55,187 bases of DNA. It comes from Clostridia bacterium (GTDB lineage: Bacteria; Bacillota; Clostridia; Oscillospirales; CAG-272). The translations under genes and the position numbers were made by a program. The notes beneath the pieces are model-generated. The model saw nothing but the letters and a program-made list of their open reading frames with translations, was not told where the DNA came from and made no database searches. This document shows positions 1-55,187 of the stretch, piece after piece. Location of the stretch: positions 1-55,187 of the forward strand of contig JAFTON010000098.1 in NCBI GenBank assembly GCA_017463765.1. The letters are read 5' to 3'. Positions within the stretch are counted from its first letter, which is position 1, and the number at the start of each line of letters is the position of its first letter.

Positions 1-24
1 GCTTGCTTGCTTGCTTGCTTGCTT
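1..24. repeat. (GCTT)6 / (AAGC)6 tetranucleotide tract, truncated by window start
   Basis: Six perfect GCTT units at 1-24. Confidence 0.95.
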
Positions 25-28
25 ATAG

Positions 29-57
29 ATTATCGCACTATTCTGCATCATTGTCAA
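29..57 (-). promoter_or_regulatory. sigma-A/70 promoter pointing into the AAGC tract
   Basis: Minus strand TTGACA (57-52), 17-nt spacer, TGc-GATAAT (34-29) with extended -10. Confidence 0.7.
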
Positions 58-149
58 GCCTTTTTTAACCTTTTCCTAAAATTTTCTTAATTTTGTATAT
101 CATATTTTATAACATTTTATCGGAAAATGCAATAGTTTTATTATTTTTT

Positions 150-1166
150 TTATTTTTCTATAAATCCGCCGAGCATTACTATGCCGTCACGATAGAGAAC
201 TGCCGACTGACCTGGGGCGAATTTCTGCGGTGAAGAAAGCGTCAGGGTTGCTCTGCCGTCGGGGTAAAGGTGGGTGGTAGCTCTGACGAGTGGAGCCGTA
301 TATCTGAGCTTAACGTCCAGCTCTACCTCACATTCCTCGCTTGGAGGTGTCATACCCGAATAAACAACATCGGAAAGGATTACTGTGTTTTTGCCCGACA
401 TATTCGGCGAAAGAGTTACGGTATTGCTCACGGGATTTATGTCGGTAACGAATGCACGCTCGCCAAGCGAGATGCCAAGCCCCTTACGCTGACCCACGGT
501 ATAGTGAATAATACCCTTGTGTCTGCCGAGCACATTTCCCTTCTCGTCGATAAAATCTCCCTCGGGGCATTTACCTGCCACAGACTCGATATAGTCGGTG
601 TGACCACCGTTAGGAAGAAAACAGATCTCCTGGCTATCCTGCCTGTTTGCAGCCGAAATCCCATGCTCCTCTGCCTTAATTCTGATATTCTCTTTCCTTC
701 CCTCGGAGAGAGGAAGAATAAGAATCGAAAGGATATTCTGAGGCAGACGGTAAAGCATATAGGTCTGATCCTTACGGCTGTCCTCCGGAACGGCAAGAGC
801 GTATCTTCCGTTTGTCTCGGTAACAGATGCATAATGACCGGTTGCGATAGCGTCAAAGCCGTTCTGTACAGCGAAGTCGTAAAGCATCCTGAACTTAACT
901 CGCTCGTTACAGATAATGCAGGGATTCGGGGTTCTGGCGTTTACATATTCGGAAACAAAATTATCCTTTATCTCCAAAAACTCTGAACGGCAATCGATTT
1001 CGTGAAGTGGAATACCGATAGAGCCGGCTGCCTCACGCGCAGCAGAAAGCTCTGTATATTCGTGCATTATCAGAACTGCTCCCTCCACCTCGTGACCGTC
1101 AAGAAGAAGCTTCTTCGCAGCGTAGGCACTGTCAACGCCACCACTGATTCCAACAAGAATTTTCAT
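150..1166 (-). CDS. mnmA: tRNA 2-thiouridine(34) synthase MnmA
   Basis: SGGVDS PP-loop, PNPCIICN, ATGHY, KDQTY, DSQEICF, TVGQRKGLG and PGQSAV motifs; follows iscS-iscU. Confidence 0.95.
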   Translation of the reverse strand: MKILVGISGGVDSAYAAKKLLLDGHEVEGAVLIMHEYTELSAAREAAGSIGIPLHEIDCRSEFLEIKDNFVSEYVNARTPNPCIICNERVKFRMLYDFAVQNGFDAIATGHYASVTETNGRYALAVPEDSRKDQTYMLYRLPQNILSILILPLSEGRKENIRIKAEEHGISAANRQDSQEICFLPNGGHTDYIESVAGKCPEGDFIDEKGNVLGRHKGIIHYTVGQRKGLGISLGERAFVTDINPVSNTVTLSPNMSGKNTVILSDVVYSGMTPPSEECEVELDVKLRYTAPLVRATTHLYPDGRATLTLSSPQKFAPGQSAVLYRDGIVMLGGFIEK

Positions 1167-1184
1167 TTTTAAAGCTTTAAGAAA

Positions 1185-1628
1185 TTATTCCTCGTCCTCG
1201 CCACCGTGATCATGATCGTGATCGTGGTCGGGATCATAGTCAAAGTCAATAGGCTTGCCTATCTTCTTATAATAATCTGCAACGGCAGACTTAATTGCCT
1301 CCTCGGCGAGAACCGAGCAATGTACCTTTATCGCGGGAAGTCCGTCAAGAGCCTCTACAACTGCGCTGTTTGTAAGCTTAAGAGCCTCCTCAACGGTATG
1401 TCCCTTAACAAGCTCGGTAGCCATTGAAGATGTTGCGATAGCTGCACCACAACCGAAAGTCTTGAACTTGCAGTCTACGATTACACCGTTATCATCAATC
1501 TTAAGATACATCTTCATTATATCGCCACACTTGGCATTTCCGACTACGCCAACTCCGTCAGCGTTCTCGATCTCACCAACGTTTCTGGGATTGGTGAAGT
1601 GATCCATTACCTTTTCACTATATTTCAT
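1185..1628 (-). CDS. iscU: Fe-S cluster scaffold IscU/NifU-N type
   Basis: YSEKVMDHFTNPRNVG, CGD, FGCGAAIA and HCSVLA motifs. Confidence 0.93.
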   Translation of the reverse strand: MKYSEKVMDHFTNPRNVGEIENADGVGVVGNAKCGDIMKMYLKIDDNGVIVDCKFKTFGCGAAIATSSMATELVKGHTVEEALKLTNSAVVEALDGLPAIKVHCSVLAEEAIKSAVADYYKKIGKPIDFDYDPDHDHDHDHGGEDEE

Positions 1629-1643
1629 TAATTTATACTTCCT

Positions 1644-2831
1644 TTACTTTTTAGCCGTTTGTTTTTTAACTATATCTTCCCAAAGAGGGCTCATATTACG
1701 AAGCTTCTCAACAATGGGACCAACGTTTTCGATAATATAGTCAATATCCTCGTCGGTTGTGTCGGAGGAAATAGACAGTCTGAGAGAACCGTGCGCTTTT
1801 TCATGAGGAACGCCGATCGCAAGAAGAACATGAGATGCATCAAGAGACGCAGAGGAGCAGGCAGAGCCTGTAGAGGCACAGATGCCCTTCATATCAAGCC
1901 AGAGCAGCATACTCTCACCCTCGATAAACTCAAATCCGATATTGACAAGTCCGGGCAAGCGCTTTGTAGGATGTCCGTTAAGTGAGGAATATGGGATTTT
2001 CGTAAGCTCCGAGATGAGTCTGTCACGCATTTTCGCTACTCTCGGAAGGTGTACCATATTTTCCTTAGCAAGCTCGAGAGCTCTTGCAAGTCCTACGATA
2101 TAAGGCAGATTCTCTGTTCCACCTCTCTTGCGCTTTTCCTGACCACCACCTTCAATAAGGTTGCCGATAACAACACCCTTACGGATAAAGAGGAGTCCGA
2201 TTCCCTTCGGGGCATGAAGCTTATGTCCCGAGAGAGCCAGCATATCAACCTTAAGCTCCGAAAGATTTATATCAATATTTCCGACAGCCTGAACTGCATC
2301 GGTGAACATTAACGCACCCTTCTCATGAGCAATAGAAACAATTTCCTCGATGGGCTGGATTGTACCGATCTCGTTATTGGCAAACATAATCGCGACCACA
2401 CCGGTTTTTTCTGTAACAAGAGAACGAAGCTCTTCAAGATCAACTACACCGTATTCATCAACGCCACAGTAGCTTACCTCAAATCCCTCCTTCTCAAGCG
2501 CCTCGCAGGTATGAAGAACAGCATGATGCTCAATCTTGCTTGTAACAATATGAGTCCTGCCCTTCTTCTTCATTCTCATAGCTGCGCCCTTAATAGCCCA
2601 GTTATCAGACTCGGTACCTCCCGAAGTGAAGAAAATCTCGCCTGCGCTGCATCCGAGGACGGAAGCAATTCTCTCGCGCGCATCGTCCAACATATCCTTT
2701 GCACTGATGCCCATAGAATGTGGGCTGGAGGGATTACCCCACTCGCTCTCAAAGCAAGGCATCATTGCATCTATAACCTCACGGCTGACAGGAGTTGTCG
2801 CCGCGTTATCAGCATAAACAAATCTGCTCAA
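1644..2831 (-). CDS. iscS: cysteine desulfurase IscS/NifS
   Basis: YADNAATT, TSGGTESDN, SGHK PLP lysine and STGSACSS catalytic Cys loop; TTG start. Confidence 0.95.
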   Translation of the reverse strand: MSRFVYADNAATTPVSREVIDAMMPCFESEWGNPSSPHSMGISAKDMLDDARERIASVLGCSAGEIFFTSGGTESDNWAIKGAAMRMKKKGRTHIVTSKIEHHAVLHTCEALEKEGFEVSYCGVDEYGVVDLEELRSLVTEKTGVVAIMFANNEIGTIQPIEEIVSIAHEKGALMFTDAVQAVGNIDINLSELKVDMLALSGHKLHAPKGIGLLFIRKGVVIGNLIEGGGQEKRKRGGTENLPYIVGLARALELAKENMVHLPRVAKMRDRLISELTKIPYSSLNGHPTKRLPGLVNIGFEFIEGESMLLWLDMKGICASTGSACSSASLDASHVLLAIGVPHEKAHGSLRLSISSDTTDEDIDYIIENVGPIVEKLRNMSPLWEDIVKKQTAKK

Positions 2832-2982
2832 AATATTTTCCTTTCAAATATATATCTTTTTTACCTTAGTTATTGTATACCATTTTTGTGAAGATTTCAA
2901 TAGCTTAAGCAAAGTATAATTGTTAATTTTTTGTGAACTCAGACGATTGGTTAATAAAACTCCAAAAAATGACAGTATATAC

Positions 2983-3011
2983 TTGACAAACCTGCTTAAA
3001 AAAATTATAAT
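2983..3011 (+). promoter_or_regulatory. sigma-A promoter of ROK kinase gene
   Basis: TTGACA-17 nt-TATAAT, perfect consensus. Confidence 0.75.
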
Positions 3012-3050
3012 TTATATAGTATTATTTTAAAAGATATATTTGGAGGAATT

Positions 3051-4013
3051 ATGTATACTATAGGAATCGACCTGGGTGGAACAAATATAAAGGCTGGTCT
3101 TTGCGACGCATCGCTTAATATTCTTGACAGTGAGTCCTGCCCTACCCTTGCTACAAGAAGCGGCGAGGAGATTGTTGCCGATATGGCAGACCTTGCACAG
3201 ACACTTATTGTAAGAAACAAGCTTACCATAGATGATATCGAGTACGTAGGTATTGCAACCCCCGGTATTGCTAACAACAAGCTTGGCATGGTTGAATATG
3301 CAAACAACCTGCCCTTCAAAAATTTCCCTATGGCAGAAATTTTCAAGAAGTATCTTCCTGTTTCTAAGATATATATTGCAAACGATGCCAATGCTGCAGC
3401 TCTCGGTGAGGCGCTTGTAGGCGCTGCAAGAGGAAGCAAGAGCTCTATCATGGTAACACTTGGCACAGGTGTAGGATCGGGTATTATTCTTGACGGAAAG
3501 ATATTCTCCGGCGGTCTTAATGATGCAGGCGCAGAGCTTGGTCATACTGTAATTATGGCAGGTGGCAGACAGTGCTCCTGTGGCAGACGTGGCTGCTGGG
3601 AAGCATATTCCTCGGCATCTGCTCTTACCGACATCACAAAGGCAAAGATGAGAGAGCTTAAGCTTAAGGGCATTCCCTCCCTGCTCTTCGACTGTGCAGA
3701 TCGTGAAGGCAAGGTAAGCGCGAGAACTGCATTTACTGCTAAATACCGTGGAGACATTCACGGTGAGGCTATTGTAAACGAATACATACAGAATCTTGCC
3801 GTTGGTATAACCAACCTTATCAACACCTTCCAACCCGAGATTATTTGTATCGGTGGTGGTGTTTCCGGCGAGAAGGAGCGTCTTATCGAGCCCCTTTCAA
3901 TCATCGTAGCTACCGAGCAGTATACCAGAGCAAACGAGAAGAAAACACAGATCAAGGTTGCCTCTCTCGGTAACGATGCAGGTATCGTTGGAGCAGCAGG
4001 TCTCGGAAGATAG
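3051..4013 (+). CDS. ROK family sugar kinase (glucokinase-like)
   Basis: GIDLGGT, NDANAAALGE, TLGTGVGSG, ELGH, CSCGRRGCWE zinc motif; GGAGG RBS. Confidence 0.92.
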   Translation: MYTIGIDLGGTNIKAGLCDASLNILDSESCPTLATRSGEEIVADMADLAQTLIVRNKLTIDDIEYVGIATPGIANNKLGMVEYANNLPFKNFPMAEIFKKYLPVSKIYIANDANAAALGEALVGAARGSKSSIMVTLGTGVGSGIILDGKIFSGGLNDAGAELGHTVIMAGGRQCSCGRRGCWEAYSSASALTDITKAKMRELKLKGIPSLLFDCADREGKVSARTAFTAKYRGDIHGEAIVNEYIQNLAVGITNLINTFQPEIICIGGGVSGEKERLIEPLSIIVATEQYTRANEKKTQIKVASLGNDAGIVGAAGLGR

Positions 4014-4140
4014 TTTTTTCAATAACCTATCGATGCTTTTGGAATAAAATAATAGTAAACGCTTTTTTGACACAATTATTGCTCCACCGGCCGTAATTGT
4101 GTCAAATCATTAGATAGATGAAAGAAGGGTTAATGGCTTT

Positions 4141-4803
4141 ATGATATTAAAAACCTGTGAGCTGTTTGATTTAGAACGTACTATGGCAAAGCCTCTGCTT
4201 GAGAGATGCGAATATCCACACGAGGCACTTTCCGAGATAGGCAGCTTTATAAAAAATGAAATTATCCCAATGCTTGACAGCTCCTACAAGGAGATATCCG
4301 ACGGGGTGTTCGTGGCAGAGGATGCAAAAATCTGGAACGGTGTTACCATTGTAGGACCTACGGTTATCGGTCACGGTGCAGAGATACGCCCCGGTGCGTT
4401 TATCCGTGGGAATGCTATAATCGGTGAGGGCGCAGTTATCGGAAACTCCACCGAGGTGAAGAACGCTATAGTTTTTGACGGTGCCCAGCTTCCCCACTAC
4501 AACTACGTCGGTGACAGTATTATCGGATATAAGGCGCATATGGGCGCAGGATCAATCGCCTCCAATCTCCGACTCGACAAAAAAATTATAATTCTTAAGA
4601 GCGAGGACGAACAGGTGGATAGTGGTCTTAAGAAGATAGGCGTATTTCTCGGAGATCATGCCGAGGTGGGCTGTGGCGCCGTACTCTGCCCCGGTAGCAT
4701 TATAGGCAGGGATGCCATGGTTTATCCTCTCACATCGGTAAGAGGAACTGTGCCGGCGAGAATGATATACGACGGAAAAAGCTTTAAGGAAAGAGAGCTG
4801 TGA
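4141..4803 (+). CDS. hexapeptide-repeat acetyltransferase resembling the GlmU C-terminal domain (glucosamine-1-P N-acetyltransferase-like)
   Basis: Left-handed beta-helix repeats, IGNSTEVKN, PHYNYVGDSIIG; directly upstream of glmM. Confidence 0.8.
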   Translation: MILKTCELFDLERTMAKPLLERCEYPHEALSEIGSFIKNEIIPMLDSSYKEISDGVFVAEDAKIWNGVTIVGPTVIGHGAEIRPGAFIRGNAIIGEGAVIGNSTEVKNAIVFDGAQLPHYNYVGDSIIGYKAHMGAGSIASNLRLDKKIIILKSEDEQVDSGLKKIGVFLGDHAEVGCGAVLCPGSIIGRDAMVYPLTSVRGTVPARMIYDGKSFKEREL

Positions 4804-4804
4804 T

Positions 4805-6163
4805 ATGGGAAGACTTTTTGGAACGGATGGAATAAGAGGAGTTTACGGAACAGATCTGAACTCTGCTCTTGCAAGAGAGGTTGGACGTGCGCTGGTACAG
4901 GTTTTGCCTAAGGGAGATGACGGAAAATCACGCATTCTTATTGGAATGGACACCAGACTGTCATCCTTCTCTCTTGCAGATTCTGTTATGCAGGGAATCT
5001 GTGAAGCAGGTGGCGATACGGTTCAGATCGAGGTATGCTCTACTCCTGCAGTTGCCTATCTTGTGGTAAAACATAAATTTGACGCAGGCGTTATGATCTC
5101 TGCATCACATAATCCATTTGAATATAACGGAATAAAGGTTTTCGGTGCCGACGGCTTCAAGCTTAATGATACACTGGAAGAAAAAATCGAGGCGCTTATC
5201 CTCGATAATGATGAATTGTTCCACAGAACAAAACCTATGGGCAGCCTTGAATATGATTTTTCTGCTGTAGATGAATACGCAGAATACATTATCGGTAGTG
5301 CAAGTTGCAGACTCGATGGTTTGCGCGTTGGCATAGACTGCGCAAACGGATCTGCCTCGGTTACGGCTGAAAAAATATTTACCTCGCTTGGTGCAGAGTG
5401 CCATATGCTCGCAGATAAACCCGACGGAAGAAATATTAATAAGGATTGTGGCTCGACCCATCTCGGTGGGCTTAAAGAGCTCGTGAAGGAAAAGGGTCTT
5501 GACGCAGGAATAGCCTTTGACGGTGATGCAGACAGGTGCCTTGCCATAGATGAAAACGGCAACGAGGTTGACGGTGATTTTATCCTGGCAATTCTGGCAT
5601 GCAAGCTTAAAAACGAAGGAAAGCTTAAAGGCAATACCCTTGTGGGTACCGTTATGAGCAATCTGGGCCTTGTTAAATTCTGCGAGGAGAGAGGCATTGA
5701 CTTTTTGGCAACCAAGGTTGGCGACAGATACGTGCTTGAGGCTCTTAATGAAAAGGGACTGTCGCTTGGTGGCGAGCAGTCGGGACATATTATTCTGAGA
5801 GAGCTTTCCACAACGGGTGACGGTCAGCTTACCGCCGTTTATCTTCTGTCTCATTTAAAAGAAAGTGGCAAGAGTCTTTCAACCCTTGCCAAAGTAATGA
5901 GAAAATATCCTCAATATATGATAAACGTTTCTGCCGACTCCGACAGCAAGGCTGCCTTTAAAACCGATGAGGTAATAAAGGAGATTATCGCCGAGAGCGA
6001 AAGAGAGATGGGAAATCACGGAAGAATACTTATCCGTCCGTCAGGTACAGAACCACTTATCAGGGTTATGACCGAGGGTGATGACCCCAATATTGCCGAA
6101 GAAATCTGCAAAAAACTTGCAGAAAACATAGAAAAAAGGCTGGCAGAATTGAAATTTAAATAA
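4805..6163 (+). CDS. glmM: phosphoglucosamine mutase
   Basis: FGTDGIRG, ISASHNP catalytic Ser, FDGDADR, GGEQSGH, RPSGTEPLIRVM. Confidence 0.95.
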   Translation: MGRLFGTDGIRGVYGTDLNSALAREVGRALVQVLPKGDDGKSRILIGMDTRLSSFSLADSVMQGICEAGGDTVQIEVCSTPAVAYLVVKHKFDAGVMISASHNPFEYNGIKVFGADGFKLNDTLEEKIEALILDNDELFHRTKPMGSLEYDFSAVDEYAEYIIGSASCRLDGLRVGIDCANGSASVTAEKIFTSLGAECHMLADKPDGRNINKDCGSTHLGGLKELVKEKGLDAGIAFDGDADRCLAIDENGNEVDGDFILAILACKLKNEGKLKGNTLVGTVMSNLGLVKFCEERGIDFLATKVGDRYVLEALNEKGLSLGGEQSGHIILRELSTTGDGQLTAVYLLSHLKESGKSLSTLAKVMRKYPQYMINVSADSDSKAAFKTDEVIKEIIAESEREMGNHGRILIRPSGTEPLIRVMTEGDDPNIAEEICKKLAENIEKRLAELKFK

Positions 6164-6653
6164 ATCCGTGGGAAAGAAGTATTCCACTATCGGTAATATT
6201 TATTACACCGTAGCTGGGCTTTATCCCAAAACCACCACCGATGCTACCCGGATTAAACAGATAGAAACCACCTTCCTCTGTAGGAATATATTTTTCAAGC
6301 ATCTTGTGGGTGTGACCGAATAAAACAACATCTGCATTTTGATCGACAGCTAACTTTGTGATGCCGTCAAGTCCGTACTTCACTCCGTACATATCGCCGT
6401 GAGTAAGGAATATTCGATGGCCCATAAGAGTGATGCTGTCGGTCTTTTTTACCATAGAATCACCAAGAATACCGTTTACGTCCCAATTGCCACGCACTGC
6501 AATCCACATACGGCTGCGATCATAAATCAGTTCATCGAAATCACAAAGTCCGTCACCGAGAAAGAATACAACCTCGGCATCGGGGTGCATGGATAAGGCT
6601 CGTTTCATTCCGTAAGAGCTTCCGTGAGAATCGGAAAAGCATAAACATTTCAT
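6156..6653 (-). CDS. YfcE/MJ0936-family metallophosphoesterase
   Basis: FSDSHG, FLGDG, VRGNWD, THG, FGHTH, NPGS motifs; start moved to ATG 6653 (AAAGG RBS). Confidence 0.88.
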   Translation of the reverse strand: MKCLCFSDSHGSSYGMKRALSMHPDAEVVFFLGDGLCDFDELIYDRSRMWIAVRGNWDVNGILGDSMVKKTDSITLMGHRIFLTHGDMYGVKYGLDGITKLAVDQNADVVLFGHTHKMLEKYIPTEEGGFYLFNPGSIGGGFGIKPSYGVINITDSGILLSHGFI

Positions 6654-6726
6654 ATGTAAGTAACCTTTCATAAAGTATTTCATATAATTCATAACAGTAA
6701 AGAATAAAACAGACAGGAGGAATTAT

Positions 6727-6942
6727 ATGAGATTTGATAGAGAAAAGCTTGAGGCTCTGGCTTCCCTGCCCGACGACAAGCTGTGGGCAGAGGTTGTGGG
6801 AATAGCCGAAAGATACGGTTATTCACTACCTAAGGAGACACCGTCTCACACCGATCTTGAAAAGATGCGAGCTGCTGCAAGAGCCGAAAAGATAAACGTA
6901 TCCGAGGCCTTGCGTCTTGTAAACCAATACAAGAAGAGGTGA
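6727..6942 (+). CDS. small hypothetical protein (71 aa)
   Basis: Strong AGGAGG RBS; first of three closely coupled ORFs. Confidence 0.75.
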   Translation: MRFDREKLEALASLPDDKLWAEVVGIAERYGYSLPKETPSHTDLEKMRAAARAEKINVSEALRLVNQYKKR

Positions 6943-6946
6943 AAAT

Positions 6947-7270
6947 ATGAGTGAACAGGAAAGCCTCGATATAGGCAAGGTAGTCAGTCTGATAATGGAA
7001 AATCCACAGATAATCGAGCAGATTTCAAGCCTTGCGAAAAAGAAAGAAAGCGCAGAAGAAGAAACGAAAGGCGAGCCAACCGAAAGCAGCATAACCGAAG
7101 CAACGTCAAGTGTGCCAAGCGTACCTGCTTACACAAACGCAGGAACTTCCAGAGGAAACCGAGCGCAGCTTCTCGGTGCACTAAAGCCATACGTATCCGA
7201 GGAGCGTGCAAAGGCAATCGACTCTATGATATCTATTGCAGATATTCTCGATATGATGAGAGCGAGGTGA
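6947..7270 (+). CDS. hypothetical protein (107 aa), possibly sporulation-associated
   Basis: GAGGTG RBS; C-terminal LLGALKPYVSEERAKAID helix recalls small clostridial hypothetical proteins. Confidence 0.75.
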   Translation: MSEQESLDIGKVVSLIMENPQIIEQISSLAKKKESAEEETKGEPTESSITEATSSVPSVPAYTNAGTSRGNRAQLLGALKPYVSEERAKAIDSMISIADILDMMRAR

Positions 7271-7274
7271 GAAA

Positions 7275-7649
7275 ATGTACTCACGAAGCTACTATCCCGA
7301 TTCTCCCGACCGTGTAAATCTGCCTGAGAACTATGACGGCACAGCCTTTATGGAAAGAAGGGATGCCGAGGCTGCTGATCCTGTGGAAGCACCATACACC
7401 GAAAACAGCGAGACTCACAGAGAGCAAGCCGAGCCCGTTGGCAGCAGATTACTGTCCGGGATGGGAGGAATTCCAATCCTTTCTGGTCTCTTTGACAAGG
7501 GAGGTCTGCTGGGTGGACTCGGGCTGAAAATGCCAACCATCGGCACCGAAGAAATACTTATTTTAGCAACGGCAGCATTCCTGTTTTTCTCAAAAAACGG
7601 AGACAGAGAATGCGCACTTATTTTACTTCTGCTCTTATTTATCAGCTGA
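7275..7649 (+). CDS. hypothetical protein with hydrophobic C-terminus (124 aa)
   Basis: GAGGTG RBS; C-terminal EEILILATAAFLFF...LILLLLLFIS; followed by terminator. Confidence 0.72.
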   Translation: MYSRSYYPDSPDRVNLPENYDGTAFMERRDAEAADPVEAPYTENSETHREQAEPVGSRLLSGMGGIPILSGLFDKGGLLGGLGLKMPTIGTEEILILATAAFLFFSKNGDRECALILLLLLFIS

Positions 7650-7664
7650 AAACAGAAAAAACAT

Positions 7665-7697
7665 AAAATCGGGTGTTGTGAAAGCACCCGATTTTTT
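7665..7697. terminator. bidirectional intrinsic terminator
   Basis: AAAATCGGGTG / CACCCGATTTT stem between convergent genes. Confidence 0.8.
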
Positions 7698-7698
7698 C

Positions 7699-10600
7699 TT
7701 AAAACATGGAGAACTGATTTGTCTCGGAAAGATCGTCAAGCACGTGATTACGGCGAAGAAGCTCTATAACCGTTTTGGATATACCCGTATGCTGACGAAG
7801 CTCCTCAACCGAGAAGATGTTATGCTGATCTCTCGCCTCCAAAATTTTCTCGGCAGCAGTATCACCAAGTCCCGGAAGCGAGTTGAAGGGCATTCTGATA
7901 GCACCGTTTTCAGGAAGAAAGGCTGTACCGTCAGACCTCTTAAGATCAACGTTAAGGAATTTAACCCCTCTTGCAAGCGCCTCTCTCACAAGATAAAGTG
8001 TCTGGCAGGTCTGATGCTCCTTCGCAGTAGCATCGTTACCCTTTTTCTCAATCTCATCAATAACCCTGCTTACTTCATCATATCCCTTGCCCACGATCTC
8101 GGCATCAAAGCCACCGGGAGCTACGGTAAGAAAGGCTGCATAAAATTCCATAGGATAGTATATTTTATACCATGCAAGTCGGATAGCAGACATAACGTAT
8201 GCTGCAGCGTGTGCCTTCGGGAACATGTACTTGATCTTCTTACAGGACCAGATATACCAATCCGGCACGTCATGCGCAAGCATATCAGCCTCCCATTCGG
8301 GACGAAGTCCCTTACCCTTTCTTACCGACTCCATTATATCGAAGGAAAGCTTACTCTCCATTCCGTGAGCGATAAGATAAAGCATAATACTGTCACGCGT
8401 ACCTACAACCTCGGAAATGTCGCAGGTGCCGTTTTTAATCAGCTCCTGTGCGTTTCCAAGCCAAACGTCAGTACCGTGAGTAAGACCCGAAATCTGAACA
8501 AGGTCGGCAAAGTTCTTCGGCTTCGCCTCAAGAAGAACCTGCTGTAAAAATCTTGTACCAAACTCGGGAATACCGAAGGTAGCAAGCTGGCTGCCCCCGA
8601 TATCGGCAGGAGTGATACCTAACGGTTTTGTAGATATGAAAAGCTCGTAGACAGTCTTATCATTCATCTTTACGTCAAGTACGCTTGTGTTTGTATATTT
8701 CTCAAGCATCTTATACTTTGTGGGAATATCGTGTCCAAGCTCATCAAGCTTCAGTATGGTATCGTGAAGGTAGGAGAACTGGAAATGGGTCGTTACGGTA
8801 TCAGCCTTCGGATCGTCGGCAGGATGCTGCACGGGTGTAAAATCATAAATATCGTACTCGTTGGGAACAACGATAATACCACCGGGGTGCTGTCCTGTGG
8901 TTTTTTTGATGCCCATAATCCTGGTTGACATATATCCGATCTGTGCCTTTGGAATCTTGATACGCTTATCCTCAAGATATTTCGCAATATATCCCCAGGC
9001 AGTCTTGTCTGCAAGACCGGTAATGGTTCCCGCACGGAAAACGTGGCCGTGACCGAAGAGCTCCTCGGTATACTTATGTACCTTACCCTGCACGTCGCCC
9101 GAGAAGTTAAGGTCGATATCGGGAGATTTATCACCGTAGAAGCCGAGGAAGGTTTCAAAGGGAATATCATGGCCGTCCTGATAGAGCATCTCGCCACAGA
9201 CGGGGCATGCCTTATCGGGCAGATCAAATCCCGAGCCAACCGAGCCGTCGGTAAAGAACTCCGAATAGCGACATTTAGTGCATCTGTAATGCGGTGGAAG
9301 GGGGTTAACCTCGGAAATACCCGACATTGTTGCAACAAAGGATGAACCAACCGAACCACGCGAGCCAACCTGATAACCGAGGCTCTCGGAATATGCAACA
9401 AGCTTTACTGCAATCATATAAAGCACGGCAAAGCCGTTATTAATAATAGAGGTAAGCTCCTTCTCAAGTCGCTTCTCTACTATCTCGGGAAGGTCGTCGC
9501 CATACCAATCATGAGCTCGGTTCCAGCAGGAGTTAACAAGCTCCTCCTTTGCGCCCGGAAGATCGGGCTCATATCTTCCCTCGGGAATAGGACGGATCTT
9601 CTCGCACATATCAGCGATGGCATTAGGTGCGCTGATTACTACGTTATAAGCATCCTCCTCGCCGAGATAGGAGAATTCCTCCAGCATCTCTGAGGTGGTA
9701 CGAAGATAAATAGGCTCGTCCTTATCGGCATCCTTAAACTTCATACCTGCAAGAAGTATGCGACGGTAAATCTCATCCTCTTTATTCAGAAAGTGAGCGT
9801 CACAGGTTGCGCAGACGGGCTTGCCAAGCTTCTTGCCCAAGGCAAGGATATGTCGGTTGATTTCACGAAGCGCCTCATCATCAGCAACCTTACCCTCGTC
9901 AACAAGGAAACGATTGTTACAGAGAGGTTGAATTTCGAGATAATCGTAGAACTCGGCAATCTCCCCAATTTCCTCCTCCTTTTTACCGTCAAGAATAGCG
10001 TTATAAAGCTCACCGGAAACGCAGGCAGAGCCGATAATAAGTCCTTCCCTGTGCTGTTCAAGAACCGTCTTTGGAATTCTCGGCACCTTCTTTTGTCTTC
10101 CGAAGCCACCGTAATAATTAAGGTAGCTGTATGAAATGAGCTTATAAAGATTTTTAAGTCCCTCTGCGTTCTTAGCGAGAATAATCATATGATATGCGCT
10201 GAGCTTAACGGGATCAACCTTTTCACTCATAGCCGAAGCCACGCTATCGAAATCGCGTATTCCCTCTTTGGTGAGTCTGTTAAGCATTTCTATAAAGATC
10301 AGGGCAAGCACCTCGGCGTCATCCGAGGCTCTGTGATGATGAAATTCACCTATATTATAATGCTCAACTATAGTATCGAGCTTATGGTTTTTCAGCTCGG
10401 GGTTTACGTATCTTGAAAGACCGACGGTATCAAGATATGAATTGTCGAAGGGAATTTCCTGTCTTTCGGCAGCAACACGGATAAATCCGATATCAAAGTT
10501 AGCGTTATGCGCGATAAGAAGCCTGTCGCCTGTAAAAGCAAAGAACTGCTCCAGCGCCTCTCGCTCCTTTGGCGCACCCTTAACATCCTCATCGGTAATA

Positions 10601-12120
10601 GAGGTAAGCTTGGTTATTTCTTCGGGGATAGGGCACTCCGGGTCTACGAAAATGTTGAATTTATCGATCACCTTACCACCCTTGATCTTAACTGCACCTA
10701 TCTCAATGATCTTACAGGTACGGTTAGAAAGACCGGTGGTCTCAATATCAAAGCAAACCATTTCATCGTCAAACGCCGGATAGCTTCTTCCGAAAATACA
10801 CTTGGCAGTATCGTTTACAAAATACGCCTCGGTTCCGTAAAGAATCTTAAGATCCGACTTTGACTTTTCAAGAGCAAGCATGACCTCAGGGAAAGCCTGT
10901 ACGTTTCCGTGGTCGGTGACGGCAATCGCCTTATGTCCCCATCTGAGAGCAGTGCTGACAAGCTCCTGGGGAGTGATGATGGCGTCCATCTGAGACATAT
11001 TTGTATGCAGATGAAGCTCTACACGCTTTTCGGCTGCGTCATCGGTACGGAGAATAATTGAAATTTTCTTTATTGATATAGGCGCGAGGAAGGGCTCGTT
11101 ATCAAATTTATCGCTCTGAATACGACCGAGTACAGCAACGTGGGTGCCTGACTTAAGCGATTTCACCCAATCAAGCTCCTCATTCGGCAAGGTTTTCTTT
11201 ATATAAATAGCCGATGCACCGTCGGAAATACCGATAGTACAGTTAGTCTTATCCCCTGCACGGCTCTCCTTCATTCCAACATCGAATACCGTTCCGAGAA
11301 AAACAGCGCGTCCCTTCGACTTAGCTGCATCGGAAAGCGGCGTGGGTGATGCTACCGTAAAATCCTCGCCAAAGATCATATCGGAGGATGAAAAATCATA
11401 TGTAGTGGCACCCATTCTGTATACGGTATCACCGATTATCTCGGCAGTTCCGGTAGCAGAGGAAATACCCGAGCGAGCCTCGAAGTTATAGGTAGGATCC
11501 TGCGCTCGCATCTGCTCCTCATGCTCCCTTGCAAGCTTCGCACGCTCTGCCATAAAATGCTCACGGCTCTGTCTTTCTGCATCGGCAAGCATGATCTCAC
11601 GCTTCTTTTCCCATTCCCTACTGCGATCCTCTGCGCCTGCGCCACAAACGACCGAAACGGTACGGCTGACACCGTATCTGCTTAAAAGTATGTTCGAAAG
11701 AATTGCCTCGGTATCTGCGCATCTGACAAAATCAACCCCTGCAGCACAGAAAGGAATTGAGACGGTTACGGTTTCACCGTTATCAACGTAGGTTGCGCCA
11801 CTGAAAAAGCCGTTTGTAACTGCGCCACACAACGCTGCCTCAAGAACAATCTCATCAAAATAACGAATCTCAAAGCACTCGGGTGGGAAATGTGGCAAGA
11901 TTTTAAATGACTGGGCAGAATAAAGCTCCTTACATTCATCTTCTATTTCATAAATAAGCTCTGCATCCTCATGTGAATCAAAGCTAATATCTATCTCGAC
12001 ACGGATTGGATCCTTCGCATAGCGAAAGCGCGCCGAATGCCCCCGTTCAAGAAGTCTGCGCTTCTCCTCCGAGGGCTTATATTTTGCAAATATATCAAAA
12101 AACTTTTTTTCTTCCGACAT
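7699..12120 (-). CDS. polC: DNA polymerase III PolC-type alpha subunit
   Basis: PHP motif ELHLHTNMS, inserted exonuclease FDIETTG...HNANFD...HRA, GSRGSVGSS, PDIDLNFS, YMFPKAHAAAY. Confidence 0.97.
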   Translation of the reverse strand: MSEEKKFFDIFAKYKPSEEKRRLLERGHSARFRYAKDPIRVEIDISFDSHEDAELIYEIEDECKELYSAQSFKILPHFPPECFEIRYFDEIVLEAALCGAVTNGFFSGATYVDNGETVTVSIPFCAAGVDFVRCADTEAILSNILLSRYGVSRTVSVVCGAGAEDRSREWEKKREIMLADAERQSREHFMAERAKLAREHEEQMRAQDPTYNFEARSGISSATGTAEIIGDTVYRMGATTYDFSSSDMIFGEDFTVASPTPLSDAAKSKGRAVFLGTVFDVGMKESRAGDKTNCTIGISDGASAIYIKKTLPNEELDWVKSLKSGTHVAVLGRIQSDKFDNEPFLAPISIKKISIILRTDDAAEKRVELHLHTNMSQMDAIITPQELVSTALRWGHKAIAVTDHGNVQAFPEVMLALEKSKSDLKILYGTEAYFVNDTAKCIFGRSYPAFDDEMVCFDIETTGLSNRTCKIIEIGAVKIKGGKVIDKFNIFVDPECPIPEEITKLTSITDEDVKGAPKEREALEQFFAFTGDRLLIAHNANFDIGFIRVAAERQEIPFDNSYLDTVGLSRYVNPELKNHKLDTIVEHYNIGEFHHHRASDDAEVLALIFIEMLNRLTKEGIRDFDSVASAMSEKVDPVKLSAYHMIILAKNAEGLKNLYKLISYSYLNYYGGFGRQKKVPRIPKTVLEQHREGLIIGSACVSGELYNAILDGKKEEEIGEIAEFYDYLEIQPLCNNRFLVDEGKVADDEALREINRHILALGKKLGKPVCATCDAHFLNKEDEIYRRILLAGMKFKDADKDEPIYLRTTSEMLEEFSYLGEEDAYNVVISAPNAIADMCEKIRPIPEGRYEPDLPGAKEELVNSCWNRAHDWYGDDLPEIVEKRLEKELTSIINNGFAVLYMIAVKLVAYSESLGYQVGSRGSVGSSFVATMSGISEVNPLPPHYRCTKCRYSEFFTDGSVGSGFDLPDKACPVCGEMLYQDGHDIPFETFLGFYGDKSPDIDLNFSGDVQGKVHKYTEELFGHGHVFRAGTITGLADKTAWGYIAKYLEDKRIKIPKAQIGYMSTRIMGIKKTTGQHPGGIIVVPNEYDIYDFTPVQHPADDPKADTVTTHFQFSYLHDTILKLDELGHDIPTKYKMLEKYTNTSVLDVKMNDKTVYELFISTKPLGITPADIGGSQLATFGIPEFGTRFLQQVLLEAKPKNFADLVQISGLTHGTDVWLGNAQELIKNGTCDISEVVGTRDSIMLYLIAHGMESKLSFDIMESVRKGKGLRPEWEADMLAHDVPDWYIWSCKKIKYMFPKAHAAAYVMSAIRLAWYKIYYPMEFYAAFLTVAPGGFDAEIVGKGYDEVSRVIDEIEKKGNDATAKEHQTCQTLYLVREALARGVKFLNVDLKRSDGTAFLPENGAIRMPFNSLPGLGDTAAEKILEARDQHNIFSVEELRQHTGISKTVIELLRRNHVLDDLSETNQFSMF

Positions 12121-12186
12121 TTCAGATTCCTTTGTTTGTAATAATCAGAGTAAAAAGTCGGGTGAACCTTGCGTCTCCCGACAAAT

Positions 12187-13266
12187 TTACTGCATAGTCT
12201 TTATCTCATCTATAAGCTCATCAATAAGGCTGTCTTCTTTAATCCTTCTGATAACAACGCCCTTCTTGAACAGAAGTGCCTCACCGTCGCCACCGGCAAT
12301 ACCGATATCAGCCTCTCTTGCCTCACCGGGTCCATTGACGGCACAGCCCATAAGAGCTACCTTAATACTCTTTTTGTCAAGTCCTTCTGCCATGATCCTT
12401 TTTTCAAAATCCGAAAGCAAAGAGATCAGATCGATTTTTGTGCGTCCACACGTGGGACAGGAAACGATGTCCATCCCTCGCCTTTCAGACAGGGAAAGCG
12501 AATCAAGAATCGCTCTTGCAGCATATATCTCCTCCACCGGATCATCTGTGATTGACACGCGAAGAGTATCTCCGATTCCCTCTGCCAGAAGCGTACCGAT
12601 GCCAACACTGCTCTTTATCAGCGCACGGTTTCCTGCGCCTGCCTCGGTAACACCGAGATGCAACGGATAATCAGTACGGTCGGCAAGAATACGGTTTGCG
12701 CGTATCATAGTCTGAACGTCCGATGACTTAACGGAAATAGCGATATCCGAAAAATCAAGCTCGCGAAGAAGATCTGCATGGTAAAGTGCCGACTCTGCAA
12801 GTGCCTCTGCCGTAGGGGAGCCGTATTTCTTTAAAATATGAGCCTCAAGCGATCCGGAATTAACACCTATTCTTATCGGTATGGAATACTCACGGCAGGC
12901 AAGAACAACCTCGCGTATTTTATCCTTGCTACCAATATTACCCGGATTGATGCGTATTTTATCCACACCAGCTTTAGCTGCTGCTACGGCAATTTTATAA
13001 TCAAAATGAATATCTGCAACAAGAGGAACACCAACCTCACGACGCTTAAGCTCACGGAAGGTGTCGACAGATTCAAGGTCGGGCGCAGTGATACGAACTA
13101 TATCACAGCCCACCTCGCGAAGTCTTACCGTTTGATCATAGGTAGCCTCAATATCGTGGGTATCGGTATTTGTCATGGACTGAACAGAGATAGGGCTGTC
13201 GCCACCAATGCTGACCGAACCAGCCCTTATTACCCTGCTCTGCCTTCTGTAATCGTTGTAATTCAA
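12187..13266 (-). CDS. ispG: HMBPP synthase (GcpE)
   Basis: VQSMTNT, ADIHFD, RINPGN, RIGVNSGSL, SCPTCGR, MGCAVNGPGEA. Confidence 0.96.
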   Translation of the reverse strand: MNYNDYRRQSRVIRAGSVSIGGDSPISVQSMTNTDTHDIEATYDQTVRLREVGCDIVRITAPDLESVDTFRELKRREVGVPLVADIHFDYKIAVAAAKAGVDKIRINPGNIGSKDKIREVVLACREYSIPIRIGVNSGSLEAHILKKYGSPTAEALAESALYHADLLRELDFSDIAISVKSSDVQTMIRANRILADRTDYPLHLGVTEAGAGNRALIKSSVGIGTLLAEGIGDTLRVSITDDPVEEIYAARAILDSLSLSERRGMDIVSCPTCGRTKIDLISLLSDFEKRIMAEGLDKKSIKVALMGCAVNGPGEAREADIGIAGGDGEALLFKKGVVIRRIKEDSLIDELIDEIKTMQ

Positions 13267-13279
13267 GGTATAATCTCCG

Positions 13280-14320
13280 TTAATTAAATAATCCGATAAC
13301 GTCCTTTATCATTATGATAGCCGAGAGTCCAAGCAGAATAGCAAGGCTTACGGCATTGATGGTTGCCTCCACATTCTGAGGCAGCTTTTTTCTTGCAACC
13401 ATCTCAACGAGAAGCAGCACTGTTCTGCCACCGTCAAGCGCAGGAATGGGAAGCAGGTTCATTACACCCAGGTTAATGCTGATAAGTGCAACGATACTGA
13501 GGAGAGGCCCGGGTCCCTGATTTGCAGCCTCGCCAATAACCTCACCGATTCCGACAGGACCTGAAACTGCAGCCACGGTGTATCTGCCTGTGATAAGATC
13601 AATTATTGACTCGCCACACATTCTTACGATAAGGGCAGATTTTGAAATTGAGTATCCCAGCACCTTACCAACCGTCTTATCCACAGCATAAACCTGGAAA
13701 TCCATCATACCGAACACCTGTCCCTGCTGAGAATCTGTGGGAAATACTACGTCGGGCAAAACCAATTCCTTACCGTCACGGATAACGGTTACGTCAACGG
13801 GCTCATGTCCTTTGCGCATAATCTCATAGGAAAGCTGATCAAGATACTTCACTCTCTTACCGTCTACCTTGATAATCTCGTCACCGAGCATAAGACCCGA
13901 ATCCTGAGTAGATACCTCGTAATCAAGCTCCGGGAAGCCTGCAACGGTGGTATTACCGATATCCGAAATAGATGCAAGAATAATAATAGCTATTACTCCG
14001 GCGATAATGTTTACTGAAGCGCCTGCAACGGTAACGATAAGCCGCTGCCAAGCAGGCTTTTTGTTAAATGCGTTCGGATCATCGCTCTCGCTATCCTCGC
14101 CTACCATAGCTACGTAGCCACCGAATGGAATGGCAGAAAGGCAATAGCGTATGCCTGTTTTCTTGGAGTCATACCAAACGAGCTTTGGGCCCATTCCGAT
14201 AGAAAACTCAGTAATGGTCACGTGAAATATTCTGGCAAAAATATAGTGACCGAACTCGTGAATGAAAATCAGAAAACTGAAAACTAATATTGCGATAATA
14301 ATTGTTTGTATAAGATTCAA
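13280..14320 (-). CDS. rseP: site-2 intramembrane metalloprotease RseP/RasP
   Basis: HEFGH, PDZ-like region, NLLPIPALDGG; conserved dxr-rseP-ispG order. Confidence 0.92.
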   Translation of the reverse strand: MNLIQTIIIAILVFSFLIFIHEFGHYIFARIFHVTITEFSIGMGPKLVWYDSKKTGIRYCLSAIPFGGYVAMVGEDSESDDPNAFNKKPAWQRLIVTVAGASVNIIAGVIAIIILASISDIGNTTVAGFPELDYEVSTQDSGLMLGDEIIKVDGKRVKYLDQLSYEIMRKGHEPVDVTVIRDGKELVLPDVVFPTDSQQGQVFGMMDFQVYAVDKTVGKVLGYSISKSALIVRMCGESIIDLITGRYTVAAVSGPVGIGEVIGEAANQGPGPLLSIVALISINLGVMNLLPIPALDGGRTVLLLVEMVARKKLPQNVEATINAVSLAILLGLSAIIMIKDVIGLFN

Positions 14321-14342
14321 TTACGTTTCTCCTAATTTAATT

Positions 14343-15491
14343 TTATTTTATATAGCTCAAGGCTATTTTTCTCGCCTCTTTATCTAAGGCAAGAATATCC
14401 TCAAGAGTGGTAGCAAATCTTGCGCCACCCATCATTTCATAGGTACCGATAACAACCTTTGGAATATCGGCAAATCTGATTTTTTCATTGAGGAAGGCGT
14501 CAACTGCCACCTCGTCTGCTGCATTCAGAACTGCAGGACAGGCACCACCTGCAAAGAAGGCACGCTTAGCCATATCAAGCAGTGGGAAAGCTGCCGTATC
14601 CGGCTTTGCAAAGGTCATTCTGCCAAGAGAAAAAAGATCAAGTGGCTCTGAGGCGCTCTCGCATCTGTCGGGATAGTCGACGGCGTACTGAACGCACATA
14701 CGCATATCGGGCAGAGAAAACTCTCCAATCATACTATTGTCAACATATTCCACGGCAGAATGAAGAATACTCTCGCGATGGATAATCACGTCAATCTTAT
14801 CCGGGCTGACCGAGAAGAGATGAGCTGCCTCAATAATCTCAAAGCCCTTATTCATAAGTGTGGCAGAATCCACGGTTATCTTCTTTCCCATTTTCCAGGT
14901 GGGGTGTGCAAGGGTCTCTCGAAGCGTGAGTCCCTCAAGCTCTGCCCTGCTCATACCGTAAAACGGGCCACCTGAGGCAGTGAGAATAAGCCGTTTGATC
15001 TCAGATGGTTTACCTGCTCTGAGCGACTGAAAAATAGCCGAATGCTCACTGTCAACGGGTATTATCTGCGCGCCAAGCTTTTCTGCAAGGCTCATAACCT
15101 GACGTCCTGCAACAACAAGCGACTCCTTGTTTGCAAGAGCAAGCCTTTTTCCCGACTCAATAGTAGCTATAGTAGGATAAAGTCCTGCACTGCCGAGAAT
15201 TGCGTTAACAACCGTTTCTGCCCTGCTCTCACGTATACCGTCGCAAATACCGTTAGTTGCTGCAAGCACCTTAACCTGGGTATCGCGAAGTCTGAACTTA
15301 AGCTCATTTGCTGCACGAATATCTGCCATAGCTACAGCCATAGGACGAAACTCTCTTGCAATACGCTCTGCAAGAGCCGAATTCCTGCCTGCGCTTATGA
15401 AATCTATTTTATATCCTCTGGCTCTGGCAACGTCAAGCGCCTGACTTCCGACCGAGCCTGTTGCACCGAGGACTGCGATAGTCTTACTCAT
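14343..15491 (-). CDS. dxr: 1-deoxy-D-xylulose-5-phosphate reductoisomerase
   Basis: LGATGSVG, LANKESLV, PVDSEHSAIFQ, HPTWKMGKKITVDSATLMNKG. Confidence 0.96.
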   Translation of the reverse strand: MSKTIAVLGATGSVGSQALDVARARGYKIDFISAGRNSALAERIAREFRPMAVAMADIRAANELKFRLRDTQVKVLAATNGICDGIRESRAETVVNAILGSAGLYPTIATIESGKRLALANKESLVVAGRQVMSLAEKLGAQIIPVDSEHSAIFQSLRAGKPSEIKRLILTASGGPFYGMSRAELEGLTLRETLAHPTWKMGKKITVDSATLMNKGFEIIEAAHLFSVSPDKIDVIIHRESILHSAVEYVDNSMIGEFSLPDMRMCVQYAVDYPDRCESASEPLDLFSLGRMTFAKPDTAAFPLLDMAKRAFFAGGACPAVLNAADEVAVDAFLNEKIRFADIPKVVIGTYEMMGGARFATTLEDILALDKEARKIALSYIK

Positions 15492-15512
15492 ATAAATAAT
15501 ATCTCCGGGGAT

Positions 15513-15536
15513 AAAAGCCGCCCGTAAAAGGGCGGC
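15513..15536 (-). terminator. GC-rich hairpin / terminator between cdsA and dxr
   Basis: GCCGCCC-6 nt-GGGCGGC followed by TTTT on the minus strand. Confidence 0.55.
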
Positions 15537-15558
15537 ATTCTTAAGTTAGTAGCAAAAA

Positions 15559-16404
15559 TCATTTAGCTACGAACGGGGGTAATACAATTGAAAGTATCAA
15601 AAGAATTGTTGAAACGGCAAGAACCGAATCAAATCTGTCCATTATGCCACCGTGACCGGGAAAAATGCTGCCGTAATCCTTAATGCCGTACTCACGCTTG
15701 ATAAGCGATGCTACAAGATCACCAAGCTGGGACACAACCGAAAGGACTAAGCCAAAAATGAACAGATAAAGATAGTTGGGCTGTACCTGCTTAAAGAGAA
15801 GCTGGATAACGAGTCCGTATACCAGACAAAGCAGGGCTGAAAAAACAACGCCACCGATTGCACCCTCAACAGTCTTCTTAGGACTGACCTCGGGAATAAG
15901 CTTATGCTTACCCATAAGAGAACCGACCGCAAAAGCAGATACGTCACAAACCCAACAGATAACAAAGACGAGAACAACGCAGAAAACTCCCACTGTCTTG
16001 TCAATATATCTGAGAAGCGACATAGATGTAAAGGATACCACGACGTATAATGCAGAGGCAAAAACCTCAGCAATTGTGGAAAAAGGAATACTTCCCTTAG
16101 AGAAAATACTTACTCCCATAAGCCACATCAGATAGACGTAGACGATGGCTGCCAATATAAGAAGGAAGGTGATTACGCCTTCTGACTTAACAAAATATGC
16201 TGAAATCGGAAAAGCTATCGCAAGAATGTACGCCGGAACAGCCAACAACAGCTTTTTGTGAACACCGATTACCCTGAGTATCTCGAACACTGCAATAACG
16301 GCAAGAAGAGCTAACGCTATAGGAAAAACGATATACTCTGAACAAATCACCAACAGCAGCGCACACGCAACGATAGCTACTGAGGTTAAAACTCTACTTT
16401 TCAT
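15559..16404 (-). CDS. cdsA: phosphatidate cytidylyltransferase
   Basis: SPKKTVEG, GDLVASLIKREYGIKDYGSIFPGHGGIMDRFDS. Confidence 0.95.
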   Translation of the reverse strand: MKSRVLTSVAIVACALLLVICSEYIVFPIALALLAVIAVFEILRVIGVHKKLLLAVPAYILAIAFPISAYFVKSEGVITFLLILAAIVYVYLMWLMGVSIFSKGSIPFSTIAEVFASALYVVVSFTSMSLLRYIDKTVGVFCVVLVFVICWVCDVSAFAVGSLMGKHKLIPEVSPKKTVEGAIGGVVFSALLCLVYGLVIQLLFKQVQPNYLYLFIFGLVLSVVSQLGDLVASLIKREYGIKDYGSIFPGHGGIMDRFDSVLAVSTILLILSIVLPPFVAK

Positions 16405-16416
16405 TTTATTTTAAAA

Positions 16417-17157
16417 CTATGCCTCACTTTCTGACCCGTCAACATCAAGACCACCGAATCTGCGATTTCTGGAATAAAACTCCTCCATACATTTTTCGAC
16501 GTCCTCCTTACCAAAATCGGGCCAAAGGGTATCAAGAATAATAATCTCCGAATAGGCACACTGCCAGAGGAGGAAATTGGAAATACGGAAATCGCCACCC
16601 GTTCTGATAATAATATCCGGGTCGGGAGATCCACCGGTATACATGTATATTGATAAAAGCTCCTCGCTGACTATGGTATTACCGTCGGCAATCGCACGGT
16701 TAACGGCATTCACGATCTCTGCGCGTCCACCGTAATTAAGTGCAATATTGCAAAAGTAGGACCCACTCTCCCTGAACTTTTCTGCCTCAATACATTTCTG
16801 CCTCAGCTCTTCGGAAAGAGCAGATTTATCTCCAATAAACCTGACGCACAGCTCCTCATCCTTCTTTAAGGCAGGAATAACAGCGTCATCAATATACTGA
16901 TAGATCAGATCCATCAGTGCCTCTACCTCATCCTTCGGCCTCTTCCAATTTTCAGTAGAAAAGGCATAAAGGGTCAGGTGATGCACACCGTATTCACGGA
17001 ACAGACGAGGCACGGCAGCAGCAGCCTTAGCCCCTGCGATATGCCCATCGGTGCGAGGGAGACCCCTTTTCGTAGCCCACCTGCCGTTGCCATCCATAAT
17101 TATGGCTACCGAATCAACTCTTTTTCCATTTCCGTGAGGATTATTATTAATACCCAA
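16417..17157 (-). CDS. uppS: undecaprenyl diphosphate synthase
   Basis: IIMDGNGRWA, AFSTENWKRP, NYGGR, RTGG, RISNFLLWQ. Confidence 0.95.
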   Translation of the reverse strand: MGINNNPHGNGKRVDSVAIIMDGNGRWATKRGLPRTDGHIAGAKAAAAVPRLFREYGVHHLTLYAFSTENWKRPKDEVEALMDLIYQYIDDAVIPALKKDEELCVRFIGDKSALSEELRQKCIEAEKFRESGSYFCNIALNYGGRAEIVNAVNRAIADGNTIVSEELLSIYMYTGGSPDPDIIIRTGGDFRISNFLLWQCAYSEIIILDTLWPDFGKEDVEKCMEEFYSRNRRFGGLDVDGSESEA

Positions 17158-17180
17158 TGAGTAAACCTCTTTCGTGAGAC

Positions 17181-17735
17181 TTATATCTCCATTATTTCCT
17201 TAGTCTTTGCTGCTGTGATAGAATCGATCTCCTTGATATACTTATCGGTAAGATCCTGAACAAGCTTATCAGACTGCTTTGCCTCATCCTCTGTCATTAC
17301 AGAATTCTTCTTATCTGCCTTGATCTTATCGTTAGCATCACGGCGAATGTTACGGATAGCAACCTTAGCATCCTCGCCCATCTTGGAGATCTGCTTGGAA
17401 AGATCCTTTCTGCGCTCCTCGGTCATAGGGGGGAAGGAAAGACGAATGCAGGAGCCGTCGTTCTGAGGATTAATACCCAGGTCGGATGTGAGAATTGCCT
17501 TCTCAATTCCCTTCATAATAGACTTATCCCATGCAGTGATGGTAAGAGTACGCGCATCGGTAACCTTGACCTCTGCGATGGAAGAAATAAGCGTAGGAGA
17601 ACCGTAATAGTCAACGGTAATCTTCTTAAGAACGTCAGGATTTGCTCTACCTGCTCTGATTGTAGAAAGATTCTCCGAATAAGAGGAGATGGTCTTCTTC
17701 ATTTTTTCTTCGTAAATTTTAGTGTCAAGCTTCAT
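17181..17735 (-). CDS. frr: ribosome recycling factor
   Basis: IRAGRANP, PPMTEERRK, IRNIRRDAND; ATG 17735 preferred because AAGGTG acts as RBS. Confidence 0.95.
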   Translation of the reverse strand: MKLDTKIYEEKMKKTISSYSENLSTIRAGRANPDVLKKITVDYYGSPTLISSIAEVKVTDARTLTITAWDKSIMKGIEKAILTSDLGINPQNDGSCIRLSFPPMTEERRKDLSKQISKMGEDAKVAIRNIRRDANDKIKADKKNSVMTEDEAKQSDKLVQDLTDKYIKEIDSITAAKTKEIMEI

Positions 17736-17786
17736 ATCAAGTTTCACCTTTCAGTTAATTATATTTTATTAAAATTATCTACAAAA

Positions 17787-18500
17787 TTATTCTGCAATTA
17801 TTACAGTTCCGTATTTTCCGTCGATCAGTGCGCTCTCAATATCCTCCGGAGAGTTAAGACCGAAGAGTCTGACCGTCATTCCGGTAGACAAACAGAAAGC
17901 AGTTGCTGTGGAGTCGAGTGCCTGAAGATTCTTCGCAAGAACCTCCGACGCCTTTATCTCCTTAATAGGCTTTGCATCAGGATTCTTTCTTGGGTCATCG
18001 TCATATATGTAATCCACGCTCTTCGCCATAAGCAATGCATCGGCACCGATCTCAGCAGCCCTTACGGCGCCGGTGGTATCGGTGGAAAGGAAAGGAATTC
18101 CAAGTCCAGAGCCGAATACAACTATTTTTCCCTGCTCAAGAGCAGCCTTAGCAGCCTGAGCAGAATAAACCTCTGCGAAGGGGTACATAGGAACGGCTGT
18201 CATAACTACAGCCTCAATACCTGCGCGAACAAGTGCATCCTTAAGGCAGATAGCATTCATAACGGTAGCAAGCATCCCCATACGGTCGGCATCTGTGCGA
18301 TCCATATCTCCACCTGCCCTGCCACGCCAGATATTACCTGCTCCAACAACAAGTGCAATCTGATGTCCGTTTTCAGCACACTTCTTCACCGAAGCTGCCA
18401 CACGGTCAACGAAGGTGGGGTCGTATATTTCAAGAACCTTACCCTTTTCATCCTTTACTGCCAGTGCCTCGCCCGACAGCTTAAGTACAACACGATTCAT
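17787..18500 (-). CDS. pyrH: UMP kinase
   Basis: LKLSGEAL, GAGNIWRG, ADRMGMLATVMN, STDT, DDPRKNPDA. Confidence 0.94.
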   Translation of the reverse strand: MNRVVLKLSGEALAVKDEKGKVLEIYDPTFVDRVAASVKKCAENGHQIALVVGAGNIWRGRAGGDMDRTDADRMGMLATVMNAICLKDALVRAGIEAVVMTAVPMYPFAEVYSAQAAKAALEQGKIVVFGSGLGIPFLSTDTTGAVRAAEIGADALLMAKSVDYIYDDDPRKNPDAKPIKEIKASEVLAKNLQALDSTATAFCLSTGMTVRLFGLNSPEDIESALIDGKYGTVIIAE

Positions 18501-18527
18501 TTTAACTGTCCTCTCTTTTCTGTCTTA

Positions 18528-19484
18528 TCAATTGCGACCCGACTTCATAGCCACGGCGCGCTTCGCCTTATCGGCAATATTACCTGCAGTAAGTCCGTAA
18601 AGCTCCAGCAGCTCGGGAACCTGTCCACTTCTGCCAAAGCTATCCTCAACTCCCACACGGAGAACCGGGACGGGATATCTCTCACAGACCGACTCGCATA
18701 CTGCTGCACCGAGGCCACCGATTACGCTATGCTCCTCAGCAGTGACAACTGCACCCGTCTTTCTCGCAGACCTCTCAATAAGCTCTGCATCAAGAGGCTT
18801 TATTGTATGAATATTGATAACCTCAGCCGAGATGCCCTCACCGGCTAGTATATCTGCTGCCTCTAGTGCAAGATGAACCATATATCCGTTTGCAATAATG
18901 CTGACGTCACTTCCCTCTCTGTAGGTAACACCCTTACCTATCTCAAACTTATAGTCGGGAATAAGCTCGGGAGTAAGATTCGGAACGGCGTATCTGCCGA
19001 AGCGAAGATAGCAGGGACCTTCATAATTAAGAACTGCTTCAATTGCTGCATATGCCTCGGTAACGTCTGCAGGACAGATCACCGTCATGCCCGGAATTGT
19101 ACGCATAAGCGCAAGATCCTCGCTGCACTGGTGTGTAGCACCGTCCTCGCCAACTGTGATGCTGGCGTGAGTACCAACTATATTTACGTTAAGGTGTGGA
19201 TAGCCGATAGAGTTCCTGATCTGCTCGAACGATCTGCCTGCTGCAAACATAGCAAAGGATGCAGCAAAGACCTTTCTGCCAGTGGAAGCAATTCCTGCTG
19301 CCACGCCCATCATATTTCCCTCTGCTATACCACAGTCGAAAAATCTGTCGGGAAACTTCTTCTTGAACATGCCCGTCTTGGTAGCTGCAGCAAGGTCAGC
19401 ATCAAGCACGAGGAAGTCGTATTTTTCACCAAGCTCAGCAAGTGCTGCGCCGAAGCCCTCTCTGGTTGCCTTCTTTTCTGCCAT
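18528..19484 (-). CDS. transketolase, C-terminal subunit
   Basis: ATREGFG, GIAEGNM, GEDGATHQ, AEEHSVIGGLG; ATG 19484 chosen from RBS spacing. Confidence 0.92.
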   Translation of the reverse strand: MAEKKATREGFGAALAELGEKYDFLVLDADLAAATKTGMFKKKFPDRFFDCGIAEGNMMGVAAGIASTGRKVFAASFAMFAAGRSFEQIRNSIGYPHLNVNIVGTHASITVGEDGATHQCSEDLALMRTIPGMTVICPADVTEAYAAIEAVLNYEGPCYLRFGRYAVPNLTPELIPDYKFEIGKGVTYREGSDVSIIANGYMVHLALEAADILAGEGISAEVINIHTIKPLDAELIERSARKTGAVVTAEEHSVIGGLGAAVCESVCERYPVPVLRVGVEDSFGRSGQVPELLELYGLTAGNIADKAKRAVAMKSGRN

Positions 19485-19496
19485 ACTATTCACCCC

Positions 19497-20336
19497 TTAC
19501 TTAAGCGTTTCTGCGATTGCCTCAAGGTCGCTGATTGCAACCTTGTAAAGATCCTCTTTGGGAGCCTGGCCATGCCATTCACAAGCGTTTTCCATATAGG
19601 AAACGCCCTTACCCTTAACCGATTTTGCAATAATAACGGTAGGCTTATCCTCTACTTTTCTCGCCTCGGCAAAGGCAGCCTCTATCTGATTAAAATCATG
19701 AGCATCTATGGTAATAACATGCCAACCGAATGCAAGGAACTTTTCATCATGGGGAGTGGGATTCATAACCTCAGTGATCGGACCGTCGATCTGAAGTCCG
19801 TTAAGGTCTAAAATCGCCACAAGATTATCAAGCTTATAATGTGCAGCAAACATAGCTGCCTCCCAAACCTGACCCTCCTCGCTCTCACCGTCGCCGAGTA
19901 CGGTGTATACCCGGAATGGACTGCCCGAAAGCTTAGATGACAATGCCATACCACAAGCTGCAGATATGCCCTGACCAAGAGAGCCTGTACTCATATCAAC
20001 ACCGGGCACACCCTTCATATCAGGATGTCCCTGCAGATATGATGCAGTCTTACGAAGGGTCTTCAAATCCTCTCGGGGAAAATATCCACGCTCTGCAAGG
20101 GTTGCATAAAGAGCAGGTGCAGTGTGTCCCTTAGAGAGAACAAATCTGTCACGGTTCTCCCCCTTCGGATTCTCGGGGTCGATATTCATCTCCTCAAAGT
20201 AAAGGTATGTCATGATATCGGCAATCGAAAGAGATCCACCGGGATGACCACATTTAGCGTTATAAACAGACTCAATTATGTCTATGCGTATCTGATTTGC
20301 AATACGCTTAAGATTAATCTGCTTTGATTGTTCCAT
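19497..20336 (-). CDS. transketolase, N-terminal (TPP-binding) subunit
   Basis: GHPGGSLS, LSKGH, LQGHP, STGSLGQG, GDGESEEGQVWEA. Confidence 0.93.
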   Translation of the reverse strand: MEQSKQINLKRIANQIRIDIIESVYNAKCGHPGGSLSIADIMTYLYFEEMNIDPENPKGENRDRFVLSKGHTAPALYATLAERGYFPREDLKTLRKTASYLQGHPDMKGVPGVDMSTGSLGQGISAACGMALSSKLSGSPFRVYTVLGDGESEEGQVWEAAMFAAHYKLDNLVAILDLNGLQIDGPITEVMNPTPHDEKFLAFGWHVITIDAHDFNQIEAAFAEARKVEDKPTVIIAKSVKGKGVSYMENACEWHGQAPKEDLYKVAISDLEAIAETLK

Positions 20337-20469
20337 AAAACACTCCTAATTAATTCTTATCACCCAATATTTTACTACAAAAAATAATAATTGTCAATAT
20401 TAATTAATACTTTAATAAATAGATTTTAAAAGAGTTTAACATTGGGTTCATATTTGGGGAAGGGATAAT

Positions 20470-20494
20470 AAAAAAGGACGCATTTTCTGCGTCC
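20470..20494 (-). terminator. intrinsic terminator of XRE gene
   Basis: GGACGCA/TGCGTCC stem followed by T-run on the minus strand. Confidence 0.65.
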
Positions 20495-20505
20495 ACTTTA
20501 CACAA

Positions 20506-20709
20506 TTATTTATCACTCATACCAACGAAGTAATCAGCACTGACACCGTAGAATTTACAAAGCTTTATCATATCATCAATCTTAAGCTCTGCTCTCCCCT
20601 CCTCAATGTGGCTATACCCCTGTTGCGACTTGTTAATGACCTTTCCAACCTCACGCTGCGTTAGGTCTTTGTCCTCGCGTAAATTGCGCATTCTAATTCG
20701 ATAATCCAT
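20506..20709 (-). CDS. XRE/Cro-C1 helix-turn-helix regulator (67 aa)
   Basis: RMRNLREDKDLTQREVG...YSHIEEGRAEL...LCKFYGVSADYFVG; AGGAGG RBS. Confidence 0.9.
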   Translation of the reverse strand: MDYRIRMRNLREDKDLTQREVGKVINKSQQGYSHIEEGRAELKIDDMIKLCKFYGVSADYFVGMSDK

Positions 20710-20752
20710 GATAAACCTCCTACCATATTAATTATGCGTAAAAAGTGTATCA

Positions 20753-20798
20753 TACTCACAATTTGAGTATTGACATTTACTCAATTATTGAGTATAAT
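20753..20798 (+). promoter_or_regulatory. consensus sigma-A promoter overlapped by two TACTCA-N5-TGAGTA palindromes
   Basis: TTGACA 20770-20775, 17 nt, TATAAT 20793-20798; palindromes at 20753-20769 and 20778-20794. Confidence 0.85.
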
Positions 20799-20844
20799 TA
20801 TCTTATGGCAAAGCCAAAAAAAACAATATGGAGGTTTTTATAAC

Positions 20845-23800
20845 ATGAAAAAAAGAATAATGATTGTTTTTATTATTATCCTTACACTGACTTTTGTCTC
20901 TTGCGATATTATTAAAGATAATCTAACCACTGACGGAACAAAAGGATTACCCGCACCAACAGAATTGCGTGTAGAGGAAGGGTACATTATTTGGAATCCT
21001 GTAGAATTTGCCATTAAATATACAATTTGCATTGACGGAAGAGAGTATTTTTGCGATGAAAACAAATATCCTCTCTCCAACATTAAAGACGGTGAACACA
21101 TCGTAAAAGCGAAAGCAAACGGAGATGGGATAATATACGATACCTCTCCTTTTTCGGAAGAGTTTAAAATAAATATTGTTGAGGGAGCTCTTGCAAATAC
21201 AGGTTTTTATTCACAGTTTGATGAGCTAACAATGCAAGAATCATTTCTCGGTTACGGTTTTGATGTAATAAATTCTTCTGTACTTTATGACAAGGTTGTA
21301 AAAACGTCTTCTCCAATATTCAACACCGATGAGTTGATGAATCTTAGACTATTAAAAGTAGATTCAAAAAGCAGTTCTGTTTCTGAGGTACAAAGCGAAG
21401 AAATTGATTCCTTTATGGAAGAGTGGAATTCCAGTCTAAATGTAAAAGTTTCTTGGGGCAGAAAAAAGATAGGTGGAAGTGTAAAAGTTAACACCGCATT
21501 TTCAGGAGGAAGCTCTACTGCAAAATCGAAATACTTCCACTGTATTACTTTTAATAATCAAAAATTTTACATTGTAATGCAAGGAACGACAGACGAGTAT
21601 AGATCCATGCTTTCTAATGGATTTGAAAAGGATTTATATTCAGATATGTCTCCGGCAGAATTATTCAATAAATATGGAACTCATTTTATTACCAGTGCCA
21701 TTATGGGTGGTAAAATAAACTCCTATTATCTCTACACAAGCGAAAAAGAAACAAGTTTTTACGACATTAGTACCCGTGTATCCACCAGCGTCCGTGCATG
21801 GGCAGCAAAAACAAACGTTTCTGTCAACGGTGGATATAAAACAGAAGCCGAAAGTCAAAGTATATATATAAAAAACACTCTCGAAATTCTCGGTGGAGGA
21901 GATTTTGGCTTTAAAAGCGACGAAGATATTAATAGATACTACGCCGATTGGGAGAAATCATTGAACGATCACCCTTCTTTAATAGGAATCAAAGACTCTG
22001 GATCGCTTTGGCCAATTTGGGATTTGATAGATCCAAGTAAAGATACCCGAAGTGATTATACTTGGATTGATGAAAACGGAGAGGAACGTACCGGGTCACG
22101 AGCACAGCAACTTCAAGGTTATTTTATGAAATACGGTGTTGACAATTACAACATACTTGCGGCAAACGCAGGGATACCGGAGATTATTCAACCAGAATCG
22201 ATAAATAATATACTTGTTAATGGGAAAGAACCTATCAACGGTGTATATGAGGTGTTTGCAGGAGCAAGCAATCGCATTACATTTAGTGTTACACCTGAAA
22301 CCGCTGTTGGATATAGCAAAAATATCAGACTTAGCGCACCTAGCAACTATGCCTCGATAAGCGATGACAATACAGAAATTATTATTGAGTCGTTCACTCC
22401 TGCAAACGAAGTAATTAGTATAGTTGTTTCCGCTGGAGATGTAAAGGAAACAATAAAAGTAAAAGTAATAAAAACATATAACGTTGATTTCGTAACAAGC
22501 TTTGACGATGTAACTGTCGAAAATCCTTATAAGTATCAAGGATTGAACTATGGATACCAGATTATCACCCCACCAACACTTTTAAATATGCCTATTGAAT
22601 ACAATCTCGTAGGCTGGTATAAAGATCCTTATTTCATAGAAGAATTTTTATTTGGAATCGATCCAGTGGTTGACAACATAACCTTGTACGCAAAATGGGA
22701 AATAAAAAGCTCGTCAATTCATTTTGTAACAAATATTTCTACTTATGAAATTGATCCAATTAAAGTAAACTTTGGAGAACAAATACAGTTCAACTTAGAG
22801 CCTTCTTTCGACGGGTATATCTTCAATGGATTCTATTCAGATAAACAATTAACTCAACCATTTGATTTCAACACAGCCATTTATCAAGATACAAGTATTT
22901 ACTTGAAATGGAGTTTCGAAGTATATTCGATATTCTTTAAGGTTGATGGGGAAACCGTATACACAGATACTTATTCAATAAATGATAAAAATGTTTTGCT
23001 TCCCGACGTTCCTGCTAAATTAGGTTATTTTGGTGTATGGGAATCTTTCGAACTAACATCTGGTGATATTATTGTTAATGCAATATATGAAGAAAAAGAA
23101 ACTTATACTGTAATCTTCAAAAACAATGAAAGTATAATAAAAACAGAAACATATAATGCTGATATAGGAATAACGTTGCCTACCTTAATCGATGAAAAAT
23201 ATCCAATGTATAATCATTTTTTAGGCTGGTACGAAAATGATAAGCCGTTTGTAAACGATATAGCCACAAATCCCAGGGATCTTGTTCTTAATGCGCATTG
23301 GAATCTTTGCACGGTTTATACCGATATGGCATCAACAAGTCACAACGTTAATAACCGTGTTATCATTGATTGGCGCAACGAAGTATTTACTGATTTTGAA
23401 GAAGCTACAGGAAGCTCTATAATTACAGTAAACAATACTTCATCCGAACTAATTTTGATTGGCAATCCCGATGTAGTTTATTCTAATCTTGCTATTAACT
23501 TCGCAGATTTTGAAGAAAATCAAGAGTTTACGCTGCGTTTTATTGATTTCAACTTTATAACCAATCAATCAGATGCTATCAAGCCTGTTGACACTGATGA
23601 CGGAATGATTCTTTTTATCGAAGCAACTGGTAAATGCTCAATTGAAACTACTTATGCAGGTGGTAATATTATTACAGGCTTTATCAACACCGTAAACCTA
23701 AGCGGTGACGGCGAGATGATTATTACTGCAGGTGATGGAGCAAACGGGGCAAAAGGATGGACTCCAGGAAAAAGTGATACCGGAAACGGTGGAACAGGAG

Positions 23801-24267
23801 GCACTGGCAACTCAGGAGGAACAGGTATCTCCTGCAATAATGTTGTTTTCGGTTCAAATATTACAATAACCATATATGCAGGAGATGGAGGCCGTGGCGG
23901 AAATGGCGGAAACTCAGTAAATAAATACTGGGGATCTGAAAACGATGGTGGAACCGGTGGTGCCGGTGGCACTGGTGGTATTGCGGTGAAAGCTGTAACC
24001 ATGATTGTTAATGATACTGCAACCGTTTCATTATATGGTGGTAATGGCGGAAACGGCGGCTCTGGAGGATATAGGGATACTAGATTTGGTAATGGTAATC
24101 TTGGATCTGGAGGATCAGGAGGAAATGGTAACACTGCTATTTCCTCAGATACAGAAATAATTGGATCTCCAATTGTCAACAATGGTACATCGGGTTCTTC
24201 TGGTAGTATCGGAGGAAATTGGCACAGTCAAGATGATTATTACAACACATATTATTGGTGGAATTGA
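20845..24267 (+). CDS. MACPF (perforin-like) domain lipoprotein with InlB-B/Listeria-Bacteroides-type repeats and Gly-rich C-terminus
   Basis: GGAGG RBS and ATG 20845; signal peptide ending FVS-C; LGYGFDV and signature YGTHFITSAIMGG (21673-21711); GWY..D...F.F...V..NITLYAKW repeats; GGxGG repeats at the end. Confidence 0.85.
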   Translation: MKKRIMIVFIIILTLTFVSCDIIKDNLTTDGTKGLPAPTELRVEEGYIIWNPVEFAIKYTICIDGREYFCDENKYPLSNIKDGEHIVKAKANGDGIIYDTSPFSEEFKINIVEGALANTGFYSQFDELTMQESFLGYGFDVINSSVLYDKVVKTSSPIFNTDELMNLRLLKVDSKSSSVSEVQSEEIDSFMEEWNSSLNVKVSWGRKKIGGSVKVNTAFSGGSSTAKSKYFHCITFNNQKFYIVMQGTTDEYRSMLSNGFEKDLYSDMSPAELFNKYGTHFITSAIMGGKINSYYLYTSEKETSFYDISTRVSTSVRAWAAKTNVSVNGGYKTEAESQSIYIKNTLEILGGGDFGFKSDEDINRYYADWEKSLNDHPSLIGIKDSGSLWPIWDLIDPSKDTRSDYTWIDENGEERTGSRAQQLQGYFMKYGVDNYNILAANAGIPEIIQPESINNILVNGKEPINGVYEVFAGASNRITFSVTPETAVGYSKNIRLSAPSNYASISDDNTEIIIESFTPANEVISIVVSAGDVKETIKVKVIKTYNVDFVTSFDDVTVENPYKYQGLNYGYQIITPPTLLNMPIEYNLVGWYKDPYFIEEFLFGIDPVVDNITLYAKWEIKSSSIHFVTNISTYEIDPIKVNFGEQIQFNLEPSFDGYIFNGFYSDKQLTQPFDFNTAIYQDTSIYLKWSFEVYSIFFKVDGETVYTDTYSINDKNVLLPDVPAKLGYFGVWESFELTSGDIIVNAIYEEKETYTVIFKNNESIIKTETYNADIGITLPTLIDEKYPMYNHFLGWYENDKPFVNDIATNPRDLVLNAHWNLCTVYTDMASTSHNVNNRVIIDWRNEVFTDFEEATGSSIITVNNTSSELILIGNPDVVYSNLAINFADFEENQEFTLRFIDFNFITNQSDAIKPVDTDDGMILFIEATGKCSIETTYAGGNIITGFINTVNLSGDGEMIITAGDGANGAKGWTPGKSDTGNGGTGGTGNSGGTGISCNNVVFGSNITITIYAGDGGRGGNGGNSVNKYWGSENDGGTGGAGGTGGIAVKAVTMIVNDTATVSLYGGNGGNGGSGGYRDTRFGNGNLGSGGSGGNGNTAISSDTEIIGSPIVNNGTSGSSGSIGGNWHSQDDYYNTYYWWN

Positions 24268-24294
24268 TGTAACCATTAAACTACTATAAAATAT

Positions 24295-24349
24295 AAAAAA
24301 AGCTCACTATGAAACGGCTGTTTAAGTTCGCTTCATAGTGAGCCTTTTT
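24295..24349. terminator. bidirectional terminator-like inverted repeat
   Basis: GCTCACTATGAA (24302-24313) / TTCATAGTGAGC (24332-24343) flanked by A-run and T-run. Confidence 0.7.
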
Positions 24350-24815
24350 CAAGTTTGGGGTATAGGTTGTAGGTTTCTTTGCCGAGGGTGGTGGCGATGC
24401 GAAGGGTTTGGGAGGAGCCGCTGCGGGCGTGGCCGACGTAACCGATCATGATGTCACACTGCTCTGCCATCGCCTGATTGCGACGTTTCATGCAGTTTTT
24501 GTCATAGACTTCGGATATGTACGTTACCTCGTCGGCAGAGGCGAGGACGTAGTCGTAAGAATCACGCTGGCGAGCCGTCCAGGAGGCGTCCTGGTCAAGA
24601 CAAGGCAGGAAAAGAATAAGCGAGACGTCGGGATGGCTTAAGCGAAAGCGAATAACCTCTCTCGCTGCCTCGGTATCAAAGCCGATAGCACCACCGGTAA
24701 TAAATCTTCGACAGCCTTTATTATAAGCGTAGCCTATGGCTCTCTGAAGAAGGTTCGACAGCTCTGCCTTATGCCCATATTTAATATTTCTATGTCCCGT
24801 AAAAGCGCAGGTCAT
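24333..24815 (-). CDS. SLOG-superfamily DUF1273/YpsA-like protein
   Basis: CAFTGHR, FITGGAIGFD, CMKRRNQAM; GGAGG RBS. Confidence 0.85.
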   Translation of the reverse strand: MTCAFTGHRNIKYGHKAELSNLLQRAIGYAYNKGCRRFITGGAIGFDTEAAREVIRFRLSHPDVSLILFLPCLDQDASWTARQRDSYDYVLASADEVTYISEVYDKNCMKRRNQAMAEQCDIMIGYVGHARSGSSQTLRIATTLGKETYNLYPKLEKGSL

Positions 24816-24915
24816 ATTCTACCTCCCATCGTGTTTCGTTATAAAAATATTTTAGCAGTTTCGTATAAAAAAGTCAAGGAAAACATAGTTAAAACAAACA
24901 TTTTAGTAAAAAGAC

Positions 24916-24944
24916 TTGACTTTTACAGGATAATATGTTATTAT
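24916..24944 (+). promoter_or_regulatory. sigma-A promoter of the leader/CorC unit
   Basis: TTGACT-17 nt-TATTAT with TG extension. Confidence 0.6.
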
Positions 24945-24988
24945 AATTAGCGTATAATGCCTTAGGGCAATTTTATTTTGGAGGAAAT

Positions 24989-25051
24989 ATGGACGACGGA
25001 GACGGGTACGATTGTTTCAGTACCGTAAAATACGTTTATATTCAGGCTTAG
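24989..25051 (+). CDS. putative 20-aa leader peptide MDDGDGYDCFSTVKYVYIQA
   Basis: GGAGG RBS just upstream of ATG 24989; TAG at 25049-25051 lies in the 5' arm of a terminator-like hairpin. Confidence 0.55.
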   Translation: MDDGDGYDCFSTVKYVYIQA

Positions 25052-25089
25052 CCGCGCTTTTTTCAGGGGTACGGTTATGCCTTTTTTTG
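25045..25089 (+). terminator. leader terminator (possible attenuator)
   Basis: GGCTTAGCCGCGC pairs with GTACGGTTATGCC (G-U pairs, two mismatches), followed by T7. Confidence 0.55.
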
Positions 25090-25169
25090 CTGTTTTTTCC
25101 AAAGTAAATATTCATTTTTTCATACTGAAAAATCTTTTTTGAAAGGTAGAGTTTAAAAGAAAACAAATC

Positions 25170-26447
25170 ATGGAAATTCACATAATAATCATAGTTGTCT
25201 GTGTATTTTTATCTGCGTACTTCTCGGCAACCGAGACAGCTTTTTCCACATACAACCGTATCAGAGTAAAGAATATGGCAGAGAAAGGAAACAAGAAGGC
25301 TGCTCTGGCTCTGAAGCTGTCGGATAACTACGATTCACTAATTTCTACAATACTTATAGGAAACAATATAGTAAACATTCTTGCTTCCTCTATGGGCGCG
25401 CTGGTATGTGCAAATCTGATTCAAAACAAAGATTTTGCTTCTGCTGTAAACACGGCAGTTCTTACGGTTGTAATTCTTATTTTTGGAGAGATATCGCCTA
25501 AAACAATGGCGAAGAACAACTCAGAGACGTTCGTTCTCTTCTCTGCACCGATAATTAACGTGTTGCGAATTGTTCTCTTCCCTCTTATTTTCGTGTTTAA
25601 CGGCTGGCAGAAACTGCTTGCTAAGATATTCAAGAAGAGTGAAGATCAGGGTATGACAGAAGAGGAGCTTATCTCTATTATTGAAGAAGCAGAAGAAGAT
25701 GGCGATATAGATAAGGAGGAAAGCGACCTTATCAAGAGTGCGATCGAATTCGGTGATCTTGAGGTTGGTGACATCTTTACCCCCAGAATCGACATCACTG
25801 CGCTTCCCGTAGGTGCAAGCAAGGACACCGTTGCAAAGGTGTTTGCAGAATCGGGATATTCACGACTCCCTGTTTATGACGAAAGCATTGATAACATTGT
25901 CGGTATTCTTTATTACAAGGACTTTTATGCAGTCGCATACAAGGCGAACGTTCCTCTACACGAGATTATTAAGCCTGTAATTTACGTTGCAATCACACAA
26001 CCTGTAAACGAGCTTATGAAGGAGCTTCAGGAAAAGCAGCTTCACATGGCTGTTGTTACAGACGAATTTGGTTCGACTGCCGGTATCGTTACGCTCGAGG
26101 ATATTCTTGAGGAAATTGTTGGCGAAATCTGGGACGAGCACGACGAGATTGTTGAGGAGATCAAGGAGGTTGGCGAGAAGGAATACGTTGTTTCCGGAAA
26201 AGCCAATATTGAAAACCTGTTCTCCGAGCTTGATCTTGATCAGGAGATCGAGTCGGTTACCGTTGGTGGCTGGGCTATGGAGGTGCTCGGAAAAATTCCC
26301 GAGGTTGGTGACAGCTTTGAGGAATACGGTCTCGCTGTTGAGGTTACTGAAATGGATGGCAGACGAGTTGAAAGCGTGCATGTCTGCGACAGAAGAGACG
26401 AAGAAAGCAATGAAGAAAATAACGATGGCAAAAATGATGAAGATTGA
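25170..26447 (+). CDS. HlyC/CorC (CNNM) family membrane protein, putative Mg2+/Co2+ transporter
   Basis: FSATETAF, ILIGNNIVN, FGEISPK, CBS pair (GYSRLPVY, DEFGSTAGIVTLEDILEEIVGEI), C-terminal CorC domain. Confidence 0.92.
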   Translation: MEIHIIIIVVCVFLSAYFSATETAFSTYNRIRVKNMAEKGNKKAALALKLSDNYDSLISTILIGNNIVNILASSMGALVCANLIQNKDFASAVNTAVLTVVILIFGEISPKTMAKNNSETFVLFSAPIINVLRIVLFPLIFVFNGWQKLLAKIFKKSEDQGMTEEELISIIEEAEEDGDIDKEESDLIKSAIEFGDLEVGDIFTPRIDITALPVGASKDTVAKVFAESGYSRLPVYDESIDNIVGILYYKDFYAVAYKANVPLHEIIKPVIYVAITQPVNELMKELQEKQLHMAVVTDEFGSTAGIVTLEDILEEIVGEIWDEHDEIVEEIKEVGEKEYVVSGKANIENLFSELDLDQEIESVTVGGWAMEVLGKIPEVGDSFEEYGLAVEVTEMDGRRVESVHVCDRRDEESNEENNDGKNDED

Positions 26448-26499
26448 TAATATCCAGTCTTTTTGATGATTTTTGACAATATTACTTTACATTTATAGT

Positions 26500-26533
26500 A
26501 GAAAACGGCGATGTTTTTCGCCGTTTTCTTTTT
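26500..26533. terminator. bidirectional terminator
   Basis: AGAAAACGGCGA / TCGCCGTTTTCT stem followed by T-run. Confidence 0.78.
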
Positions 26534-28051
26534 TTAGCTTTTCAGTTTTTCGCAAACATATTCTCTCCTTGCATTTATCGAAGCGAGGATAAATACCGTT
26601 ATCGAAAGAGCAAAAAGCATTTTCATTATTAACCAGAGTGGCGTTACTGTGCTGCCAAAGGAGACGAAAATATTATAGGAAAGAACTGCAGCAAGAAGAG
26701 ACGCAACGAGAGGAAGTACTAATGATTTCAGAGGTTTAATTACAAATCGAACCTTCTTTCTTAAACGAAGGAAGGAAAGTAGAAAATTATAACCTTCCAT
26801 TATTACTATAACAACGGCATAGCCCATTATTCCCATGCGTGGAATAAGAAACCAGACAAGAAGGACCGAAAGAAGCGAGTCCGATATATTTACCCACATT
26901 GAAAAAACCTGCTCTCCTATTCCCTTCAAAATAGAATCGGTGACGTGGTCAAGATACATTATTGGAACAACGAAGGCTAAGGTTGCTATGTAAAAGCCTG
27001 CATCATAGGAATCGTATACCACGTATCCAAGCTCCTCTGCAAAAACAAAAATAAACACTGCAGCAATCACTGCATAAGATAGCGTCAGATTTATCGCCTT
27101 CGAGGCTATGCGATTCATTCTATCTGTTTTCCCTGCCGACATATCCTCTGCAAACTCAGGAACGAGAAGTCCTGCAAAGGAGGAGAGTGGCGACATTGGA
27201 TATATTACCAGGGGCAATGCCATGCCGTGAAGTATACCATAATGAGCATATGCTTCTGCCCTGCTCTCACCACTCTCGCGCAGTTTTTTCGGAATAAGAA
27301 TGTGCTCGATATTCAGAAGAAGAGAACGAACGTAGGCTGAAAATGCCAGAGGAAGTGCAGTTTTTGACACCTCCGAAAGCTGTGGAGTTCTGTCAAATGA
27401 GTTAACTCTGTTTTTATGCCTATCATAGAAAAACTCAAGAAGAATAAGCAAAAAGCCCAAAGCCTCGGTTACAGTTATTCCGACACACAAACCTACAACT
27501 GCGCTGACGGTTCCATAAGGCAAGAAATAAGCAACCAGTGAAACGGTAAGTATTATTCTTACAATCTGGGAAAAGACCGAAACAGCTGCGTTGAAGGCTA
27601 CGCGCTTTACGCCTATAAAATAGCCTGAAAGAACAGAGCTTACGGCAGCCGGAACAAGTGAAAATGCAAGGATTCTAAGGGAATCTACGGTACGTTCATC
27701 AGAAAGCACCAGCCTGCCAAGCAGGTCGGCACCGAAAAAAAGACCGAGGGTTGCCACAACTCCAAAAAGCAAGGAATAAATGAATGCACCACGAAGCACC
27801 CTGCCAACCTCTTCCTCTCTGCCCTCACCTATAGCTGAGGCCACAAGTCTGGTTACGGTCAGACTGATTCCTGAGGTTGCGAAGGTCACGGCAAAGGAAT
27901 AAACCGTCATTACCAACGTATAGAGTCCGGTTCCCTCTGCTCCAACGGTACGCGAGATAAACGCACCGAAAAACATTGCAACCGTTTTCATCGCCAGTCC
28001 TACAAGTGTAAGAAGTATACCACTTTTAATAAACCTTTTTGCCTCGCTCAT
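26534..28051 (-). CDS. SpoVB-like MOP/MATE flippase (polysaccharide or peptidoglycan precursor export)
   Basis: About 12-14 hydrophobic segments, VGAEGTGLY, YGILHGMALP, ILKGIG; CATATAAT mother-cell-type -10 upstream. Confidence 0.8.
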   Translation of the reverse strand: MSEAKRFIKSGILLTLVGLAMKTVAMFFGAFISRTVGAEGTGLYTLVMTVYSFAVTFATSGISLTVTRLVASAIGEGREEEVGRVLRGAFIYSLLFGVVATLGLFFGADLLGRLVLSDERTVDSLRILAFSLVPAAVSSVLSGYFIGVKRVAFNAAVSVFSQIVRIILTVSLVAYFLPYGTVSAVVGLCVGITVTEALGFLLILLEFFYDRHKNRVNSFDRTPQLSEVSKTALPLAFSAYVRSLLLNIEHILIPKKLRESGESRAEAYAHYGILHGMALPLVIYPMSPLSSFAGLLVPEFAEDMSAGKTDRMNRIASKAINLTLSYAVIAAVFIFVFAEELGYVVYDSYDAGFYIATLAFVVPIMYLDHVTDSILKGIGEQVFSMWVNISDSLLSVLLVWFLIPRMGIMGYAVVIVIMEGYNFLLSFLRLRKKVRFVIKPLKSLVLPLVASLLAAVLSYNIFVSFGSTVTPLWLIMKMLFALSITVFILASINARREYVCEKLKS

Positions 28052-28146
28052 TTTATCCTCACAAAGTATTTTTCTGTATTTTTTTGCTGTACAATAATTA
28101 TATGAAAAGAAAATAATAAAAATATTAAAAAAATTTCAAAAAACAC

Positions 28147-28175
28147 TTGCTTTTTTCGAAGTTATGTGTTATAAT
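28147..28175 (+). promoter_or_regulatory. sigma-A promoter of rpmB
   Basis: TTGCTT-17 nt-TATAAT with TG extension. Confidence 0.7.
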
Positions 28176-28254
28176 TATCCTCGCTGATTTATGTAATCAA
28201 ATAATATTAATATAAAATTACGCTCGCAAGGGCGGGATTTTTGGAGGTGTCAAA

Positions 28255-28440
28255 ATGGCTAAATGCAGTATCTGCGGTAAGGGCGTTGTTTTCGGACATA
28301 ACGTGTCTCACTCCAACCGTAAGACCAACAGAACCTGGAAGCCCAATATCCGTAAGGTTAAGGCTGTAGTTAACGGAACCAATACTACCGTTTCCGTTTG
28401 CTCCCGTTGCCTTCGTTCCGGAAAGATCGAGCGCGCTTAA
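28255..28440 (+). CDS. rpmB: 50S ribosomal protein L28 (Cys-containing, zinc-ribbon type)
   Basis: AKCSICGK, GHNVSHSNRKTNRTWKPN, VCSRCLRSGK. Confidence 0.96.
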   Translation: MAKCSICGKGVVFGHNVSHSNRKTNRTWKPNIRKVKAVVNGTNTTVSVCSRCLRSGKIERA

Positions 28441-28447
28441 AGGATTT

Positions 28448-28478
28448 AAAAAACTCTGCTTGTAAGGCAGAGTTTTTT
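28448..28478 (+). terminator. rpmB terminator
   Basis: AAAAACTCTGC / GCAGAGTTTTTT. Confidence 0.8.
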
Positions 28479-28499
28479 AATTATTCTGACAAAAACAAA

Positions 28500-29210
28500 A
28501 TGAAAACATTAATTGTAGATAACAGGATTTCAGAAAAATGTGAGAGAGCCCTTATTAAAGAGGGACACTCCCTTATAAAGCTGCCGAAAGATCCCAGCTT
28601 AAGCGAGGCTGTGTCTGCCCATCCAGATACGGTTCTCTTTTATGCAAACGGTGAAATAATCACCACTGCAGACTACTGTGATGCAGCAGCCTACGTTTTC
28701 AGCGATATCAGGGAAATAAATCCAAAGATAAAAATCAGCTTTACCGACGACATACGCAGCGACAGATATCCTGATGAGTGCATTATGAATGCGCTGGTAA
28801 TCGGGCAAATGATATTCTGTAAAAGCGACAGCATATCCGATGGTATAGTTGATTATGCAAGACGAAACGGATATAAGATAATACACACAAATCAAGGCTA
28901 TCCTGCCTGCTCTGTTCTCGCTTTTGGCAATTGTGCTATTACTGCGGACCACGGTATTGCTGATATACTGCGAGAAAATGGCATCAGAGTGACCTTGATA
29001 AGTCAGGGTGGTATCTCCCTGCCCCCATACGAATACGGCTTTATCGGTGGTGCAAGTGGGGTTGTGGGGAGACGCGTTTACTTCTTCGGTGATATAGGAA
29101 AGCACCCCGACAGCGAGACGCTATGCCAAGCTATCATTTCTGAGGGCTTTATTCCCTTTTCCCTATCAGATGAGGAGCTACGTGACTTCGGTGGAATTAT
29201 CGCGCTTTAA
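28500..29210 (+). CDS. conserved clostridial protein, DUF6873 / amidinotransferase (GME)-fold-like
   Basis: HPD, YP..C..N, QGY..CS, ITAD.GI, GFIGGASG and D.GGI pattern; ATG 28500. Confidence 0.7.
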   Translation: MKTLIVDNRISEKCERALIKEGHSLIKLPKDPSLSEAVSAHPDTVLFYANGEIITTADYCDAAAYVFSDIREINPKIKISFTDDIRSDRYPDECIMNALVIGQMIFCKSDSISDGIVDYARRNGYKIIHTNQGYPACSVLAFGNCAITADHGIADILRENGIRVTLISQGGISLPPYEYGFIGGASGVVGRRVYFFGDIGKHPDSETLCQAIISEGFIPFSLSDEELRDFGGIIAL

Positions 29211-30224
29211 AAACGCCATGGTGCTCACGGCAATCACGGGCAGAATTATCATTCCTAAAAATCCAAACAGTGAAAAACCAATATATAGCATCATCAGCGT
29301 AACTATTGGGTGAAGATCAAGGCTTTTACCAACGATTTTCGGCTCTATGAGCTGTCTGATAACAGTGCTCACAGCAAAGAGTATTATCAAACCCACGCCA
29401 AGAAAAGCATTGCCTTCAATAAACGAAATCATGCTCCAGGGAATAAGCACTGTACCGACGCCTATTACAGGCAAAAGATCCAGTAGTGCAACCAGCATAG
29501 CGATCACGAACGCATGATCTACCCTGAGAATCCATAATCCTGTCAATATTACGGTATAGGTTATCAGCATTATTAAAGAATAGGATGAAATATATTTTTT
29601 TATTACCAGAAGAGTGGTGTTCTTCAGCCTGATAATCGTGGCAGTCAGCTTTTCCGGTAGGACAGAGGAAATAAAGCTTGCTATTTTATCGTAATCAAGA
29701 GCGAAATATACAAGAGAAATCAGGGTAACAAGAATAAAGAAGAGGAACCCGGGAAGCCCGGAGGCAAAGGTAGCTATCCATTCTGCAAGTCGCGACAGCC
29801 AATCCGAGACAAGCTCACCCACGGCAGAGCTGATTTTCGAAGCCAGGTCGGGGGAAAATAGTCCACTGAAAATCGGAACCTCCGATGAGAACAAACCAAA
29901 GAGCATACTGTATAGCCTGTTTCCTTCGTCCATATCGGCGAGAAAACGCCAGAGCGCAGTTGATACCCTCCATACAAGAAATGCAACGAGAGAAAAGAAA
30001 ATAAGCGTTGCTACAATAGACGTAATCAACCTTATCACCTTTTCGGGTACATTTATTTTAGCAGAAAGGATTCTGGCAGGTTTTACCGTAAGGGTGGCTA
30101 TTATTAATGCAATAATAAAGGGCAACAGAACCGGCAGGACATAGTCTATGAATGCGACGGTCAGGATCAGTGAGGAGAGTATTCCTACCGAAATAAGTGA
30201 AAAACGGCTTAGCTTCTCTTTCAT
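29178..30224 (-). CDS. ytvI: sporulation integral membrane protein YtvI (AI-2E family)
   Basis: LLPFIIA, LDLLPVIGVGTVLIPW, RQLIEPKIVGKSLDLHP. Confidence 0.85.
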   Translation of the reverse strand: MKEKLSRFSLISVGILSSLILTVAFIDYVLPVLLPFIIALIIATLTVKPARILSAKINVPEKVIRLITSIVATLIFFSLVAFLVWRVSTALWRFLADMDEGNRLYSMLFGLFSSEVPIFSGLFSPDLASKISSAVGELVSDWLSRLAEWIATFASGLPGFLFFILVTLISLVYFALDYDKIASFISSVLPEKLTATIIRLKNTTLLVIKKYISSYSLIMLITYTVILTGLWILRVDHAFVIAMLVALLDLLPVIGVGTVLIPWSMISFIEGNAFLGVGLIILFAVSTVIRQLIEPKIVGKSLDLHPIVTLMMLYIGFSLFGFLGMIILPVIAVSTMAFLKRDNSTEVT

Positions 30225-30305
30225 CTCAGCTCCACAAAGGTTATTTAAGATTATTATATCTACAAATAAATAAAATAATTACGAAAATAAGGAGAAAAGA
30301 AAAAA

Positions 30306-30776
30306 ATGGTAGTAATTGAAATGGAAAACGGTGGTAAAATCGAGCTTGAGCTCTACCCTGAGGCTGCACCTAAGACGGTGGCAAATTTCCTTAAGCTTGT
30401 AGGCGAAGGCTTTTACGACGGACTTATCTTCCACAGAGTAATTCCCGGCTTTATGATTCAGGGTGGCGATCCTCAGGGCACAGGTATGGGTGGCGCAAAG
30501 GAAAATATTGTGGGCGAGTTTAAGGCTAACGGCTTTGATAATCCTATAAAGCATGTTCGTGGCGTTATCTCCATGGCAAGAGCATACAATCCTAACTCTG
30601 CATCCTCTCAGTTCTTTATCATGCATGCAAATGCACCCCATCTTGACGGTCAGTATGCAGCCTTTGGTAAGGTTGTAAGCGGAATGGAGGTTGTCGATGA
30701 AATTGCATCTATCCCCACCGATTACAGCGACAGACCTAAGATTGCTATGAGAATGAAAAAGGTTTACGTTAAGTAA
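30306..30776 (+). CDS. cyclophilin-type peptidyl-prolyl cis-trans isomerase
   Basis: APKTVANF, FHRVIPGFMIQGGDP, ISMARA, SQFFI, LDGQYAAFGKV. Confidence 0.95.
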   Translation: MVVIEMENGGKIELELYPEAAPKTVANFLKLVGEGFYDGLIFHRVIPGFMIQGGDPQGTGMGGAKENIVGEFKANGFDNPIKHVRGVISMARAYNPNSASSQFFIMHANAPHLDGQYAAFGKVVSGMEVVDEIASIPTDYSDRPKIAMRMKKVYVK

Positions 30777-30802
30777 ATTATCTTTAGCTTTTTATAAATA
30801 TT

Positions 30803-30836
30803 AACGGCAGAAGCGAAGAGCCTCTGCCGTTTTTTT
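30803..30836. terminator. terminator between convergent genes
   Basis: AACGGCAGA / TCTGCCGTT followed by T-run. Confidence 0.75.
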
Positions 30837-30857
30837 CATGCATTTATGTATAACTAA

Positions 30858-32426
30858 TTACTTTTTAAAAATACCGTTGAAGATTTCCTCAAGTCTTCTG
30901 AGGAAGAGGAGGATTGCCTTAGCAATCTTCTGAATAAGAGTCATCTCCTTTACAGGCTCATCATCACCGTTATCACCATCTGCAGGTCCGTCGATAATTC
31001 CATCACCACCCTGGTTGCCGTTGCCACCACTTACGGAGTGCCATGCGTTGTTATCATCAGCACTGCCCTCGTTGTAAAGGCACTCGTGACCGTTGCTGAG
31101 ATATACCTTGCCGTCGGTAGGAATGATAAGGTCGGGAGTCTGCTTAAGAGTGTCTACCTGCCAATCGCCACCGTTGGTGAAGAGGATACCCCAATAGCCA
31201 GCAGGAACGGTTGCGTAGTAGTAGCCGTCCTCACCCTGCTCCATAGGAGTACCGGGGAAAGCAAACGCCTCAGTACCGTCAACGTTCCAATAATAGATCC
31301 ATACCTCACCCCAGCCTGCATCATCCTTAACGTAAACAGTTACGTCCTCGGTGGTATCTTCGGGAGGAATGGGAGGAACATAGTCCTTAATATCGCCCCA
31401 CTGAGAAGTTCCGTTATCGTAAATCGCACCGTCCCCGGGAATTACAAGGTCTGCGCTCTGGGTGCCGTTACCGTCGTTGAATACTACAGAATCGCATACG
31501 GAAGGAAGCTCGATAAAGTAAAGAAGCTTTTCGTCATCCCATTCCATTTCAAGACCGGGCCATGTTGTATAAGCAACGTCATTGCTGCCACCCTCAACCC
31601 ATGCGTGTACGAAAACGGTGTTCCAATATGCGCTGTCGCCAACGTAGATGGTTATCTTATCACAGTTCTCAAAGTCTACGGTAGGAGCAGAAGGAAGATT
31701 GGGGTCTGCGCCTGTAGATGCAGAAAGGACATGTCCGACCGTACCTGTTGCAGGATCAAAGGTAATAGTAACGTTCTGCTCCTCGGTAAGAGAGAATGAA
31801 TAATTACCGAACTCGCCGTTACCCTGAGTACCCCAGGACTGATTCCAGCTGTGATCAAGAGCAACCTTACACTCATAATCGCCTGCAGGAATACCTGTAA
31901 AGGTCTTTTCATAAAGGCCGGTTTCTGAATTGAGAGTCATATCATTGTATGTATTGGAAACATCCCACTCAGAACCGCAGAGACCTGCAACACCTGCAAC
32001 AGTGTAGGTGCCCTGAGAGCTACCCTGATTTCCACCGTTAGGATCGCTCTTCCAATGGCCGTTACCACTTGCCGTATCGATTATATAGGTATCACCGGCA
32101 ACAAGAGTAAGGTCACCCGACTGAGCAATCTTATAGTCCCAACTATAATCCGAACCCTGAGGAAAGGCAACAAATATGATATTCGAAATACCGGCAGGCA
32201 GAGTGCATTCGTAGATGCCGTCGCCATCAGAATCTGTCATATCAAACCATTGTTCCCCACCGTCCCAGGTATAAATAGCAAATGAGGTATTCTCGGTGCT
32301 CCATTTGCCTGGATCAAGATATACTTTTGATCCCTCTGCAGCATGTGCAGTGAGCGTAACCATGCTTACAAGCAAGGTCATTACAACCAGCAATGCAAGC
32401 AAGAACTTACGAGTATTGTTTTTCAT
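30858..32426 (-). CDS. secreted non-catalytic multi-module starch-binding-type protein A (CBM26-like x3 plus X25-like), C-terminal amphipathic helix
   Basis: Signal peptide ending AHA; modules W..V..HAW...WPG..M, YTVAGVAGLCGSEWD..N.MT..G.YEK.F..IPAGDYECKV...W..SWG; no GH13 motifs seen. Confidence 0.75.
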   Translation of the reverse strand: MKNNTRKFLLALLVVMTLLVSMVTLTAHAAEGSKVYLDPGKWSTENTSFAIYTWDGGEQWFDMTDSDGDGIYECTLPAGISNIIFVAFPQGSDYSWDYKIAQSGDLTLVAGDTYIIDTASGNGHWKSDPNGGNQGSSQGTYTVAGVAGLCGSEWDVSNTYNDMTLNSETGLYEKTFTGIPAGDYECKVALDHSWNQSWGTQGNGEFGNYSFSLTEEQNVTITFDPATGTVGHVLSASTGADPNLPSAPTVDFENCDKITIYVGDSAYWNTVFVHAWVEGGSNDVAYTTWPGLEMEWDDEKLLYFIELPSVCDSVVFNDGNGTQSADLVIPGDGAIYDNGTSQWGDIKDYVPPIPPEDTTEDVTVYVKDDAGWGEVWIYYWNVDGTEAFAFPGTPMEQGEDGYYYATVPAGYWGILFTNGGDWQVDTLKQTPDLIIPTDGKVYLSNGHECLYNEGSADDNNAWHSVSGGNGNQGGDGIIDGPADGDNGDDEPVKEMTLIQKIAKAILLFLRRLEEIFNGIFKK

Positions 32427-32468
32427 AATATTTTCCTTTCTTTTATGTATTTATAAATACTCTTATAC

Positions 32469-32539
32469 ATTATATCACAGCAAAAAAAATATTACAATAT
32501 ACTTTTAAAGAAATAAGTATTTTTGTTAAAGTTGAACAA
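32469..32539 (-). promoter_or_regulatory. promoter TTGTAA-17-TGnTATAAT plus upstream 17-bp box (copy 1)
   Basis: -10 at 32474-32469, -35 at 32497-32492, box TTGTTAAAGTTGAACAA at 32523-32539. Confidence 0.75.
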
Positions 32540-32558
32540 AATAATTTTTAATTTTTAT

Positions 32559-32591
32559 AAAAAAAGCCCTTGCGTCATATGACGCAAGGGC
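32559..32591 (-). terminator. intrinsic terminator of protein B gene
   Basis: Perfect palindrome GCCCTTGCGTCATATGACGCAAGGGC followed by T7 on the minus strand. Confidence 0.82.
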
Positions 32592-32627
32592 CAAAAATGT
32601 TAGTTTACTTTTTATTAATTAAGATTA

Positions 32628-35600
32628 TTATTTCTTAACGAAAAAGTTCTTGAAGAAATCAGCAATCTTAGCGAAGAACTCGGTAATAGCCTTAATAATC
32701 TTCTGAATAAGAGTGAGCTCGGGCTCTACAGGATTCTCATCTACAGGAGGAACGTAGTTAGGATCTTCCTCACCACACTCGCACTTGCCCTCAACGAACT
32801 CATGCTCGTGAGCAGGCTTTTCGGAACGGGTGATAGTGTAGGTGTACTCGCCAACCTCGCAGATATAGTTACCTGCAGCATCTATGCCATCATATCTGAA
32901 GCCAACAAGATATGTACCTGCAACAAGCTCTACCTCGATAGAATCGGTAATAGCGCCTGTGAGATTGTCAACATTCCATACGAAGGGAGCTGTATCGGGA
33001 ACTGTTGCCTGATTGGGATAATCGGGCCAGATGAAGAATGTAAGAGGAGAAAGACCGGAGAATGTATAAATGCCATCCTCTTCAACGGTGAGGTAAAGCC
33101 ACTCATAACCCTTATCCTTAAGAGCCTGATTAAGAACGTACTTGTTCTCGCCAACAACGATAGTGTTAACTGCGGGAAGCTCTACGTCGTCGCCAAGCTT
33201 CTCAGCCTTAACGGTGAACTCACCGGTAACGCCTTCCTTACCTACGCATACGTAGTAGGTGCCTGCAGTAAGCTCAGCAGTACCAGTCCACTTGCAAAGG
33301 CAAGCGTCAGCGGAAGCAAGGTTCATCTCGGAGTAAATGTAGCAGTTGAGATCTGCAGAAGAAACGGTGTAGATACCGTCCTCAGCAACTACGAACTCAA
33401 GCCAAGCGATTGCACTGCCGGTAAGGTTAACAACAGAACCGTCGATAGTAACGGTGTTATCACCAAGCTGGAGTGCGGGAAGCTCGGGCTCCTCAACGTC
33501 GCCACCGCCGATAGCGGTCTTCTCAACGTTAACGGTTGCAACACCTGCGGTTGCGGGGCCGGCAGTAAATGCTACGCATACGTAGTAGGTGCCAGCATCA
33601 AGCTCGGTTCCGGTAACTGCCGCGTATGCGGAGTCGTAAACGAGAGCAAGGATGCCCTCACCGGTGAAGGTGTAGTTAGCCTTCTCGGTTACCTCGAAGG
33701 GAGCCCATACGATGTAATAGCCATAATCGTTGGAAAGTGCATCGGTGATAAGAAGCTTGTTAGCACCGATTACAAGAGTGTTAACCCAAGCGGACTTTGT
33801 AACAGCAACGTTGAACTCGCCAACTGCACCGTTACCAACGCAGATGAGGTAGTTGCCTGCCTCAAGGTTAGCCTTACCTGTGCCGCCGCAAAGGAGAGCT
33901 GTGCCGTCTGCAGAGAAGATCATTGCAAGAGCACCGTTGTCGCCTACGAAGCTATAGAAAGCGTTCTCGTCTGCAACGAAGGGAACCCACTCGATAGGAA
34001 GGTTGTAAGCGTTTACAAAGTTACCGCTAACAACGATCTTGTTGGTATCGCCAACTACGAGAGTATTAACGTGAGGAGGAACGTAATTAGGATCCTCTGC
34101 ACCACACTCGCACTTACCGTTAACGAAGTTGTGCTCGTGAGCGGGAGCATCCTGAGTAAGAGCAACCTTGTAGAAATAGTTGGTTCCACCCTTGTGGCCA
34201 AGATAATATGTACCTGCTGCTTCAATTTCGAAGGTAGTGATGTAAAGTCCATCCTTTACGGAGTCGGTGCTAGAACTATGAATAGCAGTAATAGCAGAAC
34301 CGTCAAATGTATAAATCTCTATATTTCTACCATCGGAACCGCACTTCCACCAAACTGTAATGGTAGCAGGACCATTGGTAGTGAACATAATGCTTCGAGA
34401 TACATCTCCACTTTCAACCTTTGTATTACCATTGAAGGAAAGACGAAGTTCGGATTCATAACCATCCTCAAATGTTGCTTTGGAGCTCTGAGTCTTACCC
34501 TTATCACCAAAGATAAGAGTGAAGAATTCATTAGAACCTACCTTAAGAGTATCGCCCTTAGAAACATCGCCCTCGTTTATAGTAGGAAGATCCTTACTTT
34601 CAAATACATTGGTAATCTTGTCGGAAACGTCAGGAGCTACGTAGTCAGGATCTTCCTCACCACATACGGAGCACTTACCTTCTGCGAAGGAGTGAGCGCC
34701 TGCTACCTTAACGTTCATCAGGTTAGTAAGCTGAGTCTGAGCCTCGTCAGTCCAAGCAGTACCACAGTAAGAGCAGTACCAGTATTCAACGTTACCGTCA
34801 TAGGACTGGCAATCGGTACCAGCCTTAGCCTCTACGTGTACTACGTCGTGCTTTGCATCGGGATTGGAAACCTCGTAGCACTCCTGACAAACAGGATCAC
34901 AGGGATAGAAGTAGCTATGTACGTGAGGAGGATCAGAGATGGTGAATGTGATCTTCTCTGTTGTGCTGTCGAAAGCAATTGTAAGCATTTTTCCTGCGGG
35001 AACCTCAACCCATGCATTATCGTCGGTCTGACCTGCAGCTGCACCACCCCAGCACTTAGTCCAGCCAAGATCAAGGCAAACCTTGAGGTTGGGCCAGATT
35101 GTTGCATCACCCTTGTTTACGTAAGAAATAGTCCAAAGACCGGTTTCCTTGTCGTATGTCATCTTGTTAGCAGTATTAGTGGGATCCCATGTTGTTCCAA
35201 AGAGATCAGCATTATCGCCTGCTATGGTGTAAACGGGAGCAAATCCACATACAGAGCACTTGGAGCCATCGTCGAACTTGTGGCCAAGAGCCTCGCCCTG
35301 AGACTGACCACACTTAGAGCATATCTGAGGCTTGTCGCAGGTTGCATCGGACCAATCGTGCTCGCACTCTACAACAGGAAGCTCAACATTAACGCTTACG
35401 GTAGTGCCTTTAAGTGTAATGGTTACAGTGCTACCTGCATCAGCAACAGTGTAAAGCTTATCAGCAGAGGGATATGCAGTACCCCAAGCGTGATCGCGAA
35501 CAACCTTAAACGCATAAGAGCCTGCTGAAACCTTTTCATATACCTTAGTATAGGTACCGGTTTCTGCATCATAGGTCATATCGTTTGCGGTGTTACCGGT

Positions 35601-36206
35601 ATCCCACTCGGTACCAAGATGTGCACCCGAGCCAGCTACGGTGAAGGTAGCCTGCACGTTACATCTGGTGCAGAGGTGATCGGAATTGAAGGAGTGACCA
35701 AGAGCGGAAACTACGGGGTCACCACAATCAAGACAGGTCTGAGCTGTAGTACAGGTTGCTTCAGCACTGAGATTGGTGTGAAGGCAGGTAGAACCGTAGG
35801 TAGACCAGGTTCCTCCACCACTGTCCCAGGTACCTTCCTTAACGGTGAAATGATTTGCACCGGAGGTAGGGATGGTAAGGTCTGCGGTCTGGTTCCACTT
35901 GTTATTCCAGTTGTTAGCTGCTGCAGAGGGATTCATTCTGCAGAAGATAACGTTAGGATATACCTTATCGGTAGGAACCTTAACCTCATATACGCCGTCG
36001 CCGTCAGCGTCAGTCATACTAACCCAGGTTTCGCCGTTGCCGAAGAAGTAAGCCGCGAAACGAGCATTGCTCTGCTTCCAATTCGCATTGGGAGTGAGAT
36101 AAAGTGTCTCGGGCTGGCTTGCAGCACTTGCAAAGAGGGTTGCAACGCTCATCATCATTGCAAGAACAATAACGAGAGCAACAAGAATTTTGCGTGTGTT
36201 TCTCAT
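32628..36206 (-). CDS. large secreted modular protein B (CBM26-like, two X25-like, Cys/His spacers, four unknown beta repeats), C-terminal amphipathic helix
   Basis: Signal peptide ending ASA; LYLTPNANW..ARFAAY..W..MTD.DGDGVY..IFCRMNP..WNQT module; biased codon usage consistent with high expression. Confidence 0.75.
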   Translation of the reverse strand: MRNTRKILVALVIVLAMMMSVATLFASAASQPETLYLTPNANWKQSNARFAAYFFGNGETWVSMTDADGDGVYEVKVPTDKVYPNVIFCRMNPSAAANNWNNKWNQTADLTIPTSGANHFTVKEGTWDSGGGTWSTYGSTCLHTNLSAEATCTTAQTCLDCGDPVVSALGHSFNSDHLCTRCNVQATFTVAGSGAHLGTEWDTGNTANDMTYDAETGTYTKVYEKVSAGSYAFKVVRDHAWGTAYPSADKLYTVADAGSTVTITLKGTTVSVNVELPVVECEHDWSDATCDKPQICSKCGQSQGEALGHKFDDGSKCSVCGFAPVYTIAGDNADLFGTTWDPTNTANKMTYDKETGLWTISYVNKGDATIWPNLKVCLDLGWTKCWGGAAAGQTDDNAWVEVPAGKMLTIAFDSTTEKITFTISDPPHVHSYFYPCDPVCQECYEVSNPDAKHDVVHVEAKAGTDCQSYDGNVEYWYCSYCGTAWTDEAQTQLTNLMNVKVAGAHSFAEGKCSVCGEEDPDYVAPDVSDKITNVFESKDLPTINEGDVSKGDTLKVGSNEFFTLIFGDKGKTQSSKATFEDGYESELRLSFNGNTKVESGDVSRSIMFTTNGPATITVWWKCGSDGRNIEIYTFDGSAITAIHSSSTDSVKDGLYITTFEIEAAGTYYLGHKGGTNYFYKVALTQDAPAHEHNFVNGKCECGAEDPNYVPPHVNTLVVGDTNKIVVSGNFVNAYNLPIEWVPFVADENAFYSFVGDNGALAMIFSADGTALLCGGTGKANLEAGNYLICVGNGAVGEFNVAVTKSAWVNTLVIGANKLLITDALSNDYGYYIVWAPFEVTEKANYTFTGEGILALVYDSAYAAVTGTELDAGTYYVCVAFTAGPATAGVATVNVEKTAIGGGDVEEPELPALQLGDNTVTIDGSVVNLTGSAIAWLEFVVAEDGIYTVSSADLNCYIYSEMNLASADACLCKWTGTAELTAGTYYVCVGKEGVTGEFTVKAEKLGDDVELPAVNTIVVGENKYVLNQALKDKGYEWLYLTVEEDGIYTFSGLSPLTFFIWPDYPNQATVPDTAPFVWNVDNLTGAITDSIEVELVAGTYLVGFRYDGIDAAGNYICEVGEYTYTITRSEKPAHEHEFVEGKCECGEEDPNYVPPVDENPVEPELTLIQKIIKAITEFFAKIADFFKNFFVKK

Positions 36207-36248
36207 AAATATTTCCTTTCTTTATTTTATTTTGTTCACGCTATTGTA

Positions 36249-36319
36249 ATTATAGCATAATTATTTATTATTTACAATATATTTTTTGTAAATGTTTGTT
36301 TTTTGTAAGAAATGCACAA
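36249..36319 (-). promoter_or_regulatory. promoter TTGTAA-17-TGnTATAAT plus upstream 17-bp box (copy 2)
   Basis: -10 at 36254-36249, -35 at 36277-36272, box TTGTAAGAAATGCACAA at 36303-36319. Confidence 0.75.
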
Positions 36320-36396
36320 TAAATTTTGAGTTTTTAGCTTTGTAGGGGTTAGAAGTTGGTTAAAATGTGAAATATGTTCATATTTTATTTATAAAC

Positions 36397-36429
36397 AAAA
36401 ATCCCCTGCACCCATAGGAGTGCAAGGGA
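36397..36429 (-). terminator. intrinsic terminator of protein C gene
   Basis: TCCCTTGCAC...GTGCAGGGGA stem followed by T-run on the minus strand. Confidence 0.7.
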
Positions 36430-36439
36430 CTCGAAAATA

Positions 36440-37981
36440 TTACTTCTTAAAGCCTGCAAAAAGGTTCTTGAACCAAGCGCTGATATTAGCGAAGAAATCG
36501 GTAACAGCCTTGAGAATCTTCTGCACAAGAGTAAGCTCGCCGGGCTGCTCGGGCTCGGGATCTGTGGGAGTTTCGGGATCGGGATTAGGATCGGGATCGG
36601 GATTAGGATCGGGATCGGGGGTAGGATCAGGATCGGGGGTAGGATCAGGATCAGGGGTAGGATCGGGATCGGGATCGGGATCTACGGGAGCCTGAGGCGC
36701 TGTAACAGTAGCCGAAGGAATGCCATCCTTAAAGCTGATGGTTACGGTGCTGCCGTCCTCTGCAACGTTGATATAGCAGTTATCTGCACTACCATTTTCA
36801 CCGTAGGATACGGTCCAGGTCTTGTTCTCGGTAACCTTGAAGTGATACTCGCCTGCGAAAACGTTCTCATAAACCTTAACGTATGCGCCTGTCTCCTCAT
36901 CGTAAACAAGGAGGTTGGTCTCATCACTTGCATTCCAGCTTGTGCCAAAGAAGTTTACGCCACCGGGTATATACTCACCGTTAGCGTCCATCATAACGTC
37001 ACCTGCGACGATATAAACCTTATCGGTATCGGGGGTAGGATCGGGGTCTACGGGGGTATCCGAAGCCGTTACGGTTACAGAAGGAACGTTATCTTTAAAT
37101 GTAATTGTAACGGTACTGCCCGCCTGTGCAACGTTAATGTAGCAGTTATCTGCGCCACCGTTTGCACCGTAGGATTCGTTCCAGGACTTGTCAACGGTAA
37201 CCTTAAAATCATATTCACCTGCAGCAACTCCCGTATAAACCTTCACGAAGCAGCCCAGCTCTGCATCATATTCAAGCTTATTTGCCTCATTGGTAACATC
37301 CCAGCTTGTGCCAAAGATGGTGGCATTGTCACCTGTCTGATACTCGCTGTTGATCTGGTGAACGTCACCAGCGATAATGTAAGTAGCATAAGCATCGCAG
37401 TTAGCGCAAGCACCGTCTGCACCGTAAGTATGGCCTGTCGCAAAGATTGGCGCAGTATAAGTCTCTCCACACTTGGAGCAGAGGTGAGAAATCTCTCCGT
37501 TCTCGGTACAGGAGGCAGGAGTAATAACACTTCCCTCACCTGAGGGAGAATGAATGCACTCACCTGTTTCGATAAGAGACCAGACTCCATTAGTACCGGA
37601 ATCCCACTGACCCTCGTTGATAGTATAGTGGTTATTCTTACCGTCATACTTAAGGTCACCTGTCTGATTCCACTTATTATTCCAATTGTTATCGGAAGTA
37701 CCGGGATTCATTCTGCAGAAGATGATGTTTTCAACGCCTGCGGGAATAACGCATGCATATACACCGTCGCCGTCAGGGTCGGTCATATCAAACCATGTGT
37801 TACCGATATCCCAGGTGTATGCAGCAAAGCGAGCGCCATCTATCTTCCAGTTAGAATTGGGTGTCAGGAAGATGGTTGTATCACCTGTGGTTTTTGCCGC
37901 GAAGGCAGTAATTGTTGTCATGCTCATCAGAAGTGTAAAAACTACAAGAAGAGCAACTAAAATTTTGCGTGTGCTTTTCAT
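36440..37981 (-). CDS. secreted starch-binding-type protein C (CBM26-like plus two X25-like, PD linker), C-terminal amphipathic helix
   Basis: Signal peptide ending AFA; paralogous to proteins B and D; two YIIAGDV...SW...N.L.YD.E.G..VKVY..V.AGEY.FKV...W..SYG modules. Confidence 0.78.
   Translation of the reverse strand: MKSTRKILVALLVVFTLLMSMTTITAFAAKTTGDTTIFLTPNSNWKIDGARFAAYTWDIGNTWFDMTDPDGDGVYACVIPAGVENIIFCRMNPGTSDNNWNNKWNQTGDLKYDGKNNHYTINEGQWDSGTNGVWSLIETGECIHSPSGEGSVITPASCTENGEISHLCSKCGETYTAPIFATGHTYGADGACANCDAYATYIIAGDVHQINSEYQTGDNATIFGTSWDVTNEANKLEYDAELGCFVKVYTGVAAGEYDFKVTVDKSWNESYGANGGADNCYINVAQAGSTVTITFKDNVPSVTVTASDTPVDPDPTPDTDKVYIVAGDVMMDANGEYIPGGVNFFGTSWNASDETNLLVYDEETGAYVKVYENVFAGEYHFKVTENKTWTVSYGENGSADNCYINVAEDGSTVTISFKDGIPSATVTAPQAPVDPDPDPDPTPDPDPTPDPDPTPDPDPNPDPDPNPDPETPTDPEPEQPGELTLVQKILKAVTDFFANISAWFKNLFAGFKK
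36574..36687 (-). repeat. degenerate 6/18-bp tandem repeat encoding a (PDPDPT/PDPDPN)n linker
   Basis: Repeated GGATCG/GGATCA/GGGTAG units. Confidence 0.9.
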
Positions 37982-38019
37982 AAAAGACCCTTTCTTTTTT
38001 TATTTTTTGTACCATATGG

Positions 38020-38090
38020 ATTATAACACATTTGGGTTATTTTTACAATATGTCTTCGAAAAAATGTTTACTTTTGTAAATTGTGCACAA
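38020..38090 (-). promoter_or_regulatory. promoter TTGTAA-17-TGnTATAAT plus upstream 17-bp box (copy 3)
   Basis: -10 at 38025-38020, -35 at 38048-38043, box TTGTAAATTGTGCACAA at 38074-38090. Confidence 0.75.
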
Positions 38091-38113
38091 AAGGATTTGT
38101 AATTACAATACAC

Positions 38114-38145
38114 AAAAAGCCCCCGTATTTACTTAATACAGGGGC
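38114..38145 (-). terminator. intrinsic terminator of protein D gene
   Basis: GCCCCTGTATT...AATACGGGGGC stem followed by T5 on the minus strand. Confidence 0.7.
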
Positions 38146-38165
38146 AAAACGTATGCTTTTGTAAA

Positions 38166-39116
38166 TTATCTTTCATTTCCACCGAAAAGACTTCTGAAAA
38201 AGTTCACTATTGCGAGCCATATTTTTTGGAAGAAGCTTAGCTTTTCCTCAGACTCACTTCCGTCGAAGTTGTCCGAATCATCAGAAGAATCGGATTGATC
38301 GTCATCGGGGTTTTCCACGGGGGTGTCGATAACCATTGCTGCGCAAGTAACCTTGCCGTCCTTAAAGCTGATTACAACCGTGCTGCCGTCCTTATCAACC
38401 TTAAGATAGCAATTCTCACCGTCATTACCGTAAGAAACGTCCCATGACTTATTTTCAGCTATCTTGAAGTGATACTCGCCTGCAGCCACGTTCTCATAAA
38501 TCTTAACGTAACAGCCGGATTCCTCGTCGTAGGTCATTCTGTTGTTTTCATCCGAAACATCCCATTTTGAAACGAACAGAGTATCATTATCACCCTTCCT
38601 GTAGCTATCGCCATCCTTCATTACATTGCCTGCAACAATATAGAACAGCTCCTCGCCACACTTTATGCAAACATCATTTTCATAGGAATGGGCGCAGGCA
38701 TTGCTGTCAAATACAGACCAGCGTCCCTCTCCGTTGCTCCATGCACCTGTGGCGATGGTATAATGATTTTTGGTTCCGTCAAATTTCAGATCATCCGTCT
38801 GATTCCAGGTTGTGCTCCAGCCATTGTGAGTTTCACCGGGATCAAGACGGCAGAAAATAATGCTTGTATACCCCGAAGGAAGAATTCCTTCATAAACGCC
38901 GTCACCGTCAGAGTCCTTCATCTCTATCCACAGATAAGAACCACTCTCATCCCAGACATACATAGCGAAACGGGCGTTATCAGACCTCCAGTTTGAGTTT
39001 GGAGTAAGGTAAATCTCCACGTCACCGTCAGCAGCATAGGCTGTAAATCCTATGAGACCGATAATCAAGGTCAGAATAGCTAAAAGAGTCAACAAAGAAT
39101 AACGAATGCTTTTCAT
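38166..39116 (-). CDS. secreted starch-binding-type protein D (CBM26-like plus X25-like), C-terminal amphipathic helix
   Basis: Signal peptide ending AYA; YLTPNSNW..NARFAMYVW...IFCRLDP..WNQT module; acidic linker; ends LSFFQKIWLAIVNFFRSLFG. Confidence 0.78.
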   Translation of the reverse strand: MKSIRYSLLTLLAILTLIIGLIGFTAYAADGDVEIYLTPNSNWRSDNARFAMYVWDESGSYLWIEMKDSDGDGVYEGILPSGYTSIIFCRLDPGETHNGWSTTWNQTDDLKFDGTKNHYTIATGAWSNGEGRWSVFDSNACAHSYENDVCIKCGEELFYIVAGNVMKDGDSYRKGDNDTLFVSKWDVSDENNRMTYDEESGCYVKIYENVAAGEYHFKIAENKSWDVSYGNDGENCYLKVDKDGSTVVISFKDGKVTCAAMVIDTPVENPDDDQSDSSDDSDNFDGSESEEKLSFFQKIWLAIVNFFRSLFGGNER

Positions 39117-39138
39117 ACGGGTATCCTTTCAGAAAAAT

Positions 39139-39786
39139 TTATTTCAGCATATCAGCCACATCATCGGGTGCATCGGCAAGATAGGTGAAGCCTGCGTTTT
39201 CAAGCTCCTCTCTGCTGCCGTGTCCCCATCTGACACCAAGACTGTCAATTCCACATTTTTTTGCGCCCTCGGCATCATAGATCCTGTCACCGACAAGAAT
39301 AGCCTTGCTGCGATCTGCACCTACGGCGTTAAGGCTGTAATCCAGAACCTGCCATTTATGGTCACGGTTGTCACCCGATGCGCCACCCATAAAATCAAAA
39401 TACTTATCCAGACCAAACAGCTTCATAATCTTAAGAGCAGTTCCCTCCGGCTTTGAAGTGGCAAGAACAATGGTTTTACCTGCTGCCTTAAGACTCTCAA
39501 GCATTTCAAAAACGCCCGGATAAACCTTATTATCCCACCAACCGTAGATATTGTAATACTCACGGAATTTCTCAATTGCGTCGACAACGGTTTTCTCGTT
39601 AAATCCGAATTCGTCCTGCCATACCACGTAAAGAGACGGGCCGATAAACCGTCTGAGCGACTCACGGTCACCGTAATCGGTAACACCCATTTTCTTAAAC
39701 GCATAGATGAATGCGTCCACAAGTCCCTGCTCCGGGTCGGAGAGTGTTCCGTCAAGATCAAATGCAATAACGTCGTATTTTTTCAT
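39139..39786 (-). CDS. HAD-family phosphatase (phosphoglycolate phosphatase / 5'-nucleotidase-like)
   Basis: FDLDGTL, LATSKP, VGDRIYDAEGA. Confidence 0.9.
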   Translation of the reverse strand: MKKYDVIAFDLDGTLSDPEQGLVDAFIYAFKKMGVTDYGDRESLRRFIGPSLYVVWQDEFGFNEKTVVDAIEKFREYYNIYGWWDNKVYPGVFEMLESLKAAGKTIVLATSKPEGTALKIMKLFGLDKYFDFMGGASGDNRDHKWQVLDYSLNAVGADRSKAILVGDRIYDAEGAKKCGIDSLGVRWGHGSREELENAGFTYLADAPDDVADMLK

Positions 39787-39858
39787 AAATGTTCCCTTAG
39801 CAAATTTTTGTCATCAATATTATAGTATAAAACCTTCAAAATGTCAACAAGATAAAGC

Positions 39859-39885
39859 AAAAGCCCCACAAAAGTGAGGCTTTTT
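39859..39885 (-). terminator. gdhA terminator
   Basis: AAAAGCC.CAC / GTGAGGCTTTT stem. Confidence 0.65.
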
Positions 39886-39899
39886 GAAAAAACACGGAA

Positions 39900-41357
<1,458 letters not shown>

Positions 41358-41385
41358 TTAAAAACCGTCGCCGTAGGAAAAAGCG

Positions 41386-42801
41386 TTGAAGATAGCAGAA
41401 CTGATTAAAAGAGTAAAGCTCCCTGCAAGAGCTTCGATATATTATCTTGTAGCAAGCGTGATAGGTAAGGCTGTAAGCTTCCTGATTACCCCATTTGCCA
41501 CAAGACTGCTAAGCCGTGAGGATTTCGGTCAATTCAGTCTGTATATGGCAATTTTAGGCGGAGTATCTGTAGTATGCTCTGCCCTGACGTCAGGAAGTGC
41601 GATATACAAGGGAATTAAGGATCACAACGACAACAGACAGGAGTATTTAAAAAACGTTCTTGCAGTCAATCTGGCTTTTTCGTTGTTAATATGTATACTT
41701 TTGTTGGCATTTATGCCGTTTTTAAAACTGAAACGCTTTCTTTTAATACCGATGTCACTTCAAATTTTGTGTGACGGAACGGTTGCAATTGCAATGAGCT
41801 CAAAACGTTTTGACTACAAATACAAGACGGTTGCATGGGTTGCGATAATCATCGCAGTGTTGCCACCCGTGATGGCGATTGTTATTCTCAAAAGGTGGGG
41901 TGGGGGGTATATTGTCAGAATATATGCAATGCTGTTCGTCTCCATCTGCCTTGCTGCCTACTCCATCGCAAAAATCTACCGCGGAAGTAAAAAGAAAACG
42001 CACGGTATGGCAAGATACGTAATAAAAAGCTCCACCCCACTTCTGCCTCACAGTATTTCAAGCGCCATGTCGGTTCAGGCAGACAAGCTTTTTATTACAT
42101 CGATAATGGGGGCATCTGCATTAGCAAAATACAGCGTAGTCTATTCACTGGGAATTGCATTGCAGTTTACCGTAAGCGCAATAGGCTCAGCCCTGAGCCC
42201 CTGGATAATCAGAAGGCTTGACGCAGGTGAAGAGAAAAAAATTTGTGAGCTGGTATTGCCGATGACGGTGGGCTATTGCGCTCTGTCACAGTGTCTCGTT
42301 GCAGTTGCACCCGAGGCAATGCTGATACTTGCACCACGCGATTATCTTGATGCCCTTCCTGCCATTCTGCCCATTGCGCTTTCAACACCTTTTTTATTTA
42401 TTTCATCGGTGGCTACCGTGGGAATCGTTCACTCAGGCAAGAGTCGCTATGCAATGAGGATTTCACTGTTCGGGGTTGCTTTATGTATCATATTAAACTA
42501 TATGTTAATCGGTGGTTTTGGGTTCGTTGGTGCCGGAGCAGCACTGCTGATTTGTCAGGGGGTAACTGCCCTAATTGGTGTGGCTTTTCTTGAAAAAGCA
42601 GGACTCGGTGAAATGCTGTCTCTCGGAAAAATTGTCCTAACCTGTGTTGTAAGTGCATTAGTGGGATTACTGTTTTATCTTATGCGAGAGTCGGTGGCAT
42701 TAAGGCTTTTCACTCTTATATTACCGGGTATCGCACTTCTGTATTGCCTGAAAAAAGCAGGTGAGTTAGTTATGGAAACGGACAAGAAAAAGCTACCGTA
42801 A
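41386..42801 (+). CDS. Wzx-like oligosaccharide flippase
   Basis: About 12-14 TM segments; FLITPFATRLLSREDFG, PLLPHSIS...QADK; orphan with no adjacent glycosyltransferases. Confidence 0.78.
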   Translation: MKIAELIKRVKLPARASIYYLVASVIGKAVSFLITPFATRLLSREDFGQFSLYMAILGGVSVVCSALTSGSAIYKGIKDHNDNRQEYLKNVLAVNLAFSLLICILLLAFMPFLKLKRFLLIPMSLQILCDGTVAIAMSSKRFDYKYKTVAWVAIIIAVLPPVMAIVILKRWGGGYIVRIYAMLFVSICLAAYSIAKIYRGSKKKTHGMARYVIKSSTPLLPHSISSAMSVQADKLFITSIMGASALAKYSVVYSLGIALQFTVSAIGSALSPWIIRRLDAGEEKKICELVLPMTVGYCALSQCLVAVAPEAMLILAPRDYLDALPAILPIALSTPFLFISSVATVGIVHSGKSRYAMRISLFGVALCIILNYMLIGGFGFVGAGAALLICQGVTALIGVAFLEKAGLGEMLSLGKIVLTCVVSALVGLLFYLMRESVALRLFTLILPGIALLYCLKKAGELVMETDKKKLP

Positions 42802-42862
42802 TGTTTATTTTGTTATATAAAAAGGGCTTTTGAGGTGTTTTTCACTTCATCAGCCCTAATAG

Positions 42863-43399
42863 TTAATATTGATCCTCGGAATAATTGTTTAGTGCCTCTG
42901 CAACATAGGAAACAAGCAGGTCTGCAAATCCATCGCTTGACTCGATAAGAATCTCTGCCCTCTCATATCTTCCCGAGGTGGTTAATCTGTAAATCTCAGT
43001 TGGATCGAGTGTTGGCAGGTAGGAATATTTTTTCATTCCGTAGGGTGTCTTATGCGCCCTTCTCTCCTCTCTTGACTGCTTCTCAATCTTCACAATCTCA
43101 TGCAGCGCTATGCGACAGAGGGTGGTATATCTTTTTCCGGTCTGCTGTCTGACGACAAAAAGAGGAATGCCCTCGCTGTCAAATGTTATATCATAAAAGT
43201 AGATTGGCGCAATATATTTTGCGTAAAGCATAAGAGCTACGGAAAGAAGCAAAATGCCGATAAGGCTTACAATCCCCTTATAAAGTGGAATCAATGTTGA
43301 CAGCGTAATCAGAACAAAAGCTGCCATCATACAGAAAATGAATACCGATCTGGCTTTATTATTACTTGGTTTTGGTTTTACCGAAAATTCTTTTATCAC
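42863..43399 (-). CDS. hypothetical membrane protein (two TM helices)
   Basis: GGAGG RBS with GTG start; two hydrophobic segments then a soluble domain. Confidence 0.7.
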   Translation of the reverse strand: MIKEFSVKPKPSNNKARSVFIFCMMAAFVLITLSTLIPLYKGIVSLIGILLLSVALMLYAKYIAPIYFYDITFDSEGIPLFVVRQQTGKRYTTLCRIALHEIVKIEKQSREERRAHKTPYGMKKYSYLPTLDPTEIYRLTTSGRYERAEILIESSDGFADLLVSYVAEALNNYSEDQY

Positions 43400-43550
43400 G
43401 TCGATTTTTCCTCCGACAGTTTATATAATACAAGTATAACCTAAACAAAAGAAAAAGTCAACAAAAAAGAAGGAAATGCCCGAAAACGAGCCTTTCCTTC
43501 AAACGCAAAAATTATTTATTAAAATATTTATTTCAGAAAACCTGTGATAA

Positions 43551-43790
43551 TCAGAAGATATCATCCCTGCCGTAATACATATCGCGTTTTTCCTCATCAG
43601 TAAGCTGGTCAATATCCTTGCCCTGTCGCATAGCTGTCCACGCACGGTTAGGCACGGGAGGATTGAATGCAGGGAGCTCTATGCCGGGAGTGTTTATACC
43701 GGATACGGCACCGGGAGCATCCTTACGGTAATTTCTCACGTTATACTTTTCGGTATTATCGGTGGTTTTCTTTTTGTTATTCTTTTCCAT
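43551..43790 (-). CDS. small hypothetical protein (79 aa)
   Basis: AAAGGA RBS; downstream GAAGGAAA/TTTCCTTC hairpin at about 43462-43500. Confidence 0.65.
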   Translation of the reverse strand: MEKNNKKKTTDNTEKYNVRNYRKDAPGAVSGINTPGIELPAFNPPVPNRAWTAMRQGKDIDQLTDEEKRDMYYGRDDIF

Positions 43791-43942
43791 TTAAGTTTTC
43801 CTTTCTTCGATAAGAGAATAAAATCAACCTGCTCTTACCTTTGGTATTAATATTGTGCGCAGAGGAAAGAATTTTTATGTGCTTGATTTTTGGATTTTTG
43901 TGTGATAAAATATCTTTATCACGCACCGAAGGAATAATACTG

Positions 43943-44833
43943 ATGCTTTATAATAATTTAAGTGGATACTTCAGAAATAAATATGGCAGAAGGCTTGGCA
44001 AAATATGTATAGACGGTGGCTTTTCCTGTCCAAACCGTGACGGCACCGTAGGTCACGGTGGATGTATATACTGTGGCGAGCGAGGAGCAGGCGAGCATAT
44101 TGATCAGGGTGCATCTATAAAAGAACAGGTTTTATCAGCTCTTAAGGATGCAGATGAAGACGAAATGTTCGTTGCCTACTTTCAGAATTTTACAAACACA
44201 TATGCGCCGGTTGAGGTTCTTCGCGAAAGATATGATGCGGCATTAATCGACGATAGAATAAAGGTGCTTGCGATAGGAACACGCCCGGACTGTATTGACG
44301 AGGAGATTGCCAGGCTTATCGCCTCATACAAAAACAGAGTTGACGTATGGGTAGAGCTCGGACTCCAGACGGCAAATGATAATACGGCAGATATTATCAA
44401 CCGAGGCTATCACCGTGAGGTGTTTGAAAGAGCTATGGAGCTGCTTGACAAATACTCAGTGCCGGTTGTTGTGCATCTGATAGTAGGACTGCCCGGCGAG
44501 GGACTTGATGAAATAAAGGAAACCGTGGAATATATAAACCGTTTCAATCTTTTTGGTATCAAAATTCATTCAATATACGTTATGAAGAATACAAGACTTG
44601 CAGAGATGTATAAAAATGGTGAATATGCTCCACCATCGATGGAGGAATACGTTAACTCTGCAGTATATATTCTCACCCACGTTTCCCCGAGAGTTACGAT
44701 ACACAGGCTTACCGGAGACTGTCCCGGGGATTTGCTGATTGCGCCCACCTGGAACAGAAATAAAAGCGAAGTGATTAACAGTATAGTATATAAAATGCAA
44801 CTTGAGGGTCTAAGTCAGGGCTGCAGGCATTAA
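43943..44833 (+). CDS. radical SAM protein, TIGR01212 (YhcC/YtqA) family
   Basis: GFSCPNRDG...GGCIYC, YFQNFTNTY, GTRPDC, ELGLQT, HRLTGD; ATG 43943. Confidence 0.9.
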   Translation: MLYNNLSGYFRNKYGRRLGKICIDGGFSCPNRDGTVGHGGCIYCGERGAGEHIDQGASIKEQVLSALKDADEDEMFVAYFQNFTNTYAPVEVLRERYDAALIDDRIKVLAIGTRPDCIDEEIARLIASYKNRVDVWVELGLQTANDNTADIINRGYHREVFERAMELLDKYSVPVVVHLIVGLPGEGLDEIKETVEYINRFNLFGIKIHSIYVMKNTRLAEMYKNGEYAPPSMEEYVNSAVYILTHVSPRVTIHRLTGDCPGDLLIAPTWNRNKSEVINSIVYKMQLEGLSQGCRH

Positions 44834-44881
44834 AATAACCACTTACTTGGCAAAAACGAGCCTTGTAAGTGGTATTTTTTT
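44833..44881. terminator. bidirectional terminator
   Basis: ACCACTTAC / GTAAGTGGT stem with flanking A and T runs. Confidence 0.65.
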
Positions 44882-44897
44882 ATTTTGACGGTTAATT

Positions 44898-45455
44898 TTA
44901 CATCATTTTATCAAGAATTGACATAATGGTTTTCTCAAGCTCGTCGAAGGACATATCGATTTCTCCCTTGAAATAATCAACCATAATATCTACGCATGCG
45001 TTGGCAAGAAAGCTTATCTGGACGTATCTTTCGGTTTTGTTTTTTGATAAGAATGGCGACTTCACGTTAGCAAATACCCTTTTGGTAATAATATGCTTTA
45101 TCCTGTCTATAAAATAAATTGCATCGGGAGAACCCGAAACCTTGCGATACAGATCCTCGTTTTCCTTCAGAAAGTTAAAAATACGTTTGATGTAAATATG
45201 GTAATCCGATGTTTTATCGGCATCCATTGCGTCAATTATCATATCAAGGCTACCTAAAAGCTCCCTCAGTATCTCGTCGGCAACGGCGTAGATATCATCA
45301 TAATGATTATAAAAGGTGCTTTTGGCAATATCTGCCCTCTCGGCAAGCTCAGCAACACTGATGCTTGCAATAACCTTCTTCTCACCGATTAGATCAACAA
45401 AGGCAGACCTGATCATTTTTTTAGTTCTGGCAGAATTTCTATACTCTTTCTTCAT
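44898..45455 (-). CDS. TetR/AcrR family transcriptional regulator
   Basis: RTKKMIRSAF...ISVAELAERADIAKSTFYNHYDDIY HTH; divergent from the MMPL gene. Confidence 0.92.
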   Translation of the reverse strand: MKKEYRNSARTKKMIRSAFVDLIGEKKVIASISVAELAERADIAKSTFYNHYDDIYAVADEILRELLGSLDMIIDAMDADKTSDYHIYIKRIFNFLKENEDLYRKVSGSPDAIYFIDRIKHIITKRVFANVKSPFLSKNKTERYVQISFLANACVDIMVDYFKGEIDMSFDELEKTIMSILDKMM

Positions 45456-45483
45456 AATATGTTCATTTCTTTCTTATAGATTT

Positions 45484-45539
45484 TTGGACGTTTTAAGACG
45501 CTGTGTCCAATATTGCAAAACGACCTAAAATTAGTCGTT
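45484..45539. promoter_or_regulatory. candidate TetR operators
   Basis: TTGGAC-N15-GTCCAA (45484-45510) and AACGAC-N9-GTCGTT (45519-45539) in the divergent intergenic region. Confidence 0.45.
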
Positions 45540-45615
45540 GAATTTGATTTATTGATATTATAATATAAAAGTGGATATTTGTCAAGAAATACAATTTTAC
45601 TTACGGAGGACTAAC

Positions 45616-48069
45616 GTGAAAAAAGCAAAAGGAGGATCGGGCAGCTTCATGCACAAGGTGTCCGAATTTATCGTAGACAAACGTGGATTTATCTTCCTCG
45701 CAGTTATCATCGGTATTATTTTTTCTGCCTTCTCTATCGGTTGGGTCAAGGTGCAGAACGACCTTACCTCATTCCTGCCTGACAAGTCGGATTCCAAGGC
45801 AGGCGTTGACGTAATGATGGAGGAATTTACCCTGTTCGGCAGCGCGCAGATAATGGTTGCCAATATTTCTCTCGATAAGGCATGGGAAATTAAAGAACAG
45901 CTTGAGAATGTTGAAGGCATTACAATGGTGGATTTTGGTGAGGACAGCGCACGCTATAATAACGTGTCTGCATGTTACACTCTGAATTTCGCCTATGCAC
46001 AGAATGACGAGCGCTGCTCGGTTGCTCTCGACGAGGTAAAGCTGCTGTTAGACGGCTACGACAGCTATATCAGCTCGGATATAGGTAATCCTTTGGGGGA
46101 TATACTTAACGGCGAGATCATGCTGATTATGATAGTTGCAGTAGTGCTCATTATCACAATGCTTCTGTTAACATCAAAATCGGTTGTGGAGCTGCCTGTC
46201 ATACTGCTTACCTTCCTTGCAGCTATGATAATCAATATGGGTACTAACTTTATATACGGAGAAATTTCCTTCGTATCCAACACGGTAACGAGTCTTTTAC
46301 AGCTTGCACTGTCGCTTGACTATGCCGTTATTCTCATTAACAGGTTCCGTGAGGAATATGAAAGGCGAAGTCTTCACGATGCAGTGGTCGAGGCGCTTAC
46401 AAAAGCAGTGCCGGAGGTGTTCGGCAGCTCGCTTACCACGGTTGGCGGTCTGGCTGCAATGATGTGCATGCAGTTCAAGCTTGGTCCCGATATGGCGATG
46501 TGTCTTATTAAAGCAGTGCTGTTAGCTATGCTGTCGGTATTTATCGTTATGCCCGGTTTGCTTATGATATTCGGTAAGGCACTGAAAAAGACCGAGCATA
46601 AGAGTCTTATTCCCGACGTTTCCTTCATCGGTAAGTTTGCGTATAAGACGAGAAAGGTTGTTGTTCCTCTGTTCGTTGTTGTTATCATTGCAGCTATGCT
46701 TGTTTCGGGTGCATGCCCCTTCTCCTACGGTTACACCGATCAGGAGGCAGCAAAGATGAACGAGCAGACGCTTGCAAAAAAGATGATCACCGATAATTTC
46801 GGATCAACAAACATGGTTGCTCTTATCGTTCCTGCAGGTGATTATGAAAAGGAAGCAGAATTACTCAAGGCTCTTGAAGCAAGAGAAGAGGTTTCAAGCA
46901 CTATGGGACTTGCCAATACCGTCGCTATGGACGGCTATACACTGGCATCAGGACTTAATCCAAGGCAATTTTCCGAGCTTGCAGGACTTGACTACGAGAT
47001 AGCAAGCGTTGTTTATGCTGCATACGCTGCAACGCAAGAGGATTACGGCGCAATAATCAATAATCTGTCTGCGTACGAAGTACCTCTTATAGATATCTTC
47101 CTGTTCGTAAGCGAGCAGATTGACTCGGGACTGGTTAGCATTGAGGGAGAGCAGGCAGAAATGCTCGCTTCGGCAAAGGAGCTTATGGGAACGGCTAAGG
47201 ATATGCTTGTAGGCGAAAACTTTGACAGAATGGTTGTTTACCTCAATCTTCCTTCAGACGGAGAAGAGGTGTTCAGCTTCCTTGATGAAATGAAGTCTAT
47301 AGCTAAAAGCTACTATGAGGACGGCGAGGTTTATATTGTAGGTAACGCCACCACTGCCAAGGATTTCAAGGAATCATTCGTTGTTGACAACATAGTTGTT
47401 GCAGCAGTTTCTATCATAACGGTGCTTTTCGTATTACTGCTCTCCTTCAAATCCATAGTGATGCCCGTTATTCTGATCCTTATAATTCAGGGCGCAATAT
47501 GGATCAATTTCTCTATTCCCACGCTTCTTGACACTCCCCTGTTCTTCCTTGGATATATAATTATCTCGGCAATACAGATGGGCGCAAATATAGACTACGC
47601 AATCGTTATTGCAACAAGATATAACGAAGTAAAGGGAGAAATGTCTCCTCGTGATGCAATTATCGAAACTATGAGCTTCGCATTCCCCACCGTAATTACG
47701 TCGGGTACTATAATGTCTGTGGCAGGTCTGCTTATAGGATATATGTCCTCAGAGGCTACTATATCCAGCCTTGGCTTGAACCTGGGACGTGGAACGATAA
47801 TTTCAATTATCCTCGTTCTGTTCGTGCTTCCCCAGTTCCTGCTTGTAAGCGACAAGCTTGTGGATAAAACCAGCTTCAATATTTTCAAGAAGAAGGAAGC
47901 TACGGATGCAAGGCTTGACGGAAGAGTGCGCCTTTGCGGTCAGGTTAGTGGTGAGATAAACGGAAGGATTGAAGGAGTTGTAGACGGAATAATTGACGGA
48001 AATGTAAATCTAACCTTACATTCAGGTAAAATAGTTGAGAAAAAGGAGGAAAACAATGATGATGAATAA
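45616..48069 (+). CDS. MMPL/RND-superfamily transporter
   Basis: Two repeats of 1+5 TM segments; LQLALSLDYAVIL and IQMGANIDYAIV motifs; GGAGG RBS with GTG 45616. Confidence 0.88.
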   Translation: MKKAKGGSGSFMHKVSEFIVDKRGFIFLAVIIGIIFSAFSIGWVKVQNDLTSFLPDKSDSKAGVDVMMEEFTLFGSAQIMVANISLDKAWEIKEQLENVEGITMVDFGEDSARYNNVSACYTLNFAYAQNDERCSVALDEVKLLLDGYDSYISSDIGNPLGDILNGEIMLIMIVAVVLIITMLLLTSKSVVELPVILLTFLAAMIINMGTNFIYGEISFVSNTVTSLLQLALSLDYAVILINRFREEYERRSLHDAVVEALTKAVPEVFGSSLTTVGGLAAMMCMQFKLGPDMAMCLIKAVLLAMLSVFIVMPGLLMIFGKALKKTEHKSLIPDVSFIGKFAYKTRKVVVPLFVVVIIAAMLVSGACPFSYGYTDQEAAKMNEQTLAKKMITDNFGSTNMVALIVPAGDYEKEAELLKALEAREEVSSTMGLANTVAMDGYTLASGLNPRQFSELAGLDYEIASVVYAAYAATQEDYGAIINNLSAYEVPLIDIFLFVSEQIDSGLVSIEGEQAEMLASAKELMGTAKDMLVGENFDRMVVYLNLPSDGEEVFSFLDEMKSIAKSYYEDGEVYIVGNATTAKDFKESFVVDNIVVAAVSIITVLFVLLLSFKSIVMPVILILIIQGAIWINFSIPTLLDTPLFFLGYIIISAIQMGANIDYAIVIATRYNEVKGEMSPRDAIIETMSFAFPTVITSGTIMSVAGLLIGYMSSEATISSLGLNLGRGTIISIILVLFVLPQFLLVSDKLVDKTSFNIFKKKEATDARLDGRVRLCGQVSGEINGRIEGVVDGIIDGNVNLTLHSGKIVEKKEENNDDE

Positions 48070-51000
48070 AAAGAAATATGTTGCATTAAATTTATCCATT
48101 TGTATTATTTTCAGCCTTTTAATACAGTTAATATTACCTACCGTAGCGTTTGCAGGTGAAGAAACGATATATATCGGAAGCGCAGAAGAACTTATCAGCT
48201 TTGCAAAAAAATGCTCCTATGATGCCTTCTCGATTGGAAAAAACGTTCTGCTCACAAATGATATTTCACTAAAGGATACAGGCTTTGAACCTATAGCAAC
48301 ATTTGGTGGCACCTTTGACGGTCAGGGTCATACGATAAGTGGACTTGAGCTTTCAGGTGCATACTCCCCTGTCGGTCTGTTCTCCACGATTGGAAAGGAG
48401 GCAACCGTTAAGAACCTTAAGGTCAACGGTGTGATTTCACCCAGTGGTGACAAGGGCTACGTCGGTGGTATTGCAGGTGACAACAGTGGTCGGATTGAAA
48501 ACTGCGAATTCGCAGGTACTGTAATCGGGTCTGATGACGTTGGAGGTATTACGGGTATAAACAGAGTCAGTGGAAGCATTTCGGGCTGCAGTGTCAGTGG
48601 CGAGATAATCGGTGAAAACCGTACCGGTGGTATTGCGGGAAGTAACGAAGGTCTTATTTCCGACTGTCAGAACTATGCAAAGATAAATACCATAAGTGTT
48701 ACTCCTACCCTATCGCTTGATGAAATCAATCTGTCGCTTACGCTTGATATATCCAAGCTTCCCTCCCTCAACAATATGACGATGAGCGATACAGGCGGTA
48801 TATCGGGTTACTCTGTCGGAATAATTATCGGATGCGAAAACCTGGGTGACGTTGGTTATCCACATATCGGCTATAACGTAGGTGGAATTGTCGGAAGAAG
48901 CACAGGTCACCTCGCCGGTAACAAAAACAGTGCTACAGTTAACGGTCGAAAGGACGTTGGGGGCATTGCAGGACAGATAGAGCCATACGTAAGATATGAA
49001 TTGTCCGAGGATCTTCTTGCTTCGCTGAAAGCCGAGCTTGACAAGCTTGGATCTACGGTAAACGGTGTTGTAGGATCTGCAGGTGAAGGTATTCCCGGTA
49101 TCTCATCAAGGCTCAATACAATTCTCACCAATATCGACGGTGCAACCGATGCAATTGACAAGATAATCAAGGACGGCAGTGATTACGGCGAGGATTTTCT
49201 CGGTGAGATAAACAGAGTCAGCGAGATCGTAAGCGAGGTAATCTCACAGCTGTCCGGAATTACAGACGAGCTTCCTACGCTTGCAGAAATTCTCGGCGGC
49301 AGTCTTACAGATCTGGAGGAGTCTCTTACAAACCTTCAGGAATTTTCCCAAATCAGCGAAGGAATGCTTACAAGCATAATCGGTGCAAGCGAGGATGTGT
49401 CAAAGGCATTCAATCTTATCGGTTCCAGCATTGATAACATTAATATCGGTCTCGGAGAGCTTGAAAAATCAATTACGGTTAAGGACAGTGCTGCTGCAAA
49501 GAATGCTGTACGTAAGATTTCAGACAATCTAAGTGGATTTATTTCTGCTACAGACAGCTTTACCACAGCCCTTAACGGAATGTCAAAAATCCTTGACGAT
49601 GCTCCCTGGATGGATGAGGTGGTTTCGGAAATCTCAGGCTTTGTTACCGTGCTTGGCGAGATATCTGACGCCGTTTCGGTTATTTATGAAGCCACGCTTG
49701 AAATAGATGAAAACATCGACGTTTACTGGAGGAAAATAGAAGAGGCAGGTGACGGTGCCGTTACTGCCGTAGGTCATTTCGCAGATATGGCAAAAAGCCT
49801 TGCTGAAGCTATTGAACTTATGGACAGTGGCATAGATAAAATTGAGTCGGGTCTTGAGAAGCTTTATGACTCTGTAATAATCAATAATCCCGATGAGATT
49901 AAGACTGCGACAAAGGATATCGGTGACGGTATCAATCTTGTAATTGATGCATCGGGCAAGGCAGGTCTTGCTCTTTCCGAGATTTCAGAGACGGTAAAGG
50001 GACTTAACGAAGAGTCCGAGTTGTCCGAAGTATTTTCGGTTTTGTCCGACGCATTCGGTAATCTTGCCGAGTCGGGTAGCGAGATGAGCGATGCAGTATC
50101 TAAGCTGGGCAGTGGAATTTCCACTGTATTGAATAATGTTTCTGTAAACTTTGACGGACTCGAAGAGGGTGGCTCTCTTGTAATAGGTGGTGCAGGCGAT
50201 ATAGCAGATTCCATGGAAAAAATAAAGCTTGCAGCCAAATCCATGAGCGACGGAATGATATCACTTAAAAATGCTGTAACTGCTTTAAACGAAGCAGTTG
50301 AGGTTAAGGACGAGGAAAAGCTTTCTGAGGCCTTTGAAACAGCGCACAAAGCCCTCGGTGATATTGTAGAAGGAGCTAAGGAGCTTACCTCAATTCTGAA
50401 GGATATGTCAAAAACCCTGGCTGAAGCAAAGGTATGGGGTGACAGCCTTATTGACGGTATCGGAGAAGCTACCGAGGCACTTACCGAAATGTCGGGTGCG
50501 CTTGTACTTGTGCAGGAGGGGATAGACTCGCTTCGCAACAATGTTTCATTTGAATTATCAAATGCGAAGGAAGGGCTCAGCTACATCCGAAGAGGACTTT
50601 CTGCTATGTCTCTGGCAGCCTTCAGCCTGAAGGATAGCTTCTCGCATATTTCCGAGGCTCTCACACGGCTTGACAGTGGGTCGGAATACCTGAACGGTGC
50701 GATCTCCGATATTAAGGATTGCATCGGTGGCATAGGAGATGCAATGGACAGTATTGCTCTTATTTCTGAAAAGCTCAAAGATATGGTAAGCTATCTTAAG
50801 GGCGTTGATACAATTCAGCTGCCTACTCCTCCCGAAAGCATTACTGCTACGGCAAACCAACTGTTTATCTATATCTCTGCTATTGAAAACGAGCTGAAAT
50901 ATCTTAACACAGATCTTACCGGTCTCAGTAGCGATATTATTGCTCAGATTGGTAAAATAAACGAGATTTTCGGGGATATTTCGGATAATATTGTTAGCAT

Positions 51001-52378
51001 CATTTACAGCCTTAACGACGGAAGCTTTATTGACAGCAACGTCAGCGAGGAGGAAATCGACTCGATAACACAAGGCAAGCTGTTTAACTGCATTAATACA
51101 GGTGATGTTCACGGAGACAAAAATGTTGGTGGTATCGGTGGAACTATGGGGCTTGAATATACACTTGATCCCGAGGACGATCTGTCAGGCGAGCTTTCGG
51201 TAACCCAGAAAAAGCAATACAAGCTTAAGGCTATCATTCACATGTGTCACAACGAAGGTGACGTTACCTCAAAATACGATTGCGTCGGTGGAATTGTCGG
51301 AAAGATGGATCTCGGCCTTATCTATGGCTGCGAAGCATACTGCACCGTTGAGAATCAATCGGGCAGTTACGTAGGTGGTATTGCAGGTATAACCTCAGGT
51401 CTTATTTCTCAATGCTTTGCAAAGAGCTCGCTCTACGGTTCCAAGTACGTAGGTGGCATTGTTGGCTCGGGTGTAAGCGAAAGCTATTCGGGTGACTCCA
51501 GCATGGTGAGAAACTGCTACTCCATGGTATACATCATGAGATATACTCAGTATGCAGGTGCAATATCCGGATATAATTCGGGCGAGTTCAGCGAAAATCT
51601 GTTTGTATCCGATACTCTGGCAGGAATCGACCGTGTCAGCTATCTCGGAAAGGCTGAGCCTATTTCCTACGAGGATCTTATCAAGAGAAGAAGCATTCCC
51701 GATGAATTTCATCGCTTTACACTGGAATTTGTAGCCGACGGCGAAGTAATCAAATCCTTCAAATTTGAATACGGAAGCTCATTTGACAGCTCGGTATTCC
51801 CCGAGATTCCCGAGAAAAAAGGCTACTACGGTTATTGGGATGTGACAAATCTTCAGCATCTTGTATTTGATACTACGGTAAGCGTCATCTATAAACCGTA
51901 TATAACTGCTATCGGAAGTGGCGAAAGCCGTGATGACGGACGCGAGATATTCTTTGTTCAGGGTGAATTTGTCGAGGGCGATGCTGTTTCGGCAGAAAAG
52001 GGCTGTGACACGTCCGGGCTTTCCCTGACCGAGAAGTTCTTTACAAAAGACCTGCTGATAGAAAGCTGGGTGCTGAATATTCCGAAGGATAATCCAGACG
52101 TAAACAATATTCATTTTCTCCCGGAAAATGATCATGCAAGAATCTTTATCAAGCTGAACGGTGCATGGCAGCAGATTGACACCACCGAGTTCGGAAGCTA
52201 TCTGACCTTTGACGTAAGTGGCGAAAAAATCGAGATTGCAGTCGTGGAGCATTCGGTAAAGCTTGTGCCTATCTTGCTTATCGGTGCAGGCGTACTTGCA
52301 GTGTTGGCAGTGGTAATCGTTATTTGCACTATCGCACGCAGAAAAAAGAAAAAGAATATATCGATTAAAGAAAAATAA
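48056..52378 (+). CDS. giant surface protein: GLUG-type GGI(A/V)G beta-helix interrupted by a long helical repeat region, C-terminal TM anchor
   Basis: Signal peptide ending AFA; FGGTFDGQGHTISGL; many VGGIAG repeats in both N- and C-terminal parts; central heptad-rich region; TM helix plus RRKKKK; overlaps the MMPL stop. Confidence 0.75.
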   Translation: MMMNKKKYVALNLSICIIFSLLIQLILPTVAFAGEETIYIGSAEELISFAKKCSYDAFSIGKNVLLTNDISLKDTGFEPIATFGGTFDGQGHTISGLELSGAYSPVGLFSTIGKEATVKNLKVNGVISPSGDKGYVGGIAGDNSGRIENCEFAGTVIGSDDVGGITGINRVSGSISGCSVSGEIIGENRTGGIAGSNEGLISDCQNYAKINTISVTPTLSLDEINLSLTLDISKLPSLNNMTMSDTGGISGYSVGIIIGCENLGDVGYPHIGYNVGGIVGRSTGHLAGNKNSATVNGRKDVGGIAGQIEPYVRYELSEDLLASLKAELDKLGSTVNGVVGSAGEGIPGISSRLNTILTNIDGATDAIDKIIKDGSDYGEDFLGEINRVSEIVSEVISQLSGITDELPTLAEILGGSLTDLEESLTNLQEFSQISEGMLTSIIGASEDVSKAFNLIGSSIDNINIGLGELEKSITVKDSAAAKNAVRKISDNLSGFISATDSFTTALNGMSKILDDAPWMDEVVSEISGFVTVLGEISDAVSVIYEATLEIDENIDVYWRKIEEAGDGAVTAVGHFADMAKSLAEAIELMDSGIDKIESGLEKLYDSVIINNPDEIKTATKDIGDGINLVIDASGKAGLALSEISETVKGLNEESELSEVFSVLSDAFGNLAESGSEMSDAVSKLGSGISTVLNNVSVNFDGLEEGGSLVIGGAGDIADSMEKIKLAAKSMSDGMISLKNAVTALNEAVEVKDEEKLSEAFETAHKALGDIVEGAKELTSILKDMSKTLAEAKVWGDSLIDGIGEATEALTEMSGALVLVQEGIDSLRNNVSFELSNAKEGLSYIRRGLSAMSLAAFSLKDSFSHISEALTRLDSGSEYLNGAISDIKDCIGGIGDAMDSIALISEKLKDMVSYLKGVDTIQLPTPPESITATANQLFIYISAIENELKYLNTDLTGLSSDIIAQIGKINEIFGDISDNIVSIIYSLNDGSFIDSNVSEEEIDSITQGKLFNCINTGDVHGDKNVGGIGGTMGLEYTLDPEDDLSGELSVTQKKQYKLKAIIHMCHNEGDVTSKYDCVGGIVGKMDLGLIYGCEAYCTVENQSGSYVGGIAGITSGLISQCFAKSSLYGSKYVGGIVGSGVSESYSGDSSMVRNCYSMVYIMRYTQYAGAISGYNSGEFSENLFVSDTLAGIDRVSYLGKAEPISYEDLIKRRSIPDEFHRFTLEFVADGEVIKSFKFEYGSSFDSSVFPEIPEKKGYYGYWDVTNLQHLVFDTTVSVIYKPYITAIGSGESRDDGREIFFVQGEFVEGDAVSAEKGCDTSGLSLTEKFFTKDLLIESWVLNIPKDNPDVNNIHFLPENDHARIFIKLNGAWQQIDTTEFGSYLTFDVSGEKIEIAVVEHSVKLVPILLIGAGVLAVLAVVIVICTIARRKKKKNISIKEK

Positions 52379-52383
52379 AAAGG

Positions 52384-52413
52384 AATCGCCGTGGTTTATG
52401 CCACGGCGATTTT
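52384..52413. terminator. bidirectional terminator
   Basis: AATCGCCGTGG / CCACGGCGATT followed by T-run. Confidence 0.78.
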
Positions 52414-52431
52414 ATGATACAAATAAATATT

Positions 52432-53790
52432 CTATAGCTGCTTATTAAAGAATGAAAGCATGTAGACTTCATTCTGCTTAACCGACAGGGCGAGACGGCC
52501 GGATGAGATGTCAACATCCTTTGAACGATAGACCGAGCCCTTTCCACGCGTGCCACCCGGAACCGTTTTGGAAACCGTACAGGTATTGAAGGGCGAGTCG
52601 ATAAGAATAAGCTCTACCTTACCCTCGAAGCCTCTCGTAACCATCATCATAGCACCGTCGGTACCGTCTGTGGCTGCAAGAGAATACAGTTCCTTACGGT
52701 AATCGTCTCCCGTGTCAATTGCAGTACCGAGCTTATTCAGCTTGGCAAAATAACACATTACACCGTAAGAGGCGTAATGATGAGGAGTGATGTGATCATC
52801 CATTGAAAACAGTGCATTTTCTCTCGAATAAACGTCGGAGGATGAATACATCATCATATCGGCAGGCGATTTCTGCGCCATAATAAGTGCTGCGCCAAGC
52901 TCAGACGGAATGCCCTCCTTCAAGGCAGGTGGAGTTCCACCGCGATCAACCGTGTTATACTCGCAAATTATGCTTCGCGTTTTCCTGAGTCCTGCAGTAT
53001 CAAGATAGGTTCTGGCATACTTGGCATGCATAGCCAGCTCCTCGGGACTGGTGGTATAGCAGGCCCAAGTGAAGAAATCAAGTGGTGCATAGGTATTTGG
53101 CGAGGTTATGTAGGAGAAGAACTGCTGCATAAAGGGAACGTAGCTCTTCATTTCCTCAGTGGCGTTAAGACGGTTCAGGGAATAGAAGCCACGGGCACCG
53201 TATGCGCCGATCTTAATCTTTGGGAAGCATTGGTGAAGATGATTTGCAGTGATACGATAAAGCTCAAAATATTCCTGTCTCGTGCCTGCAAAGCATTCGT
53301 AGGAGTCGGGAGCAGACCATATTTCCCAATATTTTATACCAAGCTTAAAGCCGTTTGCCCAGCCCTCGTTATAGTGAAGAACAATATGCTCGCAAATCCT
53401 CGCCCATTTTTCAGCATCACGGGGAGGCCTTGCATAAAGCTTTTTCGAATACGGTTCCCTGCCCTCTCCAAGTCTGAAGAATATACCTGCACCGGTGTTA
53501 CGGATGGATGCAAGGTAAAGATCGGTTGGCAGAAAGTTATAGGATTCCTCAAGTTCTTCGTCTGCATCAAAGTCGGGGAAAATACAGTGAATATTAATGT
53601 ACTGATTAAGTCCGTACTCTCCTGCAGAGCCTACGGTTCTTACAAGGGGAACACCCATCTCGCTGAACTCGTCACTGAAATCAAATGGCAGATCATAACC
53701 ACCCGAGCGAGGGCCACCGTTTATACAGTTAAGCGGCTTTATCCTGCCACTTTTTTTATTAAAGTCTATTCTTATATCCTTTTTAGACAT
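52432..53790 (-). CDS. GH39-like (clan GH-A) glycoside hydrolase homologue with degenerate active site
   Basis: IHCIFPDFDAD, FFRLGE, KWARICEHIVLHYNEGWANGF, YWEIW-SAP-D, ICEYN. Confidence 0.75.
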   Translation of the reverse strand: MSKKDIRIDFNKKSGRIKPLNCINGGPRSGGYDLPFDFSDEFSEMGVPLVRTVGSAGEYGLNQYINIHCIFPDFDADEELEESYNFLPTDLYLASIRNTGAGIFFRLGEGREPYSKKLYARPPRDAEKWARICEHIVLHYNEGWANGFKLGIKYWEIWSAPDSYECFAGTRQEYFELYRITANHLHQCFPKIKIGAYGARGFYSLNRLNATEEMKSYVPFMQQFFSYITSPNTYAPLDFFTWACYTTSPEELAMHAKYARTYLDTAGLRKTRSIICEYNTVDRGGTPPALKEGIPSELGAALIMAQKSPADMMMYSSSDVYSRENALFSMDDHITPHHYASYGVMCYFAKLNKLGTAIDTGDDYRKELYSLAATDGTDGAMMMVTRGFEGKVELILIDSPFNTCTVSKTVPGGTRGKGSVYRSKDVDISSGRLALSVKQNEVYMLSFFNKQL

Positions 53791-53970
53791 ATCACAGCCG
53801 CCTTTCTTTTTTCTAATAATATTTTAACAAAAATACCTGTTGATTGTCAAGTGCTTTCGGCTGTCTATATTTCTCTTTTTTTCTTATTTTTTGTCAAAAG
53901 AGAAATATGCTTATTGCAAAAAGTGAAAGCGTCTGCTATAATAGTATTAAGAAATATCGGGAGGCTAAAA

Positions 53971-54963
53971 ATGATAAAAAGCTTTAATATTAAATTCACT
54001 GCTCTGCTGCTGTCGATAGTTATACTTCTGTCGATACTCTGTGGCTGCAGACCTGTTATAAGCCTTGAGGAGATACCCGACTATACACGGTATGCCTACG
54101 TTGAGATAAACGGTGGCAATCCATTCTTCGAGGAAAATGAAATAACCGACGACTCATTCGAAAAATATTCGCCACTTGATGCACTCGGACGGTGTGGAGT
54201 TGCCTTTGCCTGTCTCGGCATTGATCTTATGCCTACAGAGGAAAGAGGCGAGATCGCCTCGGTAACCCCTACGGGATGGGAGTACGGTGGAATATCCAAT
54301 AACAATCAGTATGATTTTGTTGAAAACGAATACGTTTATAACCGTTGCCATCTTATAGGCTTCCAGCTTGCAGGCGAAAATGATAACGAAAGAAATCTGA
54401 TAACCGGCACAAGATATATGAACATAGAGGGTATGCTCCCCTTCGAAAATCTGGTTGCAGAATATATTGAAGATACCGAAAATCACGTAATGTACAGAGT
54501 CACACCAATATTCAACGGTCTTGACTACGTTGCACGTGGCGTTCTGATGGAGGGATATTCGGTCGAGGATAACGGACGTGGCATTTGCTTCTGCATTTAT
54601 GCATATAACGTTCAACCGGGTGTTTACATAGATTACTTCACCGGTGTTAACGTATTGAGTGGTGATCCACTGCCCGAGATTGATACTGAAAACGATGACA
54701 GAAACCAGGTTGCAGGAGGTGATCAGGAAACAGAAAAGCCTGATGACAACACCTCTGACGATACAGGCAACGAAAAAGAGGATCCCGGAAACTCCGATGC
54801 AGAGCACTGCGACTACGTAATCAACAAGAAAAGTGGTAAATTTCATATTCCCGGAAAAAGCTGTGCCGAGAGTATAAAGGAAGAAAACAGAGAATATTTC
54901 TCGGGAACACGGGAGGAGCTGATTGAGATGAATTACAGCCCCTGTGGAACCTGCAGACCATAA
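53971..54963 (+). CDS. DNA/RNA non-specific endonuclease (EndA-like) lipoprotein with C-terminal Cys/His metal-binding domain
   Basis: GGAGG RBS, ATG 53971, LCG-C lipobox; LDALGRCG, YNRCHLIG, NLITGTRYMN, MLPFEN, YRVTP; tail KFH...C...PCGTC. Confidence 0.88.
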   Translation: MIKSFNIKFTALLLSIVILLSILCGCRPVISLEEIPDYTRYAYVEINGGNPFFEENEITDDSFEKYSPLDALGRCGVAFACLGIDLMPTEERGEIASVTPTGWEYGGISNNNQYDFVENEYVYNRCHLIGFQLAGENDNERNLITGTRYMNIEGMLPFENLVAEYIEDTENHVMYRVTPIFNGLDYVARGVLMEGYSVEDNGRGICFCIYAYNVQPGVYIDYFTGVNVLSGDPLPEIDTENDDRNQVAGGDQETEKPDDNTSDDTGNEKEDPGNSDAEHCDYVINKKSGKFHIPGKSCAESIKEENREYFSGTREELIEMNYSPCGTCRP

Positions 54964-55007
54964 GCTGCTTAGATTAAAGGGGCTGCTTTATTTAGGCATA
55001 ACCGAAC

Positions 55008-55043
55008 AAAAAAGGTAGAGGTACTCTTAAATGTGCCTCTACC
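55008..55043 (-). terminator. terminator-like hairpin
   Basis: GGTAGAGG / CCTCTACC stem with A-run on the plus strand. Confidence 0.55.
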
Positions 55044-55061
55044 ATAAATATTTATCTAACC

Positions 55062-55106
55062 GAGAAAATCTAAGGTTGAAAACCTATGGTTTTCTCCTTT
55101 TTATTT
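55062..55106 (+). terminator. terminator-like hairpin
   Basis: GAGAAAATC..AGGTT-GAA-AACCT..GGTTTTCTC followed by CTTTTTATTT. Confidence 0.5.

Positions 55107-55187: not shown

Follow-up and report, generated by a model that had tools for sequence, protein, structure and literature searches.

Four neighboring genes on the minus strand of a Clostridia bacterium (contig JAFTON010000098.1 of assembly GCA_017463765.1) encode secreted proteins that end alike, and the locus raises the question of what their shared C-terminal tail is for. The window, that is, the whole stretch of DNA analyzed, comprises 55,187 nucleotides. According to its ORF list, each of the four products combines a signal-peptide-like N-terminus, starch-binding domains, a linker and a C-terminal amphipathic helix. 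A preliminary description of the sequence offered three functions for this helix, namely an in-plane membrane anchor, an oligomerization or docking helix and a recognition tag for a sorting enzyme. In the present analysis the anchor is favored and the sorting tag is weakened, while docking is kept as a rival.

Gene architecture and properties of the C-terminal tails

All features of the locus described here lie on the minus strand. Pfam detects X25 in all four proteins and CBM26 additionally in the 522-aa protein. The gene of the latter (30858..32426) encodes an X25 domain at residues 150-227 and CBM26 in two stretches, the best at residues 364-428. Its signal peptide covers residues 1-29 (32340..32426), with a probable cleavage site, by the AXA rule, between A-H-A and the following A. 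A Gly/Asp/Asn-rich acidic linker (residues 453-493, 30948..31070, boundaries read by eye from the translation) leads to a tail of 29 aa (30861..30947), which has a hydrophobic moment of 0.69 and a profile E-value of 1.6e-14 in the genome. The 1192-aa protein (32628..36206) contains X25, matched by Pfam in two stretches, and Cys-rich inserts. Its signal peptide, again with a putative cleavage site, spans residues 1-28 (36123..36206), and a short acidic/Pro linker (residues 1146-1162, 32721..32771, boundaries likewise read by eye) precedes a tail of 30 aa (32631..32720; E 1.2e-15 in the genome).

Two X25 domains are found in the 513-aa protein (36440..37981), which starts with a signal peptide predicted at residues 1-28 (37898..37981). 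Here, the linker is a Pro/Asp/Thr repeat (approximately residues 417-481, 36539..36733) that is marked by a low-complexity Pfam match to Trypan_PARP (residues 423-487), and the tail has 32 aa (36443..36538; E 1.4e-16 in the genome). In the 316-aa protein (38166..39116), a CBM-like domain at the N-terminus is combined with a single X25 domain and the tail. AlphaFold2 models two beta domains and, beyond a linker whose pLDDT stays below 50 (residues 264-294), an isolated helix at residues 295-311, for which the pLDDT is only about 50-56. The signal peptide, with a probable cleavage site after residue 28 (39033..39116), coincides with a modeled helix at residues 2-22; the linker is acidic and rich in Ser/Asp (residues 264-291, 38244..38327), and the tail of 25 aa (38169..38243) is a short, PBP5-like variant that ends in F-G-G-N-E-R. 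Translation of the minus strand reproduces exactly the four C-terminal peptides quoted in the preliminary description, at the same coordinates and with a stop codon directly after each, and the acidic or Pro-rich linker that it placed before the tail is present in all four proteins.

A promoter-like site (TTGTAA-17-TATAAT with TG; 10 of 12 matches, a consensus match only) lies upstream of the 513-aa gene (38020..38048). Identical sites, likewise recognized by their match to the consensus, are located upstream of the 1192-aa gene (36249..36277) and the 522-aa gene (32469..32497). Terminator-like hairpins are found 3' of all four genes: at 38119..38145 (11 pairs) for the 316-aa, 36399..36432 (15 pairs) for the 513-aa, 32565..32592 (12 pairs) for the 1192-aa and 30803..30831 (12 pairs) for the 522-aa gene.

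The tails take the form of amphipathic helices of about 18-20 residues that are too polar to span a membrane; three of the four window tails are longer (29-32 aa) and represent a long variant with about 10 additional residues. The best 18-residue hydrophobic moment amounts to 0.56-0.69 for the window tails and to 0.45-0.85 in the wider tail set. When the residues of a window tail are shuffled 500 times, no more than 0.6% of the permutations attain its original value. Hydrophobic columns, chiefly Phe, Trp and Ile, occupy one 180-degree arc that is 83-100% hydrophobic, and Lys/Arg are positioned at its edges. The net charge across the helix is +2.8 on average and positive in 86% of the tails, and that of the 10 preceding residues is -3.6 on average and negative in 95%. 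Pro makes up 12.3% of the 40 residues upstream of the tail versus 3.4% elsewhere in the same proteins. The consensus originally derived from the four window tails fits these tails, but the consensus of the wider family, as obtained from database matches, differs and reads L-N-F-F-Q-(K/R)-I-(W/I)-K-A-I-x-D-F-F-x-K-(L/I)-F-G.

It is very unlikely that the long variant (30-32 aa) acts as a membrane-spanning tail anchor, in which the charges might pair within an oligomer and the terminal K-K would lie in the cytoplasm, even though its length suffices to cross the bilayer and the K-K end is like the stop-transfer end of LPXTG signals. Each tail carries 4-8 charged residues along one face, and the short variant stops after about 20 residues. 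The top 19-residue Kyte-Doolittle mean of the window tails is 0.92-1.18, below the usual threshold of about 1.6 for membrane-spanning segments. The window tails are therefore not membrane-spanning segments, in agreement with the preliminary description; in the wider tail set, the maximum is at most 1.35. In addition, the E. coli counterpart of the tail, the C-terminal anchor of PBP5, resides in one leaflet according to excerpts of the literature on this protein.

Distribution of the tail and its passenger proteins

A search of an HMM of the four window tails against 20,538 six-frame ORFs of the genome returned two more proteins (E 8e-6 and 4e-4), and the next match has an E-value of 0.42. Both additional strong copies belong to pectate-lyase-type proteins encoded outside the window. 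With a profile of 17 tails, 222 protein clusters were matched at E<=0.001 among 1.84 billion proteins. The tail thus extends beyond the window paralogues to two further proteins of the genome and to hundreds of database clusters, which represent surface proteins of uncultured gut bacteria; it is a reusable module and not a peculiarity of these paralogues.

Among the best 150 of the 222 clusters, the match ends at most 15 residues from the C-terminus in 149 cases and at most 5 residues from it in 124. Similarly, it ends within 13 residues of the C-terminus in 28 of the 29 loci from named genome records. A signal-peptide-like start was recognized by a crude test in 55 of the 83 matches with at least 250 aa, and the others mostly look N-terminally cut. 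The expectation that an HMM of the tails would match the C-termini of signal-peptide proteins is borne out by these searches. Pfam analysis of 63 of the 80 matches with a length of 250-2100 aa gave extracellular-type domains only. The most frequent passenger domains are X25 (21), Flg_new (9), Big_2 (8), CBM77 (5), pectate lyase (3) and BspA-type LRR (3); CBM26, MucBP, Metallophos, NAGPA and GHL10 occur as well, and 15 matches are without a family. The tail itself is covered by no Pfam or NCBIfam model in the four window proteins and by no Pfam model among the best stretches listed for the 63 database matches. In 12 database matches, no NCBIfam model lies over the tail, the sole touch being one by phenol-soluble modulin epsilon (E 0.26).

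Among solved structures, the tail profile matches LL-37, the human cathelicidin, best (E 1.7e-4, 16 aligned residues); this peptide likewise combines a Phe/Ile face with a Lys/Arg/Asp face. LL-37 is the C-terminal piece of a precursor. Together with the weak touch by the modulin model, this match would suit cleavage of the tail to liberate a membrane-active peptide of the LL-37 or phenol-soluble modulin type, directed against competitors or membranes. Such a role is extremely improbable: the analysis revealed neither a conserved cleavage site nor a dedicated protease, the passengers are large surface proteins with functions of their own and not pro-domains, and the tail is also found on housekeeping PBP5-type enzymes. 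LL-37 is a free host-defense peptide of an animal, whereas the tail is part of bacterial surface proteins. The likeness is almost certainly convergent, which makes LL-37 a physical analogue of the tail and not a relative; as a cationic amphipathic peptide, it is assigned to the class lying parallel to the bilayer surface in excerpts of a published account (PMC6023007).

Resemblance to PBP5-type anchors and DUF1002 proteins

The tail also resembles the anchors of PBP5-type carboxypeptidases. Profile A3, composed of 11 tails of which none is from a PBP, matched two Peptidase_S11 + PBP5_C enzymes, with the match located directly after PBP5_C. Profile A4 matched at the same position, directly after PBP5_C, in three further PBP5-type enzymes in other orders and in four in other classes. 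Because A4 includes two PBP5-type tails, its class and phylum matches are partly seeded, whereas the A3 result is free of seeding.

When the core profile is placed without gaps on E. coli DacA (PBP5), the last 20 residues give the best score, -3.0 compared to -29.9 for the next best position. In the present genome, just 2 of 4243 ORF ends attain this score, and both are true tails. The last 20 residues of DacA are identical to the tail consensus at 9 of 20 positions, both end in F-G, and the motif N-F-F-x-K-I-...-I-...-F-...-F-G is co-linear in the two. HMMER returns only a weak match of the tail profile to E. coli PBP5, which scores 3.8 bits (single-sequence E 0.0024) and covers the first 12 positions only; among the paralogues, DacC matches more weakly than DacA and DacD is without a match. 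The anchors of E. coli PBP5 and PBP6 (DacA and DacC) are like the present tails in that an amphipathic helix of 19-20 residues forms the extreme C-terminus of a Sec-exported protein. Excerpts of a study on E. coli PBP5 report that removal of the last 18 residues releases the protein from the membrane (PMC2909392). By analogy, the tail may also anchor the clostridial PBP5 homologues in the membrane.

The window passengers are X25/CBM26 starch-binding proteins according to Pfam and not Peptidase_S11 + PBP5_C carboxypeptidases; therefore, PBP5 character is confined to the tail module, and the proteins themselves do not belong to the PBP5 family. Further differences are the nature of the passengers in general, which are carbohydrate-binding modules, pectate-lyase-type enzymes and adhesin-like repeats, the long acidic/Pro-rich linker before the tail, and the roughly 10 additional residues of three window tails, which have no PBP5 counterpart. 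The motif also varies far less than it does across the E. coli PBP5 paralogues. The signal had been called a novel candidate, which holds only in part: judged by the refuting condition of the preliminary description, agreement with an anchor family already described, the tail matches the known PBP5 kind of anchor. The novelty lies in its occurrence on passengers that bind carbohydrates, act as enzymes or resemble adhesins, and in the lack of a Pfam/NCBIfam model for the tail.

The same tail occurs in six proteins with a DUF1002 domain (PF06207), including a Staphylococcus agnetis record and a Lachnospiraceae MAG. Like the window proteins, these secreted proteins of Firmicutes have the tail at the C-terminus, where it directly follows the domain and falls outside the Pfam model PF06207. 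Unlike the window proteins, they comprise a single conserved domain of no assigned function and lack the long linker. The titles and abstract openings of the DUF1002 literature surveyed say nothing about how these proteins are held on the cell.

Some of these observations could also be accounted for by a protein-protein helix, which would bundle with other tails into homo- or hetero-oligomers or dock on a specific membrane or wall protein, comparable to a cohesin-dockerin pair without dockerins. Conservation at given positions is very high (Phe in 148 of 148 sequences, Ile in 145, Ala in 135), although this statistic is circular because the matches were chosen by the profile. Moreover, the four tail genes stand side by side, several copies occur per genome (e.g., 5 matches in genome G816), and the best structure match, LL-37, has many crystal entries, which are oligomeric. 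However, the hydrophobic face of the tail consists mainly of Phe/Trp, whereas Leu/Ile/Val faces are typical of coiled coils. No recurrent neighboring receptor or processing-enzyme gene was found across the 40 loci examined, and the passengers are very diverse and include PBP5-type enzymes, which in E. coli are anchored to lipid by their tail. On balance, a protein-protein helix is unlikely. A point in its favor comes from E. coli PBP5, whose anchor must attach 'in a particular way' according to excerpts of the same study: an unrelated membrane-spanning helix does not replace it and fails to restore function (PMC2909392).

The conservation of the tail exceeds the need of a generic membrane affinity, and a specific partner could be involved. 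Unlikely as well is the proposal that the motif L-N-F-F-Q-K-I-W-K-A-I-x-D-F-F-x-K-L-F-G serves as a sequence-specific address. Its reader would be a membrane component conserved in Firmicutes, by which PBP5-type carboxypeptidases and DUF1002 proteins are positioned as well, and a lineage of sortase-less gut Clostridia would have transferred the address to all of its surface proteins that bind or degrade glycans. If true, this would constitute a third general route of Gram-positive surface display beside sortase signals and lipoproteins, with a putative receptor involved.

Proposed attachment to the cell surface

The explanation preferred here is that the tail acts as a monotopic in-plane membrane anchor of the PBP5 kind, recruited to surface glycan-binding proteins and enzymes; we assign it a probability of roughly 0.6, with membrane binding inferred. 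It is favored because the tail is C-terminal on secreted proteins, has a 180-degree aromatic face with Lys/Arg edges, is preceded by an acidic linker and resembles the tails of PBP5-type enzymes. After Sec export via the predicted N-terminal signal peptides, the last 20-30 residues would fold into an amphipathic helix whose Phe/Trp/Ile face dips into the outer leaflet of the cytoplasmic membrane, while the Lys/Arg at its edges would bind anionic lipid head groups. The acidic, Pro-rich linker, predicted to be disordered, may allow the carbohydrate-binding or catalytic domains to extend through the wall. In the window, the tail would tether four non-catalytic starch-binding proteins to the cell surface, and elsewhere in the genome it would do so for the pectate-lyase-type enzymes.

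Other attachment systems were searched for in the genome, which is 80.7% complete, and no sortase (Pfam model), dockerin (PF00404) or SLH domain (PF00395) was found in it. A pattern scan for LPXTG signals gave one match; it corresponds to the C-terminal end of a polytopic membrane protein and is not a genuine signal. The tail is accordingly no LPXTG, SLH or dockerin element, as the preliminary description had maintained. Signals of the exosortase or rhombosortase type (PEP-CTERM, GlyGly-CTERM and others) were rejected as well, with no NCBIfam match at E-values up to 1 or 10 and a helix that is too polar. At the level of the genus, sortase is found in none of 25 genomes, compared to 15 of 16 genomes of the other families of the order.

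This lack of sortase would accord with a C-terminal sorting signal, that is, a tail recognized and cleaved by a putative enzyme that links the protein covalently to lipid or wall, in the manner of sortase, exosortase or rhombosortase. The tail is restricted to the C-termini of secreted proteins and is built of three parts, with the conserved motif E-L-N-F-F-Q-K-I followed by a helix that has a hydrophobic face and then by a basic K-K end. With LPXTG/sortase signals it shares the C-terminal position on secreted surface proteins, a preceding Pro-rich region, which is wall-spanning in LPXTG signals, and the basic end; in contrast to them, it contains neither an LPXTG-like motif nor a membrane-spanning hydrophobic stretch. 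The helix is more polar than the known signals of this type, and with no co-located processing enzyme in the 40 loci the option of a sorting enzyme is weakened. In distant classes, the tail is found on only two housekeeping-type families, unlike a dedicated sorting system, and in E. coli the tail of PBP5-type enzymes is a non-cleaved anchor, as stated in excerpts of the literature. A sorting signal is thus considered quite improbable. Since only 18 of 80 further genomes of this genus, in which sortase was not detected, contain the tail, it is not a general replacement of sortase there.

If the tail is indeed an in-plane anchor, it marks a class of surface proteins that current annotation would label merely as 'secreted'. 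This class would include starch binders, pectate lyases and adhesin-like LRR/Ig-repeat proteins of uncultured gut Clostridia, and the anchor would explain how polysaccharide-capturing proteins are retained in a genus without detected sortase, dockerin or SLH domain. The PBP5 anchor, long known and seldom generalized, would be linked to a far wider range of passengers and to the DUF1002 family. The 20-residue tail profile could become a Pfam/NCBIfam model that predicts surface proteomes in metagenomes, and an anchoring tail would also be useful as a compact, transferable tag with which proteins could be displayed on Gram-positive hosts.

A comparable use of non-catalytic starch binders is known from the amylosome of Ruminococcus bromii, a gut member of the same broad group, in which CBM26-type proteins are held at the surface via dockerin-cohesin interaction. 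In the present genome, which has no detected dockerin, attachment would be to lipid and not to a scaffold protein. Three GH13 enzymes of this genome begin with lipobox-like signal peptides, and its starch-cleaving GH13 enzymes appear to be lipoproteins instead.

Tandem tail genes and further tails in the genome

The tail is shared by four proteins that are encoded in tandem on the minus strand, with ORFs for 522 aa (30858-32426), 1192 aa (32628-36206), 513 aa (36440-37981) and 316 aa (38166-39116). Translation recovered the four tail peptides quoted in the preliminary description with exact letters and coordinates, each directly followed by a stop codon. All four proteins have a signal-peptide-like N-terminus, as read by eye from the sequence (Lys/Arg-rich start, hydrophobic core, A-x-A site). 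According to Pfam, each carries X25 starch-binding domains and the 522-aa protein also CBM26; the tails themselves are matched by no Pfam or NCBIfam model. Before every tail lies a stretch that is acidic or rich in Pro, and the clearest linker, about 65 residues of Pro-Asp-Thr repeats, is found in the 513-aa protein. Repeated Cys-rich inserts are located between the carbohydrate-binding domains encoded at 32628-36206 and 36440-37981 (minus strand), at the matched locus L001 and in many database matches. Their pattern, roughly C..H...TCTE.G....C..CG....GH.F....C..CG, resembles small zinc-ribbon-like modules in extracellular proteins, and no Pfam family was reported on them.

A promoter-like site of the extended -10 type (TTGTAA-17-TATAAT with an upstream TG) is found in identical form before three of the four genes, at 32469-32497, 36249-36277 and 38020-38048 on the minus strand, and strong terminator-like hairpins lie 3' of all four; both are consensus matches only. 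With such sites and hairpins, the genes look like duplicated units that are each transcribed separately, and the identity of the three promoter-like sites suggests that the duplications took the promoter along. In one gut metatranscriptome run, which is no proof of transcription, short contigs matched portions of 36574-38784 (at best 255 bases with 1 difference, at 37160-37414), and none matched where the tails are encoded.

An HMM of the four tails, the check proposed in the preliminary description, was run against 20,538 six-frame ORFs of at least 40 aa from the genome of the window (2.0 Mb, 142 contigs). It returned the four seeds and two further proteins (E 8e-6 and 4e-4; next match 0.42). 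With the two new tails added, all six proteins were found at E 8e-14 or better, the next match being at 0.044, and the recurrence of the tail is beyond chance. The new carriers are a pectate lyase of 1280 aa with CBM77 and a Pel9A-like beta-helix protein of 1359 aa; each has a signal-peptide-like start and a Pro/Asp linker and terminates in the tail. Contigs C133 and C28 encode two weaker variants, in which about 27 further residues follow the core.

Distribution and passenger proteins

A profile of 17 tails, two of them from PBP5-type enzymes, was searched against a library of about 15 billion proteins clustered at 50% identity, in which each cluster is represented by a single protein (1.84 billion representatives). 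It matched 222 clusters at E<=0.001 (whole-library E), two of them at E<=1e-10. Of the best 150 among the 222, 124 have a match that stops no more than 5 residues short of the C-terminus; at a limit of 10 residues the count is 146 and at 15 it is 149, the sole exception being P0001, a repetitive 2694-aa protein. The family consensus reads (E)-E-L-N-F-F-Q-(K/R)-I-(W/I)-K-A-I-x-D-F-F-x-K-(L/I)-F-G, and a few Lys usually come after it. A crude signal-peptide test was passed by 55 of the 83 matches of at least 250 aa, and the remainder mostly look N-terminally cut.

A Pfam search covered 63 of the 80 database matches of 250-2100 aa. The domains found are X25 (21 matches), Flg_new (9), Big_2 (8), CBM77 (5), pectate lyase (3) and BspA-type LRR (3), along with CBM26, MucBP, SdrD_B, Metallophos, NAGPA and GHL10; 15 of the 63 contain no Pfam family. 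On the tail itself, no Pfam family is found among the best stretches listed for these 63 matches, and no NCBIfam model in 12 database matches. A search of the ESM Atlas with the tail gave no usable match.

At 29 loci in named genome records FFQ[KR]I[WF]xAI was confirmed as a pattern, at 28 of them no more than 13 residues from the stop codon. Almost all belong to metagenome-assembled genomes titled Eubacteriales, Oscillospiraceae, Acutalibacteraceae, uncultured Ruminococcus, Clostridia or Lachnospiraceae; one Staphylococcus agnetis record and one Anaerolineaceae MAG are also among them, and several genomes contain three or four loci each. By taxonomic rank, with genome sets that are samples and include many incomplete genomes, the tail was detected in 18 of 80 other genomes of the genus (E<=0.001), so it is a trait of part of the genus. 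At E<=0.001, 12 of 400 other genomes of the order were matched by a profile of 11 tails that contains no PBP (7 matches C-terminal, 5 internal), and at E<=1e-4 the tail was found in 7 of 400 genomes of the class and 5 of 400 of the phylum. The matched loci L007, L009, L018, L021, L024, L027 and L028 were ruled out as tails, being far from a stop codon. At L018 (contig C77 of genome G200), the tail-like motif is located inside a 2649-aa ORF rather than at its end, a position that a fusion, read-through or frameshift of the gene could explain.

Likeness to PBP5-type tails and physical character

The C-terminus of PBP5 is a classical amphipathic membrane anchor. In the order search with the PBP-free profile, two of the C-terminal matches are D-Ala-D-Ala carboxypeptidases (Peptidase_S11 and PBP5_C), matched directly after PBP5_C. 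Outside the order, the 17-tail profile, whose matches there are partly seeded by its two PBP5-type tails, detects two families. PBP5-type enzymes were found three times in other orders and four times in other classes (one a fragment with PBP5_C only), and DUF1002 proteins three times in other orders and once in another class. These matches are all C-terminal, save one DUF1002 protein with 42 further residues. In the genome of the window, one PBP5-type enzyme (contig C100) has at its end an amphipathic stretch that is shorter and divergent, and a second runs off its contig. DUF1002 (PF06207) is also found at Staphylococcus agnetis and Lachnospiraceae loci. The tail-carrying DUF1002 loci are L056 (Staphylococcus agnetis), L063, L067, L068, L071 and L086, where the tail directly follows the domain and is not covered by its Pfam model; such carriers point to cultured Firmicutes suited to studying the tail.

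The amphipathic helix of pneumococcal DacA is C-terminal, at odds with one preprint. That preprint terms the helix N-terminal (10.1101/2025.04.08.647842) and was set aside because of this mismatch. For E. coli PBP5, the accessible part of one study states that the last 18 residues attach the protein to the outer face of the inner membrane and that the protein lacking them is soluble and non-functional (PMC2909392).

The dacA, dacC and dacD products of E. coli K-12 were compared with the 20-column core of the tail profile by ungapped placement. For DacA, the best placement is the last 20 residues (score -3.0, next best -29.9), with 9 of 20 positions identical to the tail consensus and F-G at the end of both. 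An end-anchored score that high is reached by 2 of 4243 ORFs of at least 100 aa in the genome of the window, both of them true tails. In DacC, the best placement lies 4 residues from the end, and 16 of the 4243 ORF ends score at least as high; DacD shows no match to the core. HMMER aligned only the first 12 positions of the profile with DacA (3.8 bits, E 0.0024 for a single sequence). When the placement in DacA and its null are weighed against the weak HMMER result, DacC and DacD, the likeness to a proven anchor appears real but modest. The likeness to the PBP5-type tails of Firmicutes is clear.

Across the 17 seed tails, the hydrophobic moment is 0.45-0.85 and the Kyte-Doolittle 19-residue maxima do not exceed 1.35, so the tail has the character of a surface-seeking helix and not of a membrane-spanning one. 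This agrees with the initial view that it is no TM helix and makes a membrane-spanning tail anchor very unlikely. Among the C-termini of 1372 ORFs of at least 200 aa, the six tails of the genome rank 2, 10, 11, 22, 41 and 71 by moment and are set apart by their Phe/Trp content. In an alignment of 148 matches, which is partly circular because the matches were chosen by profile, the hydrophobic columns form a single 180-degree arc (83-100% hydrophobic) edged by Lys/Arg (89%, 60% and 59%), and the polar-face columns are more variable. In 154 domain rows of the same proteins, the net charge from the helix to the end is +2.8 on average (positive in 86%), and that of the 10 residues before the helix is -3.6 (negative in 95%). 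The 40 residues upstream are enriched over the rest of the same proteins in Pro (12.3% vs 3.4%), Glu (12.6% vs 6.9%) and Asp (12.3% vs 6.9%). An AlphaFold2 model of the 316-aa protein (10-sequence alignment, mean pLDDT 61.7) predicts two beta domains, a linker at 264-294 with pLDDT below 50 and a separate helix at 295-311.

Among solved structures, the profile is matched best by LL-37 (E 1.7e-4, 16 aligned residues), a likeness that is read as convergence on a physical analogue. Peptides of this class are described, in the accessible part of one article, as cationic, amphipathic and parallel to the bilayer (PMC6023007). That the tail itself is released as a membrane-active peptide is scarcely to be expected.

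The tail is best explained as an in-plane membrane anchor of the PBP5 kind, with a probability of roughly 0.6. Its position, composition and distribution and its likeness to PBP5-type tails are observed features; by way of mechanism, the tail would bind lipid, the linker would span the wall and the starch-binding domains would thereby be displayed on the cell. A specific protein-protein helix would account for the very high conservation of single tail positions, and the PBP5 anchor is not replaceable by just any membrane segment, as stated in the accessible part of PMC2909392. Overall, a protein-protein helix is regarded as unlikely. A self-association prediction with residues 468-513 of the 513-aa protein in four copies scored 0.08 against a mark of 0.32, in a run without controls, and speaks neither for nor against this reading.

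The preliminary description had proposed a novel anchoring or sorting signal. An anchor of this kind is already known from PBP5, but the conserved and easily profiled motif appears to be new, as do its spread to carbohydrate-binding modules, polysaccharide lyases and repeat proteins of adhesin-like type, behind linkers that would span the wall, its occurrence on DUF1002 proteins and its expansion in uncultured gut Clostridia. The literature searched, with most subscription journals outside it, yielded among the papers listed no relevant one on the tail motif or on amphipathic anchors of carbohydrate-binding proteins.

Other surface attachment and genomic neighborhood

Neither Pfam models for sortase, dockerin and SLH nor, by pattern scan, an LPXTG-type signal were found anywhere in the genome of the window (80.7% complete), consistent with the earlier statement that the tail is none of LPXTG, SLH or dockerin. 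The sortase model likewise had no match in any of 25 genomes of the genus, many of them >95% complete, and did match 15 of the 16 genomes that represent other families of the order. A role of the tail as genus-wide sortase substitute was ruled out, since only the 18 of 80 other genomes show it. Of the six GH13 ORFs in the genome, three open with lipobox-like signal peptides, namely enzymes of 536, 910 and 940 aa on contigs C88 and C25, outside the window (L-S-S-C, L-T-S-C and T-A-S-C). Judging from these starts, the starch-cleaving GH13 enzymes seem to be lipid-anchored N-terminally and the non-catalytic binders held by the C-terminal helix. Taken with the missing wall-attachment signals, the surface proteins of this organism seem to be held by the membrane rather than the wall. 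At L073 (contig C20 of genome G092, same order), a 529-aa ORF fragment has a dockerin at 405-457, ends in a tail-like helix and thus combines two different attachment modules.

A cleaved sorting signal, recognized by a dedicated enzyme, was another option raised for the tail. No recurrent enzyme or receptor gene is found beside the tail genes in 40 loci, which share housekeeping synteny only (thioredoxin-like, HAD, glutamate dehydrogenase and Crp-like genes). Since, in addition, the helix is polar and housekeeping enzymes carry the tail too, cleavage is considered quite improbable.

The array in the window is adjoined by genes for a DUF6873 protein (28398-29210, plus strand) and an AI-2E family transporter (YtvI-like, 29178-30224, minus strand), with a cyclophilin nearby at 30306-30776; in the 40 loci none of these recurs beside tail genes, save the cyclophilin in 3. 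Further away, a 1165-aa ORF at 20770-24267 (plus strand) encodes a MACPF/perforin domain and a Listeria-Bacteroides repeat and ends in a Gly/Ser-rich, Tyr/Trp-rich stretch with no tail. The ORF falls within the one part of the window with low GC (36% at 20-24 kb vs about 45%) and may have been acquired horizontally.

Follow-up and report, generated by a model that had tools for sequence, protein, structure and literature searches.

A four-gene array of predicted starch-capture proteins with a conserved C-terminal amphipathic tail in an uncultured gut Clostridia bacterium

A major substrate in the hindgut of herbivores is starch that has passed the foregut undigested. To our knowledge, only a few models describe how starch might be held by uncultured Clostridia: the Ruminococcus bromii amylosome, the LPXTG enzymes of Eubacterium rectale and the Bacteroides Sus system. 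The window analyzed here, a stretch of 55,187 nucleotides from an uncultured gut Clostridia bacterium, carries four neighboring, co-oriented minus-strand genes encoding proteins of 316, 513, 1192 and 522 aa (designated D, C, B and A, respectively), and raises the question of what these proteins bind, whether any of them is an enzyme and how they are retained by the cell. Based on sequence comparison and structural modeling, we assign a probability of roughly 0.55 to the reading that they are non-catalytic alpha-glucan (starch) capture proteins, exported and then kept at the cell surface.

ORF calling located the genes at 38166..39116 (D), 36440..37981 (C), 32628..36206 (B) and 30858..32426 (A); these and all features below lie on the minus strand. 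The initial annotation had described four co-oriented paralogues of these sizes over exactly the span from 30858 to 39116, and their relatedness is evident in pairwise comparisons of C with D (43% identity over 314 aa, E 1e-74), B with C (36% over 461 aa, E 4e-71) and A with C (48% over 134 aa, E 5e-27). The start of D falls 22 nt past the stop codon of an upstream HAD hydrolase gene, the genes flanking the array are housekeeping genes, and in at least six related MAGs from herbivore guts the array is found at this same chromosomal location, with varying gene number. The signal peptides of A, B and C have the pattern MK/RxxTRKxLxAL in common, in agreement with the three near-identical signal peptides noted at the outset; that of D has another sequence, and all four read as ending in AxA-type cleavage sites.

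Candidate expression signals accompany the individual genes. A promoter-like TTGTAA-17-TATAAT site with an extended -10 TG lies upstream of C (38020..38048), and sites with identical hexamers precede B (36249-36277) and A (32469-32497). Terminator-like hairpins follow D (38119..38145), C (36399-36432), B (32565-32592) and A (30803-30831), in every case 6-35 nt past the stop codon. A terminator for each gene had been proposed, and it is the placement of the hairpins, rather than their total count, that fits such a layout: the whole region contains 11, against 6.9 +/- 2.2 in shuffled sequence, which is not significant.

The proteins all contain X25 modules. All four exceed the 27-bit gathering cut-off of the Pfam family X25_BaPul_like (PF22058), with 54 bits for A, 41 for B, 59.8 for C and 44.5 for D (E 1.7e-11). 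The array holds five X25 matches over this cut-off, and six copies can be placed in an alignment. D (aa 156-262; 38331..38651) and A (aa 137-232; 31731..32018; Pfam 1.9e-14) have a single module, and pairs split by linkers are found in C (aa 197-305, 37067..37393, and aa 319-428, 36698..37027; two Pfam stretches, 2.9e-16) and in B (aa 187-275, 35382..35648, and aa 323-425, 34932..35240), assigned by Pfam and alignment. The AF2 model of D (mean pLDDT 75.4) bears out the predicted beta-sandwich fold at residues 149-260, which VIA superimposes on 2wan (Z 12.0, rmsd 1.9 over 91 residues) and 7rpy (Z 11.5; Foldseek 5.5e-5). The expectation of one or two X25-type modules in each protein was upheld by family assignment and, for D, by fold.

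Conservation in these modules extends to the ligand platform. The X25 module of A aligns with the second X25 module of R. bromii Sca5 (7rpy; phmmer 2.6e-10) such that its Glu-Trp pair, second aromatic residue and Asn coincide with ligand residues, for which PMC9112005 lists the alpha-glucan contacts E508/W509, W555 and N564. The W509-equivalent platform Trp is kept in all six copies, and the W555 position is occupied by Trp or Tyr, with another conserved Trp just upstream. According to PMC9112005, lone X25 modules of Sas20 and Sca5 do not bind by themselves, a point against binding by the array, whose X25 modules are single in D and A and linker-separated in B and C.

Each protein also begins, after its signal peptide, with a Trp-rich N-terminal module, located at aa 31-138 in D (38703..39026), 33-138 in C (37568..37885), 31-140 in B (35787..36116) and 31-135 in A (32022..32336), where it lacks the CRMNP signature. 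The copies in C, B and A were placed by alignment. The shared module described in the initial annotation is real and, like the C-terminal helix discussed below, it is conserved in homologues. On profile and model evidence, this module is a divergent CBM26 relative and not a separate kind of domain. The module of D, a predicted CBM26-like beta-sandwich modeled at pLDDT 88-94, is matched by VIA to the CBM26 domains of 6b15 (Z 8.7, in the range that VIA calls middling; rmsd 2.5 over 86 residues) and 2c3g (Z 8.4), and its next fold matches (Sas20 domain 1, CBM41 and CBM20) are all starch binders. Compared by hhalign to a CBM26 profile cleaned of N-modules beforehand, the N-module profile yields a probability of 97.7% (E 1.9e-12, 78 columns), against 7.6% for a control comparison with the X25 profile. 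N-modules show little or no variation at the Y-x-W and W of the CBM26 platform. None of 64 N-modules matched Pfam CBM26 or CBM_25 at E <= 1, and a profile search of PDB sequences with the module found no CBM.

The family defined by this module comprises 3839 representative clusters in Clostridia and Bacteroidales. Among 55 other proteins containing it, 23 have any Pfam family; 14 of these 23 carry starch modules, in favor of a starch role, and the other nine carry non-starch modules (LRR, Flg_new, Big_2, CBM_X2), which count against it. Canonical CBM26 modules occur in the array as a pair in A (aa 255-345 and 358-445; 31092..31664), scoring 73 bits in two stretches (Pfam PF16738, cut-off 28.1 bits; E 2.2e-20) and matching R. 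bromii Amy16 (9qf9) at 1.7e-14 in phmmer. In the Tyr/Trp stacking platform, which we take to comprise the defining residues of CBM26, the first copy reads H-A-W ... W-P-G, with His replacing Tyr, and the second Y-Y-W ... F-P-G, with Phe replacing Trp (positions from the hhalign consensus); one such change per copy is a point against starch binding. The likeness to CBM26 and X25 put forward initially therefore stands, through X25 in all four proteins and CBM26 twice in A, but the N-module loses its standing as a distinct type.

The remaining modules complete A, C and D. In D, a Cys/His knuckle and an acidic linker accompany the N-module and X25; C has a Cys-rich linker ahead of its X25 pair and a PDP-repeat linker behind it; and A has a Gly/Asp/Asn-rich linker after its CBM26 pair. 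With the C-terminal tail, binding modules and linkers cover these three proteins fully. In B, where Cys-rich linkers split the X25 modules, some 700 residues have no Pfam family above cut-off, and it is here that an enzymatic domain missed by sequence models might be sought, making one member of the array a cryptic enzyme. The predicted structure of this part (mean pLDDT 84.2) is all-beta over residues 492-1192, with binding domains as its only best matches. It confidently resolves into a jelly roll (aa 528-689; 34140..34625), which VIA matches to 8wc1 (Z 19.9, rmsd 3.0 over 143 residues) and 8x8h (Z 19.3), with Foldseek giving E ~1e-7 and TM 0.80, and four small beta-sandwich repeats (aa 721-1128; 32823..34046; pLDDT mostly 80-94). 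The repeats resemble PPC/collagen-binding domains (ColG collagen-binding domain, Z 8.1; Foldseek 5iku, 5e-5; a weak Pfam PPC match below cut-off) and probably form a stalk. Homologues of this part, among the matches listed (120 of 264), have only X25, CBM26, CBM77 or no family. A profile scan of the four proteins and adjacent genes detected no glycoside hydrolase, dockerin, cohesin or transporter family, as had been reported from the sequence, and no catalytic domain emerged in any scanned or modeled part of A, B, C or D, including the regions previously left unassigned. With A, C and D fully explained by other elements, we regard a cryptic enzyme as very improbable.

The jelly roll of B bears instead on ligand range. 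Its fold is that of a putative pectate lyase carbohydrate-binding domain (8WC1/8X8H; 21% identity), for which a literature search found no paper; unlike in that pectate lyase, the domain of B is set within a protein otherwise made of starch-binding modules. Since B carries a binding domain of pectate-lyase type, the array is possibly not purely starch-directed, and the ligand range of B, as modeled, may be wider than starch. Taken further, the array could be a general set of adhesins for plant particles or glycans, directed at pectic material, glycogen-like microbial or host glucans, or other cells. The strong match of the jelly roll, the CBM77 modules of some B homologues, the co-occurrence of N-modules with adhesin-type LRR, Flg_new and Big_2 repeats, and the preponderance of pectate lyases (7/13) among other proteins bearing the same tail would all fit such a role. 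All assignable modules of A, C and D, however, come from starch-binding families, and the platform residues known from Sca5 X25 are retained, so that we consider a general adhesin set unlikely and starch capture the preferred function.

How such proteins would be held at the surface is apparently not explained by established anchoring systems. In the genome (80.7% complete) no match was obtained for dockerin (PF00404), cohesin (PF00963), sortase (PF04203) or SLH, and the four proteins likewise gave none for dockerin or cohesin. A, C and D have no unassigned segment of sufficient length to house a dockerin, and that of B models as other folds. The dockerin-independence originally inferred is in keeping with these searches, which fall short of proof because the genome is 80.7% complete and divergent modules can evade sequence searches. 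The signal peptides of all four proteins lack a lipobox Cys, and their C-termini lack LPXTG and consist of amphipathic helices.

These helices form a conserved tail of ~30 residues with a Lys-rich end and the consensus E-L-x-F-F-Q-K-I-x-K-A-I-x-D-F-F-x-x-I-x-x-W-F-K-N-L-F-x-x-K-K. A tail HMM detects it in D (aa 288-316; 38169..38255), C (aa 478-513; 36443..36550; hydrophobic moment 0.58), B (aa 1161-1192; 32631..32726) and A (aa 490-522; 30861..30959). The helix is modeled at residues 295-311 of D and 1166-1190 of B, with low to moderate confidence (pLDDT 50-55 and 67-82, respectively); hydrophobic moments range from 0.56 to 0.69 and mean hydrophobicity from 0.10 to 0.41. Six ORFs of the genome bear the tail, among them a PL1/CBM77 pectate lyase and a Pel9A-like protein, as do another 13 secreted proteins from related genomes, of which 10 contain glycan-active domains; GH95 and GHL10 proteins of the lineage also end in it. 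A search for the helix on GH13 enzymes, suggested with the initial annotation, gave a negative outcome, with none of the six GH13 ORFs of the genome matching the tail HMM. The tail is a general one, not specific to starch proteins.

Several functions may be envisaged for this tail. As an assembly element, its helices would bundle or dock on a partner, and the alpha-glucan binders would be joined with tail-bearing enzymes in a cohesin- and dockerin-free analogue of the amylosome or cellulosome. The occurrence of the tail on differing glycan-active proteins in each genome (2-7 in five relatives, six here) recalls the pattern of dockerins, its hydrophobic residues have heptad-like spacing, and searches for dockerin, cohesin, sortase and SLH revealed no other anchoring or assembly module. 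No partner is known for the tail, though, and in-plane membrane anchors, too, are typically formed by single helices of this kind (30 residues, many of them Phe and Trp, and a Lys-rich end), leaving assembly as an unlikely function. The tail might alternatively be a C-terminal sorting signal for a dedicated enzyme, comparable to the signals of sortase, exosortase or rhombosortase, leading to covalent attachment to the envelope. It comprises three parts (the motif E-L-x-F-F-Q-K-I, a run of hydrophobic residues and a basic terminus), forms the extreme C-terminus in 118 of 126 tail matches (118 of 237 fetched homologues) and is restricted in lineage, being present in 5 of 24 same-genus genomes and in none of 16 genomes from the order's other families. 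Against these features, the helix is too polar to span a membrane, with Lys, Asp and Asn throughout, and no NCBIfam sorting-signal model matched it; we hold a sorting signal to be improbable.

The function we prefer for the tail is that of an in-plane anchor. According to PMC2909392, E. coli PBP5 is exported by Sec and associates with the outer face of the cytoplasmic membrane through a short C-terminal amphipathic helix. The proteins of the array have the sequence characteristics of such an anchor (predicted export, high moment, modest hydrophobicity and a modeled helix), and PBP5 may exemplify the mechanism proposed for their tail; the analogy is one of mechanism, in that the PBP5 helix has 18 residues, belongs to a periplasmic enzyme of a diderm and has no sequence relation to the tail. 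One homologue of the array proteins has a TGD + TM + KKK signal in the position of the tail, and the Bacteroidales relatives are lipoproteins, so the anchor is apparently the interchangeable part of these proteins.

Starch capture with surface retention would then proceed as follows. Export of A, B, C and D would take place via a cleavable Sec signal peptide, and the tail helix would rest in-plane against the outside of the cytoplasmic membrane, or against some other component of the envelope. The Pro/Asp-rich linker, replaced in B by the stalk of beta-sandwich repeats, would pass through the wall, with the distal, N-terminal binding modules (the N-module, one or two X25 modules and, in A, the two canonical CBM26) pointing outward. 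The genome encodes three GH13 lipoproteins, a GH77 and a maltodextrin-type (MalK-type) ABC transporter, with the GH13 and transporter genes on contigs other than that of the array. The membrane-tethered GH13 lipoproteins would degrade the starch so captured, and a transporter of this type would take up the products. We infer starch binding, surface retention via the tail and cooperation with GH13 enzymes, as well as joint action of A, B, C and D.

Similar designs are known. Sas20 and Sca5 of R. bromii (PMC9112005) are likewise secreted, non-catalytic and built on X25 beta-sandwiches with a Trp platform. In that account, Sas20 has a dockerin and Sca5 has cohesins and a sortase signal, whereas the array has none of these; two X25 modules of Sca5 pack into one clamshell site, whereas those of the array are single or linker-separated; and only the array adds a CBM26-like N-module and an amphipathic tail. 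R. bromii Sas6 (CBM26 and CBM74; 7UWU) and the CBM26 of Amy16 (9QF9) represent, like the array, CBM26-containing non-catalytic binders of starch granules. The N-module overlays Sas6 CBM26 at Z 7.5, and the array lacks the CBM74 and dockerin of Sas6. The CBM26 domains of E. rectale Amy13K (6B15) and the Bacillus halodurans amylase (2C3G), profile-level homologues and best fold matches of the N-module, are parts of enzymes, and the N-module differs from them in two insertions, D-x-A-R and C-R-M-N-P-x4-N-N-W-N-N-K-W. SusE and SusF of Bacteroides thetaiotaomicron (4FEM, 4FE9) are non-catalytic surface proteins with tandem X25-type domains that act beside a membrane-tethered GH13, and the D model matches them at Z 6.1 (SusE) and 8.1 (SusF). 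They are N-terminally lipidated outer-membrane proteins encoded in a PUL with SusC/D, in contrast to the array with its lipobox-free signal peptides, proposed C-terminal anchor, housekeeping neighbors and unlinked GH13 and transporter genes. In view of Sas20, Sas6 and SusE/F, and of some homologues already named 'starch-binding protein' by NCBI, the claim of a new glycan-capture system was an overstatement. By analogy, the best reading is of capture proteins functionally like Sas20/Sas6 or SusE/F, with a different and undescribed anchoring tail.

A broader proposal can be advanced tentatively, and we would not yet expect it to hold in full: that the tail serves this uncultured gut Clostridia lineage as an undescribed device for surface display or assembly, taking the place of sortase, SLH and cohesin-dockerin systems and tethering starch binders, pectate lyases, GH95 and GHL10 proteins, with the array as its starch-capture arm, which uses a large CBM26-like subfamily missed by domain libraries and shared with Bacteroidales. 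The locus suggests a third Gram-positive design for starch adhesion, in which free-standing multi-module binders are tethered by an amphipathic tail alongside lipoprotein amylases. The CBM26-like subfamily, invisible to Pfam and with thousands of members, probably warrants definition as a family or subfamily. The tail peptide, in turn, may be a general surface-display signal for the secreted carbohydrate-active proteins of this lineage, and if so would improve the annotation of cell-bound enzymes encoded in MAGs.

The four array genes are most economically read as encoding surface-retained, non-catalytic proteins that would capture alpha-glucans. The four ORFs are co-oriented, lie on the minus strand and coincide exactly with the positions reported in the initial annotation, namely 38166-39116 for D (316 aa), 36440-37981 for C (513 aa), 32628-36206 for B (1192 aa) and 30858-32426 for A (522 aa). 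Pairwise alignment identifies their products as clear paralogues, with 43% identity between C and D over 314 aa (E 1e-74), 36% between B and C over 461 aa (E 4e-71) and 48% between A and C over 134 aa (E 5e-27). All four N-termini present a hydrophobic signal peptide with an AxA site and without a lipobox, and the near-identical signal peptide ascribed to three of the proteins is evident as an MK/RxxTRKxL start common to A, B and C. Individual termination, also proposed from the initial inspection, is consistent with a terminator-like hairpin 6-35 nt past the stop codon of each gene.

An identical TTGTAA-17-TATAAT promoter-like site with an extended -10 TG lies upstream of C, B and A. Gene D, which starts 22 nt beyond the stop codon of a gene for a HAD hydrolase, lacks this site and may therefore be transcribed by read-through from upstream. 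A minus-strand palindrome, TTTTGTGCA-N5-T-N-ACAAAA, precedes the -35 element of C, B and A by about 22 nt (38072-38092, 36301-36321 and 32521-32541, respectively) and recurs upstream of a 910-aa GH13 pullulanase gene. We considered it as a shared starch-regulon operator and dropped it, since matches just as good lie ahead of GH3, GDSL lipase and HSP90 genes; the genome contains 43 matches at ≤2 substitutions. Evidence of expression is weak. Codon bias in gene B is among the strongest for long ORFs of the genome, with CTY making up 0.99 of the Leu codons (99th percentile of 813 ORFs), and metatranscriptome contigs from two runs of one study are 97-98% identical to parts of B (e.g. 460 nt with 8 differences), which constitutes only a weak hint of transcription because these contigs derive from an RNA library. 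Contigs mapping to C or D cover just a low-complexity stretch, and the uncovered parts are uninformative. The codon bias of B, with a single TTA/CTA/TCA codon in 1192, also explains a 908-aa open frame on the opposite strand (32802-35528, plus strand), which we do not regard as a gene.

Both module types initially assigned to the array were recovered with Pfam, which places X25_BaPul_like above cut-off in 4/4 proteins (one copy each in A and D, two each in B and C) and CBM26 twice in A; a NCBIfam scan of the four proteins returned nothing specific beyond Pfam. Among sequences of solved structures, A matches the Ruminococcus bromii Amy16 CBM26 modules (9qf9) at 1.7e-14 and the R. bromii Sca5 X25-2 domain (7rpy) at 2.6e-10. 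In the latter alignment the E-W pair, second aromatic and Asn of the A module fall on E508/W509, W555 and N564, described for Sca5 X25-2 as maltotriose contacts or platform residues (PMC9112005), and both Trp positions are kept in 6/6 X25 copies of the array. In an AlphaFold2 model of D (31 sequences, mean pLDDT 75.4, 83-94 in its two globular parts), the X25 module is closest to that of Bacillus acidopullulyticus pullulanase (2wan; Z 12.0, rmsd 1.9 over 91 residues) and to 7rpy (Z 11.5), with concordant Foldseek results and lower ranks for SusF (Z 8.1) and SusE (Z 6.1). The X25 and CBM26 modules of the array are ordinary members of their families.

Pfam does not recognize the Trp-rich N-terminal module (N-module, about aa 31-138) in A, B, C or D, single scans of 64 copies at E ≤ 1 gave no hit either, and the profile of the module finds no match among sequences of solved structures. 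In the D model it forms a confident beta-sandwich whose best fold match is the CBM26 of Eubacterium rectale Amy13K (6b15; Z 8.7, rmsd 2.5 over 86 residues, 20% identity), followed by the Bacillus halodurans CBM26 (2c3g; Z 8.4) and by Sas20 domain 1, CBM41, CBM20 and Sas6 (Z 7.5-8.0); these values are in a middling range, and the list consists mostly of starch binders. Profile comparison settles the assignment at the sequence level. After cleaning the CBM26 profile of N-modules, which 38/144 'CBM26' hits had overlapped, hhalign relates the N-module to it with 97.7% probability (E 1.9e-12, 78 columns), against 7.6% for the X25 profile used as control, and N-modules vary little if at all at the Y-x-W and W positions that align with the CBM26 consensus. 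We therefore identify the N-module as a divergent relative of CBM26 that contains two insertions.

Among 1.84 billion representatives, the N-module subfamily comprises 3839 clusters at E ≤ 0.001, 2534 at ≤ 1e-10 and 925 at ≤ 1e-30, with up to 8 copies per protein. In a sample of 55 proteins picked by length (439-1331 aa) from the best 150, 32 have no Pfam family at E ≤ 1e-6, 14 combine the N-module with starch-related families (CBM26, X25, CBM48/AMPK1_CBM and, once, GH13) and 9 with other families (LRR_5, Flg_new, Big_2, CBM_X2, CHB_HEX_C). The module crosses phyla, and the 50-60% identity between Bacteroidales lipoprotein copies and Clostridia copies suggests transfer. These lipoproteins (P0049, P0051, P0074, P0083, P0107 and P0117; loci L046-L093) bear 1-4 copies each and come from taxa labelled Alistipes, Muribaculaceae, Paludibacteraceae and Barnesiella. 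The source genome encodes two giant secreted proteins without tail or other Pfam family: one of 1685 aa with an N-module (L001, contig C92), and another of 1649 aa whose X25 copies are weak and score below Pfam's cut-off (L002, contig C27).

One rival explanation holds that an array protein is a cryptic enzyme. Proteins A, C and D are wholly covered by signal peptide, N-module, X25/CBM26 modules, short Cys/His-rich connectors, low-complexity linkers and tail, and a long stretch with no assigned family occurs only in B, where such an activity could be sought. We modeled B 492-1192 (39 sequences, mean pLDDT 84.2) and obtained an all-beta structure. Residues 528-689 form a jelly roll like 'a carbohydrate binding domain of a putative pectate lyase' (8wc1, Z 19.9; 8x8h, Z 19.3; 21% identity; next match at Z 11.2; Foldseek E ~1e-7), and residues 721-1128 form four small beta-sandwiches resembling the collagen-binding (PPC) domains of collagenases (Z 8.1; 5iku at 5e-5), in a whole-model search that barely probed the repeats. 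This part of B has 264 homologues, and the 120 listed carry X25, CBM26, CBM77, a few other binding domains or no Pfam family at all. Pfam, the D model and the B 492-1192 model reveal no catalytic fold in A-D, in agreement with the non-catalytic nature first proposed for the array. A tail-bearing Pel9A-like protein from this genome has the same jelly roll as B (30.5% identity, E 4e-17), so the ligand range of B may be wider than starch; our literature search on 8WC1/8X8H found only a benchmarking paper and no account of the ligand of that binding domain. A further, less likely rival, the array as a wider plant-particle adhesin set, would draw on this domain, against the X25 modules found in all four proteins.

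The connectors between modules (D aa 141-154, 38655-38696; B aa 141-162, 281-300, 686-708 and 1129-1152) are covered by no Pfam family and follow the patterns C-x-H-x(5-14)-C-x2-C-G or H-x-H-x-F-x2-G-K-C-x-C-G then D-P-x-Y. Among D-type homologues H143, C150 and C153 never vary and C141 hardly does, and these four potential ligands point to zinc knuckles. Across the genome, 9 ORFs contain the first pattern, and the B stretches related to connectors match many other large secreted proteins encoded in it.

All four proteins end in a conserved helix of ~30 residues (the tail) that follows an acidic or Pro-rich linker and has Lys residues at its end. Its hydrophobic moment (0.56-0.69) and mean hydrophobicity (0.10-0.41), together with the Lys, Asp and Asn residues distributed along it, indicate an amphipathic rather than membrane-spanning helix. 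The tail matches anywhere in 126/237 homologues and lies ≤6 residues from the C-terminus in 118/237. As determined by genome searches, it occurs in six ORFs of the source genome (A-D, a 1278-aa PL1 pectate lyase with CBM77 and the 1342-aa Pel9A-like beta-helix protein) and in 2-7 ORFs per genome in five array-carrying relatives; a search for the same helix on GH13 enzymes of the source genome came back empty (0/6 GH13 ORFs). A set of 13 tail-bearing ORFs from outside the arrays, taken from eight related genomes and scanned for families, comprises 3 PL1 with CBM77, 4 Pel9A-like, 2 GH95, 1 GHL10 and 3 with no family above cut-off. The presence of the tail on varied secreted proteins, its replacement by a TGD-TM-KKK signal in one array homologue and the Bacteroidales lipoproteins point to an interchangeable element, and the tail behaves, judging from its distribution, as a part that anchors or displays secreted glycan-active proteins and is not specific to starch. 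An anchor of the kind proposed here is described for Escherichia coli PBP5, which uses a C-terminal amphipathic helix (PMC2909392). Two other explanations address the same helix: it might bundle or dock, building a complex, or it might be a processed sorting signal. Among the papers listed, our literature search found no description of such a tail.

The source MAG (2.0 Mb, 142 contigs) is 80.7% complete, and the neighbors of the array are housekeeping genes (HAD hydrolase, glutamate dehydrogenase, cyclophilin, AI-2E transporter). Genes for starch use lie elsewhere, with three GH13 lipoproteins in all. A cluster on contig C88 (L099, 199-12445) encodes a pullulanase-type GH13 lipoprotein (910 aa), a Flg_new-repeat protein (492 aa), a solute-binding protein, two permeases, a GH13 amylase lipoprotein (535 aa) and a MalK-type ATPase, and on contig C25 (L100, 405-4763) a GH77 gene adjoins that of a second pullulanase-type lipoprotein. 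The system had been proposed to operate independently of dockerins, and no dockerin, cohesin, sortase or SLH match was found in the genome; this agrees with the proposal but is not proof of absence, given that the assembly is incomplete and that sequence models are known to miss divergent cohesins and dockerins. Two further proteins join CBM26 to partners unusual for a starch-binding module, a CotH kinase domain (L003, contig C107, 803 aa) and BspA-type leucine-rich repeats (L004, contig C77, 1262 aa). Separately, the window contains a 1165-aa MACPF/perforin ORF (20770-24267, plus strand; MACPF 4.2e-15) with Listeria-Bacteroides repeats, in a stretch with a G+C of 0.36 versus about 0.45 around it that may be an acquired island.

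Among 8000 scored candidates, 707 array homologues were detected at E ≤ 0.001, the few named ones being 'hypothetical protein' or 'starch-binding protein' from Clostridia MAGs. When one genome per species was scanned, a relative was encoded at 265/417 pattern matches, and the 80 loci kept come from MAGs labelled as yak, sheep, goat, deer, cattle or buffalo gut. Arrays of two to four genes occupy the same chromosomal site, flanked by HAD/GDH on one side and cyclophilin/AI-2E/DUF6873/MatE on the other, at loci L014+L015, L016, L017, L018, L020, L032 and L035 of related genomes; L018 maintains the D-C-B-A order of the window with proteins of 317, 493, 1036 and 565 aa. Identity to the counterparts in the window is 59-96% for flanking proteins and only about 35-68% for array proteins, indicating that the array genes diverge faster than their surroundings. 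The array is rare within the genus of the window, where matches of any kind to D occur in 5/80 sampled species, involve the N or X25 modules in only 2 of those 5, and are absent from 31 high-quality genomes.

In the mechanism we propose, A-D would be exported by Sec and held on the outer face of the membrane by the C-terminal amphipathic helix, with a linker or stalk spanning the wall and presenting the binding modules at the distal N-terminal end, where they would work beside the lipoprotein GH13 enzymes and the ABC importer. Such proteins would be alike in function to Sas20 and Sas6 of the R. bromii amylosome and to Bacteroides SusE/F. The array belongs to neither system, as it presents neither the dockerin or cohesin of the former nor the lipoprotein and PUL organization of the latter. 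The claim of a candidate new glycan-capture system is narrowed by this functional likeness and by the ordinary X25 and CBM26 modules, and what is new here is the N-module subfamily, the tail and a conserved, fast-evolving array.

Follow-up and report, generated by a model that had tools for sequence, protein, structure and literature searches.

The window, a 55,187-nt stretch from a Clostridia bacterium (Oscillospirales, CAG-272), carries four genes on the minus strand, A to D, whose products contain X25 or CBM26 modules (Table 1). Genes A, B and C are paralogues with 45-52% identity across the N-terminal 300 aa, and a terminator-like hairpin follows each of them. The nearest solved relatives of the gene A protein, which matches 7rpy and 9qf9, are Ruminococcus bromii Amy16 and the cohesin-containing protein 7rpy. 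The four products resemble these R. bromii starch-binding surface proteins in their modules (X25 in 7rpy, CBM26 in Amy16) but differ from them in that Pfam detected neither cohesin nor dockerin; in addition, a new domain of ~130 aa is present at the N-terminus, and an amphipathic tail at the C-terminus is conserved. Gene D starts 22 nt after the HAD hydrolase gene at 39139-39786, and a pattern search of the window found no box or promoter of the A/B/C type at gene D. A paralogue on contig C92 and a 1649-aa X25 protein on contig C27 also lack the box-promoter architecture.

Table 1. Features of the starch-binding gene cluster, in window coordinates; promoters are consensus matches, some read by eye, and gene calls are crude longest ORFs.
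Feature	Position	Strand	Description
Gene A	30858..32426	-	522 aa, secreted; CBM26 and X25 starch-binding modules
Gene A extended -10	32469..32477	-	TGATATAAT; pattern match and consensus scan
Gene A -35 hexamer	32492..32497	-	TTGTAA, context ATATTGTAA; pattern match and consensus scan
Box A	32523..32539	-	Coding strand TTGTTCAACTTTAACAA; 25 nt upstream of gene A -35
Terminator-like hairpin behind gene B	32565..32592	-	Divides B from the promoter of A
Gene B	32628..36206	-	1192 aa, secreted; X25 module, Cys-rich repeats
Gene B extended -10	36249..36257	-	TGCTATAAT
Gene B -35 hexamer	36272..36277	-	TTGTAA
Box B	36303..36319	-	TTGTGCATTTCTTACAA; 25 nt upstream of gene B -35
Terminator-like hairpin behind gene C	36399..36432	-	Divides C from the promoter of B
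Gene C	36440..37981	-	513 aa, secreted; two X25 stretches, Pro/Asp-rich linker
Gene C extended -10	38020..38028	-	TGTTATAAT
Gene C -35 hexamer	38043..38048	-	TTGTAA
Box C	38074..38090	-	TTGTGCACAATTTACAA; 25 nt upstream of gene C -35
Terminator-like hairpin behind gene D	38119..38145	-	Divides D from the promoter of C
Gene D	38166..39116	-	316 aa; fourth paralogue (X25)

The promoters of A, B and C have ATATTGTAA and TGnTATAAT in common, and the TTGTAA-N17-TATAAT match spans 32469-32497 (A), 36249-36277 (B) and 38020-38048 (C) on the minus (coding) strand. Each thus has the -35-like hexamer, 17-nt spacer and TGnTATAAT of a sigma-A (sigma-70-type) extended -10 promoter; in a consensus scan they were the top-ranked promoter-like sites in 30700-39300 (10/12 matches plus TG), and the end of the -10 is 42 (A), 42 (B) and 38 nt (C) from the ATG. 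The original prediction described an identical architecture at the three genes, with a TTGT-N9-ACAA box exactly 25 nt from the -35 and centred near -70. All of these elements are present at each gene, and the coordinates return a 25-nt gap in every case. Measured from the predicted start, the site spans approximately -77 to -61 with its centre at about -69/-70, a class-I-like position. A/T tracts resembling an UP element lie just downstream of the box, between it and the -35. Neither a pattern search nor a profile of 12 promoters revealed a second box around the +1 of A, B or C. For an antisense or tandem promoter that would use the TTGTAA/TTGACA of the box's right half, the profile contained no conserved -10 at the distance needed. 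Metatranscriptomes (four runs from one study) yielded short contigs only, 92-99% alike, over coding parts of B and A.

In the window, TTGT-N9-ACAA occurs three times compared to 0.85 expected, and at least three matches arose in 8 of 100 shuffles, so the count is not significant alone. The composite pattern (box, N24-26, TTGTAA, N16-18, TATAAT) was present three times in the window's own genome and absent from the reversed control and from all 60 other genomes searched, while TTGTAA-N17-TATAAT occurs only four times in the 2.0-Mb own genome, three of them at A, B and C. Because the three promoters are paralogous and hence not independent, the decisive test was conservation across species relative to the flanks. 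At 11 of 35 homologous loci in other species, drawn from named MAGs and representing kin rather than independent samples, the box, a 25-26-nt gap and the promoter were all retained while the intervening sequence had diverged (8 with 25 nt, 2 with 26 nt, and 1 with an N8 box and 26 nt). The homologue within the genus (G031) likewise keeps TTGTGCAGATTGCACGA, 25 nt, TTGAAA, 17 nt and TATAAT. In 15 promoters of the starch-binding gene family, for which the start is only predicted, the gap never departs from 25-26 nt. Across 12 promoters aligned without gaps, information content peaked at -77 to -58, -38 to -30 and -15 to -7 and was near zero between these peaks, with the exception of TT at -50/-49 and AAA at -44 to -42. 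The earlier claim that the sequence between box and promoter diverged while the box stayed therefore extends across species, and the box is conserved above its flanks rather than being a remnant of duplication.

The invariant core in the starch-binding gene family is TTGTnnA-N3-TnnACAA. When TTGT-Nx-ACAA was counted in the own genome as intergenic/coding matches (N6 12/11, N7 6/39, N8 12/47, N9 30/17, N10 15/49, N11 15/51, N12 10/15, N13 10/36), only the N9 spacing was enriched between genes. The half-site TTGTGCA occurred 61 times between genes and 127 times in coding sequence in a genome that is 88% coding, and 12 of 60 intergenic TTGTGCA rows (11 distinct sites) had ACAA at the palindromic position. 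Allowing one mismatch or fewer, the palindrome TTGTGCA-N3-TGCACAA was found at 101 sites in 36/41 genomes of the genus compared to 3 for the reversed control, and at 172 sites in 77/121 genomes of the order compared to 15, these totals being sums over per-genome tables; 26 of 30 genus sites were intergenic by crude ORF calls. By these counts, the box is a degenerate copy of this 17-bp palindrome, and the motif is order-wide rather than local to the starch-binding cluster. We found no published description of it in the literature. No such motif appears in the portion of a C. thermocellum DAP-seq paper available to us (PMC8457756), and the PhaR/AniA motif of alpha-proteobacteria, as given in an excerpt of PMC12542648, is unrelated, consisting of directly repeated TGCA units spaced by 1 nt.

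That the box has no function, and is a leftover of tandem duplication of the promoter region or a chance match in AT-rich DNA, would be compatible with the paralogy of A, B and C and with the non-significant window count. However, at least 10 other species keep the box at this position with randomised flanks, the palindrome exceeds its control across the order, and N9 is the sole spacing enriched between genes. Such an origin has next to no chance of being correct and is already refuted, as far as sequence comparison goes, by the cross-species, spacing and order-wide counts. Judged by the same comparisons, the box is a functional element under selection, with a fixed position in the starch-binding gene family.

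Genes downstream of the sites encode MalK-type ATPases, sugar permeases, HPr, GH77, GH3, GH2 and pullulanase, and include fusA and rpsJ. Those recurring across genomes are fusA, rpsJ, a membrane protein gene and the genes for the MalK-type ATPase, GH77 and sugar permeases, with typA and argG as further recurrent targets outside carbohydrate metabolism. Since fusA and rpsJ are among the targets, the regulon is broader than carbohydrate; the proposed carbohydrate regulon is therefore apt for the sugar uptake and breakdown genes but does not account for fusA, rpsJ, typA, argG and the membrane protein gene. The site lies upstream of every confidently predicted promoter, never overlapping it, at 25-85 nt from the -35 wherever a strong promoter could be predicted. 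Gaps at targets outside the starch-binding family run from 19 to ~85 nt, so the fixed promoter spacing that was originally expected holds in the starch-binding family (25-26 nt) but not at other targets. Although these gaps share no single helical phase, they are conserved within orthologous promoters (fusA 51-53, rpsJ 63-65, SBP/argG 67, GH77/MalK 32). Several target promoters are a perfect TTGACA-17-TATAAT, which weakens the need for an activator. No transcription-factor gene recurrently adjoins the sites, so there is no clue from autoregulation. One own-genome box lies 80 nt upstream of an AraC gene (contig C20), but in relatives the orthologous recurrent site is by a membrane-protein gene or rpsJ and not by AraC, and we rejected AraC autoregulation.

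The explanation that we favour, at a probability of roughly 0.6, is that a dimeric factor binds the box, activates from upstream in a class-I-like manner and has an order-wide regulon. The box is very probably the site of a putative dimeric DNA-binding factor; the one pointer to activation is the position of the site, which fits an upstream activator. We infer dimer binding, activation and alpha-CTD contact alike. In the mechanism we propose, a putative dimeric transcription factor would recognise the 17-bp palindrome and, at the monocistronic genes A, B and C, would sit at about -77 to -61 on a sigma-A-type promoter with a TG-extended -10. The bound dimer would most likely help RNA polymerase from upstream in a class-I-like manner, probably through alpha C-terminal domains resting on the A/T tracts that separate the site from the -35. 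Across the order, this factor would act on sugar uptake, sugar metabolism and some translation genes, and with such targets it would be a global carbon/growth regulator and not one confined to starch.

It is rather unlikely that this same putative factor instead represses, or acts in both directions, and is released by starch or maltodextrin availability. Such a repressor could form a loop, oligomerise along the A/T tracts or block the contacts between alpha-CTD and the UP element, and sugar-regulon factors in Firmicutes are mostly repressors. The consensus strength that many target promoters already have, and target gaps without a single helical phase, which are less typical of class I activators, would also suit repression. 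However, all predicted core promoters and starts are free of overlapping sites, A, B and C have no second box near +1, and the 25-nt distance kept across species points to stereospecific contact with polymerase.

The favoured upstream activator has a close parallel in CRP, whose class I sites are centred near -61.5, -71.5 and so on, as at lac and malT. The likeness lies in a dimer-type palindrome upstream of the -35 with its predicted centre at about -69/-70, in A/T tracts between site and -35 that could seat alpha-CTD, and in a broad carbon-related regulon. Unlike CRP, however, the motif is a 17-bp, odd-centred TGTGCA-N3-TGCACA rather than TGTGA-N6-TCACA, with N5 instead of N6 between the pentamers; the other targets follow no single helical phase; the host belongs to the Firmicutes and has sigma-A promoters with an extended -10; and a Crp-type HTH was not found at E≤1e-5 in one near-complete genome carrying two palindrome sites (G034, 99% complete). 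A Crp/Fnr protein is thus unlikely to be the factor. We give little chance to a further paralogue of this family that binds the box with half-sites one base closer than those of CRP, even though Crp/Fnr proteins typically bind at class I and class II positions and the 6-N3-6 geometry is shared with TGTGAC-N3-GTCACA at the dfx promoter of the own genome, beside a Crp/Fnr gene (contig C76). Only two true Crp/Fnr genes occur in the own genome, and a different candidate site goes with each. In the starch-binding family TTGT is the invariant core, and base five, where TGTG has its second G, varies.

Slimmer still is the chance that the box represents an altered-spacing variant, particular to this lineage, of either the Rex operator or the CcpA cre. 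The Rex operator, TTGTGAA-N4-TTCACAA, is 18 bp long and found at redox/fermentation genes. A clostridial form, TTGTTAA-N4-TTAACAA, is quoted in the part of PMC8457756 available to us. The box resembles these half-sites (TTGTGAA/TTGTTAA) in its outer TTGT...ACAA, the A at half-site position 7 and its A/T-rich flanks, and Rex is present in 5/5 genomes tested. However, as originally stated, the box is one base too short for Rex, and it lies upstream of promoters whereas Rex sites lie over them. Its targets are sugar and translation genes, with no redox/fermentation genes seen among them, while canonical 18-bp Rex-type sites persist separately, both in the genus (87 compared to 43 in the control, with recurrent orthologous sites) and 218 bp upstream of adhE in the own genome. 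For the LacI family, lacO1 fits TTGT-N9-ACAA, and the regulon content (HPr, MalK/MsmK-type ATPase, glycoside hydrolases, sugar permeases) is like that of CcpA. Odd palindromes of 17-21 nt are given for 4% of LacI-family factors in the part of PMC4052901 that we could consult. The box nevertheless lacks the central CG of a cre and is 17 rather than 14-16 bp long. The sole LacI gene of the own genome lies behind a GH32 gene, and homologues of it occur in only 3/41 genus genomes; in most genus genomes searched, no regulator of the LacI/CcpA type turned up. A LacI HTH was found in only two of five near-complete site-carrying genomes (not in G004, G034 or G087), which agrees with the initial view that the box is not a cre.

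HexR (RpiR family), with the motif TTGT-N7-8-ACAA, and TrmBL1, with the TGM motif TATCAC-N5-GTGATA, are global sugar-metabolism regulators that recognise TTGT...ACAA or 6-N5-6 palindromes and activate or repress by position, but the box differs from HexR sites in spacing (N9 versus N7-8). The RpiR-type HTH_6 was present in 74/121 order genomes without relation to motif counts, being found in genomes without the motif and not in motif-rich G065, G110 and G040, and no box adjoined RpiR genes. TrmB HTHs were above the cut-off in 0/5 genomes, DeoR was not found in site-carrying G004 and G034, and ROK proteins were kinase-sized with no room for an HTH. GntR, present in 5/5 genomes, is unlikely: the only frames are one of 135 aa in G065 and two, of 216 and 244 aa, in G034, and a common orthologous subtype was not evident across the five. 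The one AsnC/Lrp gene of the own genome is inside an operon without a box. Judged by their translations, small Pfam-less ORFs beside sites resembled spurious frames, an HPr-like or a HAD-like protein rather than regulators, and window ORFs 30279-30641 and 42863-43399 were not regulator-like. Rex, LacI/CcpA, DeoR, RpiR, TrmB and ROK regulators were rejected. The factor is hypothetical because every tested family failed on distribution or motif.

Oscillospirales-type gut Clostridia include keystone fibre and starch degraders, and to our knowledge their carbon regulation is essentially uncharted. We tentatively suggest, at somewhat less than even odds, that an order-wide regulator of an unrecognised or unexpected family is the counterpart of CcpA/CRP in these CcpA-less bacteria, coupling polysaccharide capture and sugar uptake to translation. 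If so, starch-binding proteins, the MalK-type ATPase, HPr and glycoside hydrolases would be coupled to fusA and the rpsJ operon via an upstream TTGTGCA-N3-TGCACAA. The compact promoters of A, B and C, predicted to be strong and having a defined upstream element, could serve genetic tools in these bacteria. The conserved, scannable 17-bp site offers a handle for capturing the factor by DNA-affinity or DAP-seq, can predict co-controlled polysaccharide-capture and transport genes in uncultured species, and lets the wiring of growth-related genes such as fusA and rpsJ to sugar supply be examined.

The window belongs to a 2.0-Mb assembly (44% G+C, 80.7% complete) whose nearest named kin are ruminant-gut metagenome-assembled genomes (MAGs) of uncultured Clostridia, Eubacteriales, Oscillospiraceae and Faecousia. 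On the minus strand of the window, four paralogous genes (A, B, C and D) follow one another head to tail; their products all carry a signal-peptide-like N-terminus, X25 starch-binding modules and a common N-terminal domain of ~130 aa for which no Pfam match was found. Protein A, which additionally contains CBM26, matched R. bromii Amy16 and the cohesin-containing protein 7rpy. A pattern search for the 17-nt box and the promoters of A, B and C reproduced every coordinate of the original prediction, with 25 nt separating box and -35 hexamer in 3/3 cases. These promoters were also the best promoter-like sites found by a consensus scanner in 30700-39300, and the same scanner placed a terminator-like hairpin behind each of A, B, C and D, so that A, B and C are predicted to be separate transcription units. 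Gene D has no promoter of the A/B/C type and follows a HAD hydrolase gene at a distance of 22 nt (38166-39786 region).

Features of the A-D cluster, loci sharing its promoter architecture, and gaps between site and -35 hexamer at target genes
Feature	Position, loci or gap	Strand	Remark
Gene A	30858-32426	minus	
Gene B	32628-36206	minus	
Gene C	36440-37981	minus	
Gene D	38166-39116	minus	
Boxes TTGT-N9-ACAA	32523-32539, 36303-36319, 38074-38090	minus	pattern search
Promoters TTGTAA-N17-TATAAT	32469-32497, 36249-36277, 38020-38048	minus	pattern search
Tail-coding 3' ends of A-D	30858-30950, 32628-32720, 36440-36535, 38166-38250		
Homologue loci, 25-nt gap	L066, L071, L072, L073, L075, L078, L080, L103		
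Homologue loci, 26-nt gap	L076, L132		
Homologue locus, N8 box	L077		26-nt gap
Canonical 18-bp Rex-type site TTGTTAATCTTTTAACAT	G000:C30:6897-6914 (own genome)		218 bp upstream of adhE
Starch-binding A/B/C gene family	gap 25-26 nt		
GH77, GH3, GDSL, MalK genes	gap 29-35 nt		
One further target	gap 47 nt		
fusA	gap 51-53 nt		four genomes
rpsJ	gap 63-65 nt		
Binding-protein and argG promoters	gap 67 nt		
Three further targets	gap 79-85 nt		

Several features of the encoded proteins were seen along the way. The ~130-aa domain is encoded as well, with 45-60% identity, by MAGs under the titles Alistipes, Tidjanibacter, Muribaculaceae, Barnesiella and Erysipelotrichaceae (loci L089-L139), suggesting an undescribed glycan-binding module that is widely exchanged. 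At the C-terminus of each of the four proteins, an acidic or Pro-rich linker leads into a conserved, amphipathic-looking tail of ~28 aa, (E)LTLIQKIxKAIxxFFxxIxxxFKNxFxxKK, which might act as a signal, of unassigned type, for anchoring or sorting. Protein B (32628-36206) contains 36 cysteines, many as CxxC pairs between repeated modules. Two more large X25 paralogues are encoded in the own genome (~1690 aa, contig C92, upstream region at 6685; 1649 aa, C27:15060-20009). The box-plus-25 architecture was not found at either, the C92 paralogue having only a weak box-like sequence that abuts its -35.

The bare box count in the window was unremarkable (3 versus 0.85 expected, a count attained in 8 of 100 shuffles), and the composite pattern of box and promoter was confined to the own genome among 61 genomes, with 0 matches to the reversed control. 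Homologues were gathered with the N-terminal 300 aa, keeping 35 loci in which the match started at the protein start, and the best match to the palindrome TTGTGCA-N3-TGCACAA was marked wherever it fell in the 170 nt upstream. This match was positioned as in the window at 11 of the 35 loci (10 MAGs), and at all 11 it was followed by a -35-like hexamer (TTGTAA in 7/11), a 17-nt spacer and TGnTATAAT. A genus homologue in genome G031 provided a twelfth instance; the architecture was not found at the remaining 24 loci, three of which (L068-L070, three other species) have the HAD-gene-then-homologue order seen at gene D.

Ungapped alignment of 12 promoters sharing the 25-nt gap showed that information content per position was high at -77..-58 (tTTGTnCA..tTtnACAAAAA), at -38..-30 (ATATTGTAA), at -15/-14 (TG) and at -12..-7 (TATAAT), and ~zero between these blocks except for TT at -50/-49 and AAA at -44..-42. 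The same TT and AAA are kept at about -51..-41 of the A, B and C promoters, inside an otherwise diverged 25-nt gap, and this pattern resembles the UP element consensus. The concern that the box might be conserved no better than its duplicated surroundings was thus not borne out, the flanks having near-zero information. Since information peaks at box and promoter and is ~zero between them, we infer that in the A/B/C gene family selection acts on the box, which stands at a fixed distance from the promoter.

By crude longest-ORF gene calls covering 88% of the own genome, N9, the spacing originally predicted, was the only TTGT-Nx-ACAA spacing enriched between genes (30 intergenic versus 17 coding; other spacings, 6-15 versus 11-51). 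The half-site TTGTGCA was likewise over-represented between genes (61/188), with ACAA at the palindromic position in 12 of 60 intergenic rows and one perfect palindrome (C86, 1397-1413). Searching with TTGTGCANNNTGCACAA at <=1 mismatch returned 101 sites in 36/41 genomes of the genus versus 3 for the reversed control, and 172 sites in 77/121 genomes of the order versus 15, the latter covering 26 of 28 family groups sampled. Pooled sites have a T-rich 5' flank, an A-rich 3' flank and an A/T-rich centre. The boxes of A, B and C differ from the palindrome by 2-3 mismatches and, because it is enriched genus- and order-wide, are read as degenerate copies of an order-wide putative operator.

The genes behind the motif in the own genome include two GH3, one GH2, a pullulanase and a GH77 4-alpha-glucanotransferase, together with two GDSL hydrolases, an AraC regulator, EF-G, TypA, HSP90 and a membrane protein without family. 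Among 29 flanking proteins in the genus were EF-G (3x), rpsJ, GH77, a MalK-type ATPase, a ROK kinase, amino-acid binding proteins, argG and ABC-F. The 76 proteins flanking 40 sites in the order included MalK-type ATPases (4x), sugar ABC permeases behind AraC-type response regulators (3x), aldose epimerase, HPr, an HPr-like protein, GH43, argG, rpsJ, a hibernation factor and NrdD. The proposed carbohydrate regulon is therefore rich in the expected functions but too narrowly named, as translation genes are included. Fermentation and redox genes did not appear among the own-genome, genus or order targets. The best palindromes often precede a ~315-aa multipass membrane protein (G000:C86:1397-2591; L144, L146, L059, L143, L044), often divergent from rpsJ in several genomes, for which no Pfam family was found. 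Upstream of fusA (G000:C78:2240-2285), the preceding gene is followed by a G+C-rich hairpin, ACGGCGCGTTT...AAACGCGCCGT, whose loop contains the box.

At every target with a strong predicted promoter (one set being read by eye), the site fell on the upstream side of the -35 and in no case overlapped the core promoter. The gap is kept within orthologous promoters, and across genes there is no single helical phase; gap values fall post hoc into two series ~7 bp apart, to which we give no weight. An upstream, position-conserved, predicted dimer site beside A/T tracts fits an activator site, the reading we prefer, in which the bound dimer would contact RNA polymerase and so activate transcription. 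Since several target promoters are already consensus, the main rival is a factor that represses or has a dual role from the same site. The activator reading agrees in kind with the original prediction of a putative factor site at a class-I-like position, and the element itself is judged real and functional.

Which factor would bind was considered family by family. Rex is present in 5/5 genomes tested, and its 18-bp motif gave 87 sites in the genus versus 43 for the control, orthologous sites recurring among them; it was rejected as box factor because this motif is kept separately, including at adhE in the own genome. The own genome has a single LacI-family gene, located after a GH32 gene; among solved structures its product is closest to CcpA, but its score lies well under the cut-off for the CcpA family. 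LacI/CcpA was set aside on distribution, with homologues in 3/41 genus genomes and no LacI HTH found in G004, G034 or G087. A candidate Crp/Fnr site at the dfx promoter of the own genome, TGTGAC-N3-GTCACA, shares the 6-N3-6 geometry of the box palindrome but differs in its core, and no Crp-type HTH was found in G034 although G034 has sites; Crp/Fnr is judged unlikely. At a second Crp/Fnr gene (G000:C7:24823-24840), GTGTATCAAATGATACAC, with canonical 5-N6-5 spacing, directly follows the gene's own predicted -10 and is probably an autoregulatory operator. DeoR, ROK regulators, TrmB and RpiR were each discarded for their distribution across genomes, GntR showed no common subtype across genomes with sites, and no regulator gene recurrently adjoined sites among flanking genes in genus and order. 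None of the families examined can be assigned as the box factor.

No description of the motif was found in openly available literature on the half-site strings, Ruminococcaceae regulons, clostridial Rex and R. bromii amylosome promoters, including text of PMC12542648, PMC4052901, PMC8457756 and PMC5814915. The element points to a putative order-wide regulator without an assigned family in little-studied gut Clostridia.
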